A program made the translations under genes and the position numbers. The notes under the pieces were generated by a model. That model ran no database searches. It was not told the DNA's origin and worked only from the letters and a program-made list of their open reading frames with translations. A stretch of DNA of 64,000 nt, from positions 1-64,000 of IMG/VR virus record IMGVR_UViG_3300017792_000017, one strand, 5' to 3'. The stretch comes from a virus. This document shows, piece by piece, positions 1 to 64,000 of the stretch (positions within the stretch are counted from its first letter, which is position 1; every line of letters starts with the position of its first letter).

Positions 1-337
1 GGTTCTCACGGATCTGTATATCCAGGAGAATCAAGGTGCCAAGTGGGAACCGCACACTGTTAAGCCTCATTCCGAAATTGTCGAAGACGAAGACTATTAC
101 CCAACGGAATTGCTCAACAAACCTCTTTTCCGTTTCGAAGGTAAGGGAAAGACTCTTCACAAAAAAGTCCAAGACTGGGCGGGCATCGGGGGAGAAAACC
201 CTGTTGTGGTTCCCCATAAGAGCTGGGTCGAAGGAGATGATCCTGACAATGTCTATGACTTCTTCAGCCTGGCAACTCTTAACGACTCTGGTCTTACCTT
301 CTCTCAAATCGCTGACGTTATCAAATACGCGCTATGA
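1..337 (+). CDS. Partial member 1 of the CCLGVLC/LND-F-QIAD paralog family (begins before the window)
   Basis: Frame 2 is open from base 2 (VLTDLY..., aligning to GVLCDIY of the paralogs) and ends LNDSGLTFSQIADVIKYAL. Confidence 0.75.
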   Translation, partial: VLTDLYIQENQGAKWEPHTVKPHSEIVEDEDYYPTELLNKPLFRFEGKGKTLHKKVQDWAGIGGENPVVVPHKSWVEGDDPDNVYDFFSLATLNDSGLTFSQIADVIKYAL

Positions 338-678
338 ACGAACGTGTAAAGAAACTGTGGGTTGAAGCCTTGCGCAGCGGAGAGTACAAACAGACTCGCT
401 ATAGGCTTAAGCAAAACGAGGTAGATGGTAGTACATCTCACTGTTGCCTCGGTGTTTTGTGTGAGGTTCATGATAAAGAGACTGATGCTAAGAAGCAATC
501 GTTTGATTCGATGGAGGGATTTCCTCCTTCACATATCTCTGAATGGGCTGATGTTAACTTTCAGGCTATAAGATTTAAGGTTGAAGGATATTCGATGCAT
601 TCGTCTATCCCTTTTCTTAATGATGGCCGCAAATATAACTTCAACCAAATCGCAGACCTTATCGAGGCTCAACTGTGA
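334..678 (+). CDS. CCLGVLC paralog family member 2, function unknown
   Basis: WVEALRSGEYKQ...CCLGVLC...LNDGRKYNFNQIADLI; ATGA overlap with the previous gene. Confidence 0.8.
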   Translation: MNERVKKLWVEALRSGEYKQTRYRLKQNEVDGSTSHCCLGVLCEVHDKETDAKKQSFDSMEGFPPSHISEWADVNFQAIRFKVEGYSMHSSIPFLNDGRKYNFNQIADLIEAQL

Positions 679-1031
679 ACGAAGAAGTCAAACAGAAATG
701 GATTGCTGCTCTTGAGAGCGGAGAGTATAAGCAGGGAAAGTTCAATCTCAACAAAGATGAACAGTTCTGCTGCCTTGGGGTTCTTTGCGATATCTATTCC
801 AAGGAAACGGGCGAGCCGTGGGTTAATTCCAATTTCGATTATGGTAAGAAGCTCATTCTTAAAGCGGAAGGTAACTTGCCTGTACAAGTTAAAAAGTGGT
901 CTGGTCTTGCGTCTTTCGACGGGGGATTGTCGATCACGAATAGGCAAGGCGGAGAAGTTTGGCTTTCAAACCTTAACGACCACGATATGCCGTTTTCACA
1001 AATTGTTGATCTTATCAAGTACGATCTTTAA
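675..1031 (+). CDS. CCLGVLC paralog family member 3
   Basis: WIAALESGEYKQ...CCLGVLC...LNDHDMPFSQIVDLI; GTGA overlap. Confidence 0.8.
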   Translation: MNEEVKQKWIAALESGEYKQGKFNLNKDEQFCCLGVLCDIYSKETGEPWVNSNFDYGKKLILKAEGNLPVQVKKWSGLASFDGGLSITNRQGGEVWLSNLNDHDMPFSQIVDLIKYDL

Positions 1032-1045
1032 CTGAAGGAACTGAA

Positions 1046-1417
1046 ATGAAAAAGCGTGTAAAAACTAAGTGGCTCAAAGCTCTTCGCAGCGGTGACTACT
1101 CCCGTACTACTGGCCAACTCCGTGACGAAAACGGATTCTGTTGCCTCGGCGTTCTGTGCAACATCCATGCTCAAGAGCATCCGGAACTTGCTGTAAAAGA
1201 GACTAGCAAATTTAGCTATATGGATGCATCCGGGCATCTTCCTCCTGCAGTCGTAGAATGGGCCGGGTTGAGAGATGTTGCGGAAGAAGAAGCAGAAGAC
1301 GAACCTACTGATGTAAAGGTTACGTATCGTGGTCAGGCAACTACCCTTGTAAACCTGAATGATACAGATAAGCTGAGCTTCAAGCAAATCGCAAACGTGA
1401 TTGAGCGTTGTCTGTAA
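1046..1417 (+). CDS. CCLGVLC paralog family member 4
   Basis: WLKALRSGDY...CCLGVLC...LNDTDKLSFKQIANVI; AAGGA RBS. Confidence 0.8.
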   Translation: MKKRVKTKWLKALRSGDYSRTTGQLRDENGFCCLGVLCNIHAQEHPELAVKETSKFSYMDASGHLPPAVVEWAGLRDVAEEEAEDEPTDVKVTYRGQATTLVNLNDTDKLSFKQIANVIERCL

Positions 1418-1443
1418 GTTTTATTCAATTTCGACATTTCGAA

Positions 1444-1453
1444 TTGGTATAAG
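1444..1453 (+). promoter_or_regulatory. Early promoter, extended -10 TTGGTATAAG
   Basis: Recurrent intergenic motif (also 4913, 6602, 10094, 12021, 20402, 25269, 62857; variants at 21661, 63523, 63595); TTCAAT 18 nt upstream of TATAAG. Confidence 0.75.
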
Positions 1454-1459
1454 TTTATT

Positions 1460-1830
1460 AGGAAGCATTGTATTTATTCGATGCCTTTCTTTTCCCCTGA
1501 ACCAAGCGATGGTGTTCGAATCACCAAAGTCCTGACGAGGATTAACTAACTGTCGAGAGGTAGAGTGGAGTCGCTACCGGATTAGCTGAGAGTTAAACGA
1601 ATCAGTTAAGGGGAAACTTCCAACAGAGGGGCCGGTTAGATTCTGGCGCTGATGAGGCGAAGCTCTATAAAGGACGGAGCGCTGTTGGAAAGCTGAAGAG
1701 AGAGATGTAGTTGCACTCTTTCTGTTGGAACTTCTGTTGGTAAGGCAGCGAAACCAACTAGGTGTTTGGACCACCGAAACTAAACCGCAGTACCCCCGTA
1801 GTCCAGTACGGGGTTCCCTTCAACGCTTAA
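1460..1830 (+). ncRNA. Putative structured ncRNA or long leader
   Basis: No credible ORF; helices 1492-1502/1605-1615 and 1618-1626/1682-1690; T-arm-like hairpin 1510-1526. Confidence 0.45.
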
Positions 1831-1878
1831 GCTTTGTCTTAGGCTGCAGAACTTAATCGTTGTAGATAAGGAGAAATA

Positions 1879-2853
1879 ATGCCGTGCGGTGATTGCAAAA
1901 AATTCAAAGGGCCTGGTGTTGCGTGCGGTGGAAAGTATCTCGACCATCGGTTCACACCGGTCAGCGCAAAGGTCGGACCTTGCATGAACGACTTTGAGCA
2001 GAAGGAGAATGAGCCAGTAACTGCAGTGCCCAATCTCGGCCAGTTGCTTAAGGAAAAACTCGACGCCAAGAAACAGAGCTGCTCCAAATGCGACAGGCTC
2101 GTTGGCGGGCACTGTCCTAGTGCGAGCGGATCTTTTCTCCTTGAAATCAAACAGCCTGAAGTAATGGGCGGCTCTTGTAAGTTATACCTCGCCAAGAAGA
2201 TAGAGTCAACAGACTCCAAGTCCCGTCCGTATCAGCTTCACCTTCACCTTTTGCCAGTAGAAGATCTGATCGCAGGTCACGACTACAAGGCAATTATGTC
2301 GAGAACAGGGATGCGATTTGAGTATATCGACGGCACTCCCATCACAGATCCTGTCAAGGTGGAGTATTTGATAAAGAATCATTTCCATCCTAGCAGTATC
2401 GTCTGCAACAAACTAGAAGTACCTACAACCAAAAAGGAAGAAACGACCATGAGCAACGCAATCATCCGTCTGGCAGATTCGCAATTCACCAAGGAAGTCG
2501 CTGACTTCGGTGGTCTGAACGTGGATCTGCGTGAAGCACTGCAGGACATGCAAGCAGCGCAGAAGAAGGAAGCGGCCATCGCAGCAGCGAAGGAAGTGAT
2601 GGGCGTTCTGAACGCTGCTGAAATCGTCATCGAAGGAAACGTATCAGAAATCCGTTCGGCTCGCAACACCGTCGAAGCTGCAAAGACTCGTATTGCCGAC
2701 ATCAACCGTGCTAAGACGTACGGCCTGGAAACGAACAACTTCGTTCCGCTGGGCATTCTGGTCGGCCTCATTGGACCGTACAGTGTCGATAACAAGGAAC
2801 TGCTGAAGGTTCCTACCGACTGGACGCCGAAGGCAGCTCCGAAGTCGGAATAA
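1879..2853 (+). CDS. Hypothetical protein, Cys-rich N-terminus and helical C-terminus (possible internal start at 2449)
   Basis: AAGGAG RBS; repeated CxxC; second AAGGA RBS before the ATG at 2449. Confidence 0.65.
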   Translation: MPCGDCKKFKGPGVACGGKYLDHRFTPVSAKVGPCMNDFEQKENEPVTAVPNLGQLLKEKLDAKKQSCSKCDRLVGGHCPSASGSFLLEIKQPEVMGGSCKLYLAKKIESTDSKSRPYQLHLHLLPVEDLIAGHDYKAIMSRTGMRFEYIDGTPITDPVKVEYLIKNHFHPSSIVCNKLEVPTTKKEETTMSNAIIRLADSQFTKEVADFGGLNVDLREALQDMQAAQKKEAAIAAAKEVMGVLNAAEIVIEGNVSEIRSARNTVEAAKTRIADINRAKTYGLETNNFVPLGILVGLIGPYSVDNKELLKVPTDWTPKAAPKSE

Positions 2854-2856
2854 GGT

Positions 2857-3165
2857 CAGCTAGGTAGTACCCTGTGAAACTCAGGGTCGGGGAGCTTCGG
2901 CTCCTCGCTACGCTCAATGACTCGTGGGTGGCCTCCCGTTGAAAAGGCTGTATCTCCTGGGGGACTGGGAGTACGTTAGCTGTCATATTTACTAGGTTGC
3001 ACCCATCTCTACTACTATATTTGTAGAGATTTATACTTTGGATATTGCGGCATCTACTGCCGGGACTTGCTCCAAAATGTGAAACTTCTGTTAAGACTAC
3101 TCGATAGCATGGCAGAAGCGTTGTATCTGAGGACTGGGCAAACCTAACCGGTGGCCCAGTTCTTA
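2857..3165 (+). ncRNA. Putative structured RNA (multibranch element plus hairpins)
   Basis: CAGCTA 2857-2862 / TAGCTG 2977-2982 encloses several hairpins including a cUUCGg loop; no ORF. Confidence 0.4.
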
Positions 3166-3171
3166 TTTCTC

Positions 3172-3199
3172 TTGAAAGATTCTTTAGTCCGTGTATAAT
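3172..3199 (+). promoter_or_regulatory. sigma70-type promoter for tRNA-Lys
   Basis: TTGAAA-16 nt-TATAAT, 19 nt before the tRNA. Confidence 0.6.
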
Positions 3200-3218
3200 T
3201 ACACGTTCTTATGGTAAG

Positions 3219-3293
3219 CGGCGTATGATGAAACTGGTATCATAGAAGACTTTTAATCTTCCTTTTCCGGATCGTACCCGGATGCGCCGACCA
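3219..3293 (+). tRNA. tRNA-Lys(UUU) with atypical T-loop
   Basis: Acceptor CGGCGTA/TGCGCCG, D stem ATGA/TCAT, anticodon arm GAAGA-CTTTTAA-TCTTC, T arm TCCGG-ATCGTAC-CCGGA, encoded ACCA. Confidence 0.85.
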
Positions 3294-3315
3294 TTTAACT
3301 AACATGGAATAGACC

Positions 3316-3711
3316 ATGATGAATTCACATCAACGCTCGGTGACGGTTGATCGTCTCAAGCTTATCGAACAACTGAAAGTAAACCTGGCTCAGCACAAGA
3401 TTGACTACGCTGAAGCAGTAGTCGGCTATCGTTTGAAACTGATGGACGATCTGGAGGTAAAGCTGTATGAAGTAAAGGCCTGCACAGCGACAGAAGCTCT
3501 CAAAGTCCGTGCAGTCCAGTTCGCTCCTCCTCAGAGTTACGAGAAAGAGTACGTAGATGCAATCGCAATGCTCGAATGGTCGGTCAGCGACACCATCGAA
3601 CTGGATCAAACGTTGTTCAAGCAATACGTCCAGAACGAATGGGGCTGGAGCCAGAACTTCGAAGTAGCAAGCTCACTGTACAAGACGTTCGCTGTCGGCG
3701 CAAGTCGCTAA
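3316..3711 (+). CDS. Hypothetical protein
   Basis: 131-aa ORF, phage-typical codon usage. Confidence 0.65.
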   Translation: MMNSHQRSVTVDRLKLIEQLKVNLAQHKIDYAEAVVGYRLKLMDDLEVKLYEVKACTATEALKVRAVQFAPPQSYEKEYVDAIAMLEWSVSDTIELDQTLFKQYVQNEWGWSQNFEVASSLYKTFAVGASR

Positions 3712-3720
3712 GTAATCTAT

Positions 3721-3812
3721 GGGCGTGCGAATCGTAGCAGGCCGAACCTGCGTAATACGGTAGGGGCTGAATTGAGTCCCCCTTGCGAGTGAGAGTCTCG
3801 TCACGTCCACCA
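3721..3812 (+). ncRNA. tRNA-like RNA with CCA end but non-canonical core
   Basis: GGGCGTG/CACGTCC acceptor + ACCA; T-like arm GCGAG-TGAGAGT-CTCGT; no canonical D arm or 7-nt anticodon loop. Confidence 0.6.
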
Positions 3813-3828
3813 ATCGAAAGGTCTTAGG

Positions 3829-3902
3829 ATCACTGTAGCTCATCCGGATAGAGCACAAGCCTTCTAAGCTTGGGGTAATTGGTTCGAGTCCAATCAGTGA
3901 TG
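3829..3902 (+). tRNA. tRNA-Arg(UCU)
   Basis: ATCACTG/CAGTGAT acceptor, GCTC..GGATAGAGC D arm, CAAGC-CTTCTAA-GCTTG, GGTTCGAGTCC; followed by CCT, so CCA is not encoded. Confidence 0.9.
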
Positions 3903-4050
3903 CCTAAGGCTTTTCCAATCGGAGCAGTATTCAAATGGAAACCAATCATGAAACTCAAGAACAGATTTGTACTGATGGTAATGCTGATGACAATGGCGAG
4001 TTGCGCTACGCAGCCCGCACCCGCATTCTTCGTGAAGGATACCGCTTCTT

Positions 4051-4221
4051 ATGGCCTCTCAACGACGAGCCTCTAAACCAAGACCTCCGAGGCACGAGCA
4101 GTTAAACGAAGGCCTGGTAATAAAGGCTAAAACAGGCGGTGAGCATAAAAACCGCAAAGATAAACGTACTACCAAGAAACAGTTTGAGAAGGAACTTACC
4201 TCCGAACTGGTTGGAGAATGA
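4051..4221 (+). CDS. Small basic protein (56 aa, not in ORF track)
   Basis: MASQRRASKPRPP...GGEHKNRKDKR; AAGGA RBS; next ATG at 4223. Confidence 0.5.
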   Translation: MASQRRASKPRPPRHEQLNEGLVIKAKTGGEHKNRKDKRTTKKQFEKELTSELVGE

Positions 4222-5190
4222 CATGACTCTAAGTGAAATATTCTGCATGGATTGTGGCCTCGAACACGCTGAGTCAAAGATGCTCTATGAAATCGAGGAA
4301 AACAAGGAAGCCTTCAAAAGACTTCTGTTCCGGTTGAATGATGCTACGCAAGAAGTAAATGCTGGTGATCGTGCAACTCTCATTCGTCTTCTCGAACCGG
4401 TAGTCAAATAGGAGTAGAACATGTCTGCTCGTGATGCTGTTGACCTCTCAGTTGGGCAAGAAGTCCTTCGCTACGAAGGTCGGTTCATGGAAAATCCGTG
4501 GGAAGTAATTCCCATCACCAACTACGAAGTTCTTCAGCGCAGTCCGGGTTGGGAAGTTCGTATCATCTACAAGCAGGACTAAGTTTAAATGTATATCGAT
4601 CCTCCTGGTAAAAAGCCTTTCGTAGCTGCTGATTTAGAATTCGAGAAAGAAACTCCTAAGCAGAAAGCTTCTCGTCTCGGAGTCCCTCTGATTCCGAAAA
4701 AGCCTATCAACCCGCCGCTGCACAATCCCGTCATCGCTGTATGCGGTGAGTGTGGACACGAGTTTCGTGGCGGGGTAGAATACCGCTCCTGTCCTCTTCA
4801 AGATTGTCCTACGGGAAGTCGTGTGACACTGAACTAATCAAAGATTTGATCGTGGTCCTCCTTTCTGGCGCTTGTTTCTAAGCGCCTTTTTTTTGATTAG
4901 CCAAGAGCGTATTTGGTATAAGGATAATGGTAAAAATTCTAATTCCAGAAACCACTGCGCTCAAAGGGGGCTCACACCATGTCAACTGAAAAGAAGTGTC
5001 ACGAAAAGAAGTACGATCAACTTACTGCAAAGAATGAAGCTGTGAGACTTACCCGCAAGGATAGGTTTCAGAAGCCGAAGACTGGTAGTGCGTTAGGTCA
5101 GTACAAAGCTTACTTCTGTAAAGAGTGTGACGCATGGCACATTCGGAAAGAAGGCCCAAAACAACAAAGTAGTAAACAAGAAAACATATT

Positions 5191-6594
5191 ATGTCCAGAA
5201 TCATCCTTCATACCTGCATGAATGCAGAAGACAACGCAATGCTTCAAGCGTTGTACTCACGTAGTATCGATAGCGTAGCCGATCACATCAAGAAGATTGA
5301 TGAGGTCGGTTCAAGTAATTTCATGTCCCGATACTACCTGGGATACGGACATGCGTCTATTGGTGACTGCGGTTCTGAAACAATGTATTTCGAGGGTATC
5401 TCAATGCTAGCTGCAAAGGCTATTGAAGATAACCCTCTTTTCGTAGGACAGGAGTGTAGCTCACGTTACATCGATTTCAGCTATCAACCCTTCTATGATC
5501 CTGCTCCGAAGAACTCAGAAATGAGCGGTCGGATTGCAAATCTTTACGCTGAGTATCGTAAGTTCTATGTCGAGAGTCTTGAGCCTCTGAAGGCTCATCT
5601 CAAGACAGTGTACCCAATCAAGGAAGGCGACAAGCTAGTTACCTATGACAAGGCTATTGCTGCACGTGCTTTTGATATTCTTCGTGGTTTTCTCCCTGTC
5701 GGTGCTACTACCAATGTGGCTTGGACTGGACGACTTAGCAACGCTGGTGAGCATCTCATTTGGATGATGCACCATCCGCTTGAGGAAGTTCGAGTTCTTG
5801 GAGCTAAGGCGTATCAACAGATGCAGATGAAGTATCCTAATTCGTTCCGTCTGGATTACGCAATCGTAGCTAATTGCTCAACACAAGAAGAGTTTGAGCG
5901 TGAGCTTAGGAACATCGAAGGCAATAACGTGTATGAGTTTAACTCTGACTTCCAGAACTTCTACGCTATGTATCAAGAGGTGACGGGCTACGAAAGGATA
6001 ACAGACCCTATTGAATTGGGAACATTTACTGTCGCTATTGAAGACGAAGATTCCAGGGCTCTGTGTCCTGGGTTTAAAGATCGCCCCAAGCGTACCAAAC
6101 TCCATAAACATTCCCTTGTTTCTCAAACCACTATTTGGACCGAGTCTAGAATGGACTTCGGTTCATTCCGGGATATCCAACGTCATCGTAATGGCTACTG
6201 CACAATGCCAGTTGTAACAGGAGAGTATGGTATTCATCCTTGGTACTACGACAATCTTACGCCTGAACTTCAGAAGAAGGCTGATGAGTTGCTTGAAAAA
6301 ATTGAGGATACGTATGACAGGTTGGATGTTCGTGAAAGCGACGAAGCTTTCTTAGCTTTCGGTCAATACATTCTCCCGATGGGTAATGTTGTTCAGGTGG
6401 CTTTCAAGTACACCGTTCAACAAGCTATGTACGTAGCTGAACTTCGTTCTGGTAAAACTGTTCACGCTACTGTCCGTCCATTTGCTCAGGCACTTGGTAA
6501 GTATCTGGAAGACTATGGTGTCCCAGTTTTCTATGATAAGGACGTTGATGACTGGACTGTTCGCCGTGGTGAGCAAGACATTGTCAAGAAGTAA
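5191..6594 (+). CDS. thyX: Flavin-dependent thymidylate synthase, long two-domain type
   Basis: GHASIGD, ECSSRYIDFS, DFGSFRDIQRHR motifs. Confidence 0.85.
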   Translation: MSRIILHTCMNAEDNAMLQALYSRSIDSVADHIKKIDEVGSSNFMSRYYLGYGHASIGDCGSETMYFEGISMLAAKAIEDNPLFVGQECSSRYIDFSYQPFYDPAPKNSEMSGRIANLYAEYRKFYVESLEPLKAHLKTVYPIKEGDKLVTYDKAIAARAFDILRGFLPVGATTNVAWTGRLSNAGEHLIWMMHHPLEEVRVLGAKAYQQMQMKYPNSFRLDYAIVANCSTQEEFERELRNIEGNNVYEFNSDFQNFYAMYQEVTGYERITDPIELGTFTVAIEDEDSRALCPGFKDRPKRTKLHKHSLVSQTTIWTESRMDFGSFRDIQRHRNGYCTMPVVTGEYGIHPWYYDNLTPELQKKADELLEKIEDTYDRLDVRESDEAFLAFGQYILPMGNVVQVAFKYTVQQAMYVAELRSGKTVHATVRPFAQALGKYLEDYGVPVFYDKDVDDWTVRRGEQDIVKK

Positions 6595-6671
6595 CTAAAT
6601 ATTGGTATAAGCACAGTGTCGGGAACAATAACGTTTTCGGCACTTTTTCTTTAGCGTTAAGGAGACTCAAA

Positions 6672-7139
6672 ATGATCAAGTCCGGTAACTACATCATCAT
6701 CCCGATTGGCGTTTCTTGCTTCGTCATCGAAGAAAAGGAAGACAAGTTGGAACTCGTAGGCGAAGCTCCTGGCAAGAGCATTGACGACATTTTCAACGAC
6801 ATGCGTAAGACCGTTCACGGCCTTGCAATGCAAGAACGTAAGTTGGTGGAGCAGACCGAGCGTAGCTGGAGGCGTTTCCAAGCGACGAAGGAATTCATGT
6901 CGGAAGCGGAACTCCAAGTTACCGAAGGACTGTGGGAGAACTTCAAGCTTGACGAAATGAAGGCTGACTGCGAACGTTTTGCATCAAACTTCGAGAAGGC
7001 ACTGTTCGAATTGACGGACCTGATGCTCGAACACAACCTGGTCATCAAGTCGGTTGAAGGCGGTGAGGAATCTCCGCTCAAGGGTATCAGCATGGAGTCT
7101 GTAAAAAGCATGCTTGATAATCTCGGCAAATCCGAGTAA
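6672..7139 (+). CDS. Hypothetical acidic protein
   Basis: AAGGAG RBS; downstream of the promoter at 6602. Confidence 0.7.
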   Translation: MIKSGNYIIIPIGVSCFVIEEKEDKLELVGEAPGKSIDDIFNDMRKTVHGLAMQERKLVEQTERSWRRFQATKEFMSEAELQVTEGLWENFKLDEMKADCERFASNFEKALFELTDLMLEHNLVIKSVEGGEESPLKGISMESVKSMLDNLGKSE

Positions 7140-7198
7140 AATTGATTTATCAGCGGTAGCAGAGAGTTACCGCTTCTTTTAACTTTCGAGAGGCTCGA

Positions 7199-8356
7199 AT
7201 GTCACATAGTAAACTTTATCATGAAGTGGCTGAAATGTACGCAGCTACTTTTGGCAGTAAACAACTCGCAGTATCCACAGAAGAAAAGCAATACGACCTG
7301 GCTGTAGTCATTGGTCGTTTCGAACCTCTGCATGTAGGTCACCAGATTCTCCTGAACAAGGCATTCATGGTGGCTGACAAGGTACTGGTTCTTATCGGTT
7401 CTTCGCACGCTCCCCGCACTATCAAGAATCCGTTTACGTACGATGAACGTTCGCAGATGGTTATTCAAGCGGCTGGTACTTCGAACATTTTCACGGCTCC
7501 GCTTGTGGATAACCTCTACTCAGATGATGAGTGGGTTACTTCCGTGCAAAACGAAGTAGCAACTGTTCTCTTGGCAGGAAAGGGTTGGGCAGACAAAGAT
7601 GTAAAAAGCAAGGTTGCAATCGTCGGTAACAAGAAGGACGAAAGCTCATACTACCTTGATCTCTTCCCGCAGTACGATTACGTTGCAGTAGACGAAGTCA
7701 AGCTCGGCTTTGATGCTACAGCTATCCGTGAAGTAATCTTTGAGAAGCCTGGATTCATTGAGCTTCTCAAGAGTTTGGTTCCGGAGTACACTTTTAGCTT
7801 CATCAAGGAGTTCATCAAGACTCCGGAGTATCTACGTCTTGGACGTGAATACAAGATGGTACAGAAGTACAAAGACTCCTGGAAAGCAGCACCGTATGCA
7901 CCAACCTTTGTGACTGTCGATGCGATTGTCAAGAAGGCTGGCCATATTTTGATGGTGAAGCGTAAGGCTGCACCGGGAGAAGGACTCCTTGCATTACCTG
8001 GAGGATTCCTGGAACAAAATGAAAGGCTTGAAGATGCGGCGATCCGTGAATTACAAGAGGAAACTTCGATTGACCTCCCTAGAGGTCTTCTTAGCGGTAG
8101 TATGTCTGCCGGTGTTGTTTTTGATCATCCTGGCCGTAGTTTGCGTGGGCGCACTATTTCGCACGCTTTTCTTTTTGACCTGGATAAGTCGGACAAAAAG
8201 CCGGGGCTTCCTAAGGTAAAGGGTGGCGACGATGCAGTCGCAAGCACCGCTTTGCAAAAGGCTACAGACTGGTACGAGATCGACTATGTACTCAGTCACG
8301 CTGAACTGATCTTCGAAGATCACTCATCGATCATTCGCAAGATGCTTGGTATCTAA
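7199..8356 (+). CDS. nadM: Bifunctional NMN adenylyltransferase / Nudix ADP-ribose hydrolase (NadM-Nudix)
   Basis: GRFEPLHVGH (HxGH), NPFTYDER, Nudix box GGFLEQNERLEDAAIRELQEETS, C-terminal FEDH. Confidence 0.92.
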   Translation: MSHSKLYHEVAEMYAATFGSKQLAVSTEEKQYDLAVVIGRFEPLHVGHQILLNKAFMVADKVLVLIGSSHAPRTIKNPFTYDERSQMVIQAAGTSNIFTAPLVDNLYSDDEWVTSVQNEVATVLLAGKGWADKDVKSKVAIVGNKKDESSYYLDLFPQYDYVAVDEVKLGFDATAIREVIFEKPGFIELLKSLVPEYTFSFIKEFIKTPEYLRLGREYKMVQKYKDSWKAAPYAPTFVTVDAIVKKAGHILMVKRKAAPGEGLLALPGGFLEQNERLEDAAIRELQEETSIDLPRGLLSGSMSAGVVFDHPGRSLRGRTISHAFLFDLDKSDKKPGLPKVKGGDDAVASTALQKATDWYEIDYVLSHAELIFEDHSSIIRKMLGI

Positions 8357-8409
8357 AACAAAAGTCCCAGAAATAGATTCTGGGCATTCTAATTAACGAG
8401 GTGTTAATA

Positions 8410-9807
8410 ATGTCACAATTCAAAATCAATCCGCTTCTCAATACCGATTCATACAAGCACAGCCACTTCCTGCAATACCCGGCTGGTGCAACTGCTCTGT
8501 CTTCTTACGTAGAACCCCGTAAGGACAATAGCGGTTTCGGTATCACCCACGTAACTCCGTTCGGCCTTCAAGGCTACATCAAGGATCACCTTCTGACTCC
8601 GATTGCGCTTGACGACGTGATTGAAGCAGGACGTATCTGTAAGCTTCACGGAGAGCCGTTTGCAGAAGGCGCATTCCGTAAAGTGGTAGAAGTGTACGGA
8701 GGTCGTGCGCCTATCACGATCCGTGCTGTAGCTGAAGGTACGCAAGTGCCTATCAGCAATGTTATCATTGACGTCGAATGTCACGATCCCGAAATGCTTT
8801 GGATGGGTTCATTCTATGAAACGCAAATCCTTCGTGCGGCCTGGTTTGGTACCACAGTTGCGACGATCAGCCGTCACTGTAAAGAAATCATCTTCAAAGG
8901 ACTGGTCGATACGTGCGATAAGCCTCTTGACGAGCTTCCTTTTAAGCTTCATGACTTCGGTGCTCGTGGTGCTAGTTCTGCAGAAACTTCTGCTATTGCT
9001 GGTGCCGCACACTTGGTGAACTTCATGGGTACGGACACCATGCTCGGCATGGAGTACGCTCATCAATTCTACGGAGCAGAACGTGATTCTCTTGGGTTTA
9101 GCATCCCTGCTGCTGAGCATAGTACTATTACTAGTTGGGGGCGTTCAGGAGAAGCGGACGCATACCGTAATATGGCTGAGAAGTTCGGCAGTGGCCTTTT
9201 CGCAGTTGTCTCTGATAGTTACGACATCTTTAATGCTGTCAAAAACGTCTGGGGCGATACCCTTCGTGATTTTGTCCTTGCTTTGCCTGGTACTCTCGTT
9301 GTTAGACCTGATTCCGGAGATCCGGTGTCGGTTGTTAGGACGGTTGTTGGGATTCTCGCAGACAAGTTCGGATACGCGACGAACGGTAAAGGGTTCAAAG
9401 TCCTGAACAAGGTTCGTGTCATCCAAGGCGACGGTGTAAACCCTACCTCAATCGCAGCTATTCTCACGGCTCTGAAGATGGATGGTTTCAGTGCTGAGAA
9501 CGTTGCATTCGGTATGGGTGGTGCTCTTCACCAGAAGCTTGACCGTGATACGTTTGGTTTTGCAATGAAGGCTTCGGCAATTCAAATCGATGGTAAGTGG
9601 AATGACGTGTACAAGGACCCCGTCGCTGGTGGCAAGACTAGCAAGCGTGGTCGTCTGGCACTGGTCAGTGACGAAAGCGGTGAACTTACTACGATCCGTC
9701 GTGAAAATGCAATGGGTCGTGACGATCATCTCGAAGTCGTATACACTGGCGGTAAGCTCGTGAAGGAACTGACGTTCAACGAAGTTCGCAGGAACGCTGC
9801 AATCTAA
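8410..9807 (+). CDS. nadV: Nicotinamide phosphoribosyltransferase
   Basis: TDSYKHSH, LHDFGARG, SIPAAEHS, VVSDSYD, VRPDSGDP, IQGDG, FGMGG; ATG 8410 after GAGG. Confidence 0.95.
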   Translation: MSQFKINPLLNTDSYKHSHFLQYPAGATALSSYVEPRKDNSGFGITHVTPFGLQGYIKDHLLTPIALDDVIEAGRICKLHGEPFAEGAFRKVVEVYGGRAPITIRAVAEGTQVPISNVIIDVECHDPEMLWMGSFYETQILRAAWFGTTVATISRHCKEIIFKGLVDTCDKPLDELPFKLHDFGARGASSAETSAIAGAAHLVNFMGTDTMLGMEYAHQFYGAERDSLGFSIPAAEHSTITSWGRSGEADAYRNMAEKFGSGLFAVVSDSYDIFNAVKNVWGDTLRDFVLALPGTLVVRPDSGDPVSVVRTVVGILADKFGYATNGKGFKVLNKVRVIQGDGVNPTSIAAILTALKMDGFSAENVAFGMGGALHQKLDRDTFGFAMKASAIQIDGKWNDVYKDPVAGGKTSKRGRLALVSDESGELTTIRRENAMGRDDHLEVVYTGGKLVKELTFNEVRRNAAI

Positions 9808-9847
9808 AAGGAGAACTGCTATGAAATAATTCTATACGGAGTTACTC

Positions 9848-10036
9848 ATGGCTTTTGAAACTGATAAGAACTACCCTAACCGCAAAGACAACCGTCGTGT
9901 TTACAAGTATAACTATGCCAAAAGCGTGGACCGTACATGTCGTAATCACGGCAGTTGCAACTGGTGTCAGGGTAATCGGTTTTACTCTATCAGCAAAGCC
10001 TTGGCGAAAGCTAAGGACATGTTAGAAAACGACTAA
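9848..10036 (+). CDS. Small basic Cys/His protein
   Basis: DRTCRNHGSCNWC; GGAG RBS. Confidence 0.6.
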   Translation: MAFETDKNYPNRKDNRRVYKYNYAKSVDRTCRNHGSCNWCQGNRFYSISKALAKAKDMLEND

Positions 10037-10039
10037 CAC

Positions 10040-10061
10040 ACGGGGCTTCGGCCCCGTTTTC
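10040..10061 (+). terminator. Rho-independent terminator
   Basis: ACGGGGC-TTCG-GCCCCGT followed by a T-tract. Confidence 0.85.
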
Positions 10062-11018
10062 ATTTGTTCTTTTTTTAGTTTTTCGATACAAACTTGGTAT
10101 AAGAATCTTGTAGTAGAAAATTATATTATTTTTCATCGACCTAAGGACCTAACCAAAATGTTTATCGTTCAACTGATTCTTGTGATTTTCGCAATCTTCA
10201 CGCTGGCGATTATCTGCGTTGCTTATACGCAGTGCAAAATGAATACCGAAGCCTGGAAAGACAGGGTTGCGTACAAACTGCAAAGCTCGTTCCACTTGCA
10301 AGAGCGAATTGCAGTTCAGCTCACCGACTTGCATTTCCCCACCTTCCATACTGTGTTTGCGGATCAGCCGCATCCGGATATCGCTGCGCACCAGATCTTC
10401 TGGGATGAAGGCGTACAAGAGTTCTTGAACCGCACGCACTACTCGCCGGAACTCGGCTTTCCGTACCATATGTTCTCCCGTCAGAACTATGGCCGCGTAA
10501 ACATCGAAGTTTAATTTAATAACAGGAACTGAAAATGTCGCCGCAAACTTTGAAAACAGCTGAACACATGAACGGCATGATTGAATCGGCAATGGAGACC
10601 ATTGAACTTGGAGAAATTCAGTTGACTCCTGGTCAGACAATGCTTGTTCGTGCTGAACTGCTGAACATGTTCGTCGCAGGCTACGCTCGCCGTCAAGAAG
10701 AACAGCGGGAAGCTAGCAAGGCACTGTCAGAGTCGATCTCCGCTCTGAAGGTCACCATCGAAGAGCTTGCAACTCTCAAGGGCGTCGGTCAGGAGCAAAG
10801 CGGTGGCGGTTAATTTCTTCAAGCCCAGAGAGCTGATTAACGCTTTGTCTTGTCCTCTCTGTAAGTCAGATCAAGTGCAGGTCTGTCTCGACTATAACAA
10901 TCCTCAAAAGGACTTGGCTAAATGTCGGAATTGTAAATGCACAGCGCCTCTCCAGATCTGGAATGATCGGAAGTAATTTAAGGCCCGGGATTTCTCGGGC
11001 TTTCTTTTTTGTTTAACA

Positions 11019-11237
11019 ATGAAAAGCAGAATTCATATTGACCAACACGCTATCAGAGCAAACCGTAAGAACGGTACTGATCTGCCTGTTATTAGCGTAA
11101 AGACTTATAAGTCGAACACGAAATGTCGTGAAGTAGAAATCAACGGCCCATCCAAACTGATATACTCGCCTGACAAACCTCTGTCATGTGGAGCACGAGT
11201 GTGGCTGGAAACTGAAGCTGAGATAGTAACGAGATGA
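11019..11237 (+). CDS. Conserved-looking phage hypothetical protein
   Basis: IHIDQHAIRAN...YSPDKPLSCGARVW. Confidence 0.6.
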   Translation: MKSRIHIDQHAIRANRKNGTDLPVISVKTYKSNTKCREVEINGPSKLIYSPDKPLSCGARVWLETEAEIVTR

Positions 11238-11384
11238 GCATGCCACATAAGACTTTACTAAGCATTGCTTTACTAAATGCTTTTATTGCTGGTCTAGCAA
11301 TTGGTTGGGGTAATTACGTAACAGCAGCGATTGAAATAGTAGTAGTAATCTGCTGTATTCTTTTTGTATTCTTCGGGGAAATTG

Positions 11385-12005
11385 ATGACTAATAAAGTAA
11401 TTCTGTTGATTGACATGGACGGCGTTCAAGCCGATTGGACCAAGCGTGTACTAAGTACGTATACGGAGAAGTACCCTGACCGGTTCGTTCCCAAGCAAGA
11501 AGATGTAACAGAGTTTTTCATTGAAGGGTTGTTTCCGGAAGAACACCGGGAAGATCTTCTCAAGATTCCCCGTACGAAGGGTTTCTATGCTTCTCTTGAA
11601 ACCATTCCGGGTTCAATTGAGGCGATGAAGGACATTGAAGAGAATTGTAAGGACTTTATCGAACCTTACATCTGTAGCGCCCCTGAACTTGACTTTGAAG
11701 ATCTGCTCTGTCATTCTGAGAAGGCTCAGTGGGTTAAGAAAATCCTCGGAGATTTCTGGCTTAAACGAATGATCCTTACAAAGGATAAAACTGTAGTTCG
11801 CGGGGATTATCTCATTGATGATAAACCTGTGATTACTGGTGCCGTGGATCCTCAGTGGAAACATATTCATCTGAAACAACCTTATACCCCGAGCACGGCT
11901 CAGTGTACTTTTGAATGGAGCCAATGGAATATCTTGAAGAAACATCTTCTAAAGGAATCTAAAAAGTATCTAAAAGAATCCAGATATTACCGGTCCGGAC
12001 TTTAA
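11385..12005 (+). CDS. 5'(3')-deoxyribonucleotidase (HAD, NT5C-like)
   Basis: LIDMDGVQAD, EKAQWV, LTKDKTVVRGDYLIDDKP. Confidence 0.88.
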   Translation: MTNKVILLIDMDGVQADWTKRVLSTYTEKYPDRFVPKQEDVTEFFIEGLFPEEHREDLLKIPRTKGFYASLETIPGSIEAMKDIEENCKDFIEPYICSAPELDFEDLLCHSEKAQWVKKILGDFWLKRMILTKDKTVVRGDYLIDDKPVITGAVDPQWKHIHLKQPYTPSTAQCTFEWSQWNILKKHLLKESKKYLKESRYYRSGL

Positions 12006-12070
12006 TTACAAAGCCTAATTTTGGTATAAGAGAGTTGTAGGAATAGTACTTACTTTTATGTTTAGGGTAG

Positions 12071-13651
12071 GTGTCTTACATGCTCTCTGCATATAAGCAT
12101 CACCCTAACTTAAAGTGTACAAACATGAACGTAACTCGCATATCAGGTCTAACCCCAGTAGTAGCTAACACAACGTTTAGCGGACGTTGTATCTTCGATG
12201 AAGGTGGGGTTCTTCAACCAGCAGCAGGTGTAGTAGTAACTTTTCTAAACGCGTTTATCGACGCAAGTGATTACCAGATTATTTTCGATCTGTCTAAGGG
12301 CGGCACTATCGCTGGTACTATCTACAACGATTATCACTCAGCAGTATGGTACGGCGCTGACTTCACTGGCCTAAGCCAAACAGGTACAAAAGTCCAAGCG
12401 GCTCTTGATTCGCCTCTAACCGCAAACGTTAAACTGGTTCGGGGCATGTATCTGTGCTCAGGCGTACAACTCAAATCAGTTGATAAACACATCATTTGCT
12501 CATCTTACAGAATGGGTGGGCAGAACGACGGCGTAATTCTTCGCTGGTCACAAGACATGGGTGCTGGCACTGCATGTCTACAGATGTACAACGGTCCAAG
12601 GAAGCTTGACACAGCTAAGTATCGTGGCTTCAAGATTATGGGCCCTGGTCAGAAGGGTGCAGTAATTGGAACGACCGGTTGTTTGATGGATGGCATTATT
12701 TTCGGTAATGGTGGTAATCACAAGTTCGATGCTAAAGATCTCTTTGTAACAGGCGTGCGTTTCGCATATACAGCTTGGACTAATGACGGTCACAGCTCAC
12801 TTGATAACGTTGGTGCAACAGGTAACTTCGCAACGTGGAATATTCTAAGCACTGGTGGAGACTGGACATGGAAAGAATGTTCCAGTAACGCAGAGCAACG
12901 TGCAGCATTTTATCTGCCGAGAAATGGTAGCTTCGGCGTACATGCAGACATGGACGATTACTTTAATGGCTATGCGCCTTACTTCGTCTATCAGGACAAT
13001 GTTCTTGATCCCCGTCTAGCATCTACAGTAACAGCCGGTATGACTGTCTCTAGTAGATGGAGGCGTATTGGCTGTGAGCGACTCGGTAACGCATTTATTA
13101 ACCTGTTGCCTACTGATTCAAACTTCTATCAGCTCAAGCTTGAAGATAGTGGTTGGGATTCGTTCGTAAGTGGTGCAGCAGTGATTCCTAGTGAAGCTCA
13201 AGACTTCGCAATAAAGGCTGGGTACATTGAAGGTCTTGATCTTAATGATACTCTAGAGTCTGGTGGTGCTGGAACTCTATCAGCATTTACTTCTGGTGTG
13301 ATAAAGGTTGGTAATAGTAGTTCTCGTGGCATTTCAGCTACGAGACTACACAACCTTCCTGCAGCAGGAAAGACATTCCTGTCAGGTACAACACGTGCAC
13401 GTATTATTCCGCAAACATATAACCTGCCAGTGATTAACATCCCTGCTGGTTCGCTAAGTGCGACTTACACTGCTCTGGACTTTGAAGCATGCAGTCGTTC
13501 AAACTGGTTCCCACAGTTCCGTACAGATAATGATCTAGGCGGGGCTAATGCAGAAATGGTTGTAAGTGGTAATGTAGTTACGATTACGCTCTCAGAGGCG
13601 TTGACGTATGCTGTAAGCTTTACTATAAATCTCTATGGACCTGGCAATTAA
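12071..13651 (+). CDS. Beta-helix-like (tailspike/depolymerase-like) protein
   Basis: YGADFTGLSQTGTKVQAALD resembles a pectate-lyase-superfamily start; G/N/T-rich; behind the promoter at 12021. Confidence 0.5.
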   Translation: MSYMLSAYKHHPNLKCTNMNVTRISGLTPVVANTTFSGRCIFDEGGVLQPAAGVVVTFLNAFIDASDYQIIFDLSKGGTIAGTIYNDYHSAVWYGADFTGLSQTGTKVQAALDSPLTANVKLVRGMYLCSGVQLKSVDKHIICSSYRMGGQNDGVILRWSQDMGAGTACLQMYNGPRKLDTAKYRGFKIMGPGQKGAVIGTTGCLMDGIIFGNGGNHKFDAKDLFVTGVRFAYTAWTNDGHSSLDNVGATGNFATWNILSTGGDWTWKECSSNAEQRAAFYLPRNGSFGVHADMDDYFNGYAPYFVYQDNVLDPRLASTVTAGMTVSSRWRRIGCERLGNAFINLLPTDSNFYQLKLEDSGWDSFVSGAAVIPSEAQDFAIKAGYIEGLDLNDTLESGGAGTLSAFTSGVIKVGNSSSRGISATRLHNLPAAGKTFLSGTTRARIIPQTYNLPVINIPAGSLSATYTALDFEACSRSNWFPQFRTDNDLGGANAEMVVSGNVVTITLSEALTYAVSFTINLYGPGN

Positions 13652-13666
13652 CTAACAAGGAGTGCC

Positions 13667-13798
13667 ATGCTCTCGAAACACAAACAAAAAGGATTCACCA
13701 TTATCGAACTGTGGTTCGTGTTGGTGGCACTCATCTGTATCGGAGTCCTCGGAACGGTTGCTTTCGTAGGATTCCATTTTCTTTCCAAGTGGTGGTGA
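13667..13798 (+). CDS. 43-aa type IV prepilin-like peptide (not in ORF track)
   Basis: MLSKHKQKG|FTIIELWFVLVALICIGVLGTVAFVGFHFLSKWW; AAGGAG RBS. Confidence 0.75.
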   Translation: MLSKHKQKGFTIIELWFVLVALICIGVLGTVAFVGFHFLSKWW

Positions 13799-14717
13799 CA
13801 TGACTGAGTATGAGTTCACCGAAGTGCCGGGATACGCAGACGTTATGACGGCGAAGGATTGGGCTGAAAGTGTCGAATGTGGTGCTTTCATTCCTTCTGA
13901 TGGAACTGGTTTCTGGTGTAAAGGCGAGAAGCAAGAGTCGGTGGTTGACAGTTTCGCTACAAAGCCGGAATGGGCAACTCATGTAGCGTGGTACAACAAA
14001 TGACAACTCGTTATTACGGCAGAAAATACGCATCAGGCAATCTGTGGGAGGAAGTGTCTCTCAGAGAATGGCGGGCAATGGTTACTAGTGCCCACTACGA
14101 GACGAAAGTATTAGAAACTTCTCCTGATGTTCCGACGAAGATGTCGGACAGAGACAAGTGTGAGCTGACGGATCAAGCCACAATGAATGCTCTTCGAAAG
14201 GCTGGAATCGATGTTTGGACTGAACAACCTGAAGATGACATGGCAGTCATGATGACGTTCGCAGGATTGAAGCGAACCATTCTCGCTGCTAGTGAAGGAC
14301 TTGCAAAAAAAGAAGAGCCTTTATCTTTTAAAGGTGAAACCTTCAGCAACTGGTGGGAACGTCACTGCATGGACGGTTCTAACATGGACTATGCCTCGGC
14401 AGAGTTGGCGTGGAAAGCATCCAAAATTGCCAATGGAGAAGCAGGCTGATGGTCAGGTACAGAAGACAAGAGTACGATTTTCTATCGCAGGAAAATCTGG
14501 TATGGGGAGTGATCCTAATTGTGCTGGTCTTCGTTGCAGCGAGTCTTTACGCACGATATCAGCACAGTGAAGATCTTCGTATACACGGATGTAACCTTCT
14601 CACCGAAGCTCCTACTGGACGTAGGGTTTTCTGCGGCAAGGGTTGTACTAAGCCTGAACATGTTTACGTATACGAGTGCTACGAAGGCACACGAACCGAA
14701 GTTCACTAAGGAAAATC

Positions 14718-15473
14718 ATGAACGACATCGATTTGAAACGTAAGAAGGTTGCGGGGATCGTCAAAGTCGCAATCGGCGCTATAGCGATTGCTATCCTGGC
14801 TCCTGCAATCATGCTGCTAGTAAAGGGCTTGGTTGGTATCGGTATCGCTGGTATTGTGGCGTTGGCTATTGTCAACTTCGCGCCGGTGATCTCGATGAAG
14901 TTCGCCAACTGGAAGATCAAGGCCATCGTAGCTGAAGCCAAGAGCAATCCGATTGAAACAATGATCAACGTTGCTCACGCTCGGCAGGACAAGCTGAAGG
15001 AAGCTCAGACTGCAATTGCTAATCTGAGCACACAGATCAAGAACTTCGGTGACAAGTTGGCTGGTTTCAAGCAGAAGTTTCCGGATCAAGCTGATGTGTT
15101 CGAAACGAATCATGCGAACATGAAGCTGGTTCTGAAGAAGTGGCAAGACAACTATCGTCTTGCAGACTCTGCGCTCTCGACTTACTTTGCTGAAATCGAG
15201 AAGTGCAAGGCTGTAAACGACATGGCGATGGAGATGCAGAAGCTCAACAGCATGGCCCAGATGGATTCGGACAAGCTGCTGGAAGAACTTAAATCGAAGA
15301 CTGCCATCGATCAAGTGAGTGAGAACCTTAACCGGTCTATGGCTCAGCTCGAAACGTCGCTGCTGACTGAAGTTCCAGGACAGGCTGTAACTCCGCAGTC
15401 GGATTCGCTTCTTACCAACGATCCTGCACAAGTGGTGGATTTCTCCACTGTGAAGGTTGCTCAAAAGGTGTGA
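14718..15473 (+). CDS. Membrane-anchored PspA/IM30-like coiled-coil protein
   Basis: Two N-terminal TM segments, then NPIETM and a long coiled coil; AAGGA RBS. Confidence 0.55.
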   Translation: MNDIDLKRKKVAGIVKVAIGAIAIAILAPAIMLLVKGLVGIGIAGIVALAIVNFAPVISMKFANWKIKAIVAEAKSNPIETMINVAHARQDKLKEAQTAIANLSTQIKNFGDKLAGFKQKFPDQADVFETNHANMKLVLKKWQDNYRLADSALSTYFAEIEKCKAVNDMAMEMQKLNSMAQMDSDKLLEELKSKTAIDQVSENLNRSMAQLETSLLTEVPGQAVTPQSDSLLTNDPAQVVDFSTVKVAQKV

Positions 15474-15670
15474 CATGGTTAAGGTAGTCGGCCAGGATAG
15501 CGCCGTATCAAAGCGCATTACGTGCAAGAACTGCGGTGCTATCAACGAGTATCTCCCCGTAGATGTGCGAGAGTTGTATCGGGGAAGGGATATTGGTGGT
15601 GGTAGCGAAGGCCGTGATGGCTTTAACTGTGGCCAGTGTCGCAAAGAAATAACCACGAGGAGCTTTTGAC

Positions 15671-15799
15671 GTGTACAAGAAAGAATGGAACTGGCTTGAA
15701 TGTGCTTGGAATATTCTCGATCCGCAGGAAAATGTAATTGCAGAAGTCGGTTCGAAATCTCAAGCTGACGCTCTTCTCTCCCATCTCAACCGGGGTTAA
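15671..15799 (+). CDS. 42-aa mini protein, paralog A
   Basis: MYKKEW...AWNILDP...ALLSHLNRG. Confidence 0.6.
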   Translation: MYKKEWNWLECAWNILDPQENVIAEVGSKSQADALLSHLNRG

Positions 15800-15936
15800 A
15801 CATGTACACGAAAGAACTAGATGGAACCCGTAATGCGTGGGGAATTCTTAGTCCAGAAGGCACTACTATCTGCTATGTAATAGGTGAGCACGCAGCAGAA
15901 GCTCTTCTCTCCCATCTCAACCGGGGTTAAACATGT
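15770..15936 (+). repeat. 36-bp perfect direct repeat (15770-15805 and 15901-15936)
   Basis: GCTCTTCTCTCCCATCTCAACCGGGGTTAAACATGT twice. Confidence 0.9.
15802..15930 (+). CDS. 42-aa mini protein, paralog B
   Basis: MYTKEL...AWGILSP...ALLSHLNRG. Confidence 0.6.
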   Translation: MYTKELDGTRNAWGILSPEGTTICYVIGEHAAEALLSHLNRG

Positions 15937-16466
15937 TCGAAGGGATTTGTAAGCACTGCAAGGTCCCGATTGTATTAGCTCCTACGAGGCTTTCGGGAAA
16001 CATGTGGCGAGGAAAGAAGCGTTATGAAGACCAGACACCGCTATCGCAGTATTGCTGGGTAGATCCCCAAGGCGGGTCTCAGCTTCACCAACCCGGACCT
16101 GAGAAAGAAGTAACCATTTCGGCAGAGCTGTATGCCGAATGGAAAGATGCGTATCTGGCCTTCGCAGGGGCTTTTGATACACCTATTCATCGTCAAAAGT
16201 TGTCGGATGAGTATTCCACAGATGCGCGGGATCGCCTGTCCGCATTCAACGTGAAGATGATCAACCTGATGCAGGAGTCTCAAAAGTGTACCGACTGATT
16301 TGCAGCCTCTTGGTGGTCCTGGTTTGTGTTGGTGGCTACTTCGCCTTCAACCATGACTCCGGATCGACTCAGCAGGCGTCTGACGCAGTGCAAACCCAAA
16401 CGGCGGCTCCGGCTGCCTCAACGTCTTCGGACGATAACAATTTCAAAGACCTCAAGGTGAATTGAC

Positions 16467-17390
16467 ATGTTCAACAACAAGTACAACAACCGTCGTTGGA
16501 TCTACGGCATGATCGTAGGCGCTCTGATCACGTGGCTGGTCATGCACAATGCACACGCTCAGTCACTCACCGTGGCAACTGGCGGGCCGAAGGGTACGTA
16601 CTCGGCAATGTTCAAGGAATTGAATCAGCGCTGTGGTCTTGGCGAAGTTAAGGAAATCAACAGCCTCGGGTCGAACGACAACATCGACAAGCTGGTTGCC
16701 AACCAAGTCAACGGCGCAATCGTGCAGACTGACGTTCTCGTGCTTCGTGCGAAGACCGAAGATCTCTCGAAGATCAAGACGCTGTTCTCGCTTCACCCGG
16801 AACAGGTTCACTTCCTGGCTCGTGGAGATGGCGTGAAGGAAGGCGGCTTCATGGGTATCGGCGGAAAAGAGATCAAGTTCAACAACATCTCGGACCTTAA
16901 TGGTCGTACCATCGGCGCTGCTGGAGGCTCGGTTTTGACTGCGAAAGTGATCAAGTTCCAAGGCGGGCTTACGTACAACGTTCAGGAATTCAACACGAAC
17001 GCTGACGCCCTGTCCGCACTGACGAACAAACAAGTCGATGCAGTGGTCATCGTCGGCGGTCAGCCCATGAAAGAAATCGAAGCTCTGCCGTCGATCTTCA
17101 AGATCCTGGCTATTCCGGCTACGGTTCAAGACAAGCTCAAAGCGGTGTATCAACCGGCTCGTGTGAGTTACCGTAACCTGGGTGCGGCTGGCGTTCAGAC
17201 GGTATCGATCACTTCGCTTCTGGTTACGCGTGAATACAAGTCGGCCAAGTTCGTGAATGCGCTCAAGAACTATCGTGAGTGCTTCTACAACAATCTGGAT
17301 GATCTCCAGGAGACGACAGGTACGAGTCCGGCATGGCAGAACGTTGTCAAGTCGGATCAAGGCAAGTGGACGTGGAATGATCTGAAGTAA
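16467..17390 (+). CDS. TAXI-family TRAP solute-binding protein
   Basis: Signal peptide (AHA|Q), VATGGPKGTY, GSNDNI, IVQTD, LHPEQVH, GAAGGS. Confidence 0.8.
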   Translation: MFNNKYNNRRWIYGMIVGALITWLVMHNAHAQSLTVATGGPKGTYSAMFKELNQRCGLGEVKEINSLGSNDNIDKLVANQVNGAIVQTDVLVLRAKTEDLSKIKTLFSLHPEQVHFLARGDGVKEGGFMGIGGKEIKFNNISDLNGRTIGAAGGSVLTAKVIKFQGGLTYNVQEFNTNADALSALTNKQVDAVVIVGGQPMKEIEALPSIFKILAIPATVQDKLKAVYQPARVSYRNLGAAGVQTVSITSLLVTREYKSAKFVNALKNYRECFYNNLDDLQETTGTSPAWQNVVKSDQGKWTWNDLK

Positions 17391-18360
17391 TGGATACGTT
17401 TGTCCACATCTACCTCTGTCTTGCAGTGGCTTACTTCCTGATGTTGTCAATCTTTTACGAACAGGATGGTATAAGCGAAGTACTGGAAGATATTATCGGT
17501 TCCATTCTTTGGCCGATCTGTGTCTTCATGGACTTGTTTCCGAGGCGTAAGCCTACGGATAATCTTCGTTAACTGTAGGGGTGTTCACACAAGCCCCTTA
17601 GGGGAAACTATGTGGGCACTCATTGTAGTTACCGTTGCAACGACACCGTATCTCAATCCTGTTATTCCTCAGCCTAAGTACGAGGTAATCGGAACGTATG
17701 ACACTATGCAACACTGCCAGGATGATGAGTTTCTGTACAGCGGTGCTGGTTACAAAGGGCGCAGATGGACTGTGCCTTATACGTACGATAAGAGGACTCA
17801 GTGTGTGAGAGTTTCGAATCAATGATATAAAGGGCGCTTCCACAGGCCCTTTTTCTTTAGGTGGTGGAAATGCTTATCTTTCATATTTATTTGATTGGTC
17901 TTGCTGTATCTCTATTTTTAGGAATGGTACTTGTAGGCTTTCAAAGAGGAGAAGAGCTTGATAAGATCATCGGTGGTGTTATGGCATTGATCTACTCAGT
18001 GTTTTGGCCTGTTGTCGCAGTGGCCTTGTCACTTTTCTTCATAGGGTATTTTCCAATTTGGATTGGTAAGTGTATACGGAGGATGACGGAATGACTACGG
18101 TACATTTCGTTTTGGCATATCTAATCTCGATTCCCTTTGCTATCGCAATTAGCCTGATCGTAATTGGATATCGTGGTGATAACATGTACTTAATCCGTTA
18201 TAACGGAGAGCATGCAATTGGGGTTATGCTAGGTATTACATGGCCAATTACTGTTCCATATCTTTGCTTGTATTTTTGCATGGGATGGCTTGTACAGTGG
18301 CCTTTGTGGTTTGGTTTGTATTTGAAGCGTAAGATGCGTGAAATACGTAAGAAGAAATGA
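17390..18360 (+). CDS. Cluster of small membrane proteins (17390-17572, 17610-17825, 17861-18094, 18091-18360)
   Basis: Hydrophobic 60-90-aa ORFs; three share a TM-loop-WP-TM pattern. Confidence 0.55.
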
Positions 18361-18816
18361 AGACAGAGAAACAACTCCTAGGCGATGCATTCAGACAACT
18401 TGGTGCACAGGTAATTAGCGATCTCGGTCGTATGCCAAAGCGCTTGAAAAAGCAGATGCATAAAGATAGAATTAAAGCCTTTCAAAACAATCAATTTAAC
18501 AAGAGTAAAAAATGAGCACACAAGATTTAGACAAGGATGAGCAAGACGCTATTGAAGTAGCAAAGCTTATCGATAGCATGATTCCTCCTACTCGGTATAA
18601 GAGTTTTATCTATCGTCTGGTTAACGATGTATCAAAAGCATCGATGGGCGTCCACCCGCTTCCTGCTCATGTACCTTATCGCAAAAGTACGTTTGAAGGA
18701 ACCGATTTCTATCACATCAATGGCGCTTGGTGGCAGCTTGGAAATGTAAGCTCTGACGACAAGGGCATTTTCGTTGAGTTCTATCGTATGGAAGGTGAAT
18801 TCAAGGGGTACTCGGT

Positions 18817-19242
18817 ATGACTCTTTACGCACATCTTCAACAACTGCGGGTTGAAGCTCTGAAACTTGGTGATTCTTTTTCGTTTACTAAGCTTGGTACT
18901 GTCCTTGGGGAAGCCAAGCAAGTAGCTACGAAAAAAGAGAACCGTGACCCTACTGATGAAGAAGTAATTAGCATTGTCAAGAAGGGTCTTGAAGGCATTG
19001 CAGAAATGCTTGCGCATGAGAAGGATGATCTTAAGCGAGGCGCTCTCATTGCTGAACGCCAGCTTCTTCAAGGCTTCATGCCGACTCAGTTGTCAGAAAC
19101 TGAAATCAAGGTAATCATCGAGAATGCTGCACTGGATAACATCGGCAAGATCATGGCTATCTTCAAGAACAACTACGCAGGTAAATACGATGGAAAGCTT
19201 GTCTCAAAACTCGCTAACGAATTTCTATCAAGTAAGGTTTGA
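18817..19242 (+). CDS. GatB/YqeY domain protein
   Basis: TDEEVISIVKK, LQGFMPTQLSETEI, IGKIM, GKYDGKLVS. Confidence 0.8.
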   Translation: MTLYAHLQQLRVEALKLGDSFSFTKLGTVLGEAKQVATKKENRDPTDEEVISIVKKGLEGIAEMLAHEKDDLKRGALIAERQLLQGFMPTQLSETEIKVIIENAALDNIGKIMAIFKNNYAGKYDGKLVSKLANEFLSSKV

Positions 19243-19496
19243 AGAACTGAAAGAAATCGAAAGATTTGTTACGTATCAGTTCGTTTGCGCAGAAACAGAT
19301 CCTAATCCAGAAGAAAGTCTTTGGGAAATCGTATACGATAGGATCTTCTGCAAGAAATGCTCCGTAAGAGTATTCGAACTTTGCAGCGATATGGGTTCAC
19401 GTTTAGACTATTACGATCCTGATACTTCGTATGAAGAAGATGCCAAAGCGTTTATCTATGCGTTGCGGGAAAAGATTGCCCAATTTGAGAGGTTGA

Positions 19497-20222
19497 ATGT
19501 CTAATCTTAAAGAAGAATGTCCTACACTTGACACCTCCAAAACGCGTCTTGTGTTCTTGGATATCGACGGAGTTTTGAACTCTGACAAGACTTTCATTCT
19601 TGCAGGGGCATGGCCTAACCTTGAAGTGGACTATGAAGCTGATATGGGCTACTTCGGAGGGCCGAGGGCTAAAGTTGTTAAAGCTCCGTATGTGAAGTAT
19701 CCCGAAGGCATTGATAAGTACGCAGTTGGGCTGCTTAACAAGCTCCTCGTTGCTACCAATGCTCATATCGTTGTCTCATCTACGTGGAGAGAAGGCGTTG
19801 ACATCTACAGTCTTAGGTTGGTGCTTGGCGCTATGGGTGTTGATCCTACTCGTGTTATAGGTAAGACACCTGAGTTCCGTGGTAATCGTGGAGAACAGAT
19901 ATTTGATTTCCTTCAAGGCATTAAAGAAAAACGTTACTACACAGGTCCAGACTTTTTCGTACAGAATGGAAGACTTATTCAGAGTCTATCTAAAGTACCT
20001 GTTACAGTCGAGTCATACGTAATTCTAGATGACATCAATGACTTTCTTCCGCAGCAAATGAAAGACGTTGTATTGACTGATGGGCGCGAAGGCTTGAGCC
20101 TTGCTGATACTTTGCTATGCGGGGCAGCACTCACTGGCAAAGACTTTGAATTGAATCATTTGATTCATGGTGAGGAATATCAAGGACGTATTCTCTGGAC
20201 TGAAAAAGAGAAGTATGAGTGA
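19497..20222 (+). CDS. HAD phosphatase of the 'Swiss Army Knife RNA repair' type
   Basis: VFLDIDGVLNS, IVVSSTWR, RGEQI, YVILDD, TDGREGL. Confidence 0.75.
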   Translation: MSNLKEECPTLDTSKTRLVFLDIDGVLNSDKTFILAGAWPNLEVDYEADMGYFGGPRAKVVKAPYVKYPEGIDKYAVGLLNKLLVATNAHIVVSSTWREGVDIYSLRLVLGAMGVDPTRVIGKTPEFRGNRGEQIFDFLQGIKEKRYYTGPDFFVQNGRLIQSLSKVPVTVESYVILDDINDFLPQQMKDVVLTDGREGLSLADTLLCGAALTGKDFELNHLIHGEEYQGRILWTEKEKYE

Positions 20223-20487
20223 AGAAGAAATCGCTGAGTACGGAAGGTCAGAGTACTTACGAGGAATTAAGGAAGGACGTTCTCAAGTCACTAGTGAAAT
20301 CGCTGAGTATAATAGACAGGAACAGCAGCGATTGAAAGAGTATTATGAGAGGCGAGAGAACAGAGGTTTACCCTTCTCTTAATTCAATAATTTAGTACTT
20401 GTTGGTATAAGCATATTGTGAAGGACATTCATAGCCACATCGAGTGTTCTTCATTTCCTTTTTATGTGGCTTTGTTTTAGGTTCAAG

Positions 20488-20751
20488 ATGTCAGCACTCA
20501 ATATTCAAACAGCAGCACGTAACGTAGTTCGCAACACTGTCAACCTTCGTCTTGAAAGCGATGTAACGATCAGTGATATGGCAGCTGCAACCAAGCTCTC
20601 AGAAAGCACTATCCGTCGCATTGAAAAGTTCAGCCGCCTTGGTGCCCTGGCTGGTAACTATCGTCCGCAACTCTCGACGCTGGTCAAGCTGGCTAACGCA
20701 GCAGATGTTACGCCGCAAGACTTCATTACGCAAGAACTTACCGTAGTGTAA
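20488..20751 (+). CDS. XRE-family HTH regulator
   Basis: LRLESDVTISDMAAATKLSESTIRRIE...PQLSTLVKLANA. Confidence 0.75.
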   Translation: MSALNIQTAARNVVRNTVNLRLESDVTISDMAAATKLSESTIRRIEKFSRLGALAGNYRPQLSTLVKLANAADVTPQDFITQELTVV

Positions 20752-20850
20752 GAAAAAGAATAAATCGCTTATAGTAGTATTCGACGGAGCGTATATATAG
20801 CTACGCTCCTTTCTGTTTTTTATCTCGGGAACAACAGAGGGCGATTCAAA

Positions 20851-21021
20851 ATGTTTAATGAAATCATTAGCGTTGTAGAGTACGAAGAAGGCTTTGCTCT
20901 GATCGAAGATACTCAGGGTAAATACCTGGCGACTAAGGACAATCCCGAAATCACATCACTAGAGTTTCCACGTTGTTGGCTTACTGACAATACTCGTGAT
21001 AGACTCTCGATGTTGACGTAA
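20851..21021 (+). CDS. 56-aa hypothetical protein
   Basis: GAGG RBS, ATG 20851, TAA 21019-21021. Confidence 0.5.
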   Translation: MFNEIISVVEYEEGFALIEDTQGKYLATKDNPEITSLEFPRCWLTDNTRDRLSMLT

Positions 21022-21024
21022 TAG

Positions 21025-21555
21025 CTGTGCATGGTGAGTAGGACATTTTCTCCTTCCCTTGATTGAGCAACCTGGGGTTATCCTACAGAATTGCTTTTTG
21101 AACCCCTTTTGGGGGCATGATGAAGTATAGAAGTAACGACAACGTTACTAGAAGTATGTAACATTCTTCGAAAGTTGTCTTCGCCTGCAGCGAAACCCAG
21201 GGACCGAGATGCTCTGGGTTCGAGAACAGCTCATCTAATATAGTTAACTATAAGTTATGAGCTGCAGGTGATGGACATCAAGCACCGCATGAGTTCATCA
21301 TGAACAACGACCTTCGGGTCGCACAGAGTTTGAAGTATCAAACTGGTTCAATAGCGATATCCGTTCTTTAGGGAAAGGGTTAAGTTGGAAGCCAGAGAGT
21401 ATCTGCAACAGTGCTCTACGTTGCTTTTCCGAAAGGCAAAGCAAAGACTCTACCTAGCTTGTAGCTAGGTAAAGCTAATTCTGGAGCTGTGGTACGACGT
21501 CGTCCTCTTGGCCAGGCACCCCTGGTTGGAAGAGACCGTCGTAGGTTCTGCACAG
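21025..21555 (+). ncRNA. Large (~530 nt) structured ncRNA, class unknown
   Basis: Terminal helix CTGTGCA/TGCACAG; nested helices 21116-21124/21294-21302 and 21182-21191/21261-21270; UUCG and GAAA tetraloops; strand inferred from neighbours. Confidence 0.6.
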
Positions 21556-21587
21556 AATGTGTTCAAGCTTATAGTTGTAAAAGTTTC

Positions 21588-21644
21588 GAGAGCCGTCGAA
21601 TTGGATTATCTGCCAAAAAATCTTCCAGTTCAAAATTCGCTTTC
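21588..21644 (+). ncRNA. Y-RNA-like unit 1 (short)
   Basis: GAGAGC-CG..GAATTGGA-TTATC...TCCAGTTC..GCTTTC. Confidence 0.65.
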
Positions 21645-21660
21645 AATAATTTAAGAAGTA

Positions 21661-21670
21661 ATGGTATAAT
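21661..21670 (+). promoter_or_regulatory. Promoter for Y units 2-8
   Basis: TTCAAT-17 nt-TATAAT with TG extension; unit 2 starts 7 nt downstream. Confidence 0.75.
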
Positions 21671-21677
21671 AACCTTA

Positions 21678-21742
21678 GTGAGCCGTTCTTATGTTGGGTT
21701 ATCAATTGGTGATTACTCCCCAGCATTATTCTTTTTGCTCAC
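21678..21742 (+). ncRNA. Y-RNA-like unit 2 (short)
   Basis: GTGAGC-CG...ATGTTGGG-TTATC...CCCAGCAT...TTTGCTCAC. Confidence 0.75.
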
Positions 21743-21796
21743 CCTCGCTTTAATCCTCGCATTGATTCTAAAGAGTCAGTGCCTGAATTAAAGTTC

Positions 21797-21928
21797 ATGG
21801 ACCGATAGAATGGTTTATCTAAACCCAAATCGCAAATTACAGGTTCGAGTCCTGTACTCCGCTGCAGTTGCGGGGTTGGTGAAATTGGTAAACACAGCGA
21901 TTCCAGATCCATTCGATTACTTGTCCAT
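21797..21928 (+). ncRNA. Y-RNA-like unit 3, YrlA type (permuted tRNA-Gly-like module)
   Basis: ATGGAC-CGA...TTGTCCAT; T arm ACAGGTTCGAGTCCTGT, looped acceptor ACTCCGC/GCGGGGT, then D arm. Confidence 0.85.
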
Positions 21929-21937
21929 TCCCATTTC

Positions 21938-22000
21938 ACGGGCCGTTCGATGCTAGGTTATCCCTCTTACTGATTCCCCTAGTTTCATTTCTTTGCCCGT
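21938..22000 (+). ncRNA. Y-RNA-like unit 4 (short)
   Basis: ACGGGC-CG...GCTAGG-TTATC...CCTAGT...TTTGCCCGT. Confidence 0.75.
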
Positions 22001-22010
22001 ATCAATTTTC

Positions 22011-22182
22011 AAACGAACCGAACGCATTAAGGGTTATCTACTATCGGAAAGTTAAACGACAGTCGTATCAGCAGTACTCGGAAACGAGAGATACTTCAAG
22101 AGGGTTAACATTGTTGTACTCTGCTTGAGCTAAAGCTAAGCTGGTGAATCCAGTATCTCCCTTGGCAAACATTTGTTCGTTT
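22011..22182 (+). ncRNA. Y-RNA-like unit 5 (long, non-tRNA module)
   Basis: AAACGAAC-CGA...AAGGG-TTATC...CCCTT...TTTGTTCGTTT with a ~120-nt insert. Confidence 0.7.
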
Positions 22183-22192
22183 TCTCAGTTTC

Positions 22193-22328
22193 GCTGAACC
22201 GCTTGTATTGGTTTATCTACTGTTAATAGAGAGGTCGAAGGTTCGAGTCCTTCTGTGGTTGCCCTACGGGTTGCCGCATAGCTCAGTTTGGTAGAGCGCT
22301 AAAAATTCCAGTACGCCTTTTGTTCAGC
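22193..22328 (+). ncRNA. Y-RNA-like unit 6, YrlA type (permuted tRNA-Asn(GUU))
   Basis: GCTGAAC-CG...TTTGTTCAGC; TCTA-CTGTTAA-TAGA, AGGTC, T arm, looped acceptor, GCTCAGTTTGGTAGAGC D arm. Confidence 0.88.
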
Positions 22329-22337
22329 TTCAATTTT

Positions 22338-22400
22338 GTGAGCCGTTTCGATTTGGATTATCCTTTTAAGATTTCCTCCAGATCACTTTCATTTGCTCAC
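22338..22400 (+). ncRNA. Y-RNA-like unit 7 (short)
   Basis: GTGAGC-CG...GATTTGGA-TTATC...TCCAGATC...TTTGCTCAC. Confidence 0.75.
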
Positions 22401-22408
22401 TACCTCTT

Positions 22409-22539
22409 TACGGGCCGTTAGTGTTAGATTATCACTATTCGGAAGTCGTGGCGTTGGTTCGAATCCAACTGCAGCCTTGAGGGTTGTATAGCTTAGCGGA
22501 TAGAGCACGTAAAATCTTCTAGCACGCCTTTTGCCCGTA
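22409..22539 (+). ncRNA. Y-RNA-like unit 8, YrlA type (permuted tRNA-Arg-like module)
   Basis: TACGGGC-CG...TTTGCCCGTA; T arm GTTGGTTCGAATCCAAC, acceptor TGCAGCC/GGTTGTA, D arm GCTTAGCGGATAGAGC. Confidence 0.85.
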
Positions 22540-22546
22540 TCCCCAT

Positions 22547-22924
22547 CATGACCTTTCGTATTTAACTTTGCAGTTTGGAAAGTGACTATAGAGTAACTCT
22601 GTAGGTATCAACTTCCCGCTTCCGTTGCGTACCACAAGACTCCGCTGCGCTACGTCTTGCGCTACTCCACTACAGCCGGAGATCCGCTGGGTCGCTTTAC
22701 AGCCCAGCATGAGGTCAGGTCATGACCGCAGTACCACTAGACTTACGTATCTCAAGCAGTTGTTAGATTGCTGGCTTAGAGTAACTCTAAGTTATAGCTT
22801 TCCGCTCTACGTCCTTCGGACTACGGCGGAGGAGATGATGAGCACGAGGAGCATCTCCAGGGCCCTGGTAACCAGGATCCGTAGATGTCTCAGCTCAGCA
22901 CCACATGTGGTAAGTTAGAAGTAC
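22547..22924 (+). ncRNA. Two paralogous ~180-190-nt structured RNAs (22547-22724 and ~22731-22924)
   Basis: Closing helices CATGACCT/AGGTCATG and GACTTAC/GTAAGTT; shared TAGAGTAACTCT hairpin (22589, 22777) followed by CTTYCCGCT. Confidence 0.55.
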
Positions 22925-22926
22925 CC

Positions 22927-22967
22927 GAAGGTCTGTTTCCATCTTGGATTCAGACCTTCTTTTTTTA
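22927..22967 (+). terminator. Terminator ending the ncRNA island
   Basis: GAAGGTCTG/CAGACCTTC stem followed by T8. Confidence 0.75.
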
Positions 22968-23007
22968 GTCGATTTAAACTTTGTTCCCTAAACTTAAGGA
23001 GCCTCAA

Positions 23008-24639
23008 ATGTCATTCAATACCCTCGCAAAGAATACCAATACCCGTACTGTTGCACGTACCACGCCACAGAATCGCCCGGCTGGTAACGCTCCGGTAGCT
23101 CAGGTCAAGAACAACGCTGGCGGCTTTGTATTTGAGATCTCTGGCCTTCAAAAGCTGGATCGATTCCTTATCATCGGCACGAGCGGTGGTACGTTCTACG
23201 CTAGCGAAAAGGACATCACGAAGCAGAACACAGATGAGGTCGTGAAGCTCATCAAGGCAAATGGCAAGGTTGTGGTTGATCGTGTGGTAGAGATCAGCCA
23301 AGCTGGCCGTGCCAAGAACAATGACTATGCGCTTCTGGTCATGGCTCTGGTCTTCACCCACGGTGACGTTGCAACCAAGATGTATGCGAAGGATAAGCTG
23401 AACCTCGTGGCTCGTACTGGCACGCACTTCATGCACTTCGTTGCATTCGCAAATGGTATGCGTGGTTGGGGCCGTTCGCTCAAGAACGTAGTTCAGAACT
23501 GGTATTCCTCAAAGGATACCGATAAGCTTGCGTTCCAGATCGTGAAGTACAAGCAACGTGACGGCTGGTCCCACAAGGACATCATGCGTCTGGCTCACGT
23601 CAAGCCTGGCACTGATCCGGTTCGTCAGAACCTGTACAAGTTTATCAACAAGGGTGCAGAGTCGCTGTCGCAAGGTGACCTCGTGCCTCAGCTTCTGATT
23701 GCTGCAGAGCAAGCCAAGACTGCAGATACGAAGACGTTGATTAAGCTGATCCAGGATTTCAAGCTCACGCATGAAATGATCCCGAATGAGCAGAAGAACG
23801 ACCCGAAGGTTTGGGAAGCTCTTGTGCCTCACATGGGTCTAGGTGCGCTGGTTCGCAACCTGAACAAGCTCACGGCAGTTGGTTTGATCAAGCCTTTCTC
23901 GGAAACGAGCAAGATTGTATCTGCCAAGCTCCACGACGTTGAAGCCATCCGCAAGGAACGTCTGCATCCGATGTCAATCGTAGTTGCGCAGAAGATCTAC
24001 GCGCAAGGCCGTGGCGATAAGGGTTCACTCGTATGGACTCCGGCCCGTACCATTGTGGCTGATCTGGAAGATGCATTCTACGTTTCGTTTGAAGCAGTAG
24101 AGCCGTCCGGTAAGAACATTCTGTTGGGCCTGGATGTATCGGGTTCAATGAGTGCTCCGATCAGCAATACGCCTCTGTTGAGCTGTGCTGAAGGTACGGC
24201 AATCATGGCTATGGTCACCGCTCGCACAGAGCCGTGGACTGAGATCCGTGGTTTCACGAGCGGCGCTAATGGCTTTAAGGATCTCGGGATCACATCCAAA
24301 GATACTTTGGCTACGGCGTGTGGTAAGGTTCGTGCGCACAACTTCGGTGGTACGAATTGTGCATTGCCGTTCGAGTATGCGCTTCAACATAAGTGGGACG
24401 TTGACGCTGTCTGTGTTTACACGGATAACGAAACGTGGTCTGGCGGCCAACACGTGTTCCAAGCGGTACGCAAGTATCGTCAGGGCATGAACAAGCCTGA
24501 AGCTAAGCTGATCACGGTCGGTATGGCTGTGAACAACTTCAGCATTGCTGATCCGACTGACCGCAATATGCTGGACGTGGTTGGTTTCGATACGGCAACT
24601 CCGAGGTTCATTTCGGAATTCATTGCTGGCAACCTGTAA
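23008..24639 (+). CDS. rsr: Ro60 / Rsr TROVE-vWA RNA-binding protein
   Basis: QVKNNAGGFVF..LDRFLIIGTSGGTFY, GWGR, VKYKQRDGWSHKD, MIDAS DVSGSM, TDNETW, IADPTD..MLDVVGFD; AAGGAG RBS before ATG 23008. Confidence 0.95.
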   Translation: MSFNTLAKNTNTRTVARTTPQNRPAGNAPVAQVKNNAGGFVFEISGLQKLDRFLIIGTSGGTFYASEKDITKQNTDEVVKLIKANGKVVVDRVVEISQAGRAKNNDYALLVMALVFTHGDVATKMYAKDKLNLVARTGTHFMHFVAFANGMRGWGRSLKNVVQNWYSSKDTDKLAFQIVKYKQRDGWSHKDIMRLAHVKPGTDPVRQNLYKFINKGAESLSQGDLVPQLLIAAEQAKTADTKTLIKLIQDFKLTHEMIPNEQKNDPKVWEALVPHMGLGALVRNLNKLTAVGLIKPFSETSKIVSAKLHDVEAIRKERLHPMSIVVAQKIYAQGRGDKGSLVWTPARTIVADLEDAFYVSFEAVEPSGKNILLGLDVSGSMSAPISNTPLLSCAEGTAIMAMVTARTEPWTEIRGFTSGANGFKDLGITSKDTLATACGKVRAHNFGGTNCALPFEYALQHKWDVDAVCVYTDNETWSGGQHVFQAVRKYRQGMNKPEAKLITVGMAVNNFSIADPTDRNMLDVVGFDTATPRFISEFIAGNL

Positions 24640-24659
24640 GTTGAAAGGTTGTAGTAAGT

Positions 24660-24688
24660 AAAAGCCGGGTTTCGACTCGGCTTTTTTT
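24660..24688 (+). terminator. Terminator after Ro60
   Basis: AGCCGGGT-TTCG-ACTCGGCT followed by a T-tract. Confidence 0.85.
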
Positions 24689-24702
24689 AGCCTTCTGAGA
24701 AA

Positions 24703-25257
24703 AAACTGGACACATGTCCAGAAATCTCGTTTTGTCCAAAAACCTCAGAGCCTTATAAACAAAGGGTTTGCGGGGAGCGTGTCCAGTTTGTCCAATTTCT
24801 CTAAAAAAAACTGGACAGCTGAAACCCTTGCTGCATAAGGCTGAGAGCCCGATTGTCCAGTTTTTTGGCCTTTTTTCCAAAAACCATACCTCACTTTCTA
24901 TTTGATAAATAAAAAAACAAAAAAGTAACAACATAGGGTTCACCCTAACAGTCCAGGAATATGGGGGTACTATATATATATTTATATTTGAACTTTTAAA
25001 AAATATATTTATATATAAGAGGGTGAGGTAACCTTTTTGCTAGTTTTTTATTTCTAATAGAAAGTGAGGTATGGTTTTTAGAAAAAAGTGAAAAAAACTG
25101 GACAAAATCGCTGTGAGCCTTATATACAAAGGCTTAGAGCCTGTCCAGTTTTCTAAAAAGTTTCTGGACAAATTGGACAGCAGTGCTATAACTCATTGTT
25201 CTATATACGTTTTCTCGTTTCAATGAAAACGGACATTTCTGGACATGTGTCCAGTTT
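24703..25257. repeat. ~555-bp nested inverted repeat with TGGACA iterons and AT-rich centre (candidate origin)
   Basis: Perfect 23-bp IR 24703-24725/25235-25257; perfect 24-bp IR 24879-24902/25056-25079; more than 12 TGGACA/TGTCCA. Confidence 0.8.
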
Positions 25258-25301
25258 CTTGCGAATCCTTGGTATAAGGGAGACGCACAGTAGGGTAAAC
25301 C

Positions 25302-25667
25302 ATGAGTAGTAGACTTATAGAAAAACTTAAAAGGTTGGCTCTTGACTCAGCTCAACCAGAAACAGGTAGGTATCGAATAGCAGCAGCGGTGCTTGATCGC
25401 AAGGGCAAAATTTTAGCCACTGGAACTAACTCATATGTGAAGACTCATCCTCGACAGGCTGAGTTAGCTAAGAAGACTGGGAACAGTCATCGTCACTGGC
25501 TACATGCTGAGGTAGCTGCTTTAGTAAAAGTAAAGAATGGAATCCCTGCCAAGATAGTAGTCGTAAGGGTAGGTAACGCTGGTGAACTTAGACTGGCTAA
25601 GCCCTGTCCCGTATGCATGATGGCTATCAAACAGGCAGGAATTGAATCAATAGAATACACGGTATAG
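25302..25667 (+). CDS. Zn-dependent cytidine/dCMP deaminase-fold protein
   Basis: HAE...PCPVC. Confidence 0.8.
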   Translation: MSSRLIEKLKRLALDSAQPETGRYRIAAAVLDRKGKILATGTNSYVKTHPRQAELAKKTGNSHRHWLHAEVAALVKVKNGIPAKIVVVRVGNAGELRLAKPCPVCMMAIKQAGIESIEYTV

Positions 25668-26531
25668 AAATGTGGACATACGAGAAGTAGTTAGTGATTT
25701 ATCAAATCTACTCGCTGAGGCTTATCGCGGGTATCCAAGGGGAGTAAATTTTGTACAAATTCAAATACTGCCTAATTTAGCAGGGTCAGGCAATGTAGCA
25801 GAGCCTTCTAATACAATTAGATGTCAATTTAGGCTGGTAGGTACGATCGAGTACTTTTATGTTCAAACTCATGTTCCTCTCTTTCTACAACGTAGAGAAT
25901 CGCCCGATTTCGCAGAGTTAATTGTTAGAGATATACGATACGAAGTAGATCAACACTTAGGAAATGATGACATGGCACAGTGGAATCAACGCCCAGATCA
26001 ACGTCTGAGGCAACAAGAGAATCAAAGACGTCAGGCTCGTGGTCAGCCTACTACAGAGCCTACTATGGATGGAGTTCATCCATCTTTAGCTGCAGTTCAT
26101 GTTGGTTTTGATGCTGCCCGCGCAACTGCTGGCATAGCTATACAGGACTGGTTAAACCAAGAAGGTCCCACTCGTAGACTTTTTGGGAATGATGCCAATG
26201 GAGCTATTGAGTACGCAACAGTAGCAGCTGCATCAGCAGCTACAACTGGAGGAGGTATGTGGGCAGCTGCCCCTGCTACCACGACGAATAGAAGTTTCTA
26301 CTACACTAACGGCAATTCTACGAATGGTACTAATGCTATCTTTGGAGAACCAGTTAGCGAAGCACCACTCACTGTTACTGAATCACAGTTGAAGACCATG
26401 CTCAGAGATCTCATTAAGGAGAGTCTTGATCTGCGTCTTAGCGTTCAGGAATCAGATGGCGAAATCACGGTAGAAGCAGAGGTATATTTTGATGGTGAGT
26501 TGATCACCTCAGACTCAGACATGATTCAGCT

Positions 26532-27389
26532 ATGAAAACAGTAATTCTTTACCATGCTTCATGCATGGACGGTACAGGCGCACGTTACGCAGCTTGGAAG
26601 AAGTTTGGTGACAATGCTGAATACCATGCTTGTCAGTATGGTCAAAATCTACCCGATTTTCCTCAGACGAGTGACACTGAGGTATTCATGTTAGACTTCA
26701 GTATGCCCAGGACAGCTTTAGAGGCACTCAGGAGCCGTTGCAAGAGGGTAGTGGTCATCGACCATCACGCCACTGCTCAGGAGGCCCTCCTAGGCCTTTC
26801 TGACGTGGTCTTCGATTTTACCAAGTCTGGGGCAGTGCTCGCATGGGAATATTTCCACCCCAACGACCCTGTTCCGATGCTGCTTCAATACGTTCAGGAC
26901 CGTGACCTGTGGAAGTTCAAATTTCCTCTAAGTGCAGCAGTGCATTCAGGGCTTGGACTACTCAAAGGCCGTATGGATGCATGGAATAACTATGCTGAGC
27001 AGGAAGAAGAACTGCCAAAGCTTATCGACATTGGTAACACTTTGCTCCAACAACAGAAACAAATCGTTGAAGCAGCAGTGCCAAAAACAGTCAGGGTAGT
27101 GAATTTTGATAAGTATCAAGCAGGGATTCTAAACACAGGTGAGTTCATCTCTGAGAAGGGTGCAGCAATCTGTGAAGACAAAACGCTTAACGTTGATCTT
27201 GCGATTATGTGGTTCATTACCAAAGACAATGATGTAGTGTTGTCAATGCGTTCACATAAAGATAGTGGCGTTAACGTAGCTGATCTATGTAAAGCACTAG
27301 GCGGTGGCGGACATCCCAACGCTGCTGGTTGTAGAGTTGGTTTCAAGATTCTTGAACATATCCTTAACGACGAATGGTGGAGTGAATAA
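26532..27389 (+). CDS. DHH/DHHA1 phosphoesterase (NrnB-like)
   Basis: YHASCMDG, LDFS, IDHH, KSGA, QDRDLW, GGGGHPNAAG. Confidence 0.88.
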   Translation: MKTVILYHASCMDGTGARYAAWKKFGDNAEYHACQYGQNLPDFPQTSDTEVFMLDFSMPRTALEALRSRCKRVVVIDHHATAQEALLGLSDVVFDFTKSGAVLAWEYFHPNDPVPMLLQYVQDRDLWKFKFPLSAAVHSGLGLLKGRMDAWNNYAEQEEELPKLIDIGNTLLQQQKQIVEAAVPKTVRVVNFDKYQAGILNTGEFISEKGAAICEDKTLNVDLAIMWFITKDNDVVLSMRSHKDSGVNVADLCKALGGGGHPNAAGCRVGFKILEHILNDEWWSE

Positions 27390-27894
27390 TGTATAGCAAA
27401 ATTCAACAAATGATCGCTGGTAATATCAACTTCCTTACCACACAGATTCAGCCTTATCTAGATAAGTATCAATGTAAAAACGCATTTGATCTCTACACCC
27501 AGCATTTCGAAGACATGGAAGAGAAGGTCAAGGTGATGGGTTACGTGCATCGCCGTGACGCGTATGTTACGATTGGTAATCAAATTGCTAGTGAACAGAC
27601 CAGCATTCAAGACGAAATCACTGATTCGTTTATGAAGACTATTCCTAGTAGTCGTAAGCAAGAGATCATTGGTAACGCTTTCAGCCGTGAAGTTGAGAAG
27701 CTTCTCATGGACTCGAATCCTGAGATGTTGAATTATGCTCATGAGGGATATCTCAAAGACGCTACGATACTTCTGAAAAATGAAAATTATAGCGATGCCC
27801 TTCCTCTGATCGCAGCGATTTGGTATGATACTGAAATTGAAAAACTTAACGAACCGGAGGAAACTCCGAGTGAACCAAACGAACCACAACTAGC

Positions 27895-28467
27895 ATGACA
27901 GAATTAAGTAAAACAACCGCAGTAGAATGGGCACGTGCTCTGTATTCAAATCCGGAAGATGTGGAGCACGTTGTAAAGCTTTCAGAATCACAAGAAGCAC
28001 AAGTACGAAAAGATATGGAAGCAATGGAGAGACGTCTCAGTAAGATTGGCGTTGAGACTAATCCTATTGAGACTAATCCTATTGAGGATAAAATCAAGGC
28101 TGCTCCACTTCCTTCTTTTCCAGCAGAAAAAGGTCCAGACTTAGCAAGACAAGCGTTTATTAAAGAGCTGAATAGAGAATCTAAGCCTGACAAGCAAAGC
28201 GCACACAGTTTTCTAGACGAAGCTTCAAACACAATGAAGCAACGAGCAGCATTGCGTGATGCAGAAGGTGGGGAACGCACAGCGGCCAAGATTGCAGAAG
28301 TGTTTAATGCAATTACCGGTCACAACATTAACGAGGCTGATGCTTGGATGTTCCTTGTTGTGTTGAAGATTGTACGTAGTCGTAATGGTAAGTATAACCG
28401 TGATGATTATGTTGATCTCGCAGCATATGCAGGCCTGCTCGGTGAATGTGAAAGTCAGAATCGATGA
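27895..28467 (+). CDS. DUF6378-like protein
   Basis: C-terminal KIAEVFN...MFLVVLKIVR...DDYVDLAAYAGL; internal 15-bp tandem repeat (ETNPI x2). Confidence 0.6.
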   Translation: MTELSKTTAVEWARALYSNPEDVEHVVKLSESQEAQVRKDMEAMERRLSKIGVETNPIETNPIEDKIKAAPLPSFPAEKGPDLARQAFIKELNRESKPDKQSAHSFLDEASNTMKQRAALRDAEGGERTAAKIAEVFNAITGHNINEADAWMFLVVLKIVRSRNGKYNRDDYVDLAAYAGLLGECESQNR

Positions 28468-29585
28468 TTAGCGACAAAGACATAAAAGAGTTTATAAATA
28501 CTCACAGAAACAATCTTACAATGCGTCGTGAACGGTCTTGGTATGAAGATTCATGGACTGAGACTGTTGTTAATGATGACGCTGTTTTTAATTTGATTAA
28601 AGAAGTTCTTAAAGCTTCAGAGCAATGACGAAAAGAAAAATTTCTGAAAACGTAGAAGATTTCAGTAAGTACGATTTTATTGGCAAGACTAGTGAAGCAG
28701 TTAAATTCTTTCAGAGTCTAGAAGCGAAGTATGGCCCTGAGTCTACTATTGAATGGACCACTGACTACAATGAGGAAGTATATTTCTACGTAGACGTACA
28801 TCGTGACGAAACCGATGACGAGTATAAGAGTAGGCTTGAACAAGAAGCTTTTTATGCTAAGAATCGAGAAGAAATAGAACGTAAGCAGTATGAAGATCTT
28901 AAAAAGAAGTTCGGATAAGATTGAGGGCGAAAGCCCTCTTTCCAATTATGAAGAATGGTCTCTTATCCATGTAGACATGACGGAAGTGAGAAAACAAATG
29001 GTAGAACTATCAGAAGAAGAAAGAAAGCAGCGTCGCATAAGCATTGATGCTAATGGTAATAAAACAAAGTCTTTGAAAGAGTTAGTAGAAGACTTCAATA
29101 AGCTCAGCCCTAACCAAGCCGTAACAGGGATCATCCAAACACCGGTGTATCCTACAATCGGTCCAAAGACTCCATCGCCTCTAGATCAACTAACAATTAA
29201 CATGGCTCCAACAGTTGCTCCATTATCAGCTCAACAACGCCTAATCGAGCTAAAGAAAAAGATTACAGAGTATAAATACTTGCTTAGCATCGTAACTGAC
29301 GCTACTGTAAAGAATTTCGTTACTCAACTCTTCCTGAACATAGAAAGAGAACTTATCGAAATTCAGGCTGAACTCAACAAAAATCCGGTTGTACAGCCTG
29401 CACCTGTAGTTCCTATAACGCAGCCTTATATTCCATATCAACCAGCTCCAACAGTTGGCTTGCCTGGTCAACCCTATCGTGCCGGTGACTTTCCAGGAAT
29501 GCCACAAGAAACAACAACGTTCGGTGATAACATCACTGGCGTTAGAACTACGTTTCTCAGCAATTCAGAAGACGGTAAATAATCA

Positions 29586-30353
29586 ATGACAAGCATCGCT
29601 CAAAACTTTCTCTCCATCCAAGAAACTCTCAATCAGAAACTCAGCCTTGAGTGGAAAGAAAAGGGTTGGCCCTATCCGGACGCAATGTTCACTGAGGCTA
29701 CCGAAGCATATAACCATTTGAACTGGGAATGGTGGCGTGCTATTGACCGTAAGATCGACTGGGATCAAGTCAAGCTTGAAATCGTTGATGTAGGTCACTT
29801 CTTGTTTAGTGAAGTAATGGCGGAAGGTTATGAAAATATCTTTGAGAAACATGTCAAGATCCATTCTGATTATAAAAACTTCAGTGGTGAAATTGATGTA
29901 GCGTATCTTAAGCGTCGTATCAAGTGTCTCATCTCAGATATTCTCGATTACGATAACGAGAAGAATACTAATCGAGGAGATGAAGACTATGATGTTCATG
30001 CTGTAAAAGGGACGTTCTTCAGTCAACTTTTATACTCCTTCTTCGACGTAGTTTCTGCATTGAAGTTGACTATCTCAGACTTTTACGCTCTATTCGTAGG
30101 CAAGGTTTGTCTGAATCAACTTCGTTGGAAAAACGGGTATAAGAAAGGTATCTACAGTCCAGATGCTTACTCAAATAGAGAGTATTACATTAAGACTTGG
30201 AATGGTGTAGAAGATAACGTGTGGCTTTCAGAGACTGCTGCAAAGCTTAATCCTGCAAGCGACACTTTTAAAGCAGAGCTTGAGAGTCTCTTAGATGAGA
30301 AGTACAAGCAAGTCTATGACGCAGTTTGGGATCCAGTACTAAAAGGCAAGTAA
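29586..30353 (+). CDS. Dimeric (all-alpha) dUTPase
   Basis: EATEAYNHLNWEWW, LEIVDVGHF, LNQLRWKNGYKKG, KTWNGVEDN. Confidence 0.85.
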   Translation: MTSIAQNFLSIQETLNQKLSLEWKEKGWPYPDAMFTEATEAYNHLNWEWWRAIDRKIDWDQVKLEIVDVGHFLFSEVMAEGYENIFEKHVKIHSDYKNFSGEIDVAYLKRRIKCLISDILDYDNEKNTNRGDEDYDVHAVKGTFFSQLLYSFFDVVSALKLTISDFYALFVGKVCLNQLRWKNGYKKGIYSPDAYSNREYYIKTWNGVEDNVWLSETAAKLNPASDTFKAELESLLDEKYKQVYDAVWDPVLKGK

Positions 30354-30931
30354 ATGCACGACGATTGGCATCAACGATATTATGAAGATAAGGAGGAAGA
30401 GAAAGAACTCTTTCCTCTGCACCTTAAACGTGTCAAGGTCATGATTGAACTAGAAGTCATGGCGGATGTATCAAAACATAACACTCATCAAATCGTTTTA
30501 TGCCATCCGAACATGGACGGACAGTTGACGTTTGATGTAGATAATCTTGAACAGGCTGAAGATGCGTTAGACGAATACGAGATGGATTGTATTAGTGATG
30601 AAGAACCTGAGATTGAGCCAGAACCAGAGCCGGTTAGAGAAGACCCGCCTAAGCTTGTCCAGAATACATATCAGAACTTTTACAAGCCATTCCCTGTACC
30701 AGAAGAAAACAAGCCAAAGCCTGTATTGAAGTTCGAACCTGACGGGCCTATTACTCAGAGTAAGCCCCAAGAGGTAGACGTCAGAGTCACGGTCGAGCCT
30801 AAGAAGAACATCTCTATTGAAGATCATCCAGTCGTATCCATCATGAATGATGTAGCTGAGTTGACAGATATCTGGCACAAGCTAGTGCCGAAGTTCAAAG
30901 CGATGAGAAAAAAGACAGGTAAGTAACAAAG

Positions 30932-30962
30932 AAAAAGCCACGTTTCTAGCGTGGCTTTTTTT
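30932..30962. terminator. Bidirectional terminator at the early/late convergence
   Basis: AAAAAGCCACG-TTTCTAG-CGTGGCTTTTTTT. Confidence 0.85.
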
Positions 30963-30965
30963 AGC

Positions 30966-32501
30966 TTAATAAAGTCTGTACCAATTAGCAGAAGAATTTC
31001 TCCACTTCCAAGCATGGCCTTCTCCAGCTGCAAGGGTAGTCGGAGCATTGTTCATAGTCTGCCCTGCGTTAGCACTTAAAGTAAACGTAGTAATAATACT
31101 CTTAGTTGAAATGCTTACAACTTGGCCATCCTTTGGATTAGGTGGCATAGTCACTGTAAAAGAAGTCGTTGTACCGCCATTAGTAAGAAGAAGAGTTGAC
31201 TGAGTATTAGCTATTGTTAAGGAGCCTCCGTTAGAAGGGACTAGTGCTAAATAAGCAGTGTTTGAGTCAGGACTAGCTCCGCTATAGCCAATCACATTTA
31301 CATTTCCTGAAACTCCGCCGCTATTATCTATCCATTCTCCTGTAACATTATCCTTAAGCGATCCGCCAATCCAGTTACAATCACTTGCCCCCGCATCTAC
31401 TTCGAAGCCGTATTTTTGCTTTTGAGTAACGCCAGTATTTATACCGGTTTCACATCCCGTTGCGTTGAACTTTACTGCGGTAGGACCACAATACACTCCA
31501 GAGAAACTTCCTATACCTGATTGAGAATTTCCGCCGACTAGCACACCCACGACTTTAACTCGTGAACCGTTGTTATTAATTCCACATTTGAAGTTTCCAG
31601 TACTTCGCCCACCCTTAAAACTAACTAAGTCAACTCCACTAGCGATGTAAATACCGTCTGCAGAAATTGATCCATGAGCGTACATATCGGTGAAATGAAT
31701 ATCTGAGCCCGATTCTAGTCTAATCTGTTCACCGACATTTGACAAATCTCCTTCAAAGTCATAGTATCTAGCGAAATTACCTACAGTAGTTCCTGCAGTG
31801 TTTGTATGTAAGATGCCACGATTTACTCGCAGGCACACTAGTCCAAAAGCTTGAATAGTATTGAAGAACCCGTCTACTACAAAACCGTCTGGATTTGCCG
31901 TACCATCTCCTATGAGAGATAGGCCATTGATACGTATCAGGTCTGATCTCTGAGTAGTACCATCGCCGTAAAACATTTTTGTGCCACGATATCCTTCGAA
32001 TGAACATTGTTCAAATGCGAGAGTATTAGCACGTACTATATGAATTCCATTGAATCCATTTACGCCACGAACATTTCTAAACACTACTCTCGTAGCCCAA
32101 TTTACAGACAACGTGTATCCCCCTGTCATATTTGAGGCATCAATACGTATATTCTCAAGACCACCTCCTGTTGCTCCAAGTGTGGAGACCGACACGCAGT
32201 CAAAACTACCTGCGAACTTAAGAGTAGTATTAAATCCCTGACCTAAAATTCTTTGTCCAGAAGTTGCCAAGGTTATTCCTGCATTTAGCAAGTACGTCCT
32301 TGGTCCACAGAGTATGGTTTTGCCAGTTGCTAATGCCGCAATGAATGCAGCGCTATCGTCAGTAGTGCCATTGCCCGTTGCTCCGAAATCCTCTGGAGAT
32401 GTCATTTCAGCGAGCTTGTCATGCAACGATCTGTCTACTCCACCAGCGCCAAGCAGGGAGCCTAGAAATCTAATTAGTTTTGAACCGGGAAAAGTAGCCA
32501 T
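30966..32501 (-). CDS. Tailspike / pectate-lyase-like beta-helix protein
   Basis: RSLHDKLAEMTSPEDFGATGNGTTDDSAAF; beta-helix-like repeats. Confidence 0.8.
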   Translation of the reverse strand: MATFPGSKLIRFLGSLLGAGGVDRSLHDKLAEMTSPEDFGATGNGTTDDSAAFIAALATGKTILCGPRTYLLNAGITLATSGQRILGQGFNTTLKFAGSFDCVSVSTLGATGGGLENIRIDASNMTGGYTLSVNWATRVVFRNVRGVNGFNGIHIVRANTLAFEQCSFEGYRGTKMFYGDGTTQRSDLIRINGLSLIGDGTANPDGFVVDGFFNTIQAFGLVCLRVNRGILHTNTAGTTVGNFARYYDFEGDLSNVGEQIRLESGSDIHFTDMYAHGSISADGIYIASGVDLVSFKGGRSTGNFKCGINNNGSRVKVVGVLVGGNSQSGIGSFSGVYCGPTAVKFNATGCETGINTGVTQKQKYGFEVDAGASDCNWIGGSLKDNVTGEWIDNSGGVSGNVNVIGYSGASPDSNTAYLALVPSNGGSLTIANTQSTLLLTNGGTTTSFTVTMPPNPKDGQVVSISTKSIITTFTLSANAGQTMNNAPTTLAAGEGHAWKWRNSSANWYRLY

Positions 32502-32565
32502 GTTTTTGTAAGGTTAGAGACTTCTATTTTAGGCAATAAAAAAGCCAGGATAAACCTGGCTCTGT

Positions 32566-33243
32566 TTAGAGGCTTCCTGCTGCTGTCTGTATCCAGGCTG
32601 TTCCAGTGTATATGAAATCAGCCCAAGTCCCTGCTGTGTTGAGTAGTTTAAGCCCTGCACCTACTGTGACAGTAAATGCTCCAGTCGCTGCTGCAGTTCT
32701 TGTTACTCTCACCGTGAAGCCTTGCGTACCACCAGTTGGTAGAGAGACAGTTCTATTTGCTGTAAGCGGTGCTGTGTACGTTACTACGATATCACGTGCG
32801 ATACCTAGTGTAATATTTGCATCGCCTACGGACACAACGGCTGTGCTTGAAAATGTATTAGTAGAGCTTGCATTAGACCACTTAACTTCGATTGATGTTA
32901 CGCCAAGAGGAATAACTGAACCAAAGGTGATCAGTGTACCGCTTACAGTAAATGTATTAACGTTTTGATACACGCCATCGAAGAACACCCACACTGACGA
33001 AGCATTAGGAGGAGCTGAAATAAGAGTGACATCATTGTCAGTGCCAGCTACGAAATCAACGCCAGCAGCGAAGTCTTGAGACGATACACCGCCTGAAGTA
33101 ATAGCTGCAGCAAGAATGTCAATAGCAGCTTGAAGCAGTGTGTCATTTGAGGCCAGATCCTGTAGTGGACGATTATCTGCTGTGTAGTGGTAGACATCGT
33201 CCTGGGTGTAGAATCTAACAGGGTTAAAGGTTACTAAGCTCAT
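32566..33243 (-). CDS. Virion/tail protein
   Basis: NRPLQDLASND; VWVFFDGVYQ beta-rich domain. Confidence 0.6.
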   Translation of the reverse strand: MSLVTFNPVRFYTQDDVYHYTADNRPLQDLASNDTLLQAAIDILAAAITSGGVSSQDFAAGVDFVAGTDNDVTLISAPPNASSVWVFFDGVYQNVNTFTVSGTLITFGSVIPLGVTSIEVKWSNASSTNTFSSTAVVSVGDANITLGIARDIVVTYTAPLTANRTVSLPTGGTQGFTVRVTRTAAATGAFTVTVGAGLKLLNTAGTWADFIYTGTAWIQTAAGSL

Positions 33244-33782
33244 AATTCTTCTAAAGTTGTGTTTCTATTTTATAGTACTGGTTTGATCGTGAAGCAAACT
33301 GGGATTCTAGGTAGAGGGCCCCAATTGCCATCTCTGTAAGTGCCAGTATCAGCATTGTACAGATTAAACGCTTTCCAGCCTAGCTTAACTTGAAGATGCT
33401 TACCGCCGTATTCATAGTTGAATTGACCGTTAGGGCCTTTAGCGAAAAAACGCGTAGTCCCGTCTTGAGTCTTTACAAACGTTGCAGTCCACTGAGTCTT
33501 ATCCCAGGCTACGCCAAGAGGCTCATAGTCAAATGTGTAACCTGGATTACGACGTAGCCATTTCGTAGCTACTTCCTCATCAGTACCCGTAAATCCATAC
33601 TGAGGCTGACGACCTTCAAATAACGTTGCATCAAAGGTTTGAAACCATGAGAGCCATTTAGGAAGATTGCCTTCAGCATCTACGAACTTAGCGATAAGCG
33701 GTGCAAAGATCATCGTAACAACTACAAACAGAAGCGATGCAATTGCGTAGAACGGGTACAGAATGAGAAACATGTTTGTCCT

Positions 33783-35066
33783 TTAGACGAAGAGTGTTGG
33801 ATCGATGGCGTTCGAAAGCTGAATAAGGCTATATCCGTATGGAGTTTCGTGTGTACCGTCGCCAGTAACAGGGCTATAGATACCTGTTGATCCAGTAGGG
33901 GCTTTCCACAACCCACTATCACGAGCTGATTCTACAGCATCTGCTACTTCAAAGTAAGCCCAGAGTGGACTTGGTTTAGTACGAATCCAGTTATTTAGAA
34001 TAACACGTTGTGGATTAGTACCTGCTGTAGTCTGGTTAGCTAGGGTAAGCCAAGTATCTGTACTGGCAGTTACAGGAGGAATCGTTGACTGAGAAATCTT
34101 CTTAGTCGGAAACAATGCGTACCCAGCCTGAAGCGCTGCTTGAATAACTGCGGCTGTACGGCCTGCTGTAAGATCGTTAACACCATATTCGAAATGAACG
34201 TGGGTGTGGTATTGAGCCAAATTACTACGGAATGTAGGAAATGCATTGAACTGTTGAATCGTATCTGTTTCACAGCCACAGTTAGTATACGGCAATAAGT
34301 GGCCAATAGAGCGGAACACTTCCCCCATACCGAAATAGCCAAAGTCTGCAGCTGTAGTCAGAGTACTTTGAGCATCTGAACGACCAGACATACGGCTATC
34401 CCCATATCCGATTACGCTAGGCACTGAAGACTTACCAAGGACGGCCAGAGGATACATAGTCCATGCACCGCCCGCTGTGCCACCACTTGCAGTCATACCA
34501 GTTAGGAATGAACGAGGATCAACAGTAAGTGCAGCTAATTGCGCAGCGCTGTATTGAGTTGCAACATCAAAGGTAGAAATAGTAACAGCGTTTGCTGAAA
34601 CAGGAATACTCACTGCTGATGGAAATGTCTGCCAACGGTGAACCCAGAATGTAGCACCCTTTGGAATAGCTAGTTTAATAGCGTCGGTTGTTACATTAGA
34701 TCCAGCAGCACATGTTGTTGATTGATTTCCGCCAAATGTTGCTAGTTTGTATACGCCTTGAGGGTACTCAATAGAGATCATCTCAGTTGATGTAGCCGGG
34801 CCAGAAAACTCACCAGTGTTATTAGCGTACCAGTTACCAACTACGATTTGAACGCCATCGGCTGCAAGAATATGGTCGCCCATATTAGTATGCTGTGATT
34901 TTGACTTCATAGCTTGAACAGAAGCTACGGTTTGATAGTTCTGACGGCAACGAGTTGCAATGTTACGAACTGTTTGCCCCGGAGGTGTAGTAGAGCCACC
35001 ACCTGAAGAACTACCAACTCCAGCAAGCTTAAGAAGCTTTTTAAATTCGCCTAGACCTAGACTCAT
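33783..35066 (-). CDS. SGNH/GDSL hydrolase-domain virion protein
   Basis: YGDSR, EYGVND, DGTH blocks; start 35066 overlaps the upstream stop. Confidence 0.75.
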   Translation of the reverse strand: MSLGLGEFKKLLKLAGVGSSSGGGSTTPPGQTVRNIATRCRQNYQTVASVQAMKSKSQHTNMGDHILAADGVQIVVGNWYANNTGEFSGPATSTEMISIEYPQGVYKLATFGGNQSTTCAAGSNVTTDAIKLAIPKGATFWVHRWQTFPSAVSIPVSANAVTISTFDVATQYSAAQLAALTVDPRSFLTGMTASGGTAGGAWTMYPLAVLGKSSVPSVIGYGDSRMSGRSDAQSTLTTAADFGYFGMGEVFRSIGHLLPYTNCGCETDTIQQFNAFPTFRSNLAQYHTHVHFEYGVNDLTAGRTAAVIQAALQAGYALFPTKKISQSTIPPVTASTDTWLTLANQTTAGTNPQRVILNNWIRTKPSPLWAYFEVADAVESARDSGLWKAPTGSTGIYSPVTGDGTHETPYGYSLIQLSNAIDPTLFV

Positions 35067-35314
35067 TGCTTCACCCAAGCGCTTTCGCCAGTCAAGTTAC
35101 TGCCGGTATAAGTATAGGTCTTGACCCAAGTGTTGACACCGTCTGTAATGGTGTCTGTGATAAGATTGTTTGAGCCGTCGTAGCCGTATGTATGAGCTAG
35201 AGAAGACGGACTGATTAGTTGAGAACCAGTTGAGTCAAATACTAACTCAATGGTTGCGTCGGTAGAAGCTGATGTAAAAGCCATGATGAGGTATCCTGGA
35301 AAGATACCTCTATT

Positions 35315-35635
35315 TTACTCGGAACTAACTATGCCCGAGCCAGTAGTTGCAGTGTAAATTCCAGCGGCATCACCAATAATATGTCCTTGGTCTCCGACAC
35401 GGTGGAAAGCATTGCCGTTAATGTCTTGACTAAGCCCAGAGCCAGTCGTAGCAATTGTTTGGTGTCCGCACGTAGCGTTGCCAATAGCGCCGATTGTGCA
35501 AACGACTAATCCATCAGCAGTAACAGTAGTGCCTGGATTACTAATGAAAGTAGTAGTGTAGGGAGTAGGAGAAGCATGGAGGTGACAGATTCCTTGGCCT
35601 TGATCTCCAATACGGCAGACTGGCTTTTGGGCCAT
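35315..35635 (-). CDS. PAAR-like spike tip protein
   Basis: PVCRIGD..G.C.H, CGH, HRVGD. Confidence 0.75.
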   Translation of the reverse strand: MAQKPVCRIGDQGQGICHLHASPTPYTTTFISNPGTTVTADGLVVCTIGAIGNATCGHQTIATTGSGLSQDINGNAFHRVGDQGHIIGDAAGIYTATTGSGIVSSE

Positions 35636-36005
35636 TACGCCACCGTATCAGAAAGAATTGTTACAAATCCGTTCATGAAAGGAGTACGTTTGCCCTGAGG
35701 AGAAGTCAAAACAAGGTTATATACAGCGCGGTTCCAAAGAACGTTAGTCGTCTGTTCAGCAGTGAACGTAACTGTGACTAGGCCAGTATCTCCACCAAGA
35801 GTAATACCGCCAAGCGTAGTTGAAAGCTCAAGTACGAACGCACCATTAGCATAGCCATCATAAGTGCCATTCATGTTTTCCTTAAGCTTCATATCTGCTG
35901 TGTAGTCAGTCAGATCGATGGGTAAGCCTGTTGAGAGATCAACATATAAAAAGGACTGAGTAAAATCAGTCCCTTCAGTTATTTCAAAGTGAGTAACGTT
36001 TCTTG

Positions 36006-36284
36006 TCATGGTTTAGTGCAAGCATTAAGCGCTGCTTCTAGTTTAGCCGTATATGCGATCAAGTAGTCGTTCTCAGCAGCGAGTAGGGCCAAGTTGGTAT
36101 AAAGCAAGTCGCCTTTTTTAGCCTGTGTAAACACATATTTAGGCTTAGTGATATTTTGCTTCTCACACTTAATGGTCACAGGAACTTTCACTTCTTTGGT
36201 AACGTACTGGACTTCGGGTTGAGCAGCGCCAAACACGGTACAGCCAGACAAGAGCATGGCTGTGATGAGAATTAACTTTTTCAT
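36006..36284 (-). CDS. o-spanin (outer-membrane lipoprotein)
   Basis: Lipobox LLSGC; follows the i-spanin candidate. Confidence 0.7.
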   Translation of the reverse strand: MKKLILITAMLLSGCTVFGAAQPEVQYVTKEVKVPVTIKCEKQNITKPKYVFTQAKKGDLLYTNLALLAAENDYLIAYTAKLEAALNACTKP

Positions 36285-36292
36285 GATGACTC

Positions 36293-36709
36293 TTACGGTT
36301 GATTAGCTTGACGATTATCGATTAACTGATCCATCAATGCTTTACTATTGGCGTAATCGTCGGTGCCAGTAGGCTTTTGTGCAAGAATCGTTTTGGCGTG
36401 GCTTGTGAATGTCTTAGCCTTGACAGTAGCTTCGCTTACTGCAACGGCAGCGGATGCAGTGGCAGTAGCTTCAGCTTGTGCTAGAGCGTCTGTGTTGGCG
36501 CTACAATCACTGGCTGCAGATTCGAATTGAGCAGCAGTAGCCTGTGAGGAACCAATCTTCTGATTTAGAGAAGCAATGGTTGTGTTGAGCGTCTTGATGT
36601 GGAAATACTCTACGGTGCAGAATAGTGCCAAGACTAGTACTAGTACGCCGATGGTGATACCAAGCCAGTGCGAAAAGAAAGCCTTAATAAGTGCAAATGA
36701 TGTAAACAT
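36293..36709 (-). CDS. i-spanin
   Basis: N-terminal TM plus Ala-rich coiled coil in the lysis cassette. Confidence 0.7.
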   Translation of the reverse strand: MFTSFALIKAFFSHWLGITIGVLVLVLALFCTVEYFHIKTLNTTIASLNQKIGSSQATAAQFESAASDCSANTDALAQAEATATASAAVAVSEATVKAKTFTSHAKTILAQKPTGTDDYANSKALMDQLIDNRQANQP

Positions 36710-36761
36710 ATGTTTGTCCCTTGATTAAGAGAAGTCTATTCCACACTGACCCGGCTGTCAA

Positions 36762-37025
36762 TTACTTCTTAGTGATATCAGTGTCGGTAAGTGCCTTGGC
36801 AGCAACACCAGCACCGATAGCTGCAAAGCCTCCACAAAGGGTAGTGAAAGCAAGTGCCATGTTTTGGCCATCGAAATGACCTTGGAAAATACTTGCAGCG
36901 TAGCCAGCAATGAACATTACTACTGTGGGAACGCTGAGGCCCATTGATAGAATACGGACTGGACAGAAGCTTACGCCGTCGTTTTCTGTGATTAGATCTT
37001 TAAGAAATTGTTTGATTGAGAACAT
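36762..37025 (-). CDS. Holin candidate (2 TM)
   Basis: 87 aa with two TM segments, between endolysin and spanins. Confidence 0.55.
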   Translation of the reverse strand: MFSIKQFLKDLITENDGVSFCPVRILSMGLSVPTVVMFIAGYAASIFQGHFDGQNMALAFTTLCGGFAAIGAGVAAKALTDTDITKK

Positions 37026-37028
37026 GGT

Positions 37029-37568
37029 TTAGTTAACTCCTAGGACTTTCTTGGCACGGGCCCAGTAGGCTTGTCTGTCGGCCAGACCATTAGTGCCGCC
37101 ATTAATTCGCTTGGTTACTTTTAAAAAGGCGTCATCAGTATTAGGCTGAGCCAAGTCTGAAAGATTTTTATCCTTCCAGAATTGTCCTGCTGATAGTGCG
37201 GCCCATTCAGGCAAAGCTAAGTCAGTGGGGTGAGACAGAAAATCGTGGTCAAGAGCCATTGTCATTGCAGCGTAATTAGATCTGCCTGTAACCTGGATTA
37301 GACCTCGACCCTTATACAGCACACCGTCACCCTTCTGAGTATTTCCCAGATCCTTACGCCCTTCATAGGCTTGTCCTGAAGCGAGTTCTGTCGTATAGAT
37401 ACATCCACAGCTCTCATGCATGACTTGAGCGATGAACATAGCAACGATTGGCATTTCAGTAATGCCGTATTTAATCAACGTTTCATTGATTGGATCTGTG
37501 AACGTGTCCAGACGAGTTTGATTCATCGTCGGAGCGATTGTTTTGAGTTGTGCTTGTGTAAGTATCAT
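37029..37568 (-). CDS. Glycoside hydrolase family 19 endolysin
   Basis: FIAQVMHES, YKGRGLIQVTGRSNY, VTKRINGGTNGLADR. Confidence 0.92.
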   Translation of the reverse strand: MILTQAQLKTIAPTMNQTRLDTFTDPINETLIKYGITEMPIVAMFIAQVMHESCGCIYTTELASGQAYEGRKDLGNTQKGDGVLYKGRGLIQVTGRSNYAAMTMALDHDFLSHPTDLALPEWAALSAGQFWKDKNLSDLAQPNTDDAFLKVTKRINGGTNGLADRQAYWARAKKVLGVN

Positions 37569-37639
37569 AAAAAAATCACCGCTAGTTGCCTATACGGTGA
37601 TTTTAGATGAAACGTCAATAGGAGAAATGTTACAAAGTG

Positions 37640-38398
37640 TTATACACCAATTGCAAGCCAGGAGCACCCTGTCGTACCGGCACCTGCAGAAGGTACCGTT
37701 AATTTAAATTGGGAAGTGCTGATAGCCTGGATACCTATACCAACGCTATTCGTTGTAAGTGAAAGGTTAAAACCCAAGCTTGCATAAGTAGCCAAACAGC
37801 TATTTGGAAACGTCATCGCAAAATTGCTAGTTGTAGTTGTCTGGGCGGTATAGTTTCCATTTCCCCATTGTAAAATAACTCCACTTGGTAATTTTTGAAA
37901 GCCAGCTGTTGACAAAAGTGAGGTACTAAACATAGCATTTTGACTCAAAATACGAGGAGTATTTCCAATTACAACCCATGAAGTTGGACCTACAACGATA
38001 GCAGTTAAATACTCGTCCACGCCCATCAAGATACTTGTATTAGGATTATTAGCTCCTACTAAGGTATCGCCAGCAAACGTTGCTACAGTCAATGCAGTAG
38101 CACCACCTGCAGCAGAAATAGTGATCTGAGAGCCAATTGCCATTGTACTAACTTGTGGCAAAGTAATTGTTAATGTAGTTCCAGCGCATGTAATGAAAAA
38201 ACCGGCATGGGCCGCAGTAAGCGCTGTATTTACCCCTAAGCTCAAATACCCTGAAAAATTTCCAAGTGCTCGTTGCACAAAACCCGTTGTTGACAAATTT
38301 GTACCATTGTCAAACTGCGGAGGAGTAGTTGTTGTGACGTAAGTTGACCCTGCAGTAAGCAGATCAGTCAAATTACCTAAATTTCTTGTACGTGCCAT
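37640..38398 (-). CDS. Tail fibre protein
   Basis: PPQFDN..STTGFVQRALGN; C-terminal GFQKLPSGVILQWG. Confidence 0.75.
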   Translation of the reverse strand: MARTRNLGNLTDLLTAGSTYVTTTTPPQFDNGTNLSTTGFVQRALGNFSGYLSLGVNTALTAAHAGFFITCAGTTLTITLPQVSTMAIGSQITISAAGGATALTVATFAGDTLVGANNPNTSILMGVDEYLTAIVVGPTSWVVIGNTPRILSQNAMFSTSLLSTAGFQKLPSGVILQWGNGNYTAQTTTTSNFAMTFPNSCLATYASLGFNLSLTTNSVGIGIQAISTSQFKLTVPSAGAGTTGCSWLAIGV

Positions 38399-38411
38399 TT
38401 TTATTTATTCC

Positions 38412-39452
38412 TTAGTTACCAATTGCAACAACGAAGTAAGCAGTAGCGGTACTTCCAGTAGTAGGGTTACCTACGGTACAGTTGGTAGTTGACTTATTAA
38501 AAACTTCAGGAGCTGCATAATTTCCAGCCGCGCCAAACGCAGTAGCAGTTACTCCGATACATTGTGTTGGAAAAGTAATAGGGAAGGTTACTACTGTGGT
38601 AGTATTAAACGCTACTGCTGCGCTATAACCCCACTGCATTACAAATCCACTAGGAAGTTTTTGGAAACCGTTGTTTGAAAAATTTGGAAGAAACGAACCA
38701 GATAAGCCAATCTGAACTGATCCACCTACAACGTACCACTGCCCAGTACCCATGTACACCAAAGTTGCTGAATCTCCAGCGTTTAAAACGATAGAGTTAA
38801 CGTTATTTGAAAAGTTCGTAGAAATAACGTCTGAGCCCTGCCGTTGAATAATGTTAGTACCTCCGCCACTAACAAATTCTACTCTAGTACCAATAACTGC
38901 ACTAGTAGTAGCAGGAAGAGTTACCGTTATATTGTTACCTTGAATGTTACAAATCGATCCTGCAACTTGCGCTACAGTGAGGGTAGTGTTTGAAGAAACT
39001 CCAAAATTTGCGGAGTATTGTAATCCAAACTGTCTAACCCAAGCTGTACTTGCATTACGAATAGTACTATCAAATTGAGGTGCAGTCGTAGTTCTAGAAG
39101 CGCTCTCCAATGCTACAATCCATGACGTAACCATGTTTTGAACAAGAATACGTTCACCGGGAAGAATAGAAAATGAAGTAAAGCTTGAACCAAGCAGAAG
39201 TGCAGTGTCTGAACCAGCGCAGTTTACTGTGCAAAGAGCAGAGCTACTATTGAAAATGCTGTATGACTTGGATGGGAAATTCACACCATCAAGTGAAGGA
39301 AGCGTGATTGTATAACCGCCAGCACCAGTAATCATGAACTGTTTGTCATACGTAGCTGCACCAACGCCAAGGGTAGTGTTCCCGACGATTGTGACTACTG
39401 CTTGCTGATTAGGAGGAGATACTGGGTAAAGAGGTAGACCAAAATAGCTCAT
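38412..39452 (-). CDS. Tail fibre protein
   Basis: APQFDS..ASTAWV; GFQKLPSGFVMQWG...FPITFP. Confidence 0.75.
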   Translation of the reverse strand: MSYFGLPLYPVSPPNQQAVVTIVGNTTLGVGAATYDKQFMITGAGGYTITLPSLDGVNFPSKSYSIFNSSSALCTVNCAGSDTALLLGSSFTSFSILPGERILVQNMVTSWIVALESASRTTTAPQFDSTIRNASTAWVRQFGLQYSANFGVSSNTTLTVAQVAGSICNIQGNNITVTLPATTSAVIGTRVEFVSGGGTNIIQRQGSDVISTNFSNNVNSIVLNAGDSATLVYMGTGQWYVVGGSVQIGLSGSFLPNFSNNGFQKLPSGFVMQWGYSAAVAFNTTTVVTFPITFPTQCIGVTATAFGAAGNYAAPEVFNKSTTNCTVGNPTTGSTATAYFVVAIGN

Positions 39453-39481
39453 AGTTTATAGTTTCTAAAAACTACGAGCAA

Positions 39482-40314
39482 TCATTGTGTACTCGTAGTT
39501 GAATGTTCTTTCTCAATGAATTTTAATACTTTCTCTTGAGTTAGACTTGTGCCTGAGCCAACTATATTGAATAGATAGTAAGCTGTTCCCCAAAGCATGA
39601 ATACTAAAACTGATAGATGGAGAAGTAACTCGCTCGGCTGAACCACTTTGTAGCCCAGAATACCTAAACAGTAAGCATTGCTGAAAGCTGAGATGGAGAG
39701 AAGTATTAGAATGTATCGAAGAGACGTGAACCACTTGTTCTTGATATTCTTGTTCTTAATTACAAACGCAAAAAAGAAACCACAGAAACCCATCCCTATT
39801 GAAATAAGGAAATTAAGAACAAGCGGTATATTTACATCAGCAAGCAGGTTTAAAAAAGTCGAGATCATTTGTTTTCCTCAAATGGCCCACCTTGAGAAGG
39901 AAGAGACCGGCGATCTTCAATGACTATAGTCTCACGGATAACTTGCTTTTCATCGTCGCGTGAATCGCCGCCGATTACTCTGTTTACGATTTGATCTACT
40001 GCGTCTTCGCCTCGTTTGTCGATCCATCTTAGAACTGCTCTGATTACATATACACCAACGGCGCCTAAAGCCCAAGAGAGAGCAACTACACCCTCTGTCG
40101 AATGAACGTTAGCGTTATCTGCAATCCAAGGACCCATGAAAATAGCAAAGGATGAACCTACTATCGCCATGAATAAAGCGTTCTTGAAACTAGTCTTGTT
40201 TTGATCACTTAATGCAAGAATAGGAACGACAGAGCCAGATACACCCGCAAGGATGGACCATGCTTTAGCAATAGTAAAGATTGCCCCAGCAGATGTAGTG
40301 ACTGGCTCGGCCAT
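39482..40314 (-). CDS. Two membrane proteins (39865-40314 holin-like; 39482-39868 three TM)
   Basis: Multiple hydrophobic segments; overlapping ORFs. Confidence 0.5.
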
Positions 40315-40339
40315 AGAATATTCCCCTATTAATTTAGTA

Positions 40340-40855
40340 TTATGTCGAAGCTTCTACTTCGAATTTCTTTGCATTTTGTAACTGGTCTGTAACAGCGCCT
40401 GGCCAAGGAATAGATGGTAACCCTACTGGGTTCCAACCACATAGTTTATATATGGTCGCTGATAGTGCGCTGCAGACTAGGTCGGCTCCATCAGATTGTG
40501 GGAGAGGGATGCCGAACACTTTGTAACCAAAGATACGAGCTAAATCAATAAAACCATAAGGGATTCTTGAACCAAGCTCGGACCAAATTACAGCCTCGCA
40601 CTTGTCACGGTCAACTGGACACTCAAAAACATCAAAGTCGTATTCCGCTTCTTGTGAAAGGGGAACGACGTTGCAGCCTCCAGCGTTTGTCTGAGCTAAC
40701 AGCAAACGACCACCTGCCCAAATTGCAATGCCCGTATGTGTGTACGGGCTATTCGTTACAATTCGGGTCGCAATGGGCAAGAACTGGAATTTCTTATTTC
40801 TTACAGCGATAAGATCGCCAGTCTTGATAGAATTGCGTACATCATCGTACTTCAT
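40340..40855 (-). CDS. Permuted papain-like (YiiX/NlpC-P60) enzyme
   Basis: KTGDLI, YTHTGIA (His) preceding LVCSAL (Cys). Confidence 0.7.
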   Translation of the reverse strand: MKYDDVRNSIKTGDLIAVRNKKFQFLPIATRIVTNSPYTHTGIAIWAGGRLLLAQTNAGGCNVVPLSQEAEYDFDVFECPVDRDKCEAVIWSELGSRIPYGFIDLARIFGYKVFGIPLPQSDGADLVCSALSATIYKLCGWNPVGLPSIPWPGAVTDQLQNAKKFEVEAST

Positions 40856-40868
40856 TTAAAACTCCGGG

Positions 40869-41465
40869 TTATTCGACCGAAGCTGAGCCTGCTTGTGCTT
40901 CAATTTGTGCAAACGCAGCCTGAGCCGTGCTTACAGCTGAGTTAACAGCATCTACCGTAGTTGCCGTACTCACTGCAACCTTTGCTGTACGACGTGCTGT
41001 TTCGATTGCTGCTGCAAGATTGCACCACAGATCGTACTGGGCAAGAATATCGTCACAAGCAGCCTGTGCTGACTTATCAGTAGCCGTAGCTTCTGACTGT
41101 ACTAGGCCTGGAACTGTGCCGGTGTAGTTAGCAGCCTTGAACGCTGCAGCTTGATTTTGCTTAAGCAGATATGTTGCAACTTGACCTGAGTTAGCCGTGA
41201 TGAACTTTCCACGAAGCACTTCTGCAGCGTCGTCAAGAGCTGCTAGTGAGCGTGCTTGAACATCAGCAAGTGGAGGAGCAGGAGGATCTACTAGAATAGG
41301 GTTGCCATTAGCATCAGCCGTAATTAGCTTGCCTGCAGATTGACCTGTAAGCAGCGCTTGATGTTGTACTTCAGTAATCGCTACTGCGTCTGAAGGAATT
41401 TGTGCAGCCGTGTGGATTGAATCATCGTAGAATCCACCAGTTGACTTTGAATAAAAAAGTGCCAT
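40869..41465 (-). CDS. Tail fibre assembly chaperone
   Basis: FYSKSTGGFY...IPSDAVAIT...LLTGQSAGKLI...GNPILVDPP. Confidence 0.8.
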   Translation of the reverse strand: MALFYSKSTGGFYDDSIHTAAQIPSDAVAITEVQHQALLTGQSAGKLITADANGNPILVDPPAPPLADVQARSLAALDDAAEVLRGKFITANSGQVATYLLKQNQAAAFKAANYTGTVPGLVQSEATATDKSAQAACDDILAQYDLWCNLAAAIETARRTAKVAVSTATTVDAVNSAVSTAQAAFAQIEAQAGSASVE

Positions 41466-41501
41466 TTGTTTGCCTTGTTAATTACTATGTGATTTTAATT
41501 C

Positions 41502-42755
41502 TTAATAACCGATTGCCATCCAAGAATACTGTCCAGTTAGCGTGGAGTTATTTCTTAGTGTAAATGTAGCGTTGTTAATTGCTTGCCAACCTCCACTAAA
41601 CGGAACTGTACCGTTTGCAGAAGACTGAGATGTAATCATTACTTGTAGAATGTTTGCAGGCATGGCTACAGGAAGGGTTACAGTTATACTTGTTCCTGTT
41701 GTTATGGAAGCTGTTGTACCCCACTGCATTATCATTCCACTTGGAAGTCTTTGAAGGCCATTGGTGAGTAGGGAAGATGAACCGCCACCACCTACAAGAT
41801 TCCAACTACCTCCATCTGAAATACATTCTACTGATACTCCTGTTTGCAGCACAAAAGTGGTTGAACCTGCACCTGAAGCCCAAGGTTGTGAGAAATTAGA
41901 CGTTGAAGTCAAGGTTACCGGGAACGGAGAGGTATTAACCATCAAATAAGAAACTCCGGATACAATTCCAAAAGCTGTAACGTTAGGAACAGTTACCGTA
42001 ATGGGTCCAGTAGCTCCGAAAAAGGATATAAAGCTACCTACTTGAGCTGTTGTAAGAGTTTGAGTAGTATTAACGTTAACTACACCAGATCTATTGCCCA
42101 GAGCCCTCTGAACAAAAAATGAGTTTACATTTTGATTATTATTGGTAAACTGTGCAGGGGCAACGCTTGTAACCGCACCCTCTACAAGAACAAGCTTATC
42201 CAACGTTTGATTATAACGAAGTGTAATCTCAGAACCAGCTACCCAATCGTTTCCAAACAATGCAATTGCAGCGCTATTGAAAACAATAGTCTTCGCTGGA
42301 AGTCCGTTAATAGCAATAGTAGGCGTAGTCGAAGCATTAGCTGCAACTGCACGAACCTTAATTTCCATGCCATCCAGATACGCTGCAAAAGTAGGAACTG
42401 TAGTTACGACTTGAGCGTTGCCCGTACCGGTTGCGATACCATAGAAGTTACCAGCAAGGTTATCTACTTGCTGCTTCGTGTAAATGTTTGATACTTGTAC
42501 TTGTGAACGTGAGATAACTTCAACAATATCCCCGTTAGCGAATGCTCCAGAAGCAAGTACAATGTTTGCTCCGTCAGTGCCGGTAAACTCAGAAAAAGGG
42601 TCGAGTTTAGCCCCGTTGTAGAAAACGTCAACGTTGCCTGGAGAATACGGAGCTGAAAATGTAGTTTGACCAGCAGTTGCAGTAAGCCGAGTACGAAGCT
42701 CTTGCTCTCTGTAGTCTGCCGGTGGTACACCGAAATATTCTAAATCGACTGCCAT
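41502..42755 (-). CDS. Tail fibre protein
   Basis: TATAGQTTF N-domain; APAQF..FVQRALGN; GLQRLPSGMIMQWG. Confidence 0.78.
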   Translation of the reverse strand: MAVDLEYFGVPPADYREQELRTRLTATAGQTTFSAPYSPGNVDVFYNGAKLDPFSEFTGTDGANIVLASGAFANGDIVEVISRSQVQVSNIYTKQQVDNLAGNFYGIATGTGNAQVVTTVPTFAAYLDGMEIKVRAVAANASTTPTIAINGLPAKTIVFNSAAIALFGNDWVAGSEITLRYNQTLDKLVLVEGAVTSVAPAQFTNNNQNVNSFFVQRALGNRSGVVNVNTTQTLTTAQVGSFISFFGATGPITVTVPNVTAFGIVSGVSYLMVNTSPFPVTLTSTSNFSQPWASGAGSTTFVLQTGVSVECISDGGSWNLVGGGGSSSLLTNGLQRLPSGMIMQWGTTASITTGTSITVTLPVAMPANILQVMITSQSSANGTVPFSGGWQAINNATFTLRNNSTLTGQYSWMAIGY

Positions 42756-43097
42756 TGTTTACCTTATGAAAGTTCTAGTACGCTAAGACTTACACCAATC
42801 ATTGCTGCTGTATCAGCAGTAGCATATAGTGACTCGCCAGCGTTCATTACAATTTTAGGTGACTTGGAAGCACTACCGTACGGAATAGGAACACTATTTA
42901 GTTCATAGTTGAACGTAACACCATCATATTTGAACAGTGTCAAATAGTGCATTAGCTTATTGGTTGCATCCAGGTTGGGGAATGTACCGCTGAATACAAT
43001 AGCTGTAGTACCAGCTGGGACTGGCCCATAAATAAGCGTGTTTGAAGTGCCTAGTGTAAGACCGTTTGTAGAGTGTTTAAAATTCTGTGCCATTTAA

Positions 43098-43874
43098 TTA
43101 AGAACCAAGAAGGATTGCGTAGATAAGACCATTATTTGCAGCGATGTTCAGTGCGTTCAAATTAGAAACTTCACTTTGATAGACTTGGTAGCTATCAGAT
43201 GCAGCAGGTGCAAATGGAAGAGCCGTAGCCCAGTTTATAGTGTTGCCTGAAATCGAAGTAATAGCCCTGACCAAGCCTTTATTCTGACCAGTCATGAACT
43301 GAATAATGTACTTTCCTGCAAACGGTAGAGGTATAATAGTTGCGGCGTTCGTAACTGAAATTGAAATAGTAGTTCCAACGCCTGCTAGAGTACCTGAAGT
43401 AAGAACGGTAGGGTAATTCGTAAAACTCCATACACCGCTTGCACTTCCTGAATATGCTAGTATGTAGTTACCACCGTCATCAGTACTCTGAGTGACGTAG
43501 CTGTTCGAGTCAGAAGCTCCGGGAGCTGACAAGGAGTCAAGGTTAGTGATAGGTGCAACACGGTCTTGGAGACGTGCAAACGACTCGTAAGTACCGGCAG
43601 TTGCACGGTTTTCAATACGAGTACCGGCCTGGTATGTGCCTGCTACCCCTTCAAAACCACGAACGCAGTTAATAAAGCTATTTCCGCTTACGCCATTTAC
43701 CTGAATAACTTCTTGAGTTGATCCGGTATCGATGGTTGCTAAGAAGTGTTGACCAGCAGTAGGCTGTGGAAACAGCGAAGCATTCGCTACTTGAATTGTT
43801 GTGTCGCCAGGCTGAACTGAAGACGCAAGAGTCGTCTTAGCGTTGTTGGCGTATAATCTTGTGCTTGTGGTCAT
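43098..43874 (-). CDS. Virion structural protein
   Basis: ANNAKTTLAS...VRGFEG...IENRATAG. Confidence 0.6.
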   Translation of the reverse strand: MTTSTRLYANNAKTTLASSVQPGDTTIQVANASLFPQPTAGQHFLATIDTGSTQEVIQVNGVSGNSFINCVRGFEGVAGTYQAGTRIENRATAGTYESFARLQDRVAPITNLDSLSAPGASDSNSYVTQSTDDGGNYILAYSGSASGVWSFTNYPTVLTSGTLAGVGTTISISVTNAATIIPLPFAGKYIIQFMTGQNKGLVRAITSISGNTINWATALPFAPAASDSYQVYQSEVSNLNALNIAANNGLIYAILLGS

Positions 43875-44251
43875 ATTTAGGCAATAGTAATAACTTTAGT
43901 CGTGGTAGCAGCCAGTTTCATAGCGGCGCTTAGGTTTGTTACGCCTTGTGTAATCGCTGCGATAACAGAGGCTGAATCATCGTTGACGCTCAGTGTAATT
44001 TTAGCCTGATTGAACCTGACGAATGCATTTCCGAACTTAGGAATAGCAGTTCCCGTGAAAATCTGAAAACGTGTCATTTCCTCGACATTAGCTACGCCGT
44101 AGTAATCTCCAAGCGCATTCGTTCCAGTGTTTTTATACAGGAAAATATTTTGTGGCAAGAAACCATTGGGAAGAATAAGAGCGGTGACAGTAATTTTATC
44201 ACCTTCTAGTTGAGTGGTTACTTGGAGTTGCGAAGTAGTCGTTGGCATAGC

Positions 44252-44764
44252 TTAAGACATCTGGATGGTCCACTCGAAGTGGATTGAGAACTCGCTAGTC
44301 TTCGGGATGCCAGGAAATGTCTTGATATTAAACATCGTTGCACTGGCCTTATACAGACCTGCTTCTGTGATCAACTGACCGTTAGCAGTGCCTTGGTCAA
44401 CGTCCGCAATGAACGTAACTGAAGGTGCAGCATTGTTAATGGTAAACGATGTAGCAACGTCAAGAAGCGGAGTGAATAGCGAAGACATAGCTTGACTGAT
44501 AGGCTTCGGAAATAGACCTTGTGGGTCGATACATCCACCAGTGCCGATCTTCAGATTAATGATTGGATCAGACAACTGATTAGCTACGTACAGGCTACTC
44601 AGAAGAACTTGCTTAGCCGTGAGCACGATAAGATTTTTCTTTTCAAAAGCCAGTTCTTTACGGCCATCAGGATACCACTTCTCTACTCTTAAAACGCCTT
44701 CAAGCGGAATAAGATTGACCATCTTGAGAAAGCGTTTAACGAAGCGATTAATAAGGTCTTTCAT
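44252..44764 (-). CDS. Baseplate/tail-fibre-collar-like protein
   Basis: KNLIV, IGTGG, ITEAGLY, IPKTSEFSIHFEWTI. Confidence 0.6.
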   Translation of the reverse strand: MKDLINRFVKRFLKMVNLIPLEGVLRVEKWYPDGRKELAFEKKNLIVLTAKQVLLSSLYVANQLSDPIINLKIGTGGCIDPQGLFPKPISQAMSSLFTPLLDVATSFTINNAAPSVTFIADVDQGTANGQLITEAGLYKASATMFNIKTFPGIPKTSEFSIHFEWTIQMS

Positions 44765-44766
44765 GT

Positions 44767-46968
44767 TTAGCTGAGTTCTTGTGCATGGGTGATAACTGTA
44801 CCACCTCTGGTAATTGTAACTGACGAGTTGTATTTGTCCGAATAAGTGTTCGGAGTTATAGAGTTATTATAGCCGGATTCTTCATTAATCGCAGTGCCGT
44901 CAATACTAGAATCACCAGTATAGTTAAGGTCTGCGCCGCGCAAAGTATAATGCGGAGTTCCAATTGCTTGGTGTCCACGAGTCAACGGCATATCGTAACT
45001 AATAACAGCTCTATCCATTTCTTCTACTGGGAAGTACTGAGGAGATTCAATCGAAGCATTCTCTGTGACCCAATAAATTCCAACTGTATCTTCTAGAATA
45101 CGAACACCCATCAAATAGTCTGCTAATCCAACGTCTGCCGGAGTAGGTGCATACGTTGCTTGCATTCCAAGATCAGGAATCAATGCTCCCAGATAACCTA
45201 CGTTTGTGCCACGGAAAAACAAAGTGTTAAAAAACGTTACAAGCGGGTTTATTGTAAAAGACGATCCGCTATCATTAATCGCCGCCACGTTAATTGCAAG
45301 GCCAGAATTAGAAGGGTTGAAAATGGAAAACACCCACTGACCAGTAGGCGGAACGTCTGTGCCTACAGATAAGCATTTAGCAGCAATGTCGTATTGCTTG
45401 GTAATGTAAAGCGGAACAACCTTCATACCGGCAGGGATGTCGTACCAAGTTACGGCTTTGCCATTAGCAACTGTCAAGTCACCACGACTACGGTTGAACG
45501 CTACTTTGTCACGGCGAATCTGAGTCTGGTCATGTCCACGTTGGAACATAGCAGTAAGCCAAGATGTTTCCTGCGTTGTATTTGCACGGAACTGAGCCTG
45601 AGGGTTGATAAACCCTGATAGTGAACCGCCGTTTACAGTAGTCTGATTTCCGTTTATAAGCTCGTCAGTACCTAGAATCTTTGTGACCCACATTGGTACG
45701 TTAGAGCGAATGAACGTAGGGCAACCACGCTTAATAGGGTCGTCAGTATTATCCCTGCGCATACGAGCGATAGGATATTGAATCTTTTCACAACGGCTAG
45801 GATCAACACGGTACGTAGACAGATCATCGCTTAGAGTAAGCTCTTCTGTCATCGCAGTAATAGACCAAACGTAAATCGGCTGAGTGTACGTAGGTTTTAC
45901 TTTGTTAATAATGTCCGATAACTGCTGGAACGTTTGAATATTTTTAAACGAGTCTACCTTCACGTTTACTAGAAACGTGTGTTTCTTTAGGTAGTTGCGC
46001 ATTAGATAGTCGAAGTGACTACCTTCAGTTGCAAATCTATCCTTCTGACCAGCCGGTAGTTCAGGAATGATTGAAGCTGGAATCTGTAAATTAAGCCACC
46101 ACTCTCCATCACTCAGGTAATCCTGAATCTCAACCCATTGAGCTAACTCTTGACCTGTAACGATGCTGTCGCCAGGAACAACGTTAGGAACAACACCAAA
46201 AGGAATTAGATATTGGTTCTGGTCAGTAATAACGATGTACTGGTCAGTCTCAAGATAGTTACGAACATCAAGAACAGTCTCATTTGCACGAGCCAAAGGC
46301 ATGCCAAGAACAAGGTTTAATCCCTTGCGAACTAAATCAAGAGTAGGGCCATTAACGTATACGTAGTATAGGCCGTAAACGAAGTTGTAGAATGCATCAG
46401 TTGAACTCTCAGGATCAACGCCAATCAAATCACCGAACATCGTTGAGATAAGGTTTTCATCGATTGTTGCATCTACGAACCACATTGCATACTGACGAAC
46501 GCCATTGACATCTGTGTTAGATGAAAAGCCCTTATCTGAAATGTCAGCAGCAAAGCGAACATTCATAGTTCCGTCAAGTGCTGTTTCTAGATGATAGTCA
46601 ACGTCTTCCTCAAGAATTACCGTGGGAAGAAATGGACGGTTAGCAATGTATCGACTTGAGGTAATTGCCTTGCCGACCTTGTACGTGTTTACTTGGCCTT
46701 GCACTGCGTTGGATGCAGGAAGAATAACAAGCTCAATAGATGAGCCAATAGTTTCCTGAATCGTTGCAAGGCTAATTGACGAGGTAAGCTGCAAGAACTT
46801 GCTGTAAGTTTCTGCAGCCCCTTCTGTGCCAGCTTCAAGGATAAGGTTCATACGGTCTGTATCCTCGAACAGAACCGTGAAGAAATCTGAAATACCATAT
46901 AGGTACGTCATATTCGTTAGGTTCTGCCCGATGTTCAGGCCGTTTTCAGTGAAGTTAGCACGAGTCAT
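44767..46968 (-). CDS. Baseplate structural protein
   Basis: 733 aa after the J-like gene; GPTLDLVRKGLN, KVKPTYT. Confidence 0.55.
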   Translation of the reverse strand: MTRANFTENGLNIGQNLTNMTYLYGISDFFTVLFEDTDRMNLILEAGTEGAAETYSKFLQLTSSISLATIQETIGSSIELVILPASNAVQGQVNTYKVGKAITSSRYIANRPFLPTVILEEDVDYHLETALDGTMNVRFAADISDKGFSSNTDVNGVRQYAMWFVDATIDENLISTMFGDLIGVDPESSTDAFYNFVYGLYYVYVNGPTLDLVRKGLNLVLGMPLARANETVLDVRNYLETDQYIVITDQNQYLIPFGVVPNVVPGDSIVTGQELAQWVEIQDYLSDGEWWLNLQIPASIIPELPAGQKDRFATEGSHFDYLMRNYLKKHTFLVNVKVDSFKNIQTFQQLSDIINKVKPTYTQPIYVWSITAMTEELTLSDDLSTYRVDPSRCEKIQYPIARMRRDNTDDPIKRGCPTFIRSNVPMWVTKILGTDELINGNQTTVNGGSLSGFINPQAQFRANTTQETSWLTAMFQRGHDQTQIRRDKVAFNRSRGDLTVANGKAVTWYDIPAGMKVVPLYITKQYDIAAKCLSVGTDVPPTGQWVFSIFNPSNSGLAINVAAINDSGSSFTINPLVTFFNTLFFRGTNVGYLGALIPDLGMQATYAPTPADVGLADYLMGVRILEDTVGIYWVTENASIESPQYFPVEEMDRAVISYDMPLTRGHQAIGTPHYTLRGADLNYTGDSSIDGTAINEESGYNNSITPNTYSDKYNSSVTITRGGTVITHAQELS

Positions 46969-46970
46969 AG

Positions 46971-49367
46971 TTAAACTGTTTGGTTATTCGTTGTTACAGT
47001 GTTCAGTATAAAGATGTTAGTTCTATCTGCTGGATCTAGATAGTCAGTGATCATACCTGTGGTTGCAGGAATTAAGTCACGAGTGTAATGAGTATAAGCT
47101 ACGCCAAGCGGAGTCTTGATATTCGTAATACCGGCTAGTGAAAGCTGAGCCATAAGATCTGAAAGAATCAAGGTATCACCTGGATTCATATTACTGAAGA
47201 AATTCTTTGTAGTTTCAGTAATTACGGTCGCATCTGGGGACACGCCATTATAGCCAGTTACTGACAGATCGATCAAGTAGAAGTTAAATCCACGAGCAAG
47301 CAAATCTCCACACAGTACACGGTTTGTTGAGTTCTCTAGATATGACTGTACGCTATCAACGTTATCAAAGAAGCTGATTTGGAAACTTGCTGTTTGATTA
47401 GCATAGAGTGAACCAAAGCTTACAACCAAGTCTTGACGGGAGCTAAAACCATAATCGAACCAAGGAATAACAGAATCACATACTGCATTTGAACCAGGAC
47501 TTCCGATAGTTACTGGAACTGTGAATTGGAACTGATCTTTATTAAGAGCGTTAGTTACTAGCCATGTGCCGTTGTAATCGGATGGAGTTGCACCACGAAT
47601 TGTCACATAGCGGTTCTCAGTAATTCCGTGGTTAGGAATTGTTACGGTAACAGTAGTACCTGTGCAAGTAAGCGCAGTAATAGCTTGGCTTTGCGTATTT
47701 TTGTTTTTAAAGGTAAATGGTACAGCATAGTTAATAACGATGTTGTTAGTGACGGTAGCATTTGTCCAAAGGCCAGGCATTACAATGTCAAACGCATTTG
47801 CACTTAGCACGTTTACAGAAAACTGTCCTGCAAGTGACGGGTTGGCAATAAGCATTGATGAGCCAGAACCGGGCGTTGCAATGTTAAATGCTACGATGTA
47901 GTTGAAAGTATTAGCATCAACTACGTTAATTGGGAACGTACCATTGTACTGAGTTGGCGTTACACCTTGAATGGTTACAGACGTACCACTTGTCAGGCCG
48001 TGGTTAGCAGAAACTACAGTTACAGTAATTGCTGAGCATGAAATAGAAGTAATAGGCAACGTCTCAACAAGACCTGACACTGTAACCATTTGGCCAGTTG
48101 ATAGTCCGTGACTAGTTGAAGCCACGTGAACAAGGCCTAGGTTAGCTGCAACCGTCGTGCTTGAAGCAGAGATCGTAGCTAGGAAAGGAATAGTATCGTC
48201 TGAGCTTCCACCGCTTACTGAGCTACGTGTGAAGTTGTAGATTGCACCAGTCAAGTCAGCATCACCGAAGTCATCTGTTGTAACTTGTACGATTGATGTA
48301 GCAATGGTGTTGCCACAGTATACGTCAACCATGCCTCCGTTATGGATAAGTAACGGTGAGTTCACAGCCTGAACCGTAGGAAGGACGGTCACGTTAGTTG
48401 CAGCAGTAGCCATCTGATACGTGAAGTGTGAAGAATCAATTACGGTAATCGTATACGAACCGTTGTACGTAGTTGGAGCACCGCCTGCAATCGTTACAGT
48501 TTGTCCCGAGTTGTAGCCGTGATTAGCCAAAGTAGCAGTCGCAGTAGTACCTGAGCTGGTAAGCTGGGTAATGAGCTGTGCTAGCTGACCTGTGAATACA
48601 GCCTGAATCTGATCTCGAATCATTTCAGAATCTCCCATACCGATTGAAACGATTTTATCCAGAAAGTTAAAGGTATTCTGCAGGTTTGAACTGATTGATG
48701 GATCGTTAATCAGATTACGTGTAGAAATAGCGTTCTGAGCACGTGTAATAAACTCTTCGTTAGTCTCTGATGATACTGAAGTATCCTTCAGGAAGTTAAT
48801 TTCTGCGTGAAGGAAGTACGGATCAAAGTTAGAGAAGTAAAGCAGTGAGCCTGAACCGATGTTGTACTGTGTTCCTTCTGCTTCTGCAACTAGGTCAACG
48901 TCAACATAGTATTCGTTTTGGAAAGCATCATATGTAAGCGTGCCTGAGCTGAATGTAACTGCAGCCTGAGGGAAGAACTTAGAGATGTTATCGGTTGAGA
49001 AAAAGATATCAGTCGTTAGAGATACGTTCTTTTGCTTGGCAAAGAATAGACGTGCGCTAATAACAGCACGAGTACCAAGGTTACGGTTAATAAACCAGTT
49101 TGAAAGAATGTTATCAACGATGCTCGTAGGAGTAGTATCATTTACCCCAGCAATAGTGTTCTGAGCAAAGTAGTAATCGATACCAAGACGAACCAGTGCC
49201 AGTAGCATAGCAGATGGTCGCAGAACCATATCACGAAGCCCTGTACCTTCTCGGAGGTCTAGGTCTGGATATTGTGCTTCAAGGATTTGCTTGGCTAGAA
49301 GCTCGGCTTCAAGAATATCTTGCGCTGAGGGTTGAAGGCCGGGTAAAACAGAATAGAAATTTGCCAT
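46971..49367 (-). CDS. Baseplate wedge (gpJ/gp6-like) with four NHG..G..VT.G repeats
   Basis: DLREGTGLRD, AEAEGTQYNI, ETNEEFITR. Confidence 0.7.
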   Translation of the reverse strand: MANFYSVLPGLQPSAQDILEAELLAKQILEAQYPDLDLREGTGLRDMVLRPSAMLLALVRLGIDYYFAQNTIAGVNDTTPTSIVDNILSNWFINRNLGTRAVISARLFFAKQKNVSLTTDIFFSTDNISKFFPQAAVTFSSGTLTYDAFQNEYYVDVDLVAEAEGTQYNIGSGSLLYFSNFDPYFLHAEINFLKDTSVSSETNEEFITRAQNAISTRNLINDPSISSNLQNTFNFLDKIVSIGMGDSEMIRDQIQAVFTGQLAQLITQLTSSGTTATATLANHGYNSGQTVTIAGGAPTTYNGSYTITVIDSSHFTYQMATAATNVTVLPTVQAVNSPLLIHNGGMVDVYCGNTIATSIVQVTTDDFGDADLTGAIYNFTRSSVSGGSSDDTIPFLATISASSTTVAANLGLVHVASTSHGLSTGQMVTVSGLVETLPITSISCSAITVTVVSANHGLTSGTSVTIQGVTPTQYNGTFPINVVDANTFNYIVAFNIATPGSGSSMLIANPSLAGQFSVNVLSANAFDIVMPGLWTNATVTNNIVINYAVPFTFKNKNTQSQAITALTCTGTTVTVTIPNHGITENRYVTIRGATPSDYNGTWLVTNALNKDQFQFTVPVTIGSPGSNAVCDSVIPWFDYGFSSRQDLVVSFGSLYANQTASFQISFFDNVDSVQSYLENSTNRVLCGDLLARGFNFYLIDLSVTGYNGVSPDATVITETTKNFFSNMNPGDTLILSDLMAQLSLAGITNIKTPLGVAYTHYTRDLIPATTGMITDYLDPADRTNIFILNTVTTNNQTV

Positions 49368-49430
49368 AGTTATAGGTCAGTACGTTACTTGTAGTAGTTT
49401 AATCCTTCTACATGCAACGCACCAGCCCTA

Positions 49431-49964
49431 TTACTTAGACATTTGATCTGAAAGAGGAAGATCCAATTGTGGGAACGGTACGGCGATAGAAGCCATAGCT
49501 CCGGCATTGGTCAGAATACGCAGATAGATTACAATTGATTCTTTGGTTACGTCAATACCGAGCATTTGCACAGTCTTTAATTGACTTGCAACGTCAGAAT
49601 CGGTGGTATTCATAATGTACTGACACTGACCTTGCGCATCGGTAATCTGCTCAGTTAGATCAGCGATCAAAGTAGTGTCAGTATCTTCAACACGATTTGC
49701 ATTAATTACGAAGTCTGAGAAGAACGTACCCTGAGCCGGGATGATAACATTGCTACCTTTACGAGTAAAGAGAAGCTTCAGGAACATCTGAGCTACTTTC
49801 TGGAGACCTGTTACTTTACGCGGAGTATCAGCAATTTCGAATATAAGTTGGCTCTGTGGGAAGCCACCTGGAAACGAAATAAATAGCAAGTCATAAGTCC
49901 CGCCTTGTGGCAGGTTGGAGGTCGTTCCAATACGCTGATTGAAGTTGAAGTTTAAACCAGCCAT
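49431..49964 (-). CDS. Baseplate wedge gp25-like protein
   Basis: VTGLQKVAQMFLKLLFTRKGS...GT; position next to the J-like gene. Confidence 0.55.
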   Translation of the reverse strand: MAGLNFNFNQRIGTTSNLPQGGTYDLLFISFPGGFPQSQLIFEIADTPRKVTGLQKVAQMFLKLLFTRKGSNVIIPAQGTFFSDFVINANRVEDTDTTLIADLTEQITDAQGQCQYIMNTTDSDVASQLKTVQMLGIDVTKESIVIYLRILTNAGAMASIAVPFPQLDLPLSDQMSK

Positions 49965-50355
49965 TACATTGTACCTCCAGGTGTTACGATGCCGCTTAGC
50001 GTACTTACAGTAGAAGTTTTAAGCGTAGCGTAGTAATTAGATTCGTCAGTAGCTTCACCTTGGCCATCACCATAGTATTGAGCCTTGTTCTTTGTGCGAA
50101 GTGCAAACTCACGCAGAATAGAGGTGATATGATGAATACTCTCGATAGCAGCACCGTTTGGATAATTGGAACTGCCTGATTGAGCCATAGCTGTTACTCG
50201 GTGAAGCTCTGAAAAATCAATCGTACCAACATAATCGTTGAAATCCGGACAAGCGCCTCCACTGCCAAGATAGGTAGTCATGTCAGAAAAGTATTTAGCC
50301 AAGCTATTGTAGATATTTTGTGCTTGGCCTACTGCCGAATTAGCGTCGATTGCCA

Positions 50356-51069
50356 TTATAGTCCGATTTCTCGTTTGGTTTTTTCGATTTTGTTAATCAA
50401 CTGTTTCTTGATGTAATTGTAGCGATTGATGTTCACACCTAGCTTTTCTGCGATCTTCGGCGCGGGCATTTCTTTAACGTTATCGAAAATAAATTTTTCA
50501 TCAGAAGATAGCTGACTCATGAGATAAGCCATAAGCTCAGCATTCTCGTTGTACTGAGTGAATTCTGCTGGTTTGTCTGACGCTGATTCAACCAAGTCCG
50601 AGTAAAGAGAGTTCTTGTACTTGATAACTTGAGGCTTTGACCAACCCAACGCTTTAGCAAGTTCTTCTTCAGTAGGATCACGATTAAGCTGATCTGCTAG
50701 CTCCTGATTTGCAGAGTTCCAATCTCTGTACAAGAGTTGCATATTCTCGGGAAGACGCACTGCATTTTGATACTTGTAATTAAGACGGCGTACGCGCTGA
50801 AGATAATTCGTAACGTGAGTAGAGAGCTGTGTACCCTTTGCAGGGTCGTAGCTGTGAATAGCTTTAATAGCCCACTTCTTAGCTTCCGCACTTAAAGCAG
50901 CACTAGGCAAGCTACCTGATTGACGATTCACTTCTTGGTAAATAACGCCGCTAAGCTGATTAACTAGAGCGCCAAGATGAGTTTTACTCCCAGTCTTTTT
51001 CCACTGGTCGTATAGCTCTTGGTCTTTTGATCGATAATCGATCCATGCGGGCTTTTCTGTTTCTTCCAT
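50356..51069 (-). CDS. sigma70-family RNA polymerase sigma factor
   Basis: AIHSYDPAKGTQLSTHV (region 2), AVRLPE, LNRDPTEEELAKALG (region 3), KIAEKLGV (region 4). Confidence 0.8.
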   Translation of the reverse strand: MEETEKPAWIDYRSKDQELYDQWKKTGSKTHLGALVNQLSGVIYQEVNRQSGSLPSAALSAEAKKWAIKAIHSYDPAKGTQLSTHVTNYLQRVRRLNYKYQNAVRLPENMQLLYRDWNSANQELADQLNRDPTEEELAKALGWSKPQVIKYKNSLYSDLVESASDKPAEFTQYNENAELMAYLMSQLSSDEKFIFDNVKEMPAPKIAEKLGVNINRYNYIKKQLINKIEKTKREIGL

Positions 51070-51312
51070 TATAGATAAACGCTGTAGTTAGAGTAAACGC
51101 TGTTAACGTAACCAATCATATAGGCCTGAAGCCTAGCAGAGAACTTCTGATAGACAAAGCAGTCGTCAGCCCATGAGGTGTCTGACAACATACCTGATTG
51201 GTAAATGTTAGTCGGGATATTAACGCTTCTAGGCAGCCCGCCTTTAACTTCTCCAAGGGCTGCGAATCCGTCTGTGATAGTTGATGCGATTGACATAGTG
51301 TTATTTTACTCC

Positions 51313-54300
51313 TTAAGCTACGTGACCACCAACTTCAGATGAGCTGGATGTCGTATCTTCTGTTTTAGCTGTTGCAACAGAGTTATTAATGAAGTCAGCA
51401 ACTTCCTGATAATCCAAGAACAGGCTAGCACCTGGCTCAAGCAATGTTGCAGAATCCAATGCAGGGTTCTGATAACTGATTGATGTTGGATTGTAGTTAG
51501 TAGGCGTCAAATCAATAAACGTAATACCAAACTTGGTTTGAATACTTTTCTTACCTTCAATAGGTCTCATAACAAGACGTAAATTACCTACTGCTGTCAA
51601 GAAGTCATTAGCCTCGCCGCCATTAGCAGTAGGCTTTGATGTTTCCGTGCTTTCAACTAACAATCCAGATGAGCGTTTAACTGGAATAACTCGACCCATC
51701 TCAAAATCATACAGATCATCGATTGCAACTGCGCTTACACCCAATACACTCTTGTAGAATTCATCTGCTGCAAACTTAGCTGCTTCATTAAATAGAATCG
51801 TGCTATTCACTTGCAAGTCGTCAGGAGGATTACCATATCCATCGCCATCTGTTGAAGACTTGCCTGATTGACCAGGTTCAGTATTAACAATGGCAAGAGC
51901 CGTCTGAAGCCAAGGATGAAGTGGCTGCATGTAATAGTTAACCATCTCAGTATATGTACACGCTGCAACGAAGCCAATGCTTGTCGAAATACCACGTGAA
52001 GTAAATGAGTGAGTCACTGATGAGCACATTGCATGGAAGCTTGGCGCATTAGGCGAATCATCCAGAATCTCCATTGGATAACCTGGGACAATATACGGAT
52101 TGAAAATGCCATCAACGTTGCCCATACGAGAAGCAACCACAGCCTTAGTATACTCGTAATCTGCCGTAGCAAAGAGTAAGCGTTGAAACGGATGAATATC
52201 AGACTTCTGTGAGTATGGGTCTAGCGAATCCTTATCTGTGTTACGCGTATCTTCTGACGTGCCATCATCAAAGACTGTAACATCGAAACCATACCGATCA
52301 ATCCAGGCTGCATGCAAATCACAAAGAGCTTTATAGTCCGGATCAGTCTTGTCAGGCCACGTTTCATTATTGGGCGAACCAATGTCCTGAATCTTACCCT
52401 TAAGCAACTGTGCAAGCCAGTTAGGCAGAGTGATACGCTTATGACGAACACCTCGGCCTACTTCATATTTACCAGGCACGTTAAAGGACTGACCCGTAGT
52501 ACCTTGAAGGTTTACTTGCAAGTTTGTGCCTTTAGCAGCATTTGACATAGCTGCGCCATATGCCACGGCTTCACGAATAGAATTCGGAGCACGATACTGG
52601 CTACCGATCTGACCTTGACTTCCCGGAATAATATCTGAGAAAGCTGACAGACGGCTAGGAATCTGCGACTCGTCCTGAGTAACGTTGATAGTTCCATACA
52701 TCTTAGGAAACAATACATTACAAATAGGGCTATAGTAAAACGGAATCTGTGGCTTAATGATTGTCTCAATAGCCATTTTATCAACAGACGCATATGTCGA
52801 TGGAATATCCATGTTACCTACGTTAGCATCTGGATCTACTGGAACTTCTGCAGGGCTCGCCAGAGTCAGAATTTCATACTCTACTGCTGAGTAGAAATCA
52901 GAGAACATCTGCAGAAACGTAGTCAACTCCCCTGAGAAGCCAAGCATATTACCGATGGTGCTAACTGCGAGGGAAGACTTGATTGCTGAAATGCTATTAA
53001 GTCTGTACGCAGGAGGGACCATCACTGGCTTAGCAGTAGATGAAGGCGTGACTCCGCCTGGACAATAGTCCTGCTTGCTAGTATCGATAAGATTTTCGAT
53101 TATTGTGTGTCCTGCCATGCGGTCAAAGAAACCAAGTCCATCCTCAACGAGAGGGATGTACATGTCAGCCATAATAGTATTAAGCGTAATATCAGCGTAG
53201 CATTCCTTCTTCAATTGATTCCAGAAATTCATGATAGCTGAAGGCATACCTATCAGTCTTTTTTCAAAGTTCTGGAAACGCTTGCTAAGCTTCGATACGT
53301 CGGCTTGAGAGACAGTTGTGTTACTTGGGTCAAGCAAGTCTTTGGAATCGCTCTGGAGGCCTGTAATGCCCTGCAAAGCCTTAATAATTGCCAAGGTTGA
53401 GTTCAGGTTGTTTACCTTAGCTGTAGCTTGGTCTGGATTCTGGTCATTTAGAATCGTAGTAGCGTTTGAAGCATAGCCTGAAAACTCCAGAGTCACAGTA
53501 GAGAGCAAAGAGTTCTTGTGTTCACAATGGAACGTAATGCTTGAGCTACTATTCTGTCTTGACTTAGAGTAGTTACCTACAAGAATATGTCCCCAGAATA
53601 GAAGACGATCTCCCCCGTAGTTCTTATCTGAGTAAAAGATATGTACTTTGGGTTGGTAGTAACGAGCGATGTCAAGCAGACCTGGCTGTGGCGGGATCTG
53701 AATACTTGCCGTAGGTAGAGAACCAATACCTTGAGAAATAGAAATAGCCTCGAAGGGAACTTGTACGCCTTCGATGTAAAGTTTGACATCTTGGTAGATA
53801 ATGTCAGTGTTATTAACTGTGCCGTCAACCTTGCCCTCATCAACTGCTGAAACACCTGCAACACCAAATACACTAGCTGCGGCTGAATCTGCACTGGTAG
53901 CTCCGGATACTAGATCAATAGCTGAGCTTGCAGCAGTTGAAATAGCATTCTTAGCTGCAACTACACTTGCTACTGTACTGTTCACAGCAGAGACCGCTGA
54001 ATTGACTGTGTTTGTAGCTGTGTTAAATACAGACGTGACTAATGCATCAGCAGTGTTACCTGCACCTACAAGAGCAGCATTACCAATACTTAGAGCAGGT
54101 GATACGAAACTTCCGTCAATAGCTGAAAAGGAGTTAGCTAAATTGCTAACACCACTAGAAATTGCCTGAGTCGAGGCTGTTTGAATATCAAAAAGAGTTA
54201 CGCTAGTGCCGGAAGGGAAAGCAGCGTTAAAACTAGAGTCAACCGCAGCATACGCATTGTTGGTAGCTGTTGCGATTGCATCTTGCTGTCCTGGCCCCGT

Positions 54301-54528
54301 GGCTTGAGATAGGGCGAAGTTGCTCATCTGGGTAACAGGATTGTATAGCTGACTGCTATAGTCTGTGTTACCAAGAGAGGCGTTAACCGAACCCAGTGTT
54401 TGATTACGAATTGAATTAATCGACGTCCCAGCCTGTGAGAACGTCGTGCTCGTAATTTTTGATAATCCCTTGTTCTGGGACATCACTGTGTTAATGGTTA
54501 CATTTTTGATTGCGTCGAATAAAGACAT
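51313..54528 (-). CDS. Baseplate hub-like protein
   Basis: 1071 aa; KLYIEGVQVPF, FNPYIVPGYP...SVTHSF; position after the tape measure. Confidence 0.5.
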   Translation of the reverse strand: MSLFDAIKNVTINTVMSQNKGLSKITSTTFSQAGTSINSIRNQTLGSVNASLGNTDYSSQLYNPVTQMSNFALSQATGPGQQDAIATATNNAYAAVDSSFNAAFPSGTSVTLFDIQTASTQAISSGVSNLANSFSAIDGSFVSPALSIGNAALVGAGNTADALVTSVFNTATNTVNSAVSAVNSTVASVVAAKNAISTAASSAIDLVSGATSADSAAASVFGVAGVSAVDEGKVDGTVNNTDIIYQDVKLYIEGVQVPFEAISISQGIGSLPTASIQIPPQPGLLDIARYYQPKVHIFYSDKNYGGDRLLFWGHILVGNYSKSRQNSSSSITFHCEHKNSLLSTVTLEFSGYASNATTILNDQNPDQATAKVNNLNSTLAIIKALQGITGLQSDSKDLLDPSNTTVSQADVSKLSKRFQNFEKRLIGMPSAIMNFWNQLKKECYADITLNTIMADMYIPLVEDGLGFFDRMAGHTIIENLIDTSKQDYCPGGVTPSSTAKPVMVPPAYRLNSISAIKSSLAVSTIGNMLGFSGELTTFLQMFSDFYSAVEYEILTLASPAEVPVDPDANVGNMDIPSTYASVDKMAIETIIKPQIPFYYSPICNVLFPKMYGTINVTQDESQIPSRLSAFSDIIPGSQGQIGSQYRAPNSIREAVAYGAAMSNAAKGTNLQVNLQGTTGQSFNVPGKYEVGRGVRHKRITLPNWLAQLLKGKIQDIGSPNNETWPDKTDPDYKALCDLHAAWIDRYGFDVTVFDDGTSEDTRNTDKDSLDPYSQKSDIHPFQRLLFATADYEYTKAVVASRMGNVDGIFNPYIVPGYPMEILDDSPNAPSFHAMCSSVTHSFTSRGISTSIGFVAACTYTEMVNYYMQPLHPWLQTALAIVNTEPGQSGKSSTDGDGYGNPPDDLQVNSTILFNEAAKFAADEFYKSVLGVSAVAIDDLYDFEMGRVIPVKRSSGLLVESTETSKPTANGGEANDFLTAVGNLRLVMRPIEGKKSIQTKFGITFIDLTPTNYNPTSISYQNPALDSATLLEPGASLFLDYQEVADFINNSVATAKTEDTTSSSSEVGGHVA

Positions 54529-54530
54529 TA

Positions 54531-55382
54531 TTAGTTCACGTTAGCATAGATACAATTGATAGCAAGAACGTAAAGCGCTCTTTCAAGCGTATCGTTAACT
54601 GTATCTATATAATCCCTGTACTCTTGTGGGATTATGTCTACTTCCTTTGTATACTCTACAATTAATTCTAGCTTATTCTGAGGAATTAAGCTACCCAACA
54701 GAAGTGATCGGATAGGAAGTAACTGTGAAGGAAGCGGTTTCATTCCCAGTAGAGAACCGGAATATGTCTTTGCTAAGTAAACAAGATAAGGTGCTCTGTT
54801 GTAGCTTGAGAAGTGCACAACTACGTTATCATCAGTAGCAAGCGGAGTATTAAACGTAAGAACCTGATTGGCAACAGTATAGGTACTGGCATCCTGAGCT
54901 ACACCATCTACATAAATAGATGTGAACTGATAAGTGTTATCAGGAGCGCTGAGTGGCCATGTGTTTTCACCAGCCGATGCCTTAATAACGTCGGTAGAAG
55001 AAATGTACTCTGGCTGAATGATTACTCGTGTTCCAATTGCAGGAACATCTAAGCGTTGATTGCTTGCATGATAGCATGCTTGGCACACTCCCCCTTTTGA
55101 AATACAGGTAGAGAGGGTACGTGTAGCTATTAAGTAAATACCTTGAAACAGAAGATTGTCGATTCTATCTCGACTAATAATCTGTCCTGTAGCTAGCTCT
55201 ACAGCACCTTCTAGTTCGTAGTTGACGGTTTGAAAAAGTCCAAGCGTAGTATTGCAATTCGTTTCTACAATAGGAACATTCGGAGTAAAGATCATACTAG
55301 CCAGGCTAGTTACATCTTTATTCTGATTGGGTACGAAGTCGTAAATGTCTTCAAAAACTAAAAGGCTTGAATAGCTTCTCAT
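54531..55382 (-). CDS. Protein with an RNAP beta-prime-like Zn motif plus a virion-type beta domain
   Basis: ETNCNTTLG...RTLSTCISKGGVCQACY; IYVDGVAQ...YTVANQVLTF. Confidence 0.5.
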   Translation of the reverse strand: MRSYSSLLVFEDIYDFVPNQNKDVTSLASMIFTPNVPIVETNCNTTLGLFQTVNYELEGAVELATGQIISRDRIDNLLFQGIYLIATRTLSTCISKGGVCQACYHASNQRLDVPAIGTRVIIQPEYISSTDVIKASAGENTWPLSAPDNTYQFTSIYVDGVAQDASTYTVANQVLTFNTPLATDDNVVVHFSSYNRAPYLVYLAKTYSGSLLGMKPLPSQLLPIRSLLLGSLIPQNKLELIVEYTKEVDIIPQEYRDYIDTVNDTLERALYVLAINCIYANVN

Positions 55383-56863
55383 AGTGATGCGCCTGATTGT
55401 GCTGTGTATTTCTTACCGGAATTTAGCAATGCTAGTTTCGATGGAGTAGTCCCCGATGAAGATAAGCTTGCCATCGGTTTGTTCTGTAGATATCCAGTAG
55501 TAATAGGTAGTCTTCCAGAGTTGACTAGCTCACCGATTGACTGAGATATTGTCTTAGGAGCATTGGTAATAACTCCCGCTGCGTTCTTAAGACCTCCAAG
55601 TGCAATACGTACTTGATTATCAATCGATGTAACTTGGCCGGTCAGGCCTTGAATCGTGTGATTAACGAGATTAACAATGCCTACAGCTTGGTTACTGATA
55701 TCTGAAACAGCACGGATTATATCACGTACAGGACTTGTAAGGGCATTGAATATCGAGTTTATAGAGCCCGCTGCATTTTTAACAAGCTTAGTCAGTGATG
55801 AAAGTACGCCATAGATAGGCGAGAACAGGCTCGCACGTAGTCCAGTCAAGTTTGCACTTACACTTGAAAAGATACCTGAAATCGTGTCTCCTGCGCTGCT
55901 TAGAGCAGAACCTACGGCTGAGCTTGCGCTTGATCCAGAGCCATCAGTTGTGAAGCCAAACGTATTGGCTCCTACTCCGAATGTATTTCCAAGATCAGAG
56001 ATACCGGCGCTTAAGCCAGAACCAATGCCAGTAATACCTGCTGCAATTTGACCTGAAGTAGATGTAGGATCTTGAATCAAACTCTGTAGACTAGACATGC
56101 TGTTCTTAACTGTGTTAATACCTGCCTGACTAACGAAGTTAGGAATAGCATCGAAGTTGATTAGTCCACTGTCGCTAGATGTGGGTACGCCAGGTACACG
56201 AATAGCAATAGGTACAAGTTGTTTGACAAGAAACTGGAATGAAAACTGAATGTCAGTATCACGGCTTGAATTCTGACCCCAATCAACGTGAGTAAATGAC
56301 CCAATCACGTACATGTTAGGCAGGACGAGTTTAACCAACTCATAGTTACGAGCTAGTTCTGTGCCTCGAAGAACTTGACCATACATGCTTAGAAATTCAG
56401 TGAACCATGAGTTATCTTGGCTATCAAAAATGTAGCCAGAAACGTTCATCATAATAGGCTGACGACCGAAGTAATAAGCTACTTCCCCATCTCCGAATGT
56501 CTCAGTGATCTGCAGTTTTTCATCAAGGCTACAGCGGATATCAGTTACAAAGAAATCAGCATATCCGCCAAACCCTCCACCGCCATTAATAGCTTGGTCA
56601 AGAGGGCCACCTGAAGCTGATAGTGAAGTACCGCCTAAGCCTTCGTTATGACCAGTCTGACGGTTCAGTGAAGCAGATCCATCGGTAGTCAATAGACGAA
56701 TATAAGCACGGCTTCCACGATCTCCACCTCCTACGTTAGCAGTGTTAGTGCCACGAGGACGCAATGTGAATAGCCGTTCTGTTTGAGTTACGGTCCCGTT
56801 ACTGTTCTGAACACTATTAGTGCTAGAAATAACTGAATCGCCAAATGTTAATTGTGTAGCCAT
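55379..56863 (-). CDS. Tail/baseplate initiator-like protein
   Basis: EKLQITETFG..YYFGRQP..SGYIFDS; S/G-rich C-terminal half. Confidence 0.5.
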   Translation of the reverse strand: MATQLTFGDSVISSTNSVQNSNGTVTQTERLFTLRPRGTNTANVGGGDRGSRAYIRLLTTDGSASLNRQTGHNEGLGGTSLSASGGPLDQAINGGGGFGGYADFFVTDIRCSLDEKLQITETFGDGEVAYYFGRQPIMMNVSGYIFDSQDNSWFTEFLSMYGQVLRGTELARNYELVKLVLPNMYVIGSFTHVDWGQNSSRDTDIQFSFQFLVKQLVPIAIRVPGVPTSSDSGLINFDAIPNFVSQAGINTVKNSMSSLQSLIQDPTSTSGQIAAGITGIGSGLSAGISDLGNTFGVGANTFGFTTDGSGSSASSAVGSALSSAGDTISGIFSSVSANLTGLRASLFSPIYGVLSSLTKLVKNAAGSINSIFNALTSPVRDIIRAVSDISNQAVGIVNLVNHTIQGLTGQVTSIDNQVRIALGGLKNAAGVITNAPKTISQSIGELVNSGRLPITTGYLQNKPMASLSSSGTTPSKLALLNSGKKYTAQSGASL

Positions 56864-57107
56864 TAGTCTGTGACCTTAAAGTCTGTAACTTGTAATACAA
56901 CTGCTTGATTGAGGGTATCTAATTGCCCATCTAACCCACCAAGTTGAGGAGGGACATACGATAAGCCTTGCGATGTATAACGGATGTTATCAATCGCGCC
57001 TCTTACTTGGCTTAAGTAGATTTCATACGGTGACATCACAAGAAATCGTGGTGTAATGTATGAACTTGTAGATTTAGTAACTATAGGCATGATCGTATTT
57101 TATCCCT

Positions 57108-60100
57108 TTATTTTGGTGAACCATTGTTGCGTTGATTATTAGGAACCTTTAGGTCACTAGTTCCATTAAACGGGTTCAGAAAACTCCAGCTAGAGCCTGA
57201 ACCTGATGAACTACTACCACCCATTCCATCAGCAGCCTTTCCTAACTTATCAGCAGCACCGTCTAACTTGTCTACTGCAGCCTTGAATACTTCATTGTTC
57301 TTTTTGGAGTCAATGTTATTAAGGATATTCTGAGTAGTTGCAAAGTCATATCGACCTGAAGCAACTTTCTCATATGCCTTAGCATTCTCTTGACCTTCTA
57401 AGTCAAGGTGTTGCTGGAATCCTACTACATCGTTAAGACTCTGACTCGTAGCACCTTTCAGACCTTCTGTTTTTAGCTTCCCACCTGCTGCATAACCGAG
57501 TTGCTTAGAAACAATGTTTTCCATCGTAGCCGTATCGCCTGACTTCATGGCGGCAATAAATGCATCACGTTGTTTCTTATCTTGAATGCGATTAGGATTC
57601 TTCTTGAACTCATCGACGTTAAAACCACCGGTATAAGCCAGGTTACCTAATTGACCTAAGCCAGTTTCAACTGAACGCTTGTATGTATCAGTAATGTAAT
57701 CAACAGCTTCTCTATCACCACGGCCACCAACAAGACCCTTGACTTGGTCATATTGACCGCTGTTAAGCATGTCACGAATCTCAGCTTGGCTTGCACCACC
57801 AGCAATCTTGTTAGCAAGATCTGAAACCTGACCGATTGCATTTACTGAGTCAAGGAAGTTTTTACGGTGACCTTCTGGTATCTTCTCTTCGCCAAGAGTT
57901 TTAACAACGTCACCCATCAAACCCTTAACCTGGCCTTGTTGATTTTTAACTAATTCTTCGTGATTACCGAACGAACCTACATCATCAAGGAATGAGTCAA
58001 AGTTACCGCTTGACTCTCTTGAACCACCACCAGATAGAAGACCTGCTACGTTAGCCATATCTGCCTTGTTCTCTTTAAGCAGAGTTCCAAGAGCCTTGCT
58101 ACGACCTTGTTTATCCGTAGCATTAATAAACGCTTGAGCGTTCTTATTGCCTTGTTTAGCCAATGCGTTGATTTGTTGAGTGATCTTGATTGAGTCACTG
58201 CCCATCAATGTGTCGCCATTAGCAATACGGCTTCCTACACGGCCAAGATCAGTAAGAGTACGTCCCGAGAAGAAGTCATGGCCCTCATTAAGGAGGTTCA
58301 TACTAGTCTCAGCAGGAGCTTGATTGTTTGTCTTTCTGCCAGTAGTCATGGAGTCAATCACTTTATCCATGTCTGAAGTAGTGTAATTGTCACCGAATGA
58401 AGCACCGAACTGTAACCAATCAGCTCCGCTCTGAGTAGCATCACCAACTGCAGCTGAGCCTTCTGCAAACCAACCAGCAGCCTCACCCATCAACGATGTG
58501 ACGTTTCTGCCGCCTTTCATTAGACTACGTACAGTTCCACCGATAGCACCGCCATACAGATAGTTCTGGGATACGTACTGACGTAGTTGTTTCTGTGTCT
58601 GAGCATTACGTGCTTTAAGGCCTTGACGATATGTGCCTGGATCTGACTCAGCAGTACGTTGGGCGATATAAGCCTGAATTTCATCATCGCTCATACCCAT
58701 AACGCCTGACATTACGCCAGCCATCTGTTCAGCACTGTATTTACCGTTCTTATCCCTCTGGGTAGCCGTCGAATCAAGAATAGAAGTAATCTGATCTTCC
58801 AGAGCTAATGATCCACGCTCATCCATCTGCTTACCGCCAAGTACACGGCTATATAGATGCATTCCACCATACGCCTTCATAGGGTCACGACTGAAGTCTG
58901 ATCCAAACTGTGAAGTAACATTGGTAATGCTCATTCCAGGACCAGAATTACTAGATCCTGTACGGCCATTGATATATTGGTTGTACATTGCCATTTTGTT
59001 AAGCAACGTTTGTGAACCGTTAACCTGTGCTGTTAGCGATGCTTGTGTTGCACCTTCAACTCCACCCATACGAGCTATTTGCGAGGTATTGAGAATACCG
59101 TTACGTCTTGCTGTATCGAACGAACCAATGATGTTAGCAGCAGCCATTTGACCTAGATAAGGTGTCATGCCGTTTGCTTGGTATAGATACTGACCTTGAG
59201 CACCAACAGTGTTCATGATGTTCTGTACGCTACGGCCAGACACGGCTGCGCTTAGTCCAAGAGACATAAATGCTCTTGAAGCTTGGCTGTTAGGGCCTGA
59301 TACTGATGCGCCAGCACTGTGAAGCTTAGAAATTTCTTCAATAGCGTTCTTAATCGAAGGGTCACCGGCAATAGCCATTACTAGCTTGACTTGTTCAGCT
59401 ACGTCCTTGACACGTTGACTAATTTGCTTAACCTTGGTGTCATCCAGCATGCCTGAACGGGCAGTGTAGTCAGCAATGTTTGCATACTCGCCTGTCGAGA
59501 ACGAAAAGTCGTTAATACCTTGCTTAGTGATCTGCTGGGCGATCTGAGTAGACTCTCTGAAACCAAGTCCTTGACCTGTTACAGCATTACCTTGCGCGCC
59601 ATCAAATGTTACTCCCTGGAAGTTATCACGTAAGTCACGTGCTTCACGGCGAGTATTCATGTATGGGTTAAAGATGGTTCTTTGACCTACTTCCATCGCA
59701 GCTTGACCAACAGCTACGGGTAAGAACAATCTACCAGCTAGTCCACCTACAGCGCCAAGACCTCCTGTAAGTCCACGTCCAACAAAGCCAGGCATATATC
59801 CGCCCATGCCTGAAGCAATACCTGCTCCAAGTGCACGACCTGTAGATCTACCAGCCCAAGCGCCTATTCCAGACGTGTACTTGAATGCAGCGCCGAAAGC
59901 TAATGCTGGAGCAGCAATACGTTGACCAGCCCAAACTACTGAATCAAACGGACGTGATGATACACCCTCCATAGTCTGAGTGTTGTTATCGATAGGATTA
60001 CCGTATCTAGGCTCTGACGAAGTAGGGTTAAGAATATTGTTAACACCAGCAAAGAAACCTACTCGACCATATTGATTGTATGGCTGAGGACCATCATATT

Positions 60101-60266
60101 GAGGTCTGTATCCTGCTGTGTAGCTAGGCGTAAGCAAATTCGGATCCATTCCGAAACCTGGATTCATATTCGCAGGGTTCATCGGATTGGCAAACGAATT
60201 GGTATACGTATCAGCCTGAGACTGATAAATGTTGCCGAGCATGTTATAAGCTGAAGGTGGGATCAT
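57108..60266 (-). CDS. Tape measure protein (candidate)
   Basis: 1052 aa, G/A/Q-rich, directly downstream of a frameshifting chaperone pair. Confidence 0.7.
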   Translation of the reverse strand: MIPPSAYNMLGNIYQSQADTYTNSFANPMNPANMNPGFGMDPNLLTPSYTAGYRPQYDGPQPYNQYGRVGFFAGVNNILNPTSSEPRYGNPIDNNTQTMEGVSSRPFDSVVWAGQRIAAPALAFGAAFKYTSGIGAWAGRSTGRALGAGIASGMGGYMPGFVGRGLTGGLGAVGGLAGRLFLPVAVGQAAMEVGQRTIFNPYMNTRREARDLRDNFQGVTFDGAQGNAVTGQGLGFRESTQIAQQITKQGINDFSFSTGEYANIADYTARSGMLDDTKVKQISQRVKDVAEQVKLVMAIAGDPSIKNAIEEISKLHSAGASVSGPNSQASRAFMSLGLSAAVSGRSVQNIMNTVGAQGQYLYQANGMTPYLGQMAAANIIGSFDTARRNGILNTSQIARMGGVEGATQASLTAQVNGSQTLLNKMAMYNQYINGRTGSSNSGPGMSITNVTSQFGSDFSRDPMKAYGGMHLYSRVLGGKQMDERGSLALEDQITSILDSTATQRDKNGKYSAEQMAGVMSGVMGMSDDEIQAYIAQRTAESDPGTYRQGLKARNAQTQKQLRQYVSQNYLYGGAIGGTVRSLMKGGRNVTSLMGEAAGWFAEGSAAVGDATQSGADWLQFGASFGDNYTTSDMDKVIDSMTTGRKTNNQAPAETSMNLLNEGHDFFSGRTLTDLGRVGSRIANGDTLMGSDSIKITQQINALAKQGNKNAQAFINATDKQGRSKALGTLLKENKADMANVAGLLSGGGSRESSGNFDSFLDDVGSFGNHEELVKNQQGQVKGLMGDVVKTLGEEKIPEGHRKNFLDSVNAIGQVSDLANKIAGGASQAEIRDMLNSGQYDQVKGLVGGRGDREAVDYITDTYKRSVETGLGQLGNLAYTGGFNVDEFKKNPNRIQDKKQRDAFIAAMKSGDTATMENIVSKQLGYAAGGKLKTEGLKGATSQSLNDVVGFQQHLDLEGQENAKAYEKVASGRYDFATTQNILNNIDSKKNNEVFKAAVDKLDGAADKLGKAADGMGGSSSSGSGSSWSFLNPFNGTSDLKVPNNQRNNGSPK

Positions 60267-60313
60267 GCCTTTATTTTAAAAAGAAAAAGCCGCTTTTTAG
60301 GGCGGCTTCGGAA

Positions 60314-60685
60314 TTACTTAAATAGATGGTCAAGACCCTTGACGTTATAACCTGAGCCTGATTTCTCAAGAGTAGGTTTAAGATGCTTAACTACGTTTTC
60401 GTAGTATTCTAGCATTTGTACTTCCTTCTCTGTTTGTTCTGGCATTTCTGTATTGAATGCTAGTGATAAGTACTTAGCCCAATGTTTCTTTATGCTACTT
60501 GACCAATCCCGCGCTTTATTAGGATCGGAGATACTAGGGTTAGTCAAGGCAGTAAGCATGGTCATTTTCATCTTCTCGACTTCGAGTTGACTTTCTTTGG
60601 TCATGTACTCCCTATATATCCGATCATGCAGAGAACCAAGCGGAGGGACTTTCATTCCTGAGAGATGCAACTTCATTCTCTGCAT
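60314..60685 (-). CDS. Tail assembly chaperone, frameshifted T segment
   Basis: Open in the -1 frame from the slippery site at 60703-60709. Confidence 0.65.
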   Translation of the reverse strand: MQRMKLHLSGMKVPPLGSLHDRIYREYMTKESQLEVEKMKMTMLTALTNPSISDPNKARDWSSSIKKHWAKYLSLAFNTEMPEQTEKEVQMLEYYENVVKHLKPTLEKSGSGYNVKGLDHLFK

Positions 60686-60699
60686 CGCCCAGGAGTGTT

Positions 60700-61215
60700 T
60701 TAAAAATTTTCTTCTAGATCTTTACAGGCTTCGTTTACCTTGGCATCAAACTTATACAAGGCATCTAGCAGCATTGCAATAACAGGGCCAGGAAGACGTT
60801 TGATGAACTTCGCTTTATCTTCATTCTTAAGAGCTGACAGATCCCGGCCTTGATAGAAGGTAAGCGCATACTGAAGATTCAGAACCATCTTTGATTCATT
60901 CAGTGTTGCGATAAGATTAAACGACGTTGAATCGATGACTTTGCTAATCTGTTCAATGTCTTCTGCCGTTCTTGTCCTGAATTGAACCTTTAATTTGCCA
61001 CGAATTGTAACATCTTCAACGTATTCTCCTTGGAAGATAATCTCATCAAAGATACGCAGTAGCTCGTCTTTATCGTATTGAGGCTTTTCAGGAGTCTCGT
61101 CCTTTTTTTCTTCTGTAGGAAGTTCAGTAATTGGCTCTTTCTCAATCGCAACTTCTTCTTGTTTTGTAGCACGGCCACGCTTTGGCTTGTGCTCTGTAAA
61201 TTCAAACTCGCTCAT
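60700..61215 (-). CDS. Tail assembly chaperone G
   Basis: KVQFRTRTAED; ends GAA AAT TTT TAA (A AAT TTT heptamer). Confidence 0.7.
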   Translation of the reverse strand: MSEFEFTEHKPKRGRATKQEEVAIEKEPITELPTEEKKDETPEKPQYDKDELLRIFDEIIFQGEYVEDVTIRGKLKVQFRTRTAEDIEQISKVIDSTSFNLIATLNESKMVLNLQYALTFYQGRDLSALKNEDKAKFIKRLPGPVIAMLLDALYKFDAKVNEACKDLEENF

Positions 61216-61223
61216 TTCTTTCC

Positions 61224-62834
61224 TTAAAAATCAAATATGTTATTGTCCTTAACTTCGTCCACTGTTGTGAATTCACCTTTAAGAACCATATACGCTATGT
61301 TAGCGAAAACTATGCTGTGGAACCAATCATCACACAAGTCTTCATCTTTCTTATAAAGGCGACGTCCAGTAATGGATTCCTCTTCGAAAATGTTTAGCGC
61401 ATCTTGCCAGAACTCTGACATCAGATTCCAGCATGGTGTTTCAATACGATCACGACCAAGCTTAGCCTTAAGTACCATCGTGTCCATATTAGTAGTTCTA
61501 TCTGCAGAAAAGAACTTCCCCTCTTTGTCCCAACGAAGCGTAGACTTTGCTGCTACATATTGTACAGAATTAACTCTATCTTCGCCAATACTTTTTCTCA
61601 TCAATTCTACTTGAAGCTGACCAACACCACGGTCTGAAGCAAGCATTGTACATTTATACTGAGCGTACAATTCTTCTACGCGCTTTACCTGATCCAAGAT
61701 GTCAATACCGTTTAAACGTTGAGCGTAGACTAGATAAGCTTTGCCATTCCAGTCATAGCCAAGAATAGTAATAACCGTATACGAGTTTGAGCCACCACTC
61801 ACTGACCAGTCTACTCCAAGCACTGTATGTAGAATACCCCGGTCATCCATAGGAAAACCCTTATCCCACTCAGTCTTGTTGTTGTTACAACATGCCATTA
61901 CTTCTTTAAGTGATAGTGGACGACCAGCTAGACCGCTAGGGCATCCAAACACTTCGTTAGCAAGTTTAGGTACTGAATATGTCTTCGATTTATGAAGAAG
62001 ATCCTTCCACTTCTTAGGCTTTGTACGAGCGGGGAAGATTAGCTGTGGCAAATGGAATCCATAATGATCCTTCTCTAAAGGCTTTGCCGCTACCCACTTA
62101 CCAGTCATCATATCAAGTAAGCCACCACAATACACACAGCCTGGACCATCCTTATTTGCATGCAGCATTTTATGACAAATATCGAAATCGATAGGAAGCG
62201 TGAACTTACCACAATGCGTACACTTAACCGCCCACTCCATCATGTTCGATTGCTTGAACTTTTGTGTGAGTGAGTTTGTTTCTGTCTTAGCCGTGCCTGT
62301 ATATCGTCTGAAGGCAAAGTCTGAAGCACCTAATGTCTCTGCAAGAATCGGTGCACATTCAAGGCTGGTGTCCTGGAACTCATCCAGATATAGCGCATCA
62401 GCGAATACTCCTCGAATACGGTCGGCATCTTGTTCAGTTTCTGCGTAACCAAGAGTTACAGCACTGCCATTAGTGAATGATTTAGAGAATACGTTTTTAC
62501 GTGAACCTGCATCAACGAAGTGTTTACGAATCAGAGGTGAGCTTAAGAACGGGTCTAGGTATGCTGTTGAGAATCTTGAAGTCTGTTGAGATAACGGGCT
62601 GCTGAATAGAGTTGAAAAGTGTGGACGAACGAGGCTGTTGGCAACAATAGCTGCGCCAAGTGAGACTGACTTACCAATCTGTCGTCCAGCCATCAGCGTC
62701 ATTTCATTTGGAGAAACGTCATAGATGATTTCGAACGGTTTGTAGTCTTCGAGATTTAGAGGTTTACCTTTTAGGGTTAAAAGTGCCTTGGAAATCTCGG
62801 AGGGTCTTAGTTTTAAAAGGCTTGCTGTATCCAT
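61224..62834 (-). CDS. terL: Terminase large subunit
   Basis: Walker A GRQIGKS, Walker B LYLDE, TGTAK, CxxC pairs, nuclease GVDW and DDWFHS. Confidence 0.9.
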   Translation of the reverse strand: MDTASLLKLRPSEISKALLTLKGKPLNLEDYKPFEIIYDVSPNEMTLMAGRQIGKSVSLGAAIVANSLVRPHFSTLFSSPLSQQTSRFSTAYLDPFLSSPLIRKHFVDAGSRKNVFSKSFTNGSAVTLGYAETEQDADRIRGVFADALYLDEFQDTSLECAPILAETLGASDFAFRRYTGTAKTETNSLTQKFKQSNMMEWAVKCTHCGKFTLPIDFDICHKMLHANKDGPGCVYCGGLLDMMTGKWVAAKPLEKDHYGFHLPQLIFPARTKPKKWKDLLHKSKTYSVPKLANEVFGCPSGLAGRPLSLKEVMACCNNNKTEWDKGFPMDDRGILHTVLGVDWSVSGGSNSYTVITILGYDWNGKAYLVYAQRLNGIDILDQVKRVEELYAQYKCTMLASDRGVGQLQVELMRKSIGEDRVNSVQYVAAKSTLRWDKEGKFFSADRTTNMDTMVLKAKLGRDRIETPCWNLMSEFWQDALNIFEEESITGRRLYKKDEDLCDDWFHSIVFANIAYMVLKGEFTTVDEVKDNNIFDF

Positions 62835-62952
62835 GTTCCTATCTTAGTACTCTATTTTGGTATAAGAACTATGTAGTAAACATACGTCAATCCATGATTA
62901 TATCTTTAGGACTGGTGTAGTTATAAATATTCTACGAGAAAGGGTTTTTAAA

Positions 62953-63444
62953 ATGAGACTAATGTGTGGCGCAGTAATTGAACGTATTCCCAGCGTAGTT
63001 CTGACTGACGATCAGAAGCAGCAATGGGAGAGGTGGATCAATGCCCTTGAGTCTGGCGAGTTCAAGCAGACTACGTTCGCTCTAAGAGATGAGACTGGCT
63101 TCTGCTGTCTCGGGGTTGCTTGTAACCTCGTTGATCCAGAAGGTTGGACTTTTGATACTGGAGCACATGCGTACAGTTTTCTCCCGAATGAAGCTTGTTC
63201 TACAGAGAATGCTGTCAAGGACCATTTAACTCCTTTTGTTCGAGGTCATTACGGGTCTGAACTAGGTCCACTAGGACTGTACGTAGGAGGTAGATTTCCG
63301 GATGAGGAAGGGAATACTCTGGAATTACATTCTCTTTCATTATCAGGGATAAACGACATGGGTGCTACCTTCGTGGAAATAGCTGAGATCTTGAAAAAGG
63401 CAATGGACGGGGGATACACCCGTTCGGTTGCTCTGATCAAGTAG
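62953..63444 (+). CDS. CCLGVLC paralog family member 5
   Basis: WINALESGEFKQ...LRDETGFCCLGVAC...INDMGATFVEIAEIL. Confidence 0.8.
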   Translation: MRLMCGAVIERIPSVVLTDDQKQQWERWINALESGEFKQTTFALRDETGFCCLGVACNLVDPEGWTFDTGAHAYSFLPNEACSTENAVKDHLTPFVRGHYGSELGPLGLYVGGRFPDEEGNTLELHSLSLSGINDMGATFVEIAEILKKAMDGGYTRSVALIK

Positions 63445-63676
63445 CCATCGGGTGTCTTAAGTCTCGGGATTAGTTGCAGCCTCTTCTAGTCCCGAGGCTA
63501 TTTTTCAATTTTTTAGCTAATTTGGGTATAACAGTATTGTAAAGGCTGTGCATAGCTTTTATAGGTATCAGATATTTCAATAATTTAGAGATGTTTGGTA
63601 TAACTATACTGGACAGGTAGAAAATACATTTCCAAAGTCCATCTTTTTATTTAGCTAAAACAAAGGATTTACCCAA

Positions 63677-64000
63677 ATGGCTGCAACCGTAACCAAGACT
63701 ATCGTTACCATCGCTTCGACCGACACCGAGTATCAAATTCCGGGTGATTACACACCGGCTTCGATCCAACGCAACTACGCTAACGATATTCCTAATATCG
63801 GCAGCATGCAATTCGAAGAGCGTGTCGTTACGCAAGACGGTGAAACGGTTCGTGAAATCACCTTCAAGCCCCGCACGGGTACGAAGGGCGCTGGTGTAAC
63901 GAAGACTATCGTGACCATCGCTTCGACGGACACGGAGTACCAGATTCCGGGTGACTACACCCCGGCATCGATTCAACGCAATTATGCGAACGACATCCCG
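63677..64000 (+). CDS. Tandem-repeat ubiquitin-like protein (Prok_Ub / PRTRC-C-like), runs off the window
   Basis: AAGGA RBS; 71-aa unit ending ITFKPRTGTKG (63889), then AG and an identical second copy. Confidence 0.75.
   Translation, partial: MAATVTKTIVTIASTDTEYQIPGDYTPASIQRNYANDIPNIGSMQFEERVVTQDGETVREITFKPRTGTKGAGVTKTIVTIASTDTEYQIPGDYTPASIQRNYANDIP

What the first reader, a model, noticed from the sequence alone, without database searches (positions are those of the whole stretch)
21025..21555. ~530-nt highly structured ncRNA adjoining the Y array
Seen: an ORF-poor stretch closed by CTGTGCA/TGCACAG, with long nested helices (CATGATGAA/TTCATCATG, CGCCTGCAGC/GCTGCAGGTG, AACCCAGGG/CTCTGGGTT, TACCTAGC/GCTAGGTA, TACGACG/CGTCGTA) and UUCG/GAAA tetraloops. 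Known: phages encode large ncRNAs (GOLLD, ROOL) near tRNA clusters. I cannot assign this one to a known class.
Basis: partly seen in the sequence, partly recalled or inferred. Interest (0 to 1): 0.7.

Follow-up and report, generated by a model that had tools for sequence, protein, structure and literature searches.

The report
Tandem phage RNAs, new family
The 530-base gap is real, conserved, folded non-coding RNA, but it is most likely a short leader plus two tandem copies of an undescribed 170-245-base phage RNA family that also occurs in phages without Ro60, so its function is still open.

Summary
Observation confirmed. Window 21025-21569 has no conserved reading frame and folds far better than shuffles (z -5.6). 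It matches no Rfam family. It is conserved in five distinct relatives from six viral contigs, while neutral sites in the neighbouring Ro60 gene are nearly saturated. Many helices keep pairing through changes on both sides. Wobble pairs place the RNA on the + strand.

The reading changes. The closing helix CTGTGCA/TGCACAG is not conserved. The stretch appears to break into three parts:
- a 5' pseudoknot leader (21036-21096);
- unit I (21116-21302);
- unit II (21326-21570).

Both units share one plan with the two "185-nt RNAs" at 22547-22924. The plan is a closing helix, GUAU, hairpin A, hairpin B with a G-NAA-C triloop, variable hairpins, AUG(A/U)G, then the closing strand. Covariance models did not confirm the kinship.

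The 5' part of this plan recurs downstream of the same gene trio (HAD_SAK_2 repair-type phosphatase, HTH, 56-aa protein) in other phage lineages. One of these is a complete genome with no Ro60. The family therefore goes with that trio, not with Ro60. The function is unknown. My best guess is a protein-binding "handle plus module" RNA, analogous to Y RNA. The scan had noted the 185-nt RNAs on this same window, but not this link.

The parts
20851..21021 (+). 56-aa acidic protein gene (ORF56). It ends 3 nt before the RNA in the window and about 18 nt before it in L004-L006. It is the conserved upstream neighbour of the RNA island.
   Evidence: Intact homologues in L002, L004, L005, L006 and L053. 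Further homologues in L158-L163, each followed by an ORF-poor island. No Pfam, PHROG or Atlas match.
21025..21031 (+). Specific to the window.
   Evidence: 7 bp in the window. In the relatives it is no better than shuffled leaders.
21036..21096 (+). 5' leader domain. Helix Ha is 21038-43 with 21081-86. Helix Hb is 21056-61 with 21072-77. The Hb loop GAGCAA (21065-70) can pair with UUGCUU (21091-96), giving an H-type pseudoknot. UCUCCU in the internal loop is invariant.
   Evidence: Ha has 3 of 6 pairs changed on both sides and Hb has 2. The pseudoknot helix is invariant apart from one G-U to A-U change. L159 and L053 carry a plain hairpin here instead.
21102..21115 (+). Optional hairpin ACCCC-UUUU-GGGGG.
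   Evidence: Present only in the window and L002.
21116..21302 (+). Unit I (187 nt). Closing helix P1 is CAUGAUGAA (21116-24) with UUCAUCAUG (21294-302). GUAU is at 21125-28. Hairpin A is 21133-48. Hairpin B (UAA triloop) is 21151-69. GUUGUCU is at 21174-80. A hairpin with a conserved CGAGAUG loop is at 21195-219. CAUGAG (21288-93) lies directly before the 3' strand of P1.
   Evidence: P1 has a covarying pair, U-A to C-G. Hairpins A and B covary. The descriptor hits 21125-21169. P1 plus AUGNG was found by script. The L159 orthologue at 4208-4372 has the same order and shares the CGGCUGCGCCGA hairpin with L004.
21309..21320 (+). Linker hairpin GACC-UUCG-GGUC between the two units.
   Evidence: A hairpin sits at this place in every homologue, each with unrelated stem sequence (CCAGAG/CUCUGG, GCAGAG/CUCUGC).
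21326..21570 (+). Unit II (245 nt). P1 is (G)AGUUUGAA (21326-34) with UUCAAGCU(U) (21562-70). GUAU is at 21335-38. Hairpin A is long and irregular (21343-95). Hairpin B is AGAGUA-U-CUG-CAA-CAG-UGCUCU (21396-417). Further hairpins are at 21421-44, 21451-71 and 21493-543. AAUGUG (21556-61) lies directly before the 3' strand of P1.
   Evidence: RNAalifold predicts the long-range P1 and the script finds it with AUGNG. The 3' core is 98.6% paired across 5 sequences. A 28-nt block is nearly invariant. Model R1 scores 147-163 bits in the five relatives only. A local hairpin, AGUUUGA/UCAAACU, competes with P1.
21549..21555 (+). It lies inside unit II.
21588..22540 (+). Array of Y-RNA-like units (context).
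   Evidence: Sub-threshold YrlA matches at 22208-22330 (43.6 bits), 22449-22506 and 21831-21900. Unit ends were read.
22547..22924 (+). Units III and IV (the two "185-nt RNAs"), built to the same plan as units I and II.
   Evidence: Descriptor hits at 22558-22606 and 22747-22794. Alignment A9 shows shared (AU)GAC..CGUAU, hairpin B and CAUG(A/U)GGU. P1 plus AUGNG. R3 scores 44.6 and 40.4 bits, but these copies were in the training set.
22927..22966 (+). Intrinsic terminator closing the RNA island: 9-bp stem GAAGGUCUG/CAGACCUUC followed by U7.
   Evidence: Read from the sequence. The scan lists no + strand terminator between 20809 and 25239; it also misses this one because its loop is long.
22981..24639 (+). 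Ro60 (Rsr) gene (context).
   Evidence: Pfam TROVE 1.1e-35 and vWA_Ro60 4.5e-54.
19497..20751 (+). HAD_SAK_2 phosphatase-like gene (19497-20222) and Cro/C1-type HTH gene (20464-20751). Together with ORF56 they form the conserved trio upstream of the RNA island.
   Evidence: Pfam. The same trio is in L159. The HTH C-terminus is conserved in all six loci, including L053.

Best explanation
Window 21025-21570 encodes + strand non-coding RNA that is under selection for its fold. It is probably not one 530-nt molecule. I read it as a short pseudoknotted leader followed by two tandem members (unit I, 187 nt; unit II, 245 nt) of an undescribed RNA family. Two further members (units III and IV) lie at 22547-22924, on the other side of the Y-RNA array.

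Each unit has this order: a closing helix P1, an invariant GUAU directly after its 5' strand, hairpin A, hairpin B with a G-NAA-C triloop, variable arms, then AUG(A/U)G directly before the 3' strand of P1.

Inferred: the whole 2-kb island is one transcript that starts with or before the 56-aa gene and ends at the terminator at 22927. It would be cut into separate RNAs, as Y-RNA precursors are.

Inferred with less support: P1 with its GUAU/AUGNG internal loop, and hairpin B, form a fixed handle for a protein. Candidates are the 56-aa protein that is always encoded just upstream, the HAD_SAK_2 repair-type enzyme, or a host factor. The variable arms would be the working modules. This is the design of Y RNA with a different handle.

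The family travels with the HAD_SAK_2/HTH/56-aa trio and does not need Ro60. In this clade a Ro60 gene and its Y RNAs sit inside the same island.
For: Real and selected:
- Fold z -5.55, -4.5 and -5.0 in three lineages.
- No conserved ORF.
- Five distinct homologues, all in the same place.
- Fourfold-degenerate sites of the adjacent Ro60 gene are only 42-49% identical between lineages, yet the RNA keeps invariant blocks of up to 28 nt.
- The 5' part is 98% paired, with 9 pairs changed on both sides against 0-1 when partners are slid, and 0 of 500 shuffles reach this. The 3' core is 98.6% paired.
- The curated helices hold 29 G-U cells and no A-C cell, which fixes the strand.

Composite:
- The terminal helix is not conserved.
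- Each unit has its own P1, abutted by GUAU and AUGNG. 9 of 13 units tested pass that strict rule, against 15 of 673 (2.2%) GTAT sites elsewhere in the genome.

Family:
- The descriptor GUAU + hairpin A + hairpin B hits only 21125, 22558 and 22747 in the whole 145-kb genome, all on the + strand. Shuffled genomes give about 1 hit per 290 kb.
- In 2.63 Mb of fetched DNA, every hit but one lies in an island downstream of an ORF56 homologue.
- Hairpin B over 21 copies has 8 of 9 pairs changed on both sides, covariation score 0.81 against 0.23 for shuffles.

Not tied to Ro60:
- L158, L159/L160 and L163 carry the module (L159/L160 and L163 in multiple copies) downstream of ORF56; the HAD_SAK_2-HTH-ORF56 trio was confirmed by Pfam in L159 only. 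L161 has the ORF56-plus-island arrangement but no module hit.
- TROVE is absent from all five records. Two of them are 100% complete, one of which (L160) carries the module.
Against: - Kinship of units I and II with units III and IV rests on shared architecture and short motifs, not on a significant alignment. Model R3, trained without unit I, scores it 9.6 bits, E 0.8 in 2.4 kb. Model R2, trained on unit I, scores units III and IV 2.8 and 7.7 bits.
- Unit II did not pass the strict descriptor. Its hairpin A is long and its hairpin B is bulged. L004 has GUGC where the others have GUAU.
- In L159 the 3' motif reads ACGAG, not AUGNG. My strict rule found only one of ten units in the phages outside the window's clade.
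- The pairing measure for hairpin B is partly circular, because the copies were chosen for pairing.
- No transcript ends, processing sites or protein binding have been observed.
- ORF56 is acidic, which is unusual for an RNA binder.
- Only five close sequences exist, from three lineages.
Confidence: 0.5

Rival explanations
1. One large (~545-nt) ornate RNA that folds as a single body. It would be a new counterpart of ROOL or GOLLD, perhaps forming multimers, and would sit in an RNA-gene island by co-location only.
For: The leader, unit I, the linker hairpin and unit II are contiguous, in the same order and with short linkers, in all five homologues. The window itself has a 7-bp end-to-end helix. 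A conserved pseudoknot and two conserved pairs of mutually exclusive helices suggest higher-order folding. Large unclassified RNAs lie beside RNA genes in other phages, and tmRNA lies upstream of Ro60 in L098 and L113.
Against: The end-to-end helix is not conserved. Each domain closes on itself. In L159 the leader is replaced by a plain hairpin and unit I is followed by different RNA. There is no Rfam match to ROOL or GOLLD.
Confidence: 0.2
2. A Ro60-specific partner or client: a non-Y RNA that Ro60 binds, for instance through its cavity, or that scaffolds several Ro60/Y particles.
For: In this clade it lies in the same island and on the same strand as eight Y-like units and Ro60, with no terminator between them. 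Ro60 is known to bind structured non-Y RNAs, and a phage Ro60 binds phage-encoded Y-like RNAs (PMC12135203; PMC4201824).
Against: Orthologues of unit I and further module copies occur in phage genomes with no TROVE gene. Two of those genomes are complete. There is no conserved GNCGAA or GGUCCG-type Ro handle. There are no hits in 75 other viral Ro60 loci.
Confidence: 0.1
3. A cis-acting leader: structured 5' sequence that protects the polycistronic Y-RNA precursor from nucleases or guides its processing, with no function of its own in trans.
For: It is the first element of the island, 3-18 nt after the ORF56 stop. In L004-L006 it lies only 3-5 nt before the first Y unit.
Against: Two more units lie at the 3' end of the island. 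The same units occur in islands without Y RNAs. Conserved loops and flanks (GUAU, G-NAA-C, CGAGAUG) are more than stability would require.
Confidence: 0.1
4. A ribozyme, either self-cleaving or RNase P-like, that cuts the island transcript into its RNAs.
For: The fold is complex and conserved, with a pseudoknot and invariant unpaired nucleotides. The island does need processing.
Against: There is no match to any ribozyme family in Rfam at E <= 10. A module repeated four times is not what a single catalytic core looks like.
Confidence: 0.05
5. Chance structure or decaying remnants of RNA genes, with no function.
For: The - strand also folds well (z -5.0 in the window, -5.3 in L004). My rough covariance-model E-values gave one false positive, 23.8 bits in coding DNA.
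Against: Conservation is far above that of neutral sites. Compensatory changes are found in many helices. The G-U asymmetry is specific to one strand.
Confidence: 0.02

Closest known systems
Y RNAs of bacteria and phages (YrlA/YrlB, Rfam RF02553; Chen et al. 2014, PMC4201824; Thermus phage phiLo Yrl1/Yrl2, PMC12135203)
   Same: Several small RNAs are encoded in tandem on one strand and probably cut from one precursor. Each has a closing helix with conserved flanking nucleotides (a likely protein handle) and a variable inner module. In this clade they share an island with true Y-like units and Ro60.
   Different: The handle differs: GUAU and AUG(A/U)G at the inner end of P1, plus a G-NAA-C hairpin, instead of the bulged ...C-CG / UUG... 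helix with GNCGAA. There is no tRNA-like module and no YrlA model match in 21025-21570. The units are longer, 165-245 nt. The family occurs in phages without Ro60.
ROOL (RF03087) and GOLLD (RF01998), large phage-associated RNAs near tRNA genes
   Same: Phage-encoded, highly structured, of unknown function, and located among RNA genes.
   Different: No covariance-model match even at E <= 10. The stretch is better explained as two smaller tandem domains than as one large fold. It is known from very few sequences.
tmRNA (RF00023)
   Same: A large structured RNA with pseudoknots. Real tmRNA genes lie 1.5-2 kb upstream of Ro60 in other phage contigs (L098, L113).
   Different: ARAGORN and Rfam find no tmRNA in the window or its relatives. 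There is no acceptor/T-arm domain and no tag frame.
The two "185-nt RNAs" at 22547-22924 of the same window (scan note e1-5825734)
   Same: The same order of elements as units I and II: P1, GUAU, hairpin A, hairpin B with a UAA triloop, variable arms, CAUG(A/U)G, P1.
   Different: Sequence similarity outside the short motifs is too low for a significant model match. Their hairpin B is nearly fixed (UAGAG-UAA-CUCUA), whereas that of units I and II differs.

Membership tests
ROOL (RF03087) / GOLLD (RF01998) / other large Rfam RNAs (OLE, HEARO, raiA) | Match to the family covariance model at or near its gathering score | tested here: not met
   cmscan of the whole window at gathering score. cmscan of 20700-23100, 21000-21600 and the L005 homologue at E <= 10. 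No hit in the stretch.
Y RNA / YrlA (RF02553) | Match to the YrlA model, including the tRNA-like T and D arms | tested here: not met
   The YrlA hits lie at 21831-21900, 22208-22330 and 22449-22506. None lies in 21025-21570.
Y RNA / YrlA (RF02553) | Ro60-binding handle: a terminal helix with a GNCGAAN0-1G or GGUCCGA-type motif near the 5' end (PMC4201824) | tested here: not met
   The eight Y units show ...GCCG + U..GGNUUAUC / UUUG.... Units I and II have GUAU / AUGNG instead. A GGUCCG string in L004-L006 is not conserved in the window or L002.
Y RNA / YrlA (RF02553) | Encoded next to a Ro60/TROVE gene | tested here: inconclusive
   Met in this clade. However, module-bearing islands occur in four records without TROVE (L158, L159, L160, L163), one of them, L160, complete.
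tmRNA (RF00023 and the permuted forms) | tRNA-like acceptor/T-arm domain plus a tag reading frame, detected by ARAGORN or Rfam | tested here: not met
   ARAGORN finds none in the window or in L002-L006, yet it finds the tmRNA in L098. Rfam finds none.
Group I / group II introns, RNase P RNA, small self-cleaving ribozymes | Match to the family model. For introns, also a split host gene. | tested here: not met
   No Rfam hit at E <= 10. The flanks are a complete 56-aa ORF and a Y unit.
New family proposed here (P1-GUAU ... AUGNG-P1 units; the type copies are the 185-nt RNAs) | Closing helix whose 5' strand is followed at once by GUAU and whose 3' strand is preceded at once by AUG(A/U)G | tested here: met
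   Unit I has 9 bp, and unit II has 9 pairs including G-U wobbles. Both have the two flanks, in the window, L002 and L005. Background is 2.2% of GTAT sites. Exception: unit II of L004 has GUGC.
New family proposed here | Hairpin A followed within 4 nt by hairpin B with an NAA triloop closed by G-C, starting within 8 nt of GUAU | tested here: met
   Unit I is hit by the descriptor in all five homologues. Unit II meets it only loosely, with a long irregular hairpin A and a bulged hairpin B.
New family proposed here | Significant covariance-model match between units I/II and units III/IV | tested here: inconclusive
   R3, trained without unit I, gives 9.6 bits, E 0.8, at 21123-21171. R2, trained on unit I, gives 7.7 and 2.8 bits on units IV and III and 3.8 bits on unit II. 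It gives 27.3 and 21.4 bits on the first units of L159 and L163.

The most novel reading that the evidence does not exclude
Units I-IV are the RNA subunits of an undescribed phage ribonucleoprotein. A fixed handle (P1 with its GUAU/AUGNG loop, plus the G-NAA-C hairpin) would be bound by the 56-aa protein or the HAD_SAK_2 repair-type enzyme, and the variable arms would select targets or act as decoys. This would be a Ro60-independent counterpart of the Y-RNA system, used in RNA repair or in RNA-level conflict with the host. In some phages it would have been joined by Ro60 and Y RNAs in one operon.
Probability: 0.3. Interest if true: 0.8.

Novelty: new variant of a known kind. Interest (0 to 1): 0.62.

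Why it matters
Structured RNAs of this size that match no catalogued family are uncommon, and those studied so far have tended to have elaborate roles. This one appears as a modular, repeated family with a recognisable handle. It sits in the same operon as Y RNAs and Ro60 in one phage clade, and next to an RNA-repair-type gene trio in others.

If the units bind a protein, this would be a second "handle plus module" RNA system beside Ro60/Y RNA. It would also give a direct way to test what phage RNA islands do in infection. If they do not, the result still corrects the picture of one 530-nt RNA. It also ties this finding to the two 185-nt RNAs noted separately on the same window.

Tried and rejected
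- Rfam at gathering score and at E <= 10, on the window and on L005: nothing.
- GenBank phages by megablast and blastn: no match. The nearest cultured relatives by terminase, Salmonella phage Arash and Vibrio phage D69, lack Ro60.
- An exact-pattern scan of viral contigs found only the five known contigs. The same kind of scan of metagenome and GTDB genome contigs gave only chance hits, none extended by nhmmer.
- 75 other viral Ro60 loci: no hit with nhmmer, R1 or R2.
- tmRNA, group I intron, RNase P and Y-type handle were considered and rejected (see the membership rows).
- Closing helix 21025-31 with 21549-55: not conserved.
- L053 (Ro60 53% identical, same HTH-ORF56 upstream, a 2.2-kb gap): the stretch at 2336-2910 occupies the same position and has similar motifs. 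However, nhmmer finds nothing at any threshold and its fold is weak, z -2.2. Homology is not shown. One descriptor hit lies at 3651-3695 inside a Y-like unit.
- A second R1 hit in the window's own genome (89084-89242, 23.8 bits, E about 1e-5) turned out to be a small membrane-protein gene plus a terminator. The rough E-values of my models therefore cannot be trusted near that level.
- A whole-region RNA-RNA duplex search between the stretch and the rest of the island was uninformative.
- ESM Atlas on ORF56: nothing.
- A resemblance of hairpin B to the 16S decoding-site sequence, and of the CGAGAUG loop to the sarcin-ricin loop, was considered from memory only. The homologues do not keep either, so both were dropped.
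The contigs of Ro60 relatives P0002-P0023 could not be fetched.

Full report
**Setting.** The window is the first 64 kb of a 145-kb IMG/VR phage record. The + strand carries, in order:
- a HAD_SAK_2 gene, the HAD domain of "Swiss Army Knife" RNA repair proteins (19497-20222);
- a Cro/C1-type HTH gene (20464-20751);
- a 56-aa ORF (20851-21021);
- about 1.95 kb with no credible ORF;
- Ro60 (22981-24639; TROVE 1e-35, vWA_Ro60 5e-54).

The ORF-free stretch holds the finding (21025-21555), an array of Y-RNA-like units with sub-threshold YrlA matches, two "185-nt RNAs" (22547-22924), and a strong terminator at 22927-22966.

**Observation.**
- The + strand folds at -193.1 kcal/mol against -153.2 +/- 7.2 for shuffles, z -5.55. 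The - strand gives z -5.0.
- Rfam 15 finds nothing in the stretch at gathering score or at E <= 10.
- ARAGORN finds no tRNA or tmRNA there.

**Relatives and selection.** The Ro60 protein led to five IMG/VR contigs, four of them distinct (L002 = L003, L004, L005, L006). All carry the stretch at the same place.
- All six frames are full of stops in every copy.
- Between the three lineages, Ro60 is 73-77% identical in protein but only 42-49% identical at fourfold-degenerate sites, so neutral positions are nearly randomised.
- The RNA is 57-62% identical overall. It is a mosaic of invariant blocks, up to 28 nt long, and arms whose sequence is entirely replaced while a hairpin is kept.
- RNAalifold predicts 110 pairs, 34 of them with a change on both sides.
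- On the 5' part, my curated helices are 98% paired, with 9 pairs changed on both sides against 0-1 when partners are slid by 1-3 columns, and 0 of 500 shuffles reach this. The 3' core is 98.6% paired.
- The curated helices contain 29 G-U cells and no A-C cell, so the RNA is read from the + strand. Fold energy alone does not decide the strand.

**What did not hold.** The closing helix CTGTGCA/TGCACAG is 7 bp in the window, but in the relatives the two ends pair no better than shuffled leaders do. The helix CGCCTGCAGC/GCTGCAGGTG is missing from the nearest relative.

**Anatomy.**
1. *Leader, 21036-21096.* Two nested helices covary. The loop GAGCAA can pair with the downstream UUGCUU, giving an H-type pseudoknot. 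That helix is invariant, so it is untested by covariation.
2. *Domain closed by CAUGAUGAA/UUCAUCAUG, 21116-21302.* One pair of this helix covaries.
3. *A linker hairpin.* Its stem differs in every lineage.
4. *Domain closed by AGUUUGAA/UUCAAGCU, 21326-21570*. A local hairpin competes with this helix. Both pairings tolerate the observed changes through wobble pairs.

**The turn in the reading.** Searching viral contigs with an alignment of the 56-aa protein gave new loci: L158, L159/L160, L161 and L163.
- Each has an ORF56 homologue followed by a 1.2-2.4-kb ORF-poor island. Pfam confirmed HAD_SAK_2 and HTH upstream in L159 only.
- None of the five records has a TROVE gene, and two of them are 100% complete.
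- A covariance model of the 5' part of the finding (R2) hits directly after ORF56 in L159/L160 (27.3 bits) and L163 (21.4 bits). Its two-hairpin portion hits several further places in those islands.
- Read by eye, the first L159 element (4208-4372) has the same order as my second domain. It has a closing helix ACGAUCA/UGAUCGU, AGUAU, hairpin A, hairpin B with a UAA triloop, a CGGCUGCGCCGA hairpin identical to that of L004, and ACGAG(U) before the closing strand.

**Descriptor test.** I wrote the shared part as a descriptor: GUAU, up to 8 nt, a hairpin of at least 4 bp, up to 4 nt, then a hairpin of at least 6 bp with an NAA triloop closed by G-C.
- In the whole 145-kb genome it hits three places: 21125-21169, 22558-22606 and 22747-22794. 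All are on the + strand and inside the island. Shuffled genomes give about one hit per 290 kb.
- In 2.63 Mb of all fetched DNA, both strands, every hit but one lies in an island downstream of an ORF56 homologue.
- Hairpin B, aligned over 21 copies, has 8 of 9 pairs changed on both sides (covariation score 0.81 against 0.23). The pairing percentage is partly circular, because the copies were picked for pairing.

**Four units, one plan.** The domain at 21116-21302 and the two 185-nt RNAs therefore share a module. They also share the rest of the plan.
- In units I, II and IV of the window, and in most copies in L002, L004 and L005, the strand just before GUAU pairs with a strand 160-245 nt downstream that is directly preceded by AUG(A/U)G.
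- Only 2.2% of other GTAT sites in the genome do this.
- Unit III fits with a 2x2 internal loop.
- Unit II (21326-21570) fits the plan with a long hairpin A and a bulged hairpin B.

I therefore read the finding as a leader plus two tandem units of one family, with two more units beyond the Y array.

**Limits.**
- Model-based support for kinship among the four units is weak. R3, trained on 16 copies that exclude unit I, gives unit I 9.6 bits, E 0.8. R2 gives units III and IV 2.8 and 7.7 bits.
- My model E-values are rough. One 23.8-bit hit elsewhere in the genome was coding DNA plus a terminator.
- The stretch at the equivalent position in L053 could not be shown to be homologous.
- The family is known from few contigs, all metagenomic.

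**Function.**
- *Shown:* the RNA is conserved, structured, modular and on the + strand. It is linked to the HAD_SAK_2/HTH/ORF56 trio and is independent of Ro60.
- *Inferred:* it is transcribed together with the Y units. There is no + strand terminator between 20809 and 22927. In L004-L006 only 3-5 nt separate unit II from the first Y unit. Y RNAs are known to be cut from one precursor (PMC4201824).
- *Inferred with less support:* the invariant flanks of P1 and the G-NAA-C hairpin are a protein handle and the variable arms are modules, by analogy with Y RNA. A phage Ro60 with its own Y-like RNAs acts on host PNPase (PMC12135203). The neighbouring HAD_SAK_2 gene points to RNA repair or RNA-level conflict. 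No step of this has been tested.

**Comparison and novelty.** The stretch fails the model tests for ROOL, GOLLD, YrlA, tmRNA, introns and RNase P. It resembles Y RNA in design but not in its handle, and it does not depend on Ro60. I could find no paper linking large or non-Y RNAs to phage Ro60 loci. I rate it a new RNA family of a known general kind. Interest is moderate to high, limited by the small number of sequences and the absence of any functional data.

Noticed in passing
window 20851-21021; L159 4001-4171; L053 2069-2299: A conserved 54-76-aa acidic protein (core EGFA[LI]I[EK]D) is encoded directly upstream of the RNA island in every lineage. It has no match in Pfam, PHROGs or the ESM Atlas. 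It is a candidate partner of the RNAs.
   Followed up: partly
window 22864-22876, plus 21151-69, 21396-417, 22586-604, 22772-94: Hairpins with an NAA triloop closed by G-C are concentrated in the 2-kb island. There are five there, against five elsewhere on the + strand of the 64-kb window.
   Followed up: partly
L098 2533-2958; L113 2205-2635: Other phage contigs, with Ro60 about 41% identical, carry a tmRNA gene and tRNA genes 1.5-2 kb upstream of Ro60. Phage Ro60 genes therefore often sit in RNA-gene islands.
   Followed up: no
L159 4706-4778 and 4820-4870: The Ro60-less island of L159 holds a tRNA gene and a T-arm-like stretch between copies of the module. It has no YrlA-type hit.
   Followed up: no
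L053 3573-3709: In L053 one copy of the GUAU/two-hairpin module lies inside a unit that begins like a Y RNA (AGCCGUCUAGUAUUGGAUUAUC). This may be a hybrid of the two handle types. Model E 0.02, so it is only a lead.
   Followed up: partly
window 20786-20809 and the homologous positions (alignment A7): A hairpin between the HTH gene and ORF56 is kept in all relatives with different stem sequences and a short U run. It could be a leaky terminator or the 5' stem-loop of the island transcript.
   Followed up: no
own genome G000:C1 89208-89232 and 90052-90075 (L152 2709-2731, 3553-3575): The phage's terminators share a GCCCAGCU-NNNN-(A)ACUGGGC hairpin that resembles the hairpin at 21451-21471 of unit II. 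This caused a false covariance-model hit in coding DNA.
   Followed up: yes
window 21065-21096 and 21553-21569: CAGAAU followed by a strand that pairs back into an upstream loop or helix occurs twice: CAGAAUUGCUU in the leader and CAGAAUGUGUUCAA at the end of unit II. The leader may be a cut-down unit.
   Followed up: no
window 5191-9807 and 18817-19242: The phage encodes ThyX, an NMNAT-Nudix fusion, NAMPT and a YqeY/GatB-like protein upstream of the RNA island.
   Followed up: no

What the first reader, a model, noticed from the sequence alone, without database searches (positions are those of the whole stretch)
21588..24639. Phage Ro60 gene preceded by a tandem array of eight Y-RNA-like genes
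Seen: eight units (21588, 21678, 21797, 21938, 22011, 22193, 22338, 22409) share one scaffold. It has a terminal helix whose 5' strand ends RRC followed by CG and whose 3' strand starts TTG (TCG in unit 1), an internal loop, a second helix, then an invariant TTATC. Helix sequences differ but pairing is kept (GTGAGC/GCTCAC, ATGGAC/GTCCAT, ACGGGC/GCCCGT, GCTGAAC/GTTCAGC), which is compensatory change. A promoter sits 7 nt before unit 2. Known: bacterial Ro60 (Rsr) binds Y RNAs through such a stem, and YrlA RNAs carry a T arm-acceptor-D arm module; the characterised loci I know have one or two Y RNAs. Inference: one Ro60 with a library of eight interchangeable RNAs in three architectures (4 short, 3 tRNA-like, 1 other) is a modular phage RNP system.
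Basis: partly seen in the sequence, partly recalled or inferred. Interest (0 to 1): 0.92.

Follow-up and report, generated by a model that had tools for sequence, protein, structure and literature searches.

The report
Phage Ro60 gene with eight Y RNAs
A large uncultured phage carries a gene for the RNA-binding ring protein Ro60 preceded by eight small partner ("Y") RNA genes in a row; the pairing is a known kind of system, but the array is unusually large, and its shared handle has the same hallmarks as animal Y RNAs, including a UUAUC motif.

Summary
All eight units lie at the stated coordinates and share one scaffold. It has a closing helix with a bulged C, a C-G pair and a G-U pair (CCG...UUG), an internal loop, a second helix, and an invariant UUAUC.

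This is far beyond chance. All eight sequence-only anchors in the array fold into both helices, against 1 of 46 anchors elsewhere in the genome. A covariance model built from short units hits 81 viral and 57 bacterial sites, all on the Ro60 strand. Paired cells are 94%, against 68% in shuffles, and 13 of 15 pairs show double changes.

The downstream gene is a full-length Ro60/Rsr. Three units carry the YrlA T-arm, acceptor and D-arm module, four are short hairpins, and one has a separate 100-nt domain.

A conserved extended -10 promoter precedes unit 2. A conserved terminator follows the array, and 8-10-nt U-rich spacers suggest one processed precursor.

Multi-unit arrays with this scaffold are common next to viral (0-9 units) and bacterial (0-7 units) Ro60 genes, so this is a large example of a widespread layout. 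This scan has noted similar arrays on other DNA.

The handle matches nematode sbRNA and vertebrate Y RNA architecture. I rate it a new variant of a known kind; Ro60 binding and RNA processing are untested.

The parts
21588..21644 (+). Unit 1: short Y RNA (57 nt); 3' side reads TCG, giving a G-C pair instead of G-U; lies upstream of the mapped promoter
   Evidence: Descriptor hit; CM R1 51.4 bits; fold z -2.25
21643..21670 (+). Promoter-like site: weak -35 TTCAAT (overlaps the end of unit 1), 17-nt spacer, extended -10 TGGTATAAT; the -10 ends 7 nt before unit 2
   Evidence: Sequence; TGGTATAAT invariant in 5 related phages (A7); only 2 TGNTATAAT matches in the 64-kb window
21678..21742 (+). Unit 2: short Y RNA (65 nt), probably the 5' end of the primary transcript
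   Evidence: R1 60.5 bits; fold z -3.57
21797..21928 (+). Unit 3: YrlA-type Y RNA (132 nt) with T-arm (GGTTCGAGTCC at 21842-21852), closed acceptor-like hairpin and D-arm-like hairpin
   Evidence: weak Rfam YrlA match, 15.9 bits
21938..22000 (+). Unit 4: short Y RNA (63 nt)
   Evidence: R1 53.9 bits; in orthologues the second helix is fully replaced but still pairs
22011..22182 (+). Unit 5: long Y RNA (172 nt) with a branched, non-tRNA-like internal domain of about 100 nt that includes a GAAA-capped hairpin
   Evidence: consensus fold of 5 orthologues has 40 pairs, 16 with double changes; no Rfam match
22193..22328 (+). Unit 6: YrlA-type Y RNA (136 nt): T-arm 22238-22252, acceptor-like hairpin 22253-22279, D-arm 22280-22297
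   Evidence: Rfam YrlA 43.6 bits, E 6.5e-8, full model length, below the gathering score of 69
22338..22400 (+). Unit 7: short Y RNA (63 nt) with loop UUAUCCUUUUAAGAUUUCC, which is conserved in the related phages
   Evidence: R1 63.9 bits
22409..22539 (+). Unit 8: YrlA-type Y RNA (131 nt), T-loop GGTTCGAATCC at 22456-22466 and a canonical D-arm
   Evidence: R1 37.4 bits although not in the seed alignment; Rfam YrlA 22.3 bits
22546..22925 (+). 380-nt structured RNA of unknown role, lying between the array and the terminator (same predicted transcript)
   Evidence: Fold z -3.73; conserved only in the 5 clade relatives; the 97-aa ORF here is not conserved
22927..22966 (+). Intrinsic terminator: GAAGGTCTG...CAGACCTTC followed by T7, ending 41 nt before the Ro60 ATG
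   Evidence: Sequence; conserved in relatives with a compensatory GGCCTG/CAGGCC change in L007 (A8)
22996..23001 (+). Ribosome-binding site AAGGAG of the Ro60 gene
   Evidence: Invariant in 5 relatives
23008..24639 (+). Ro60/Rsr gene (543 aa): TROVE HEAT-repeat ring plus vWA domain with MIDAS motif D-x-S-x-S (LDVSGSM)
   Evidence: Pfam PF05731 E 1e-35 and PF25045 E 4.5e-54; PDB 2nvo Rsr E 4e-111, human and Xenopus Ro60 about 1e-94; D376, S378 and S380 invariant
24663..24688 (+). Terminator-like hairpin plus T-run after the Ro60 gene
   Evidence: Sequence; read by eye, not listed by the scan

Best explanation
This is the Ro60-Y RNA locus of a large uncultured tailed phage. Eight Y RNA genes lie head to tail directly upstream of, and on the same strand as, a full-length Ro60 (Rsr) gene.

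Inferred expression: units 2-8 and a 380-nt structured RNA are transcribed from a conserved extended -10 promoter as one precursor. That precursor stops, mostly, at a conserved intrinsic terminator 41 nt before the Ro60 start codon. Read-through would supply the Ro60 mRNA. The precursor is probably cut in the 8-10-nt U-rich spacers (consensus about UUCARUUUY) into separate RNAs of 57-172 nt.

Inferred function: each RNA offers Ro60 the same handle. The handle is a closing helix with a bulged C followed by a C-G and a G-U pair, an internal loop, an upper helix ending in UGG(G/A), and UUAUC at the start of the apical domain. The apical domain is the variable cargo. Four units have a short pyrimidine-rich loop (YrlB-like). 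Three have a permuted tRNA-like T-arm, acceptor and D-arm module (YrlA-like). One has a branched 100-nt domain.

By analogy with bacterial Rsr-Y RNA-PNPase (RYPER) and with Thermus phage phiLo Ro60, the handle would anchor and gate Ro60, and the cargo would tether it to different host partners. One phage protein could thus form up to eight different RNPs during infection.

What is shown: the anatomy, covariation, conservation, linkage to Ro60 and protein identity. What is inferred: transcription, processing, Ro60 binding and partner recruitment.
For: Protein: TROVE plus Ro60 vWA domains and full-length similarity to solved Rsr and Ro60 structures.

Units: all eight fit one scaffold. In the anchor test, 8 of 8 anchors in the array fold into both helices, against 1 of 46 elsewhere.

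Linkage to Ro60: covariance model R1 gives 81 hits in 750 kb of viral Ro60 loci and 57 hits in 671 kb of bacterial Ro60 loci, all on the Ro60 strand. Those with the top bacterial scores end about 90-150 nt before the Ro60 match.

Covariation: 94.2% of cells are paired, against 68.4% in shuffles and 36-47% for slid partners. 13 of 15 pairs show double changes, while the C-G and G-U pairs are nearly invariant. Orthologous units in related phages keep pairing with replaced helices; the U4 second helix reads GCTAGG/CCTAGT, GAATATCGA/TCGATATTC or CTCGG/CCGAG.

UUAUC: it is the top 5-mer after the upper helix even when the search does not require it, with 49 viral and 53 bacterial cases, on the plus strand only.

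tRNA-like modules: Rfam YrlA E 6.5e-8 for U6; T-loops; covarying T and D arms.

Expression signals: promoter, terminator and RBS are conserved.

Literature: Y RNAs are encoded next to rsr, at least two per species, and in M. smegmatis are processed from one precursor (PMC4201824). A phage Ro60 binds two phage-encoded Yrl RNAs and host PNPase (PMC12135203).
Against: There are no expression, end-mapping or binding data for this uncultured phage.

No unit reaches an Rfam gathering score. The best YrlA match is 43.6 bits against a threshold of 69. There is no Y_RNA or sbRNA hit at E<=10.

The YrlA motif GNCGAAN0-1G (PMC4201824) is not present in the units as read by eye.

The -35 element is weak, and the TGNTATAAT count in the window is no higher than chance.

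Unit 1 lies upstream of the only promoter found.

Fold z-scores of the long units are modest, -1.25 to -2.0.

The R1-based alignment is fitted to the model, which favours pairing. The E-values of R1 are rough.
Confidence: 0.8

Rival explanations
1. The array is mainly a panel of tRNA-like decoys or baits that act on their own, for example against host tRNA-cleaving or tRNA-modifying defence enzymes. Ro60 would be a neighbour or merely a stabiliser, not the functional core.
For: Three units carry near-canonical T and D arms. In other Ro60 loci some units of this scaffold enclose a full Rfam tRNA match, and many such loci sit in tRNA gene arrays. An RNA-repair-type HAD_SAK_2 gene lies upstream.
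Against: Five of the eight units have no tRNA-like part yet keep the same invariant handle. The handle is found only on the Ro60 strand at Ro60 loci and matches the Ro60-binding helix of animal Y RNAs. No RtcB, Rnl2-type ligase or CCA-adding enzyme was found in the 145 kb held.
Confidence: 0.1
2. Only some units are functional Y RNAs. The rest are decaying duplicates produced by tandem duplication, so the 'library of eight' overstates the working set.
For: Copy number varies within the clade. The window lacks a ninth unit type that L007 and L009 have, and L007 lacks the U6 type. U6 and U8 are paralogous, about 70% identical. U1 has TCG instead of TTG and lies outside the mapped promoter.
Against: Each unit type is kept in relatives whose Ro60 is only 75-93% identical, with compensatory changes in both helices and an intact CCG, UUAUC and YG. 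No unit shows a broken helix.
Confidence: 0.07
3. The structured region is a cis-acting leader of the Ro60 mRNA (attenuators or stability elements), not a set of separate RNAs.
For: It lies on the same strand directly upstream of the gene. No promoter is visible between the terminator and the Ro60 start.
Against: A strong, conserved terminator separates the array from the gene. In other loci the same units lie downstream of Ro60, as in L081 and L036. Eight modular units with covarying closing helices and short, regular spacers look like a tRNA-style processed array.
Confidence: 0.03

Closest known systems
Bacterial Rsr (Ro60) with YrlA/YrlB Y RNAs (S. Typhimurium, M. smegmatis; Rfam RF02553; Chen et al. 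2014, PMC4201824)
   Same: The Y RNAs are encoded beside rsr on the same strand. [quoted passage not shown] In M. smegmatis they are processed from one precursor.
   Different: There are eight genes rather than two. The handle uses CCG...UUAUC...UUG rather than the GNCGAAN0-1G motif. Rfam YrlA scores are below the gathering score. There is an additional 172-nt architecture, and the setting is a phage genome without rtcBA.
Thermus phage phiLo Ro60 with Yrl1/Yrl2 (PMC12135203; PDB 9KOP, 9L5Y)
   Same: A phage-encoded Ro60 with Y-like RNAs upstream. Binding to the RNAs and to host PNPase was shown in vitro.
   Different: The protein is only distantly related (E 1e-9 over a partial match). There are two RNAs, defined by a CGAA motif, and no tandem array of eight.
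Nematode stem-bulge RNAs and vertebrate Y RNAs (Rfam RF01656; PMC4450293, PMC4726728; hY4 5' fragment in PMC5331234, Table 3)
   Same: Both have a lower stem with a single bulged C, an internal loop, an upper stem with UG-CA and G-C clamps, and UUAUC at the 5' end of the loop. The hY4 fragment reads ...GGUCCG-AUGGU-UAGUGGG-UUAUC..., and unit 2 reads GUGAGCCG-UUCUU-AUGUUGGG-UUAUC. Nine bacterial rsr-adjacent members of the same R1 family pass the RF01656 gathering score.
   Different: The window's own units give no RF01656 or Y_RNA hit at E<=10. They are not Pol III genes. In animals UUAUC has been tied to DNA replication, not to Ro60. The cargo domains are different.
D. radiodurans Rsr-Yrn1-PNPase (RYPER)
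   Same: It is the closest solved protein relative (2nvo, E 4e-111). It supplies the model in which the Y RNA both gates Ro60 and tethers it to an exoribonuclease.
   Different: The partner proteins of the phage RNPs are unknown, and no PNPase link was tested here.

Membership tests
Ro60/Rsr protein (TROVE + vWA) | TROVE domain (HEAT-repeat ring) | tested here: met
   PF05731, E 1e-35, 124 bits against a cut-off of 23
Ro60/Rsr protein (TROVE + vWA) | C-terminal Ro60-type vWA domain with MIDAS D-x-S-x-S | tested here: met
   PF25045, E 4.5e-54; LDVSGSM, with D376, S378 and S380 invariant in 18 homologues
Ro60/Rsr protein (TROVE + vWA) | Full-length similarity to a solved Ro60 | tested here: met
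   2nvo residues 11-533, E 4e-111; 9nen and 1yvp about 1e-94
Y RNA (generic) | Encoded next to Ro60, on the same strand | tested here: met
   The array ends 469 nt before the ATG. All 138 R1 hits at Ro60 loci are on the Ro60 strand.
Y RNA (generic) | 5' and 3' ends pair into a stem that holds a conserved bulged helix (the Ro60 site) | tested here: met
   All 8 units have the bulged C with CG/UG. C-G occurs in 65 of 68 distinct sequences. The next pair is G-U in 58 and G-C in 7 of 68. Helix 1 is 97.9% paired, with 5 of 7 pairs covarying.
Y RNA (generic) | Bound and stabilised by Ro60 | not testable with these tools
   Needs RIP, EMSA or a Ro60 knockout
YrlA (Rfam RF02553) | T-arm, closed acceptor-like stem and D-arm module | tested here: met
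   U3, U6 and U8
YrlA (Rfam RF02553) | Score at or above the gathering threshold (69 bits) | tested here: not met
   43.6, 22.3 and 15.9 bits; no hit in the gathering-threshold search
YrlA (Rfam RF02553) | GNCGAAN0-1G motif near the 5' end (PMC4201824) | tested here: not met
   The units read RRCCG followed by variable bases. None fits the motif when the sequences are read by eye.
Nematode sbRNA (Rfam RF01656) / vertebrate Y RNA | Bulged-C lower stem, upper stem, and UUAUC at the 5' end of the loop (PMC4450293) | tested here: met
   All 8 units. UUAUC is recovered without being required by the search.
Nematode sbRNA (Rfam RF01656) / vertebrate Y RNA | Score at or above the Rfam gathering threshold | tested here: not met
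   No RF01656 or RF00019 hit at E<=10 in the window. Nine bacterial members of the R1 family do pass RF01656, at 38.3-44.9 bits.

The most novel reading that the evidence does not exclude
The CCG / upper-stem / UUAUC / UUG handle may be one ancient Ro60-linked module shared by phage, bacterial, nematode sbRNA and vertebrate Y RNAs. If so, UUAUC, so far tied only to DNA replication in animals, would be a Ro60-RNP element. Phages would exploit the module by hanging up to nine different cargoes on it, retargeting a single Ro60 to several host RNA machines during infection.
Probability: 0.35. Interest if true: 0.8.

Novelty: new variant of a known kind. Interest (0 to 1): 0.6.

Why it matters
Ro60-Y RNA particles are conserved from bacteria to humans, where Ro60 is a lupus and Sjogren autoantigen. 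How the variable part of a Y RNA directs the protein is still poorly understood.

A compact phage locus with one Ro60 and eight RNAs that share one handle but carry three kinds of cargo is a natural experiment in modular RNP targeting. It could be cloned and tested as a single 3-kb fragment.

The handle also carries the animal sbRNA/Y hallmarks, including UUAUC, and bacterial relatives pass a nematode sbRNA model. This challenges the published view that bacterial Y RNAs are not homologous to animal ones (PMC4726728). It also gives a simple system for asking what UUAUC does.

Finally, the short units and the 172-nt type are not recognised by any current Rfam family at its gathering threshold in this window. 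A new covariance model would annotate hundreds of loci.

Tried and rejected
- The Rfam gathering-threshold search of the whole window found only a tRNA. ARAGORN sees no tRNA in the array.
- Megablast of the locus against GenBank phages found nothing. Cultured phages with Ro60 are all below 60% identity and are mostly actinophages.
- The nearest cultured relatives by terminase, Salmonella phage Arash and Vibrio phage D69, lack a TROVE gene, so no cultured model of this clade has the system.
- The CM search with filters off missed the long units, because the apical insertions exceed the model's window. For the long units I relied on the descriptor, the Rfam YrlA match and alignments of orthologues.
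- My first descriptor was too strict and missed five units; I corrected it.
- The MAFFT seed alignment misplaces a few 3' strands, for example in L013b. The CM-fitted alignment A4 was used for the pair counts, with the bias noted.
- RtcB, Rnl2-type RNA ligase and CCA-adding enzyme were not found in the 145 kb held.
- I rejected the ORFs that overlap the array or the 380-nt RNA as genes. The ORFs in the 380-nt RNA are not conserved in relatives, and the array units differ by 1-nt length changes.
- The reviews PMC10870794, PMC6047535 and PMC6542706 are not held. I could not check whether large Y RNA arrays or a bacterial UUAUC motif are mentioned there.
- A collection-wide pattern scan for the handle was not run, because I estimated thousands of chance matches.


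Full report
**Setting.** The window is the first 64 kb of a 144,968-bp IMG/VR virus record, linear and estimated 79% complete. It is a tailed phage with terminase, tape-measure and tail-fibre genes. Its nearest cultured relatives by terminase are Salmonella phage Arash (46% identity) and Vibrio phages D69, D181 and D148 (43%). Arash and D69, the two searched, lack a TROVE gene.

**The protein.** The ORF at 23008-24639 (543 aa) carries Pfam TROVE (E 1e-35) and the Ro60 vWA domain (E 4.5e-54). It aligns end to end with D. radiodurans Rsr (2nvo, E 4e-111) and with human and Xenopus Ro60 (about 1e-94). The MIDAS residues D376, S378 and S380 are invariant among 18 homologues. It is a bona fide Ro60.

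**The units.** Reading the sequence, folding each unit and running a structural descriptor confirm all eight units at the stated coordinates.
- Each has a 5-7-bp closing helix, then a bulged C followed by a C-G and a G-U pair. This reads 5' CCG and 3' UUG, or UCG in unit 1.
- An asymmetric internal loop follows, then a 6-8-bp upper helix that usually ends in UGG(G/A), then an invariant UUAUC.
- Helix sequences differ from unit to unit, but every one pairs.
- Units 3 to 8 are separated by only 8-10 nt of U-rich spacer, with a consensus of about TTCARTTTY across the clade.

**Is it more than chance?**
- The descriptor finds about 0.85 hits per 145 kb (both strands) in shuffles, against 8 within 950 nt.
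- A test that does not select on structure uses the sequence-only anchor CCG-N7-19-TTATC. It occurs 54 times in the genome (55 expected). All 8 anchors in the array have both helices; only 1 of the other 46 does.
- A covariance model (R1) was built from 22 short units of several phages. It finds the four short units and also unit 8, which was not in the seed.
- Across 84 sources (750 kb) of viral Ro60 loci, R1 gives 81 hits at E<=0.01, all on the Ro60 strand. Across 80 bacterial Ro60 loci (671 kb) it gives 57 hits, again all on the Ro60 strand. The top-scoring ones end about 90-150 nt before the gene.
- On the 68 distinct sequences, 94.2% of cells pair. The figure is 68.4% in shuffles (0 of 500 reach the observed value) and 36-47% when partners are slid.
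- 13 of 15 pairs show changes on both sides. The C-G pair (65 of 68) and the G-U pair (58 G-U, 7 G-C) stay nearly fixed.
- That alignment is fitted to the model, so it leans towards pairing. Orthologous units identified by position tell the same story. The upper helix of unit 4 is GCTAGG/CCTAGT here, GAATATCGA/TCGATATTC in L007 and CTCGG/CCGAG in L009.

**Architectures.**
- Units 1, 2, 4 and 7 (57-65 nt) have only a 13-20-nt apical loop. In units 2, 4 and 7 the AUC of UUAUC can pair with a downstream GAU.
- Units 3, 6 and 8 (131-136 nt) carry a T-arm with GGTTCGARTCC, which occurs only here and in one true tRNA in the window. They also carry a closed acceptor-like hairpin and a D-arm.
- In ten orthologues and paralogues the T stem and D stem covary. 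Rfam YrlA matches unit 6 over the full model at 43.6 bits (E 6.5e-8), unit 8 at 22.3 bits and unit 3 at 15.9 bits. All are below the gathering score of 69.
- Unit 5 (172 nt) has a branched 100-nt domain that is conserved with compensatory changes in five phages. It matches no Rfam family.

**Expression signals.** TGGTATAAT (extended -10) lies at 21662-21670, 7 nt before unit 2, and is invariant in five relatives although the flanks vary. By count alone such sites are no more frequent than chance, and the -35 element is weak. The array and a 380-nt structured RNA (z -3.7, clade-specific, non-coding) are followed by a conserved terminator at 22927-22966. That terminator shows a compensatory change in L007. 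The conserved RBS and ATG of Ro60 follow it. I infer one precursor that is cut in the spacers, with terminator read-through feeding Ro60. This parallels M. smegmatis, where YrlA and YrlB come from one precursor upstream of rsr (PMC4201824). Unit 1 lies upstream of the promoter, so its transcription is unexplained.

**How unusual is eight?**
- Characterised systems have about two Y RNAs: S. Typhimurium, M. smegmatis and D. radiodurans (PMC4201824), and Thermus phage phiLo (PMC12135203).
- A slightly relaxed descriptor on 81 viral Ro60 loci gives 0-9 units per locus on the Ro60 strand, 152 in total against 17 on the other strand. Fifteen loci have four or more.
- The window's clade has 6-9 units. 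A contig whose Ro60 is only 42% identical (L037) has 7-8. Cultured Mycobacterium phage Ava3 has three units in the gap before its Ro gene. Gordonia phage BearBQ has one.
- In 80 bacterial Ro60 loci the range is 0-7, with 13 loci at four or more.
- Within the clade there are nine unit types. The window has lost the last one, and L007 has lost the unit 6 type.
- Multi-unit arrays are therefore a common but, in the papers I could search, undescribed feature. This window is near the top of the range.
- This scan has repeatedly noted similar arrays on other DNA. I treated those notes as leads only.

**Link to animal Y RNAs.**
- Nematode sbRNAs and vertebrate Y RNAs are defined by a lower stem with one bulged C, an upper stem with a UG-CA core and G-C clamps, and a conserved UUAUC at the 5' end of the loop (PMC4450293, PMC4726728).
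- A published hY4 5' fragment reads GGCUGGUCCG-AUGGU-UAGUGGG-UUAUC (PMC5331234, Table 3). Unit 2 reads GUGAGCCG-UUCUU-AUGUUGGG-UUAUC, which is the same order and nearly the same spacing.
- UUAUC is not an artefact of my search. When the descriptor does not require it, it is still by far the commonest 5-mer after the upper helix on the Ro60 strand (49 viral, 53 bacterial). It is absent from the top 5-mers on the other strand.
- Nine short RNAs just upstream of bacterial rsr genes pass the gathering score of Rfam RF01656, a nematode sbRNA family (38.3-44.9 bits). The phage-derived model R1 hits the same sites.
- The window's own units do not reach RF01656 or Y_RNA at E<=10. I therefore do not file them in those Rfam families.
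[quoted passage not shown] I found no paper linking UUAUC to bacterial or phage Y RNAs. Three key reviews were not available.

**Mechanism.** The most likely reading (confidence 0.8) is a Ro60-Y RNA system. The shared handle binds the outer surface of the Ro60 ring, as in the Xenopus and Deinococcus systems. The variable apical domain tethers partners, as PNPase is tethered in RYPER and in phage phiLo (PMC4726728, PMC12135203). Eight cargoes on one handle would let one phage protein form several RNPs. Ro60 binding, processing and partner identity are all inferred. I considered three rivals: decoys independent of Ro60, partly decayed duplicates, and a cis-acting leader. I rate all three unlikely, for the reasons given under each.

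**Context.** Upstream genes include a HAD_SAK_2 'RNA-repair' HAD protein and a YqeY-like protein. Downstream are a deaminase and a DHH/DHHA1 phosphoesterase. RtcB, Rnl2-type ligase and CCA-adding enzyme are absent from the 145 kb held.

**Verdict.** It is a new variant of a known kind: a large, modular Y RNA array with a metazoan-type handle in a phage. Interest 0.6.

Noticed in passing
window 22546-22925: A 380-nt highly structured RNA (z -3.7) with two AGAGTAACTCT hairpins lies between unit 8 and the terminator. It is conserved only in the five clade relatives. The overlapping 97-aa ORF is not conserved, and there is no Rfam match.
   Followed up: partly
window 21022-21587: A further 560 nt of structured non-coding sequence lies upstream of unit 1 and includes a GGGGTTATC near 21075. 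I only folded it.
   Followed up: no
L102 3488-3559; L133 1899-1969; L109 3845-3914; L126 1741-1807; L104 1680-1749; L108 2628-2697; L153 1429-1496; L096 3842-3910; L099 3841-3909: Short RNAs just upstream of bacterial rsr genes (Verrucomicrobiota, Terriglobales and Anaerolineales MAGs) pass the Rfam gathering score of the nematode sbRNA family RF01656.
   Followed up: partly
L037 1795-1918 and 1928-2069; L036 5976-6116; L127 3527-3637: Some units with the Y handle enclose a complete Rfam tRNA match. The cargo there is a whole tRNA, not the permuted YrlA module.
   Followed up: no
L044, L081, L111, L140, L096, L098 (whole loci): Many viral and bacterial Ro60 genes sit inside arrays of 10-25 tRNA genes on the same strand.
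   Followed up: no
window 19497-20222, 18817-19242, 26532-27389: The neighbouring genes encode a HAD_SAK_2 (RNA-repair 'Swiss army knife' HAD) protein, a YqeY-like protein and a DHH/DHHA1 phosphoesterase. Together with Ro60 they may form an RNA-metabolism module.
   Followed up: no
L007 3421-3536; L009 3445-3551: Relatives carry a ninth unit type with a T-arm (TTACC instead of TTATC in L009) that the window has lost. L007 has in turn lost the unit 6 type, so units are gained and lost within the clade.
   Followed up: partly

What the first reader, a model, noticed from the sequence alone, without database searches (positions are those of the whole stretch)
21610..22443. Y-like units display different anticodon-like loops: possible decoy panel against anticodon nucleases
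Seen: just after TTATC there are 7-nt loops resembling tRNA positions 32-38. Unit 1 CT-GCC-AA (21610-21616, Gly). Unit 2 TT-GGT-GA (21706-21712, Thr). Unit 3 AA-CCC-AA (21822-21828, Gly, lacks U33). Unit 4 CT-CTT-AC (21964-21970, Lys). Unit 5 act-AT-CGG-AA-agt (22043-22049, Pro). Unit 6 tcta-CT-GTT-AA-taga (22220-22226, Asn). Unit 7 atc-CT-TTT-AA-gat (22363-22369, Lys). Unit 8 act-AT-TCG-GA-agt (22437-22443, Arg). All eight triplets differ. Known: defence nucleases such as PrrC and PARIS AriB cut tRNA-Lys anticodon loops. Inference: Ro60-held RNAs could act as decoys for tRNases, or engage synthetases or modifying enzymes. Caveat: stems are only 2-5 bp and a U-NNN-R match can arise by chance; units 1, 6 and 7 (CU-NNN-AA) are the convincing ones.
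Basis: partly seen in the sequence, partly recalled or inferred. Interest (0 to 1): 0.88.

Follow-up and report, generated by a model that had tools for sequence, protein, structure and literature searches.

The report
Anticodon-arm mimics on phage Y RNAs
A phage carries eight small Y-type RNA genes in front of its Ro60 gene, and three of them (not all eight) display a hairpin built like a tRNA anticodon arm, a design that recurs next to Ro60 in many phages and bacteria and may bait proteins that read or cut tRNA anticodons.

Summary
The eight 7-mers are at the stated coordinates, but each was read in a freely chosen register (offsets 4-9 from TTATC). The loose U33/R37 rule is met at chance level (7/8 vs 5.2 expected, P=0.16), and eight different triplets are expected by chance (P about 0.63).

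Comparison with relatives separates the units:
- Units 6, 7 and 8 carry real anticodon-arm mimics.
- Unit 7 (AUC-CUUUUAA-GAU) is invariant in relatives and recurs beside Ro60 genes only 43-46% identical. Its loop equals that of the phage's own tRNA-Lys(UUU).
- Units 6 and 8 are YrlA-like tRNA mimics. Each keeps a 3-bp stem with a 7-nt loop at the right distance from the T arm (39/39 Watson-Crick pairs, compensatory changes, U33 and A38 nearly constant).
- Units 1-4 are not anticodon-like. Unit 5 has a hairpin whose loop varies from 5 to 7 nt.

Across phages and bacteria the short class has the consensus C-U-(U/G)-(U/C)-U-A-A, mostly Lys, Asn, Arg and Ser loops. In one cyanobacterium it lies between RtcB and Ro60.

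The decoy function is untested. A related idea for YrlA is already published. Published YrlA models lack an anticodon loop, so this is a new variant of a known kind. This scan has noted the same design on other DNA.

The parts
21587..21645 (+). Y unit 1: short hairpin Y RNA. Its apical loop UUAUC-UGCCAAAAAAUCU is not anticodon-like.
   Evidence: Orthologs read GGCCAAAAAUCU (L001/L002), UCCAAAAAUUACUCC (L003) and GCCAAAAUUGAC (L010). The conserved part is GCCAAAA, the 'U33' is G in the nearest relatives, and no closing stem exists.
21677..21743 (+). Y unit 2: short hairpin Y RNA with the conserved loop motif AAUUGGUGA.
   Evidence: The motif is kept in L001, L003, L004/L010 and (as AAUUGGAUGA) L022, but without a conserved stem or register. 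The AUC/GAU closure seen in the window gives the loop AAUUGGU, which lacks U33.
21796..21929 (+). Y unit 3: YrlA-like tRNA mimic (T arm 21839-21855, closed acceptor, D arm). Its 'anticodon stem' is made by the 5' and 3' strands (AAUCGC/GCGAUU).
   Evidence: RF02553, 15.9 bits, partial; MFE; orthologs keep aaNCCCAA followed by the stem strand and have no hairpin.
21937..22001 (+). Y unit 4: short hairpin Y RNA with a variable apical loop (a 9-nt loop closed by AUC/GAU in the window only).
   Evidence: Orthologous loops are UAUCUUACAGGCAAAC (L001) and UAUUGCUAAGAAACCU (L003, L004).
22012..22181 (+). Y unit 5: Y scaffold carrying a module of about 120 nt that is not tRNA-like. The small ACU/AGU hairpin after UUAUC has a loop of variable length.
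   Evidence: Loops are AUCGGAA (7, window), UCGACU (6, L001), AUGGA (5, L003) and AAGCCAA (7, L004/L010). The stem is absent in L022.
22193..22328 (+). Y unit 6: YrlA-like tRNA mimic that keeps an anticodon arm.
   Evidence: RF02553 43.6 bits, E=8e-8, below the gathering score of 69. The tRNA model RF00005 scores 26.4 bits on 22197-22261, cut-off 29.
22216..22230 (+). Unit 6 anticodon-arm mimic UCUA-CUGUUAA-UAGA. The loop has the tRNA-Asn(GUU) pattern.
   Evidence: The stem covaries in orthologs: UUC-CUGUUAA-GAA (L003/L008) and UCC-AUUAUCA-GGA (L004, L010, L022). Seven nt separate the inner 3-bp stem from the T stem at 22237.
22337..22401 (+). Y unit 7: short hairpin Y RNA (like the published YrlB/Yrn2 type) whose tip is an anticodon stem-loop mimic.
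   Evidence: RNAalifold on 21 homologs gives a covarying 7-bp lower stem, GGG/CCC in the upper stem, and AUC/GAU closing a 7-nt loop.
22360..22372 (+). Unit 7 anticodon stem-loop mimic AUC-CUUUUAA-GAU. The loop is identical to that of the phage's own tRNA-Lys(UUU).
   Evidence: Invariant in L001, L003, L004 and L010. Also present in L024 and L025 (Ro60 44-46% identical). Variants are CAUUUAA (L022) and CUUCUAA (L026). tRNA-Lys sequence.
22409..22539 (+). Y unit 8: YrlA-like tRNA mimic that keeps an anticodon arm (T arm 22453-22469).
   Evidence: RF02553 22.3 bits, partial. RF00005 17.9 bits, with ACU-AUUCGGA-AGU aligned as the anticodon arm.
22434..22446 (+). Unit 8 anticodon-arm mimic ACU-AUUCGGA-AGU.
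   Evidence: L023 has ACC-AUUCGGA-GGU (a compensatory change at the closing pair). L001 has ACU-UUUGGGA-AGU. L003 and L022 have ACU-UAUGGGA-AGU. Six nt separate it from the T stem.
23008..24639 (+). Ro60 (Rsr) gene, the presumed protein partner of the array.
   Evidence: Pfam TROVE 1e-35 and vWA_Ro60 4.5e-54. 40-45% identical to annotated 'Ro-like RNA binding protein' genes of actinobacteriophages.
22927..22972 (+). Hairpin followed by a U run, which closes the non-coding RNA region just before the Ro60 ribosome-binding site.
   Evidence: Read directly and conserved in all relatives. The consensus terminator scan did not call it, because its loop exceeds 8 nt.
3219..3293 (+). Phage tRNA-Lys(UUU), anticodon loop CUUUUAA.
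3829..3904 (+). Phage tRNA-Arg(UCU), anticodon loop CUUCUAA. Short Y units of other phages display the same loop.

Best explanation
The region is an array of eight Y RNA genes that serve the phage Ro60 encoded just downstream. Each unit has the Ro60-type handle: a terminal stem with RRCCG, an upper stem, then the conserved UUAUC. Above UUAUC each unit carries a different effector module.

In three units the module is an anticodon-arm mimic. Unit 7 is a plain hairpin whose tip, AUC-CUUUUAA-GAU, copies the tRNA-Lys(UUU) anticodon stem-loop. Units 6 and 8 are circularly permuted tRNA mimics (T arm, closed acceptor stem, D arm). Unlike published YrlA, they keep a 3-bp/7-nt-loop hairpin at the anticodon-arm position.

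My inference on structure: nucleotides 42-43 pair with the two nucleotides behind the D arm, so a 5-bp anticodon stem is completed and the Ro60 handle branches from its 5' strand.

My inference on mechanism: Ro60 stabilises these RNAs and presents the anticodon loops as baits or docking handles for proteins that read tRNA anticodon loops. The most likely targets are host anticodon nucleases, which they would inhibit as competitive mimics. I put that sub-reading at about 0.3 on its own. Next most likely are tRNA repair or modification enzymes. Units 1-5 carry other modules and are not part of an anticodon panel.

Shown here: the handle, the hairpins, their conservation and covariation, and the link to Ro60. 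Inferred: expression, Ro60 binding, and any bait function.
For: Handle and Ro60 link:
- Eight RRCCG..GRTTATC units lie upstream of a TROVE + vWA_Ro60 gene.
- Orthologous arrays occur in seven related contigs.
- The lower stem covaries in 21 homologs.

Unit 7:
- The loop is invariant in relatives and recurs next to Ro60 genes 43-46% identical.
- A loop-unconstrained IMG/VR scan gave 29 validated units closed by AUC/GAU. Loop length was 7 nt in 20, 8 in 7 and 9 in 2. Frequencies were C32 14/20, U33 16/20, U36 14/20 and A37 16/20.
- With only CU..AA fixed, position 36 was U in 18 of 21 distinct validated units. The triplets were UUU 7, GUU 5 and UCU 2, with GCU, UGU, CAU and CUU once each among the seven single triplets.

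Units 6 and 8:
- In 13 family members the 3-bp stem gave 39/39 Watson-Crick pairs, with 2-3 pair types per position. Slid controls gave 13-17/39.
- U33 is present in 8 of 9 distinct loops and A38 in 8 of 9. The spacer to the T stem is 6-7 nt in 12 of the 13 members and 5 nt in the other.
- The tRNA covariance model aligns these hairpins as anticodon arms.

Unbiased survey:
- Among 78 distinct units from Ro60-seeded loci, the best hairpin after UUAUC has a 7-nt loop in 22, against 7.5 expected (maximum 15 in 300 shuffles).
- U33 + R37 + A38 occur together in 9, against 0.3 expected.

Context:
- The phage's only tRNAs, Lys(UUU) and Arg(UCU), have the displayed loops.
- Ten validated units in bacterial MAGs were found, nine of them beside Ro60. 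One lies in an RtcB-Y-Ro60 arrangement.
- Hughes 2020 (PMC7790460) proposes that YrlA acts as a competitive inhibitor of an anticodon nuclease.
Against: - There are no expression, end-mapping or binding data.
- The mini-stems are only 3 bp. Single-sequence folding gives them low probability for units 6 and 8 (closing-pair probability 0.09 and 0.01).
- Unit 7's AUC/GAU stem is invariant, so it cannot show covariation.
- The anticodon frame is not universal. U33 is A in UAUGGGA (L003, L022) and in CAUUUAA (L022). Position 37 is C in AUUAUCA.
- Some distant tRNA-like units have 6-nt loops (L014, L026) or no hairpin.
- The short class is restricted mostly to (U/G)(U/C)U. That pattern could be a protein-binding sequence motif rather than a free 'anticodon'.
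- The same class sits in bacterial chromosomes, so it is not specifically a phage counter-defence device.
- The 145-kb record shows no RtcB or RNA ligase. The host and its nucleases are unknown.
- Counts include related sequences and are not independent events.
Confidence: 0.5

Rival explanations
1. One reading: all eight units form a deliberate panel of different anticodon loops, held by Ro60 as decoys against a range of tRNA anticodon nucleases.
For: Eight units have different sequences after UUAUC. YU-NNN-RA is enriched in some register (6/8 vs 1.2). Arrays in relatives hold several anticodon-type units with different triplets, for example four or five in L023.
Against: Units 1-4 have no closing stem, and their 'U33/R37' is not kept in orthologs. 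Unit 3's 7-mer lies in an internal loop. Unit 5's loop length varies from 5 to 7 nt. The loose criterion is at chance level (P=0.16). Eight distinct triplets are expected by chance (about 0.63).
Confidence: 0.07
2. Effector tether as in the Ro60-Y RNA-PNPase (RYPER) machine. The loops are single-stranded pyrimidine-rich handles that recruit PNPase or another host RNA-binding protein, and the resemblance to anticodon loops is incidental to that binding.
For: D. radiodurans Y RNA tethers Ro60 to PNPase. Thermus phage phiLo Ro60 and its two Y-like RNAs form complexes with host PNPase (PMC12135203). [quoted passage not shown] The short class varies mainly as (U/G)(U/C) inside a fixed CU..UAA frame.
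Against: The frame matches tRNA rules closely: a 7-nt loop, U33, U36-A37-A38, and G36-G37 in unit 8 relatives. In units 6 and 8 the hairpin sits at the exact anticodon-arm position of a full tRNA mimic. A generic single-strand handle would not need a fixed 7-nt loop (20 of 29 units).
Confidence: 0.2
3. Evolutionary leftovers. Units 6 and 8 arose by capture of tRNA genes, and unit 7 arose by deletion of such a unit. On this view the anticodon hairpins are relics, kept only for folding stability, with no reader of the loop.
For: The loops equal those of real tRNAs: CUGUUAA for Asn, CUUUUAA for Lys, and UUUGGGA as I recall for E. coli tRNA-Pro(UGG) (from memory, unchecked). The modules keep T, D and acceptor features.
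Against: Stems are kept by compensatory changes while the loops keep U33 and A38 across Ro60 lineages only 40-80% identical. Unit 7's loop is invariant while its flanks change, and it recurs in distant phages and bacteria. Relics without a reader should drift in loop length and sequence.
Confidence: 0.12
4. Chance resemblance: there is nothing anticodon-like here beyond what short hairpins in AU-rich loops give.
For: The stems are very short. The loose test is not significant.
Against: Enrichment of 7-nt loops and of U33 + R37 + A38 over shuffles, covariation, hits of the tRNA model, and deep conservation.
Confidence: 0.04

Closest known systems
YrlA, the tRNA-like bacterial and phage Y RNA (Rfam RF02553; Chen et al. 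2014, PMC4201824; Wang et al. 2018, bioRxiv 10.1101/312249)
   Same: Encoded next to Ro60. Has a 5'/3' handle with a GGUCCGA/GNCGAA-like motif. The module is a permuted tRNA mimic with a T arm, a loop-closed acceptor stem and a D arm. Units 3, 6 and 8 hit RF02553.
   Different: The hits are below Rfam's gathering score (43.6, 22.3 and 15.9 bits against 69). Published YrlA 'lacks the anticodon loop', and its anticodon stem runs into the Ro60 handle. Units 6 and 8 have a separate 3-bp/7-nt-loop hairpin 5' of nucleotides 42-43, so the handle appears to branch from the anticodon stem. Chen 2014 mentions a less-conserved stem-loop 'V' upstream of the T arm, read as a variable arm. Here the order of elements places the hairpin at the anticodon-arm position instead.
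YrlB / Yrn2 type short Y RNAs (Chen et al. [quoted passage not shown]
   Same: Unit 7, and units 1, 2 and 4, are hairpins of about 60-67 nt encoded with Ro60. Unit 7's loop is pyrimidine-rich.
   Different: In the papers I could read, those loops are not described as anticodon stem-loop mimics. I could not obtain the YrlB or Yrn2 sequences to compare. Here the tip has the consensus AUC-C-U-(U/G)-(U/C)-U-A-A-GAU.
D. radiodurans Yrn1 (Chen et al. 2014)
   Same: A Y RNA that can be drawn with a potential 'anticodon arm'.
   Different: Yrn1's arm has a 5-bp stem and a 6-nt loop, and its tRNA-like orientation differs. Here the loops are 7 nt with U33, and the module follows the YrlA orientation.
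Metazoan Y RNAs (Rfam RF00019)
   Same: A Ro60 handle with RRCCG(A) in the 5' strand and a pyrimidine-rich 3' strand. A GGGUUAUC...CCCC upper stem also resembles human Y RNAs, but that comparison rests on my memory of hY1, hY4 and hY5 and was not tested.
   Different: No RF00019 match, even at E up to 10. The units are much shorter and lie in a tandem array.
Phage answers to tRNA-cutting defences: phage-encoded tRNAs that escape or replace cleaved host tRNAs, and T4-type tRNA repair
   Same: Same battleground, the anticodon loops of tRNA-Lys and others. The window phage carries its own tRNA-Lys(UUU) and tRNA-Arg(UCU).
   Different: Those are functional tRNAs or repair enzymes. Here the anticodon loops are mounted on a Ro60 handle and cannot be charged, because the acceptor is closed or absent.

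Membership tests
Y RNA (Ro60 partner RNA) | Encoded adjacent to a Ro60/Rsr gene | tested here: met
   The array at 21587-22539 lies 470 nt upstream of Ro60 at 23008-24639. The same arrangement holds in 7 related contigs and many distant ones.
Y RNA (Ro60 partner RNA) | Terminal 5'/3' stem carrying the conserved Ro60-contact motif (GGUCCGA in animals, GNCGAA in bacteria) | tested here: met
   All eight units have RRCCG at the top of a 6-7-bp terminal stem. The stem covaries in 21 homologs of unit 7, with 6 of its 7 lower-stem pairs showing double changes.
Y RNA (Ro60 partner RNA) | Physical binding to, and stabilisation by, Ro60 | not testable with these tools
   Needs immunoprecipitation or EMSA.
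YrlA (Rfam RF02553) | Score at or above the Rfam gathering threshold (69 bits) | tested here: not met
   Unit 6 scores 43.6 bits (E=8e-8), unit 8 22.3 bits and unit 3 15.9 bits. There was no hit at the gathering threshold.
YrlA (Rfam RF02553) | T arm, loop-closed acceptor stem and D arm in permuted order | tested here: met
   Units 3, 6 and 8: GGTTCGA T arms, closed acceptor stems and D arms aligned by the model.
YrlA (Rfam RF02553) | Anticodon stem continuous with the Ro60 handle, with no anticodon loop (Wang 2018) | tested here: not met
   Met by unit 3. Units 6 and 8 carry a separate hairpin with a 7-nt loop.
tRNA anticodon stem-loop (as a mimic) | 7-nt loop | tested here: met
   Met by units 6, 7 and 8 and their orthologs. 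In the validated short class, 20 of 29 have 7 nt. Not met by units 1-4. Variable in unit 5.
tRNA anticodon stem-loop (as a mimic) | U33 and purine 37 (A38 also common) | tested here: met
   Units 6/8 family: U33 in 8 of 9 distinct loops, R37 in 7 of 9, A38 in 8 of 9. Short class: U33 16/20 and A37 16/20. Exceptions are listed in the Against line.
tRNA anticodon stem-loop (as a mimic) | 5-bp stem | tested here: inconclusive
   The contiguous stem is 3 bp in most units (4-6 bp in a few). A further 2 bp can form between nucleotides 42-43 and the two nucleotides behind the D arm: CG/CG in 9 members and AG/CU in window unit 6. I read this by eye. In unit 7 homologs UUAUC/GAUAA gives up to 5 bp.
tRNA anticodon stem-loop (as a mimic) | Correct position relative to the variable loop and T arm | tested here: met
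   Six to seven nt lie between the 3-bp stem and the T stem in 12 of 13 members (7 expected for positions 42-48). RF00005 aligns the hairpins as the anticodon arm.
Decoy or inhibitor of anticodon nucleases | Binding to, cleavage by or inhibition of an anticodon nuclease; protection of phage growth | not testable with these tools
The host and its defence genes are unknown.

The most novel reading that the evidence does not exclude
Ro60-Y RNA particles are a general, exchangeable display platform for tRNA anticodon arms. A widespread but undescribed class of Y RNAs, in phages and in bacterial Ro60 or RtcB loci, presents the anticodon loops of ANN-decoding tRNAs (Lys, Asn, Arg, Ser; frame C32-U33-N-N-U36-A37-A38). 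It does so to inhibit, sense or recruit the enzymes that cut, repair or modify tRNA anticodon loops during phage-host conflict.
Probability: 0.3. Interest if true: 0.85.

Novelty: new variant of a known kind. Interest (0 to 1): 0.6.

Why it matters
What bacterial and phage Ro60-Y RNA particles do is still largely open. The only worked-out case is the PNPase tether. A class of Y RNAs whose variable module is an anticodon arm names a concrete set of candidate partners: anticodon nucleases such as PrrC, RloC, colicins E5 and D, and PARIS AriB; RtcB; and the t6A, queuosine and m1G enzymes. It also gives simple constructs for testing them, namely the 65-nt unit 7 with swapped triplets, with and without Ro60.

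If the loops bait anticodon nucleases, this would be an RNA-based counter-defence that complements phage-encoded tRNAs. It would also tie the Ro60-RtcB operons of bacteria to the same conflict.

For this particular finding the claim must be narrowed from eight units to three.

Tried and rejected
1. Rfam's alignment of unit 6 pairs UACUG (22218-22222) with CAGUA in the 3' strand. I rejected it because CAGUAC pairs with GUAUUGG upstream of UUAUC in all unit 6/8 relatives, and that pairing is the Y upper stem.
2. Single-sequence MFE folds support only unit 7. I did not use them as evidence for or against units 6 and 8, because 3-bp stems are below what the energy model favours.
3. Megablast of the locus against cultured phages found nothing. 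By protein, Ro60 matches 371 phage records at under 60% identity.
5. RtcB and RNA_ligase families were searched in the 145-kb record and not found. The record is about 79% complete.
6. RtcB is present in 4 of 5 bacterial genomes that hold the short class. Adjacency was shown only for L177. Other loci have an HNH endonuclease (L152, L179, L198) or a NYN-domain gene (L194) near Ro60, and I did not follow these.
7. MAFFT misaligned two members of the unit 6/8 family, so I counted pairs with my own anchored script rather than with the count of structure pairs.
8. The automated 'best hairpin' picker misses some true 3-bp stems, for example L008 unit 6, so its counts are conservative.
9. The argument that 'all eight triplets differ' was rejected as uninformative (P about 0.63).
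10. The review PMC10870794 is not held. I could not obtain YrlB or Yrn2 sequences for comparison.
Full report
WHAT IS THERE

The window is part of a 145-kb IMG/VR virus record. At 23008-24639 (+) it encodes a Ro60 protein with TROVE (1e-35) and Ro60 vWA (4.5e-54) domains. This protein is 40-45% identical to 'Ro-like RNA binding protein' genes of many actinobacteriophages. The large terminase is closest to those of Salmonella phage Arash and Vibrio phages, at about 43-46% identity.

Upstream of Ro60, between a terminator-like hairpin at 20786-20809 and a conserved hairpin plus U run at 22927-22972, lies an ORF-poor stretch. It holds eight tandem units that share the 5' strand RRCCG-N(8-14)-GRTTATC. 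Each unit closes with a 6-7-bp terminal stem and an upper stem that ends just below UUAUC. This is the Y RNA design. Rfam's YrlA model finds units 6, 8 and 3 below threshold (43.6, 22.3 and 15.9 bits against a gathering score of 69).

THE OBSERVATION AS WRITTEN

All eight 7-mers are at the stated coordinates. They begin 4, 7, 7, 6, 9, 7, 5 and 8 nt from the start of TTATC, so the register was chosen unit by unit.
- With six registers allowed, 'U at loop position 2 and a purine at position 6' is met by 7 of 8 units. Shuffles of the same tails give 5.2 (P=0.16), and 58% of the 157 other TTATC sites in the window also meet it.
- The stricter YU-NNN-RA (6/8 vs 1.2, P=0.0003) and CU-NNN-AA (3/8 vs 0.5, P=0.01) are enriched. 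The units are paralogs, so these P values overstate independence.
- Eight different triplets out of 64 are expected by chance with probability about 0.63.
- In minimum-free-energy folds only unit 7's 7-mer is a closed hairpin loop (closing-pair probability 0.76). For units 6 and 8 the closing pair has probability 0.09 and 0.01.

RELATIVES DECIDE

Ro60-based searches returned seven related arrays: L001 and L002 (93% Ro60 identity), L022 (81%), L003 (78%), L004 (75%), L010 (73%) and L023 (65%). About twenty distant arrays (34-46%) also came back.

Unit by unit:
- Unit 1: the conserved part is GCCAAAA. The supposed U33 is G in L001 and L002. There is no stem.
- Unit 2: the motif AAUUGGUGA is conserved, but without a conserved closing stem.
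- Unit 3: a YrlA-like unit whose 5' strand AAUCGC pairs with GCGAUU behind the D arm.
- Unit 4: the loop differs in every relative.
- Unit 5: an ACU/AGU mini-hairpin with loops of 7, 6, 5 and 7 nt. The stem is absent in L022.

These five units give no support for anticodon mimicry.

UNIT 7

UUAUC-CUUUUAA-GAU is invariant in L001, L003, L004 and L010, while the stems around it change with compensation. The same tip occurs in L024 and L025 (Ro60 44-46% identical). Single-letter variants are CAUUUAA in L022 and CUUCUAA in L026.

Three whole-collection scans widened this picture.
- With only CU..AA fixed, 21 distinct validated units (upper stem of at least 5 bp, lower stem at least 6 of 7) gave UUU 7, GUU 5 and UCU 2, with GCU, UGU, CAU and CUU once each among the seven single triplets. 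Position 36 was U in 18 of 21 although it was not fixed.
- With the loop left free and lengths of 5-9 nt allowed, 29 validated units had loops of 7 nt (20), 8 nt (7) and 9 nt (2). The 7-nt loops read C32 14/20, U33 16/20, position 34 U or G 18/20, position 35 U or C 19/20, U36 14/20, A37 16/20 and A38 10/20.
- In bacterial genomes, ten validated units were found, nine of them beside Ro60 genes. The hosts are MAGs of Anaerolineales, Capsulimonadaceae, Armatimonadales, Alphaproteobacteria, Acetobacteraceae, an Oscillatoriaceae cyanobacterium, Candidatus Brocadia and Polyangiaceae. In the cyanobacterial contig the order is RtcB, Y unit (CUUUUAA), Ro60.

RNAalifold on 21 homologs recovers the covarying terminal stem, the GGG/CCC part of the upper stem, and AUC/GAU closing the 7-nt loop. 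Many homologs read GAUAA after the loop, which gives a UUAUC/GAUAA stem of up to 5 bp.

The loop of unit 7 is letter for letter that of the phage's own tRNA-Lys(UUU). CUUCUAA is the loop of its tRNA-Arg(UCU). These are the only two tRNAs in the record.

UNITS 6 AND 8

Both are permuted tRNA mimics with a T arm, a loop-closed acceptor stem and a D arm. Between UUAUC and the T arm each has a small hairpin.
- Unit 6 orthologs: UCUA-CUGUUAA-UAGA (window), UUC-CUGUUAA-GAA (L003), UCC-AUUAUCA-GGA (L004, L010, L022).
- Unit 8 and relatives: ACU-AUUCGGA-AGU (window), ACC-AUUCGGA-GGU (L023), ACU-UUUGGGA-AGU (L001), ACU-UAUGGGA-AGU (L003, L022).
- More distant units have the same design: CCUU-CUGCUAA-AAGG (L015), CUUUUU-CUGCUAA-AAAAAG and ACU-CUAUUAA-AGU (L023), ACA-AUGCUAA-UGU (L024), and AUCUCU-AUAUCCC-AGAGGU (L011).

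Over 13 members the three loop-proximal pairs are Watson-Crick in 39 of 39 cells, with two or three pair types at each position. Sliding the 3' partner by 1-2 nt gives 13-17 of 39. U33 is present in 8 of 9 distinct loops and A38 in 8 of 9. The distance to the T stem is 6-7 nt in 12 of the 13 members and 5 nt in L023_2245, as expected for positions 42-48.

The tRNA covariance model aligns these hairpins as anticodon arms: 26.4 bits on 22197-22261 and 17.9 bits on 22413-22477.

By eye, the two nucleotides after the mini-stem (CG in nine members, AG in window unit 6) can pair with the two nucleotides that follow N26 behind the D arm (CG, or CU in window unit 6). That would complete a 5-bp anticodon stem whose 5' strand is interrupted by the Ro60 handle. 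This three-way junction is an inference and rests on one compensatory case.

The pairing that Rfam's YrlA alignment suggests for unit 6 (UACUG with CAGUA) is wrong. CAGUAC belongs to the upper Y stem and pairs with GUAUUGG.

UNBIASED COUNTS

Among 40 distinct Y-linked tRNA-like units, the best hairpin before the T arm has a 7-nt loop in 9, against 2.9 expected from shuffles.

Among 78 distinct units from loci found through Ro60 alone, the best hairpin after UUAUC has a 7-nt loop in 22. Shuffles give 7.5 on average and at most 15 in 300 trials. U33 + R37 + A38 occur together in 9, against 0.3 expected.

Related sequences inflate these numbers. Some distant units have 6-nt loops (L014, L026) or no hairpin.

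WHAT IS KNOWN
- Chen et al. 2014 (PMC4201824) described YrlA next to Ro60 in more than 250 bacteria and phages. They noted a less-conserved stem-loop 'V' upstream of the T arm, read as the variable arm. [quoted passage not shown]
- Wang et al. 2018 state that YrlA 'lacks the anticodon loop' and that its anticodon stem is made of nt 15-27 and 83-93.
- Hughes et al. 2020 (PMC7790460) showed that the Salmonella rsr-yrlBA-rtcBA operon is induced by tRNA halves made by anticodon-loop cleavage. They suggested that the YrlA tRNA-like domain, which is not a substrate of that nuclease, could act as its competitive inhibitor.
- A Thermus phage Ro60 with two Y-like RNAs forms complexes with host PNPase (PMC12135203).

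I found no paper that describes Y RNAs with a 7-nt anticodon-type loop. The library is incomplete, and a key review is not held.

This scan's earlier notes report the same design in other phages and in a planctomycete Ro60-RtcB locus. I saw them only after my own analysis. They agree with it but are not independent evidence.

HOW IT PROBABLY WORKS

Shown here: a Ro60-linked array of Y-type RNAs, three of which carry conserved anticodon-arm mimics.

Inferred: Ro60 binds the common handle and stabilises the RNAs. The anticodon arms are then offered to proteins that read tRNA anticodon loops.
- The leading candidate partners are host anticodon nucleases, with the RNAs acting as competitive mimics. 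I put this at about 0.3. It fits the published YrlA suggestion, the RtcB-Y-Ro60 locus, the phage's own tRNA-Lys and tRNA-Arg, and an RNA-repair-associated HAD_SAK_2 gene at 19497-20222.
- Recruitment of tRNA repair or modification enzymes is the next candidate. The U36-A37-A38 frame matches what I recall as the determinant for t6A37, and G36-G37 in unit 8 relatives matches that for m1G37. Both statements come from my own knowledge and were not tested.
- A PNPase-type tether with only incidental resemblance, and relic status, remain possible.

The restricted (U/G)(U/C)U pattern of the short class, and its presence in bacterial chromosomes, caution against a purely phage counter-defence reading.

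VERDICT

The array is a known kind of thing: Y RNAs with phage Ro60. The anticodon-arm modules are a variant not described in the literature I could search. Only units 6, 7 and 8 qualify.

Noticed in passing
window 21025-21555: An ORF-poor stretch of about 530 nt directly upstream of the Y array is conserved block by block in all related contigs (for example GTAACGACAACGTTACTAGAAG, AGTTTGAAGTATCAAACTG, CAGAGAGTATCTG.AACAGTGCTCTACG, and a CCAGCTnnnGCTGGG hairpin). It looks like a large structured RNA that travels with the array. No Rfam hit.
   Followed up: no
window 22547-22924: Two further non-coding elements lie between unit 8 and Ro60. Each holds GACCTTTCGTAT or GACTTACGTAT and a TAGAGTAACTCT(A) hairpin. 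They are conserved in L001, L003, L004, L010, L022 and (diverged) L023. They lack the RRCCG..UUAUC handle.
   Followed up: no
L004:3120-3560 and L010:2620-3060: In two relatives unit 8 is missing. In its place, after unit 7, is an AT-rich insert with a small cysteine-rich ORF, possibly a homing endonuclease. I did not run Pfam on it. Small HNH endonuclease genes also sit beside Ro60 in three bacterial loci (L152, L179, L198).
   Followed up: partly
L001:3427-3540; L003:3440-3550; L022:2741-2851; L023:2108-2214: A ninth unit type is absent from the window. It is a Y handle followed by a hairpin with a 9-10-nt loop and a covarying stem (CUUC/GAAG, CCGC/GCGG, CCCU/AGGG). A second UUAUC and a T-arm-like hairpin (AUUGG-UUCGAUU-CCAAU) follow in L003 and L022. 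L001 and L023 have a different T-arm-like hairpin and no second UUAUC.
   Followed up: partly
window 7199-9807: An NMN adenylyltransferase-Nudix fusion (7199-8356) and a NAMPT/NAPRTase-family gene (8401-9807). As I recall from the literature, this NAD+ salvage pair is used by phages against NAD-depleting defences. That link was not checked here.
   Followed up: no
window 19497-20222 and 18817-19242: A protein with the HAD domain of 'Swiss Army Knife' RNA repair proteins (PF18143, 1e-18) and a YqeY-like protein lie 1.4-2.8 kb upstream of the array.
   Followed up: no
L015, L016, L018, L026, L028 (regions upstream of Ro60): In several distant phages the Y array directly adjoins a cluster of ordinary tRNA genes (many T arms preceded by normal anticodon arms). 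Y units and tRNAs appear to form one RNA gene neighbourhood.
   Followed up: no
window 21699-21712 (unit 2) and L003:2497-2515: The conserved loop motif (UC)AAUUGGUGA after UUAUC resembles, from my memory of human Y1 RNA (GUUAUCUCAAUUGAUUG), the start of the hY1 loop. I did not test this. It could be coincidence.
   Followed up: no
L194:2529-3854: A NYN-domain (RNase) protein is encoded next to a Ro60 gene that has a short anticodon-type Y unit, in a Capsulimonadaceae MAG.
   Followed up: no
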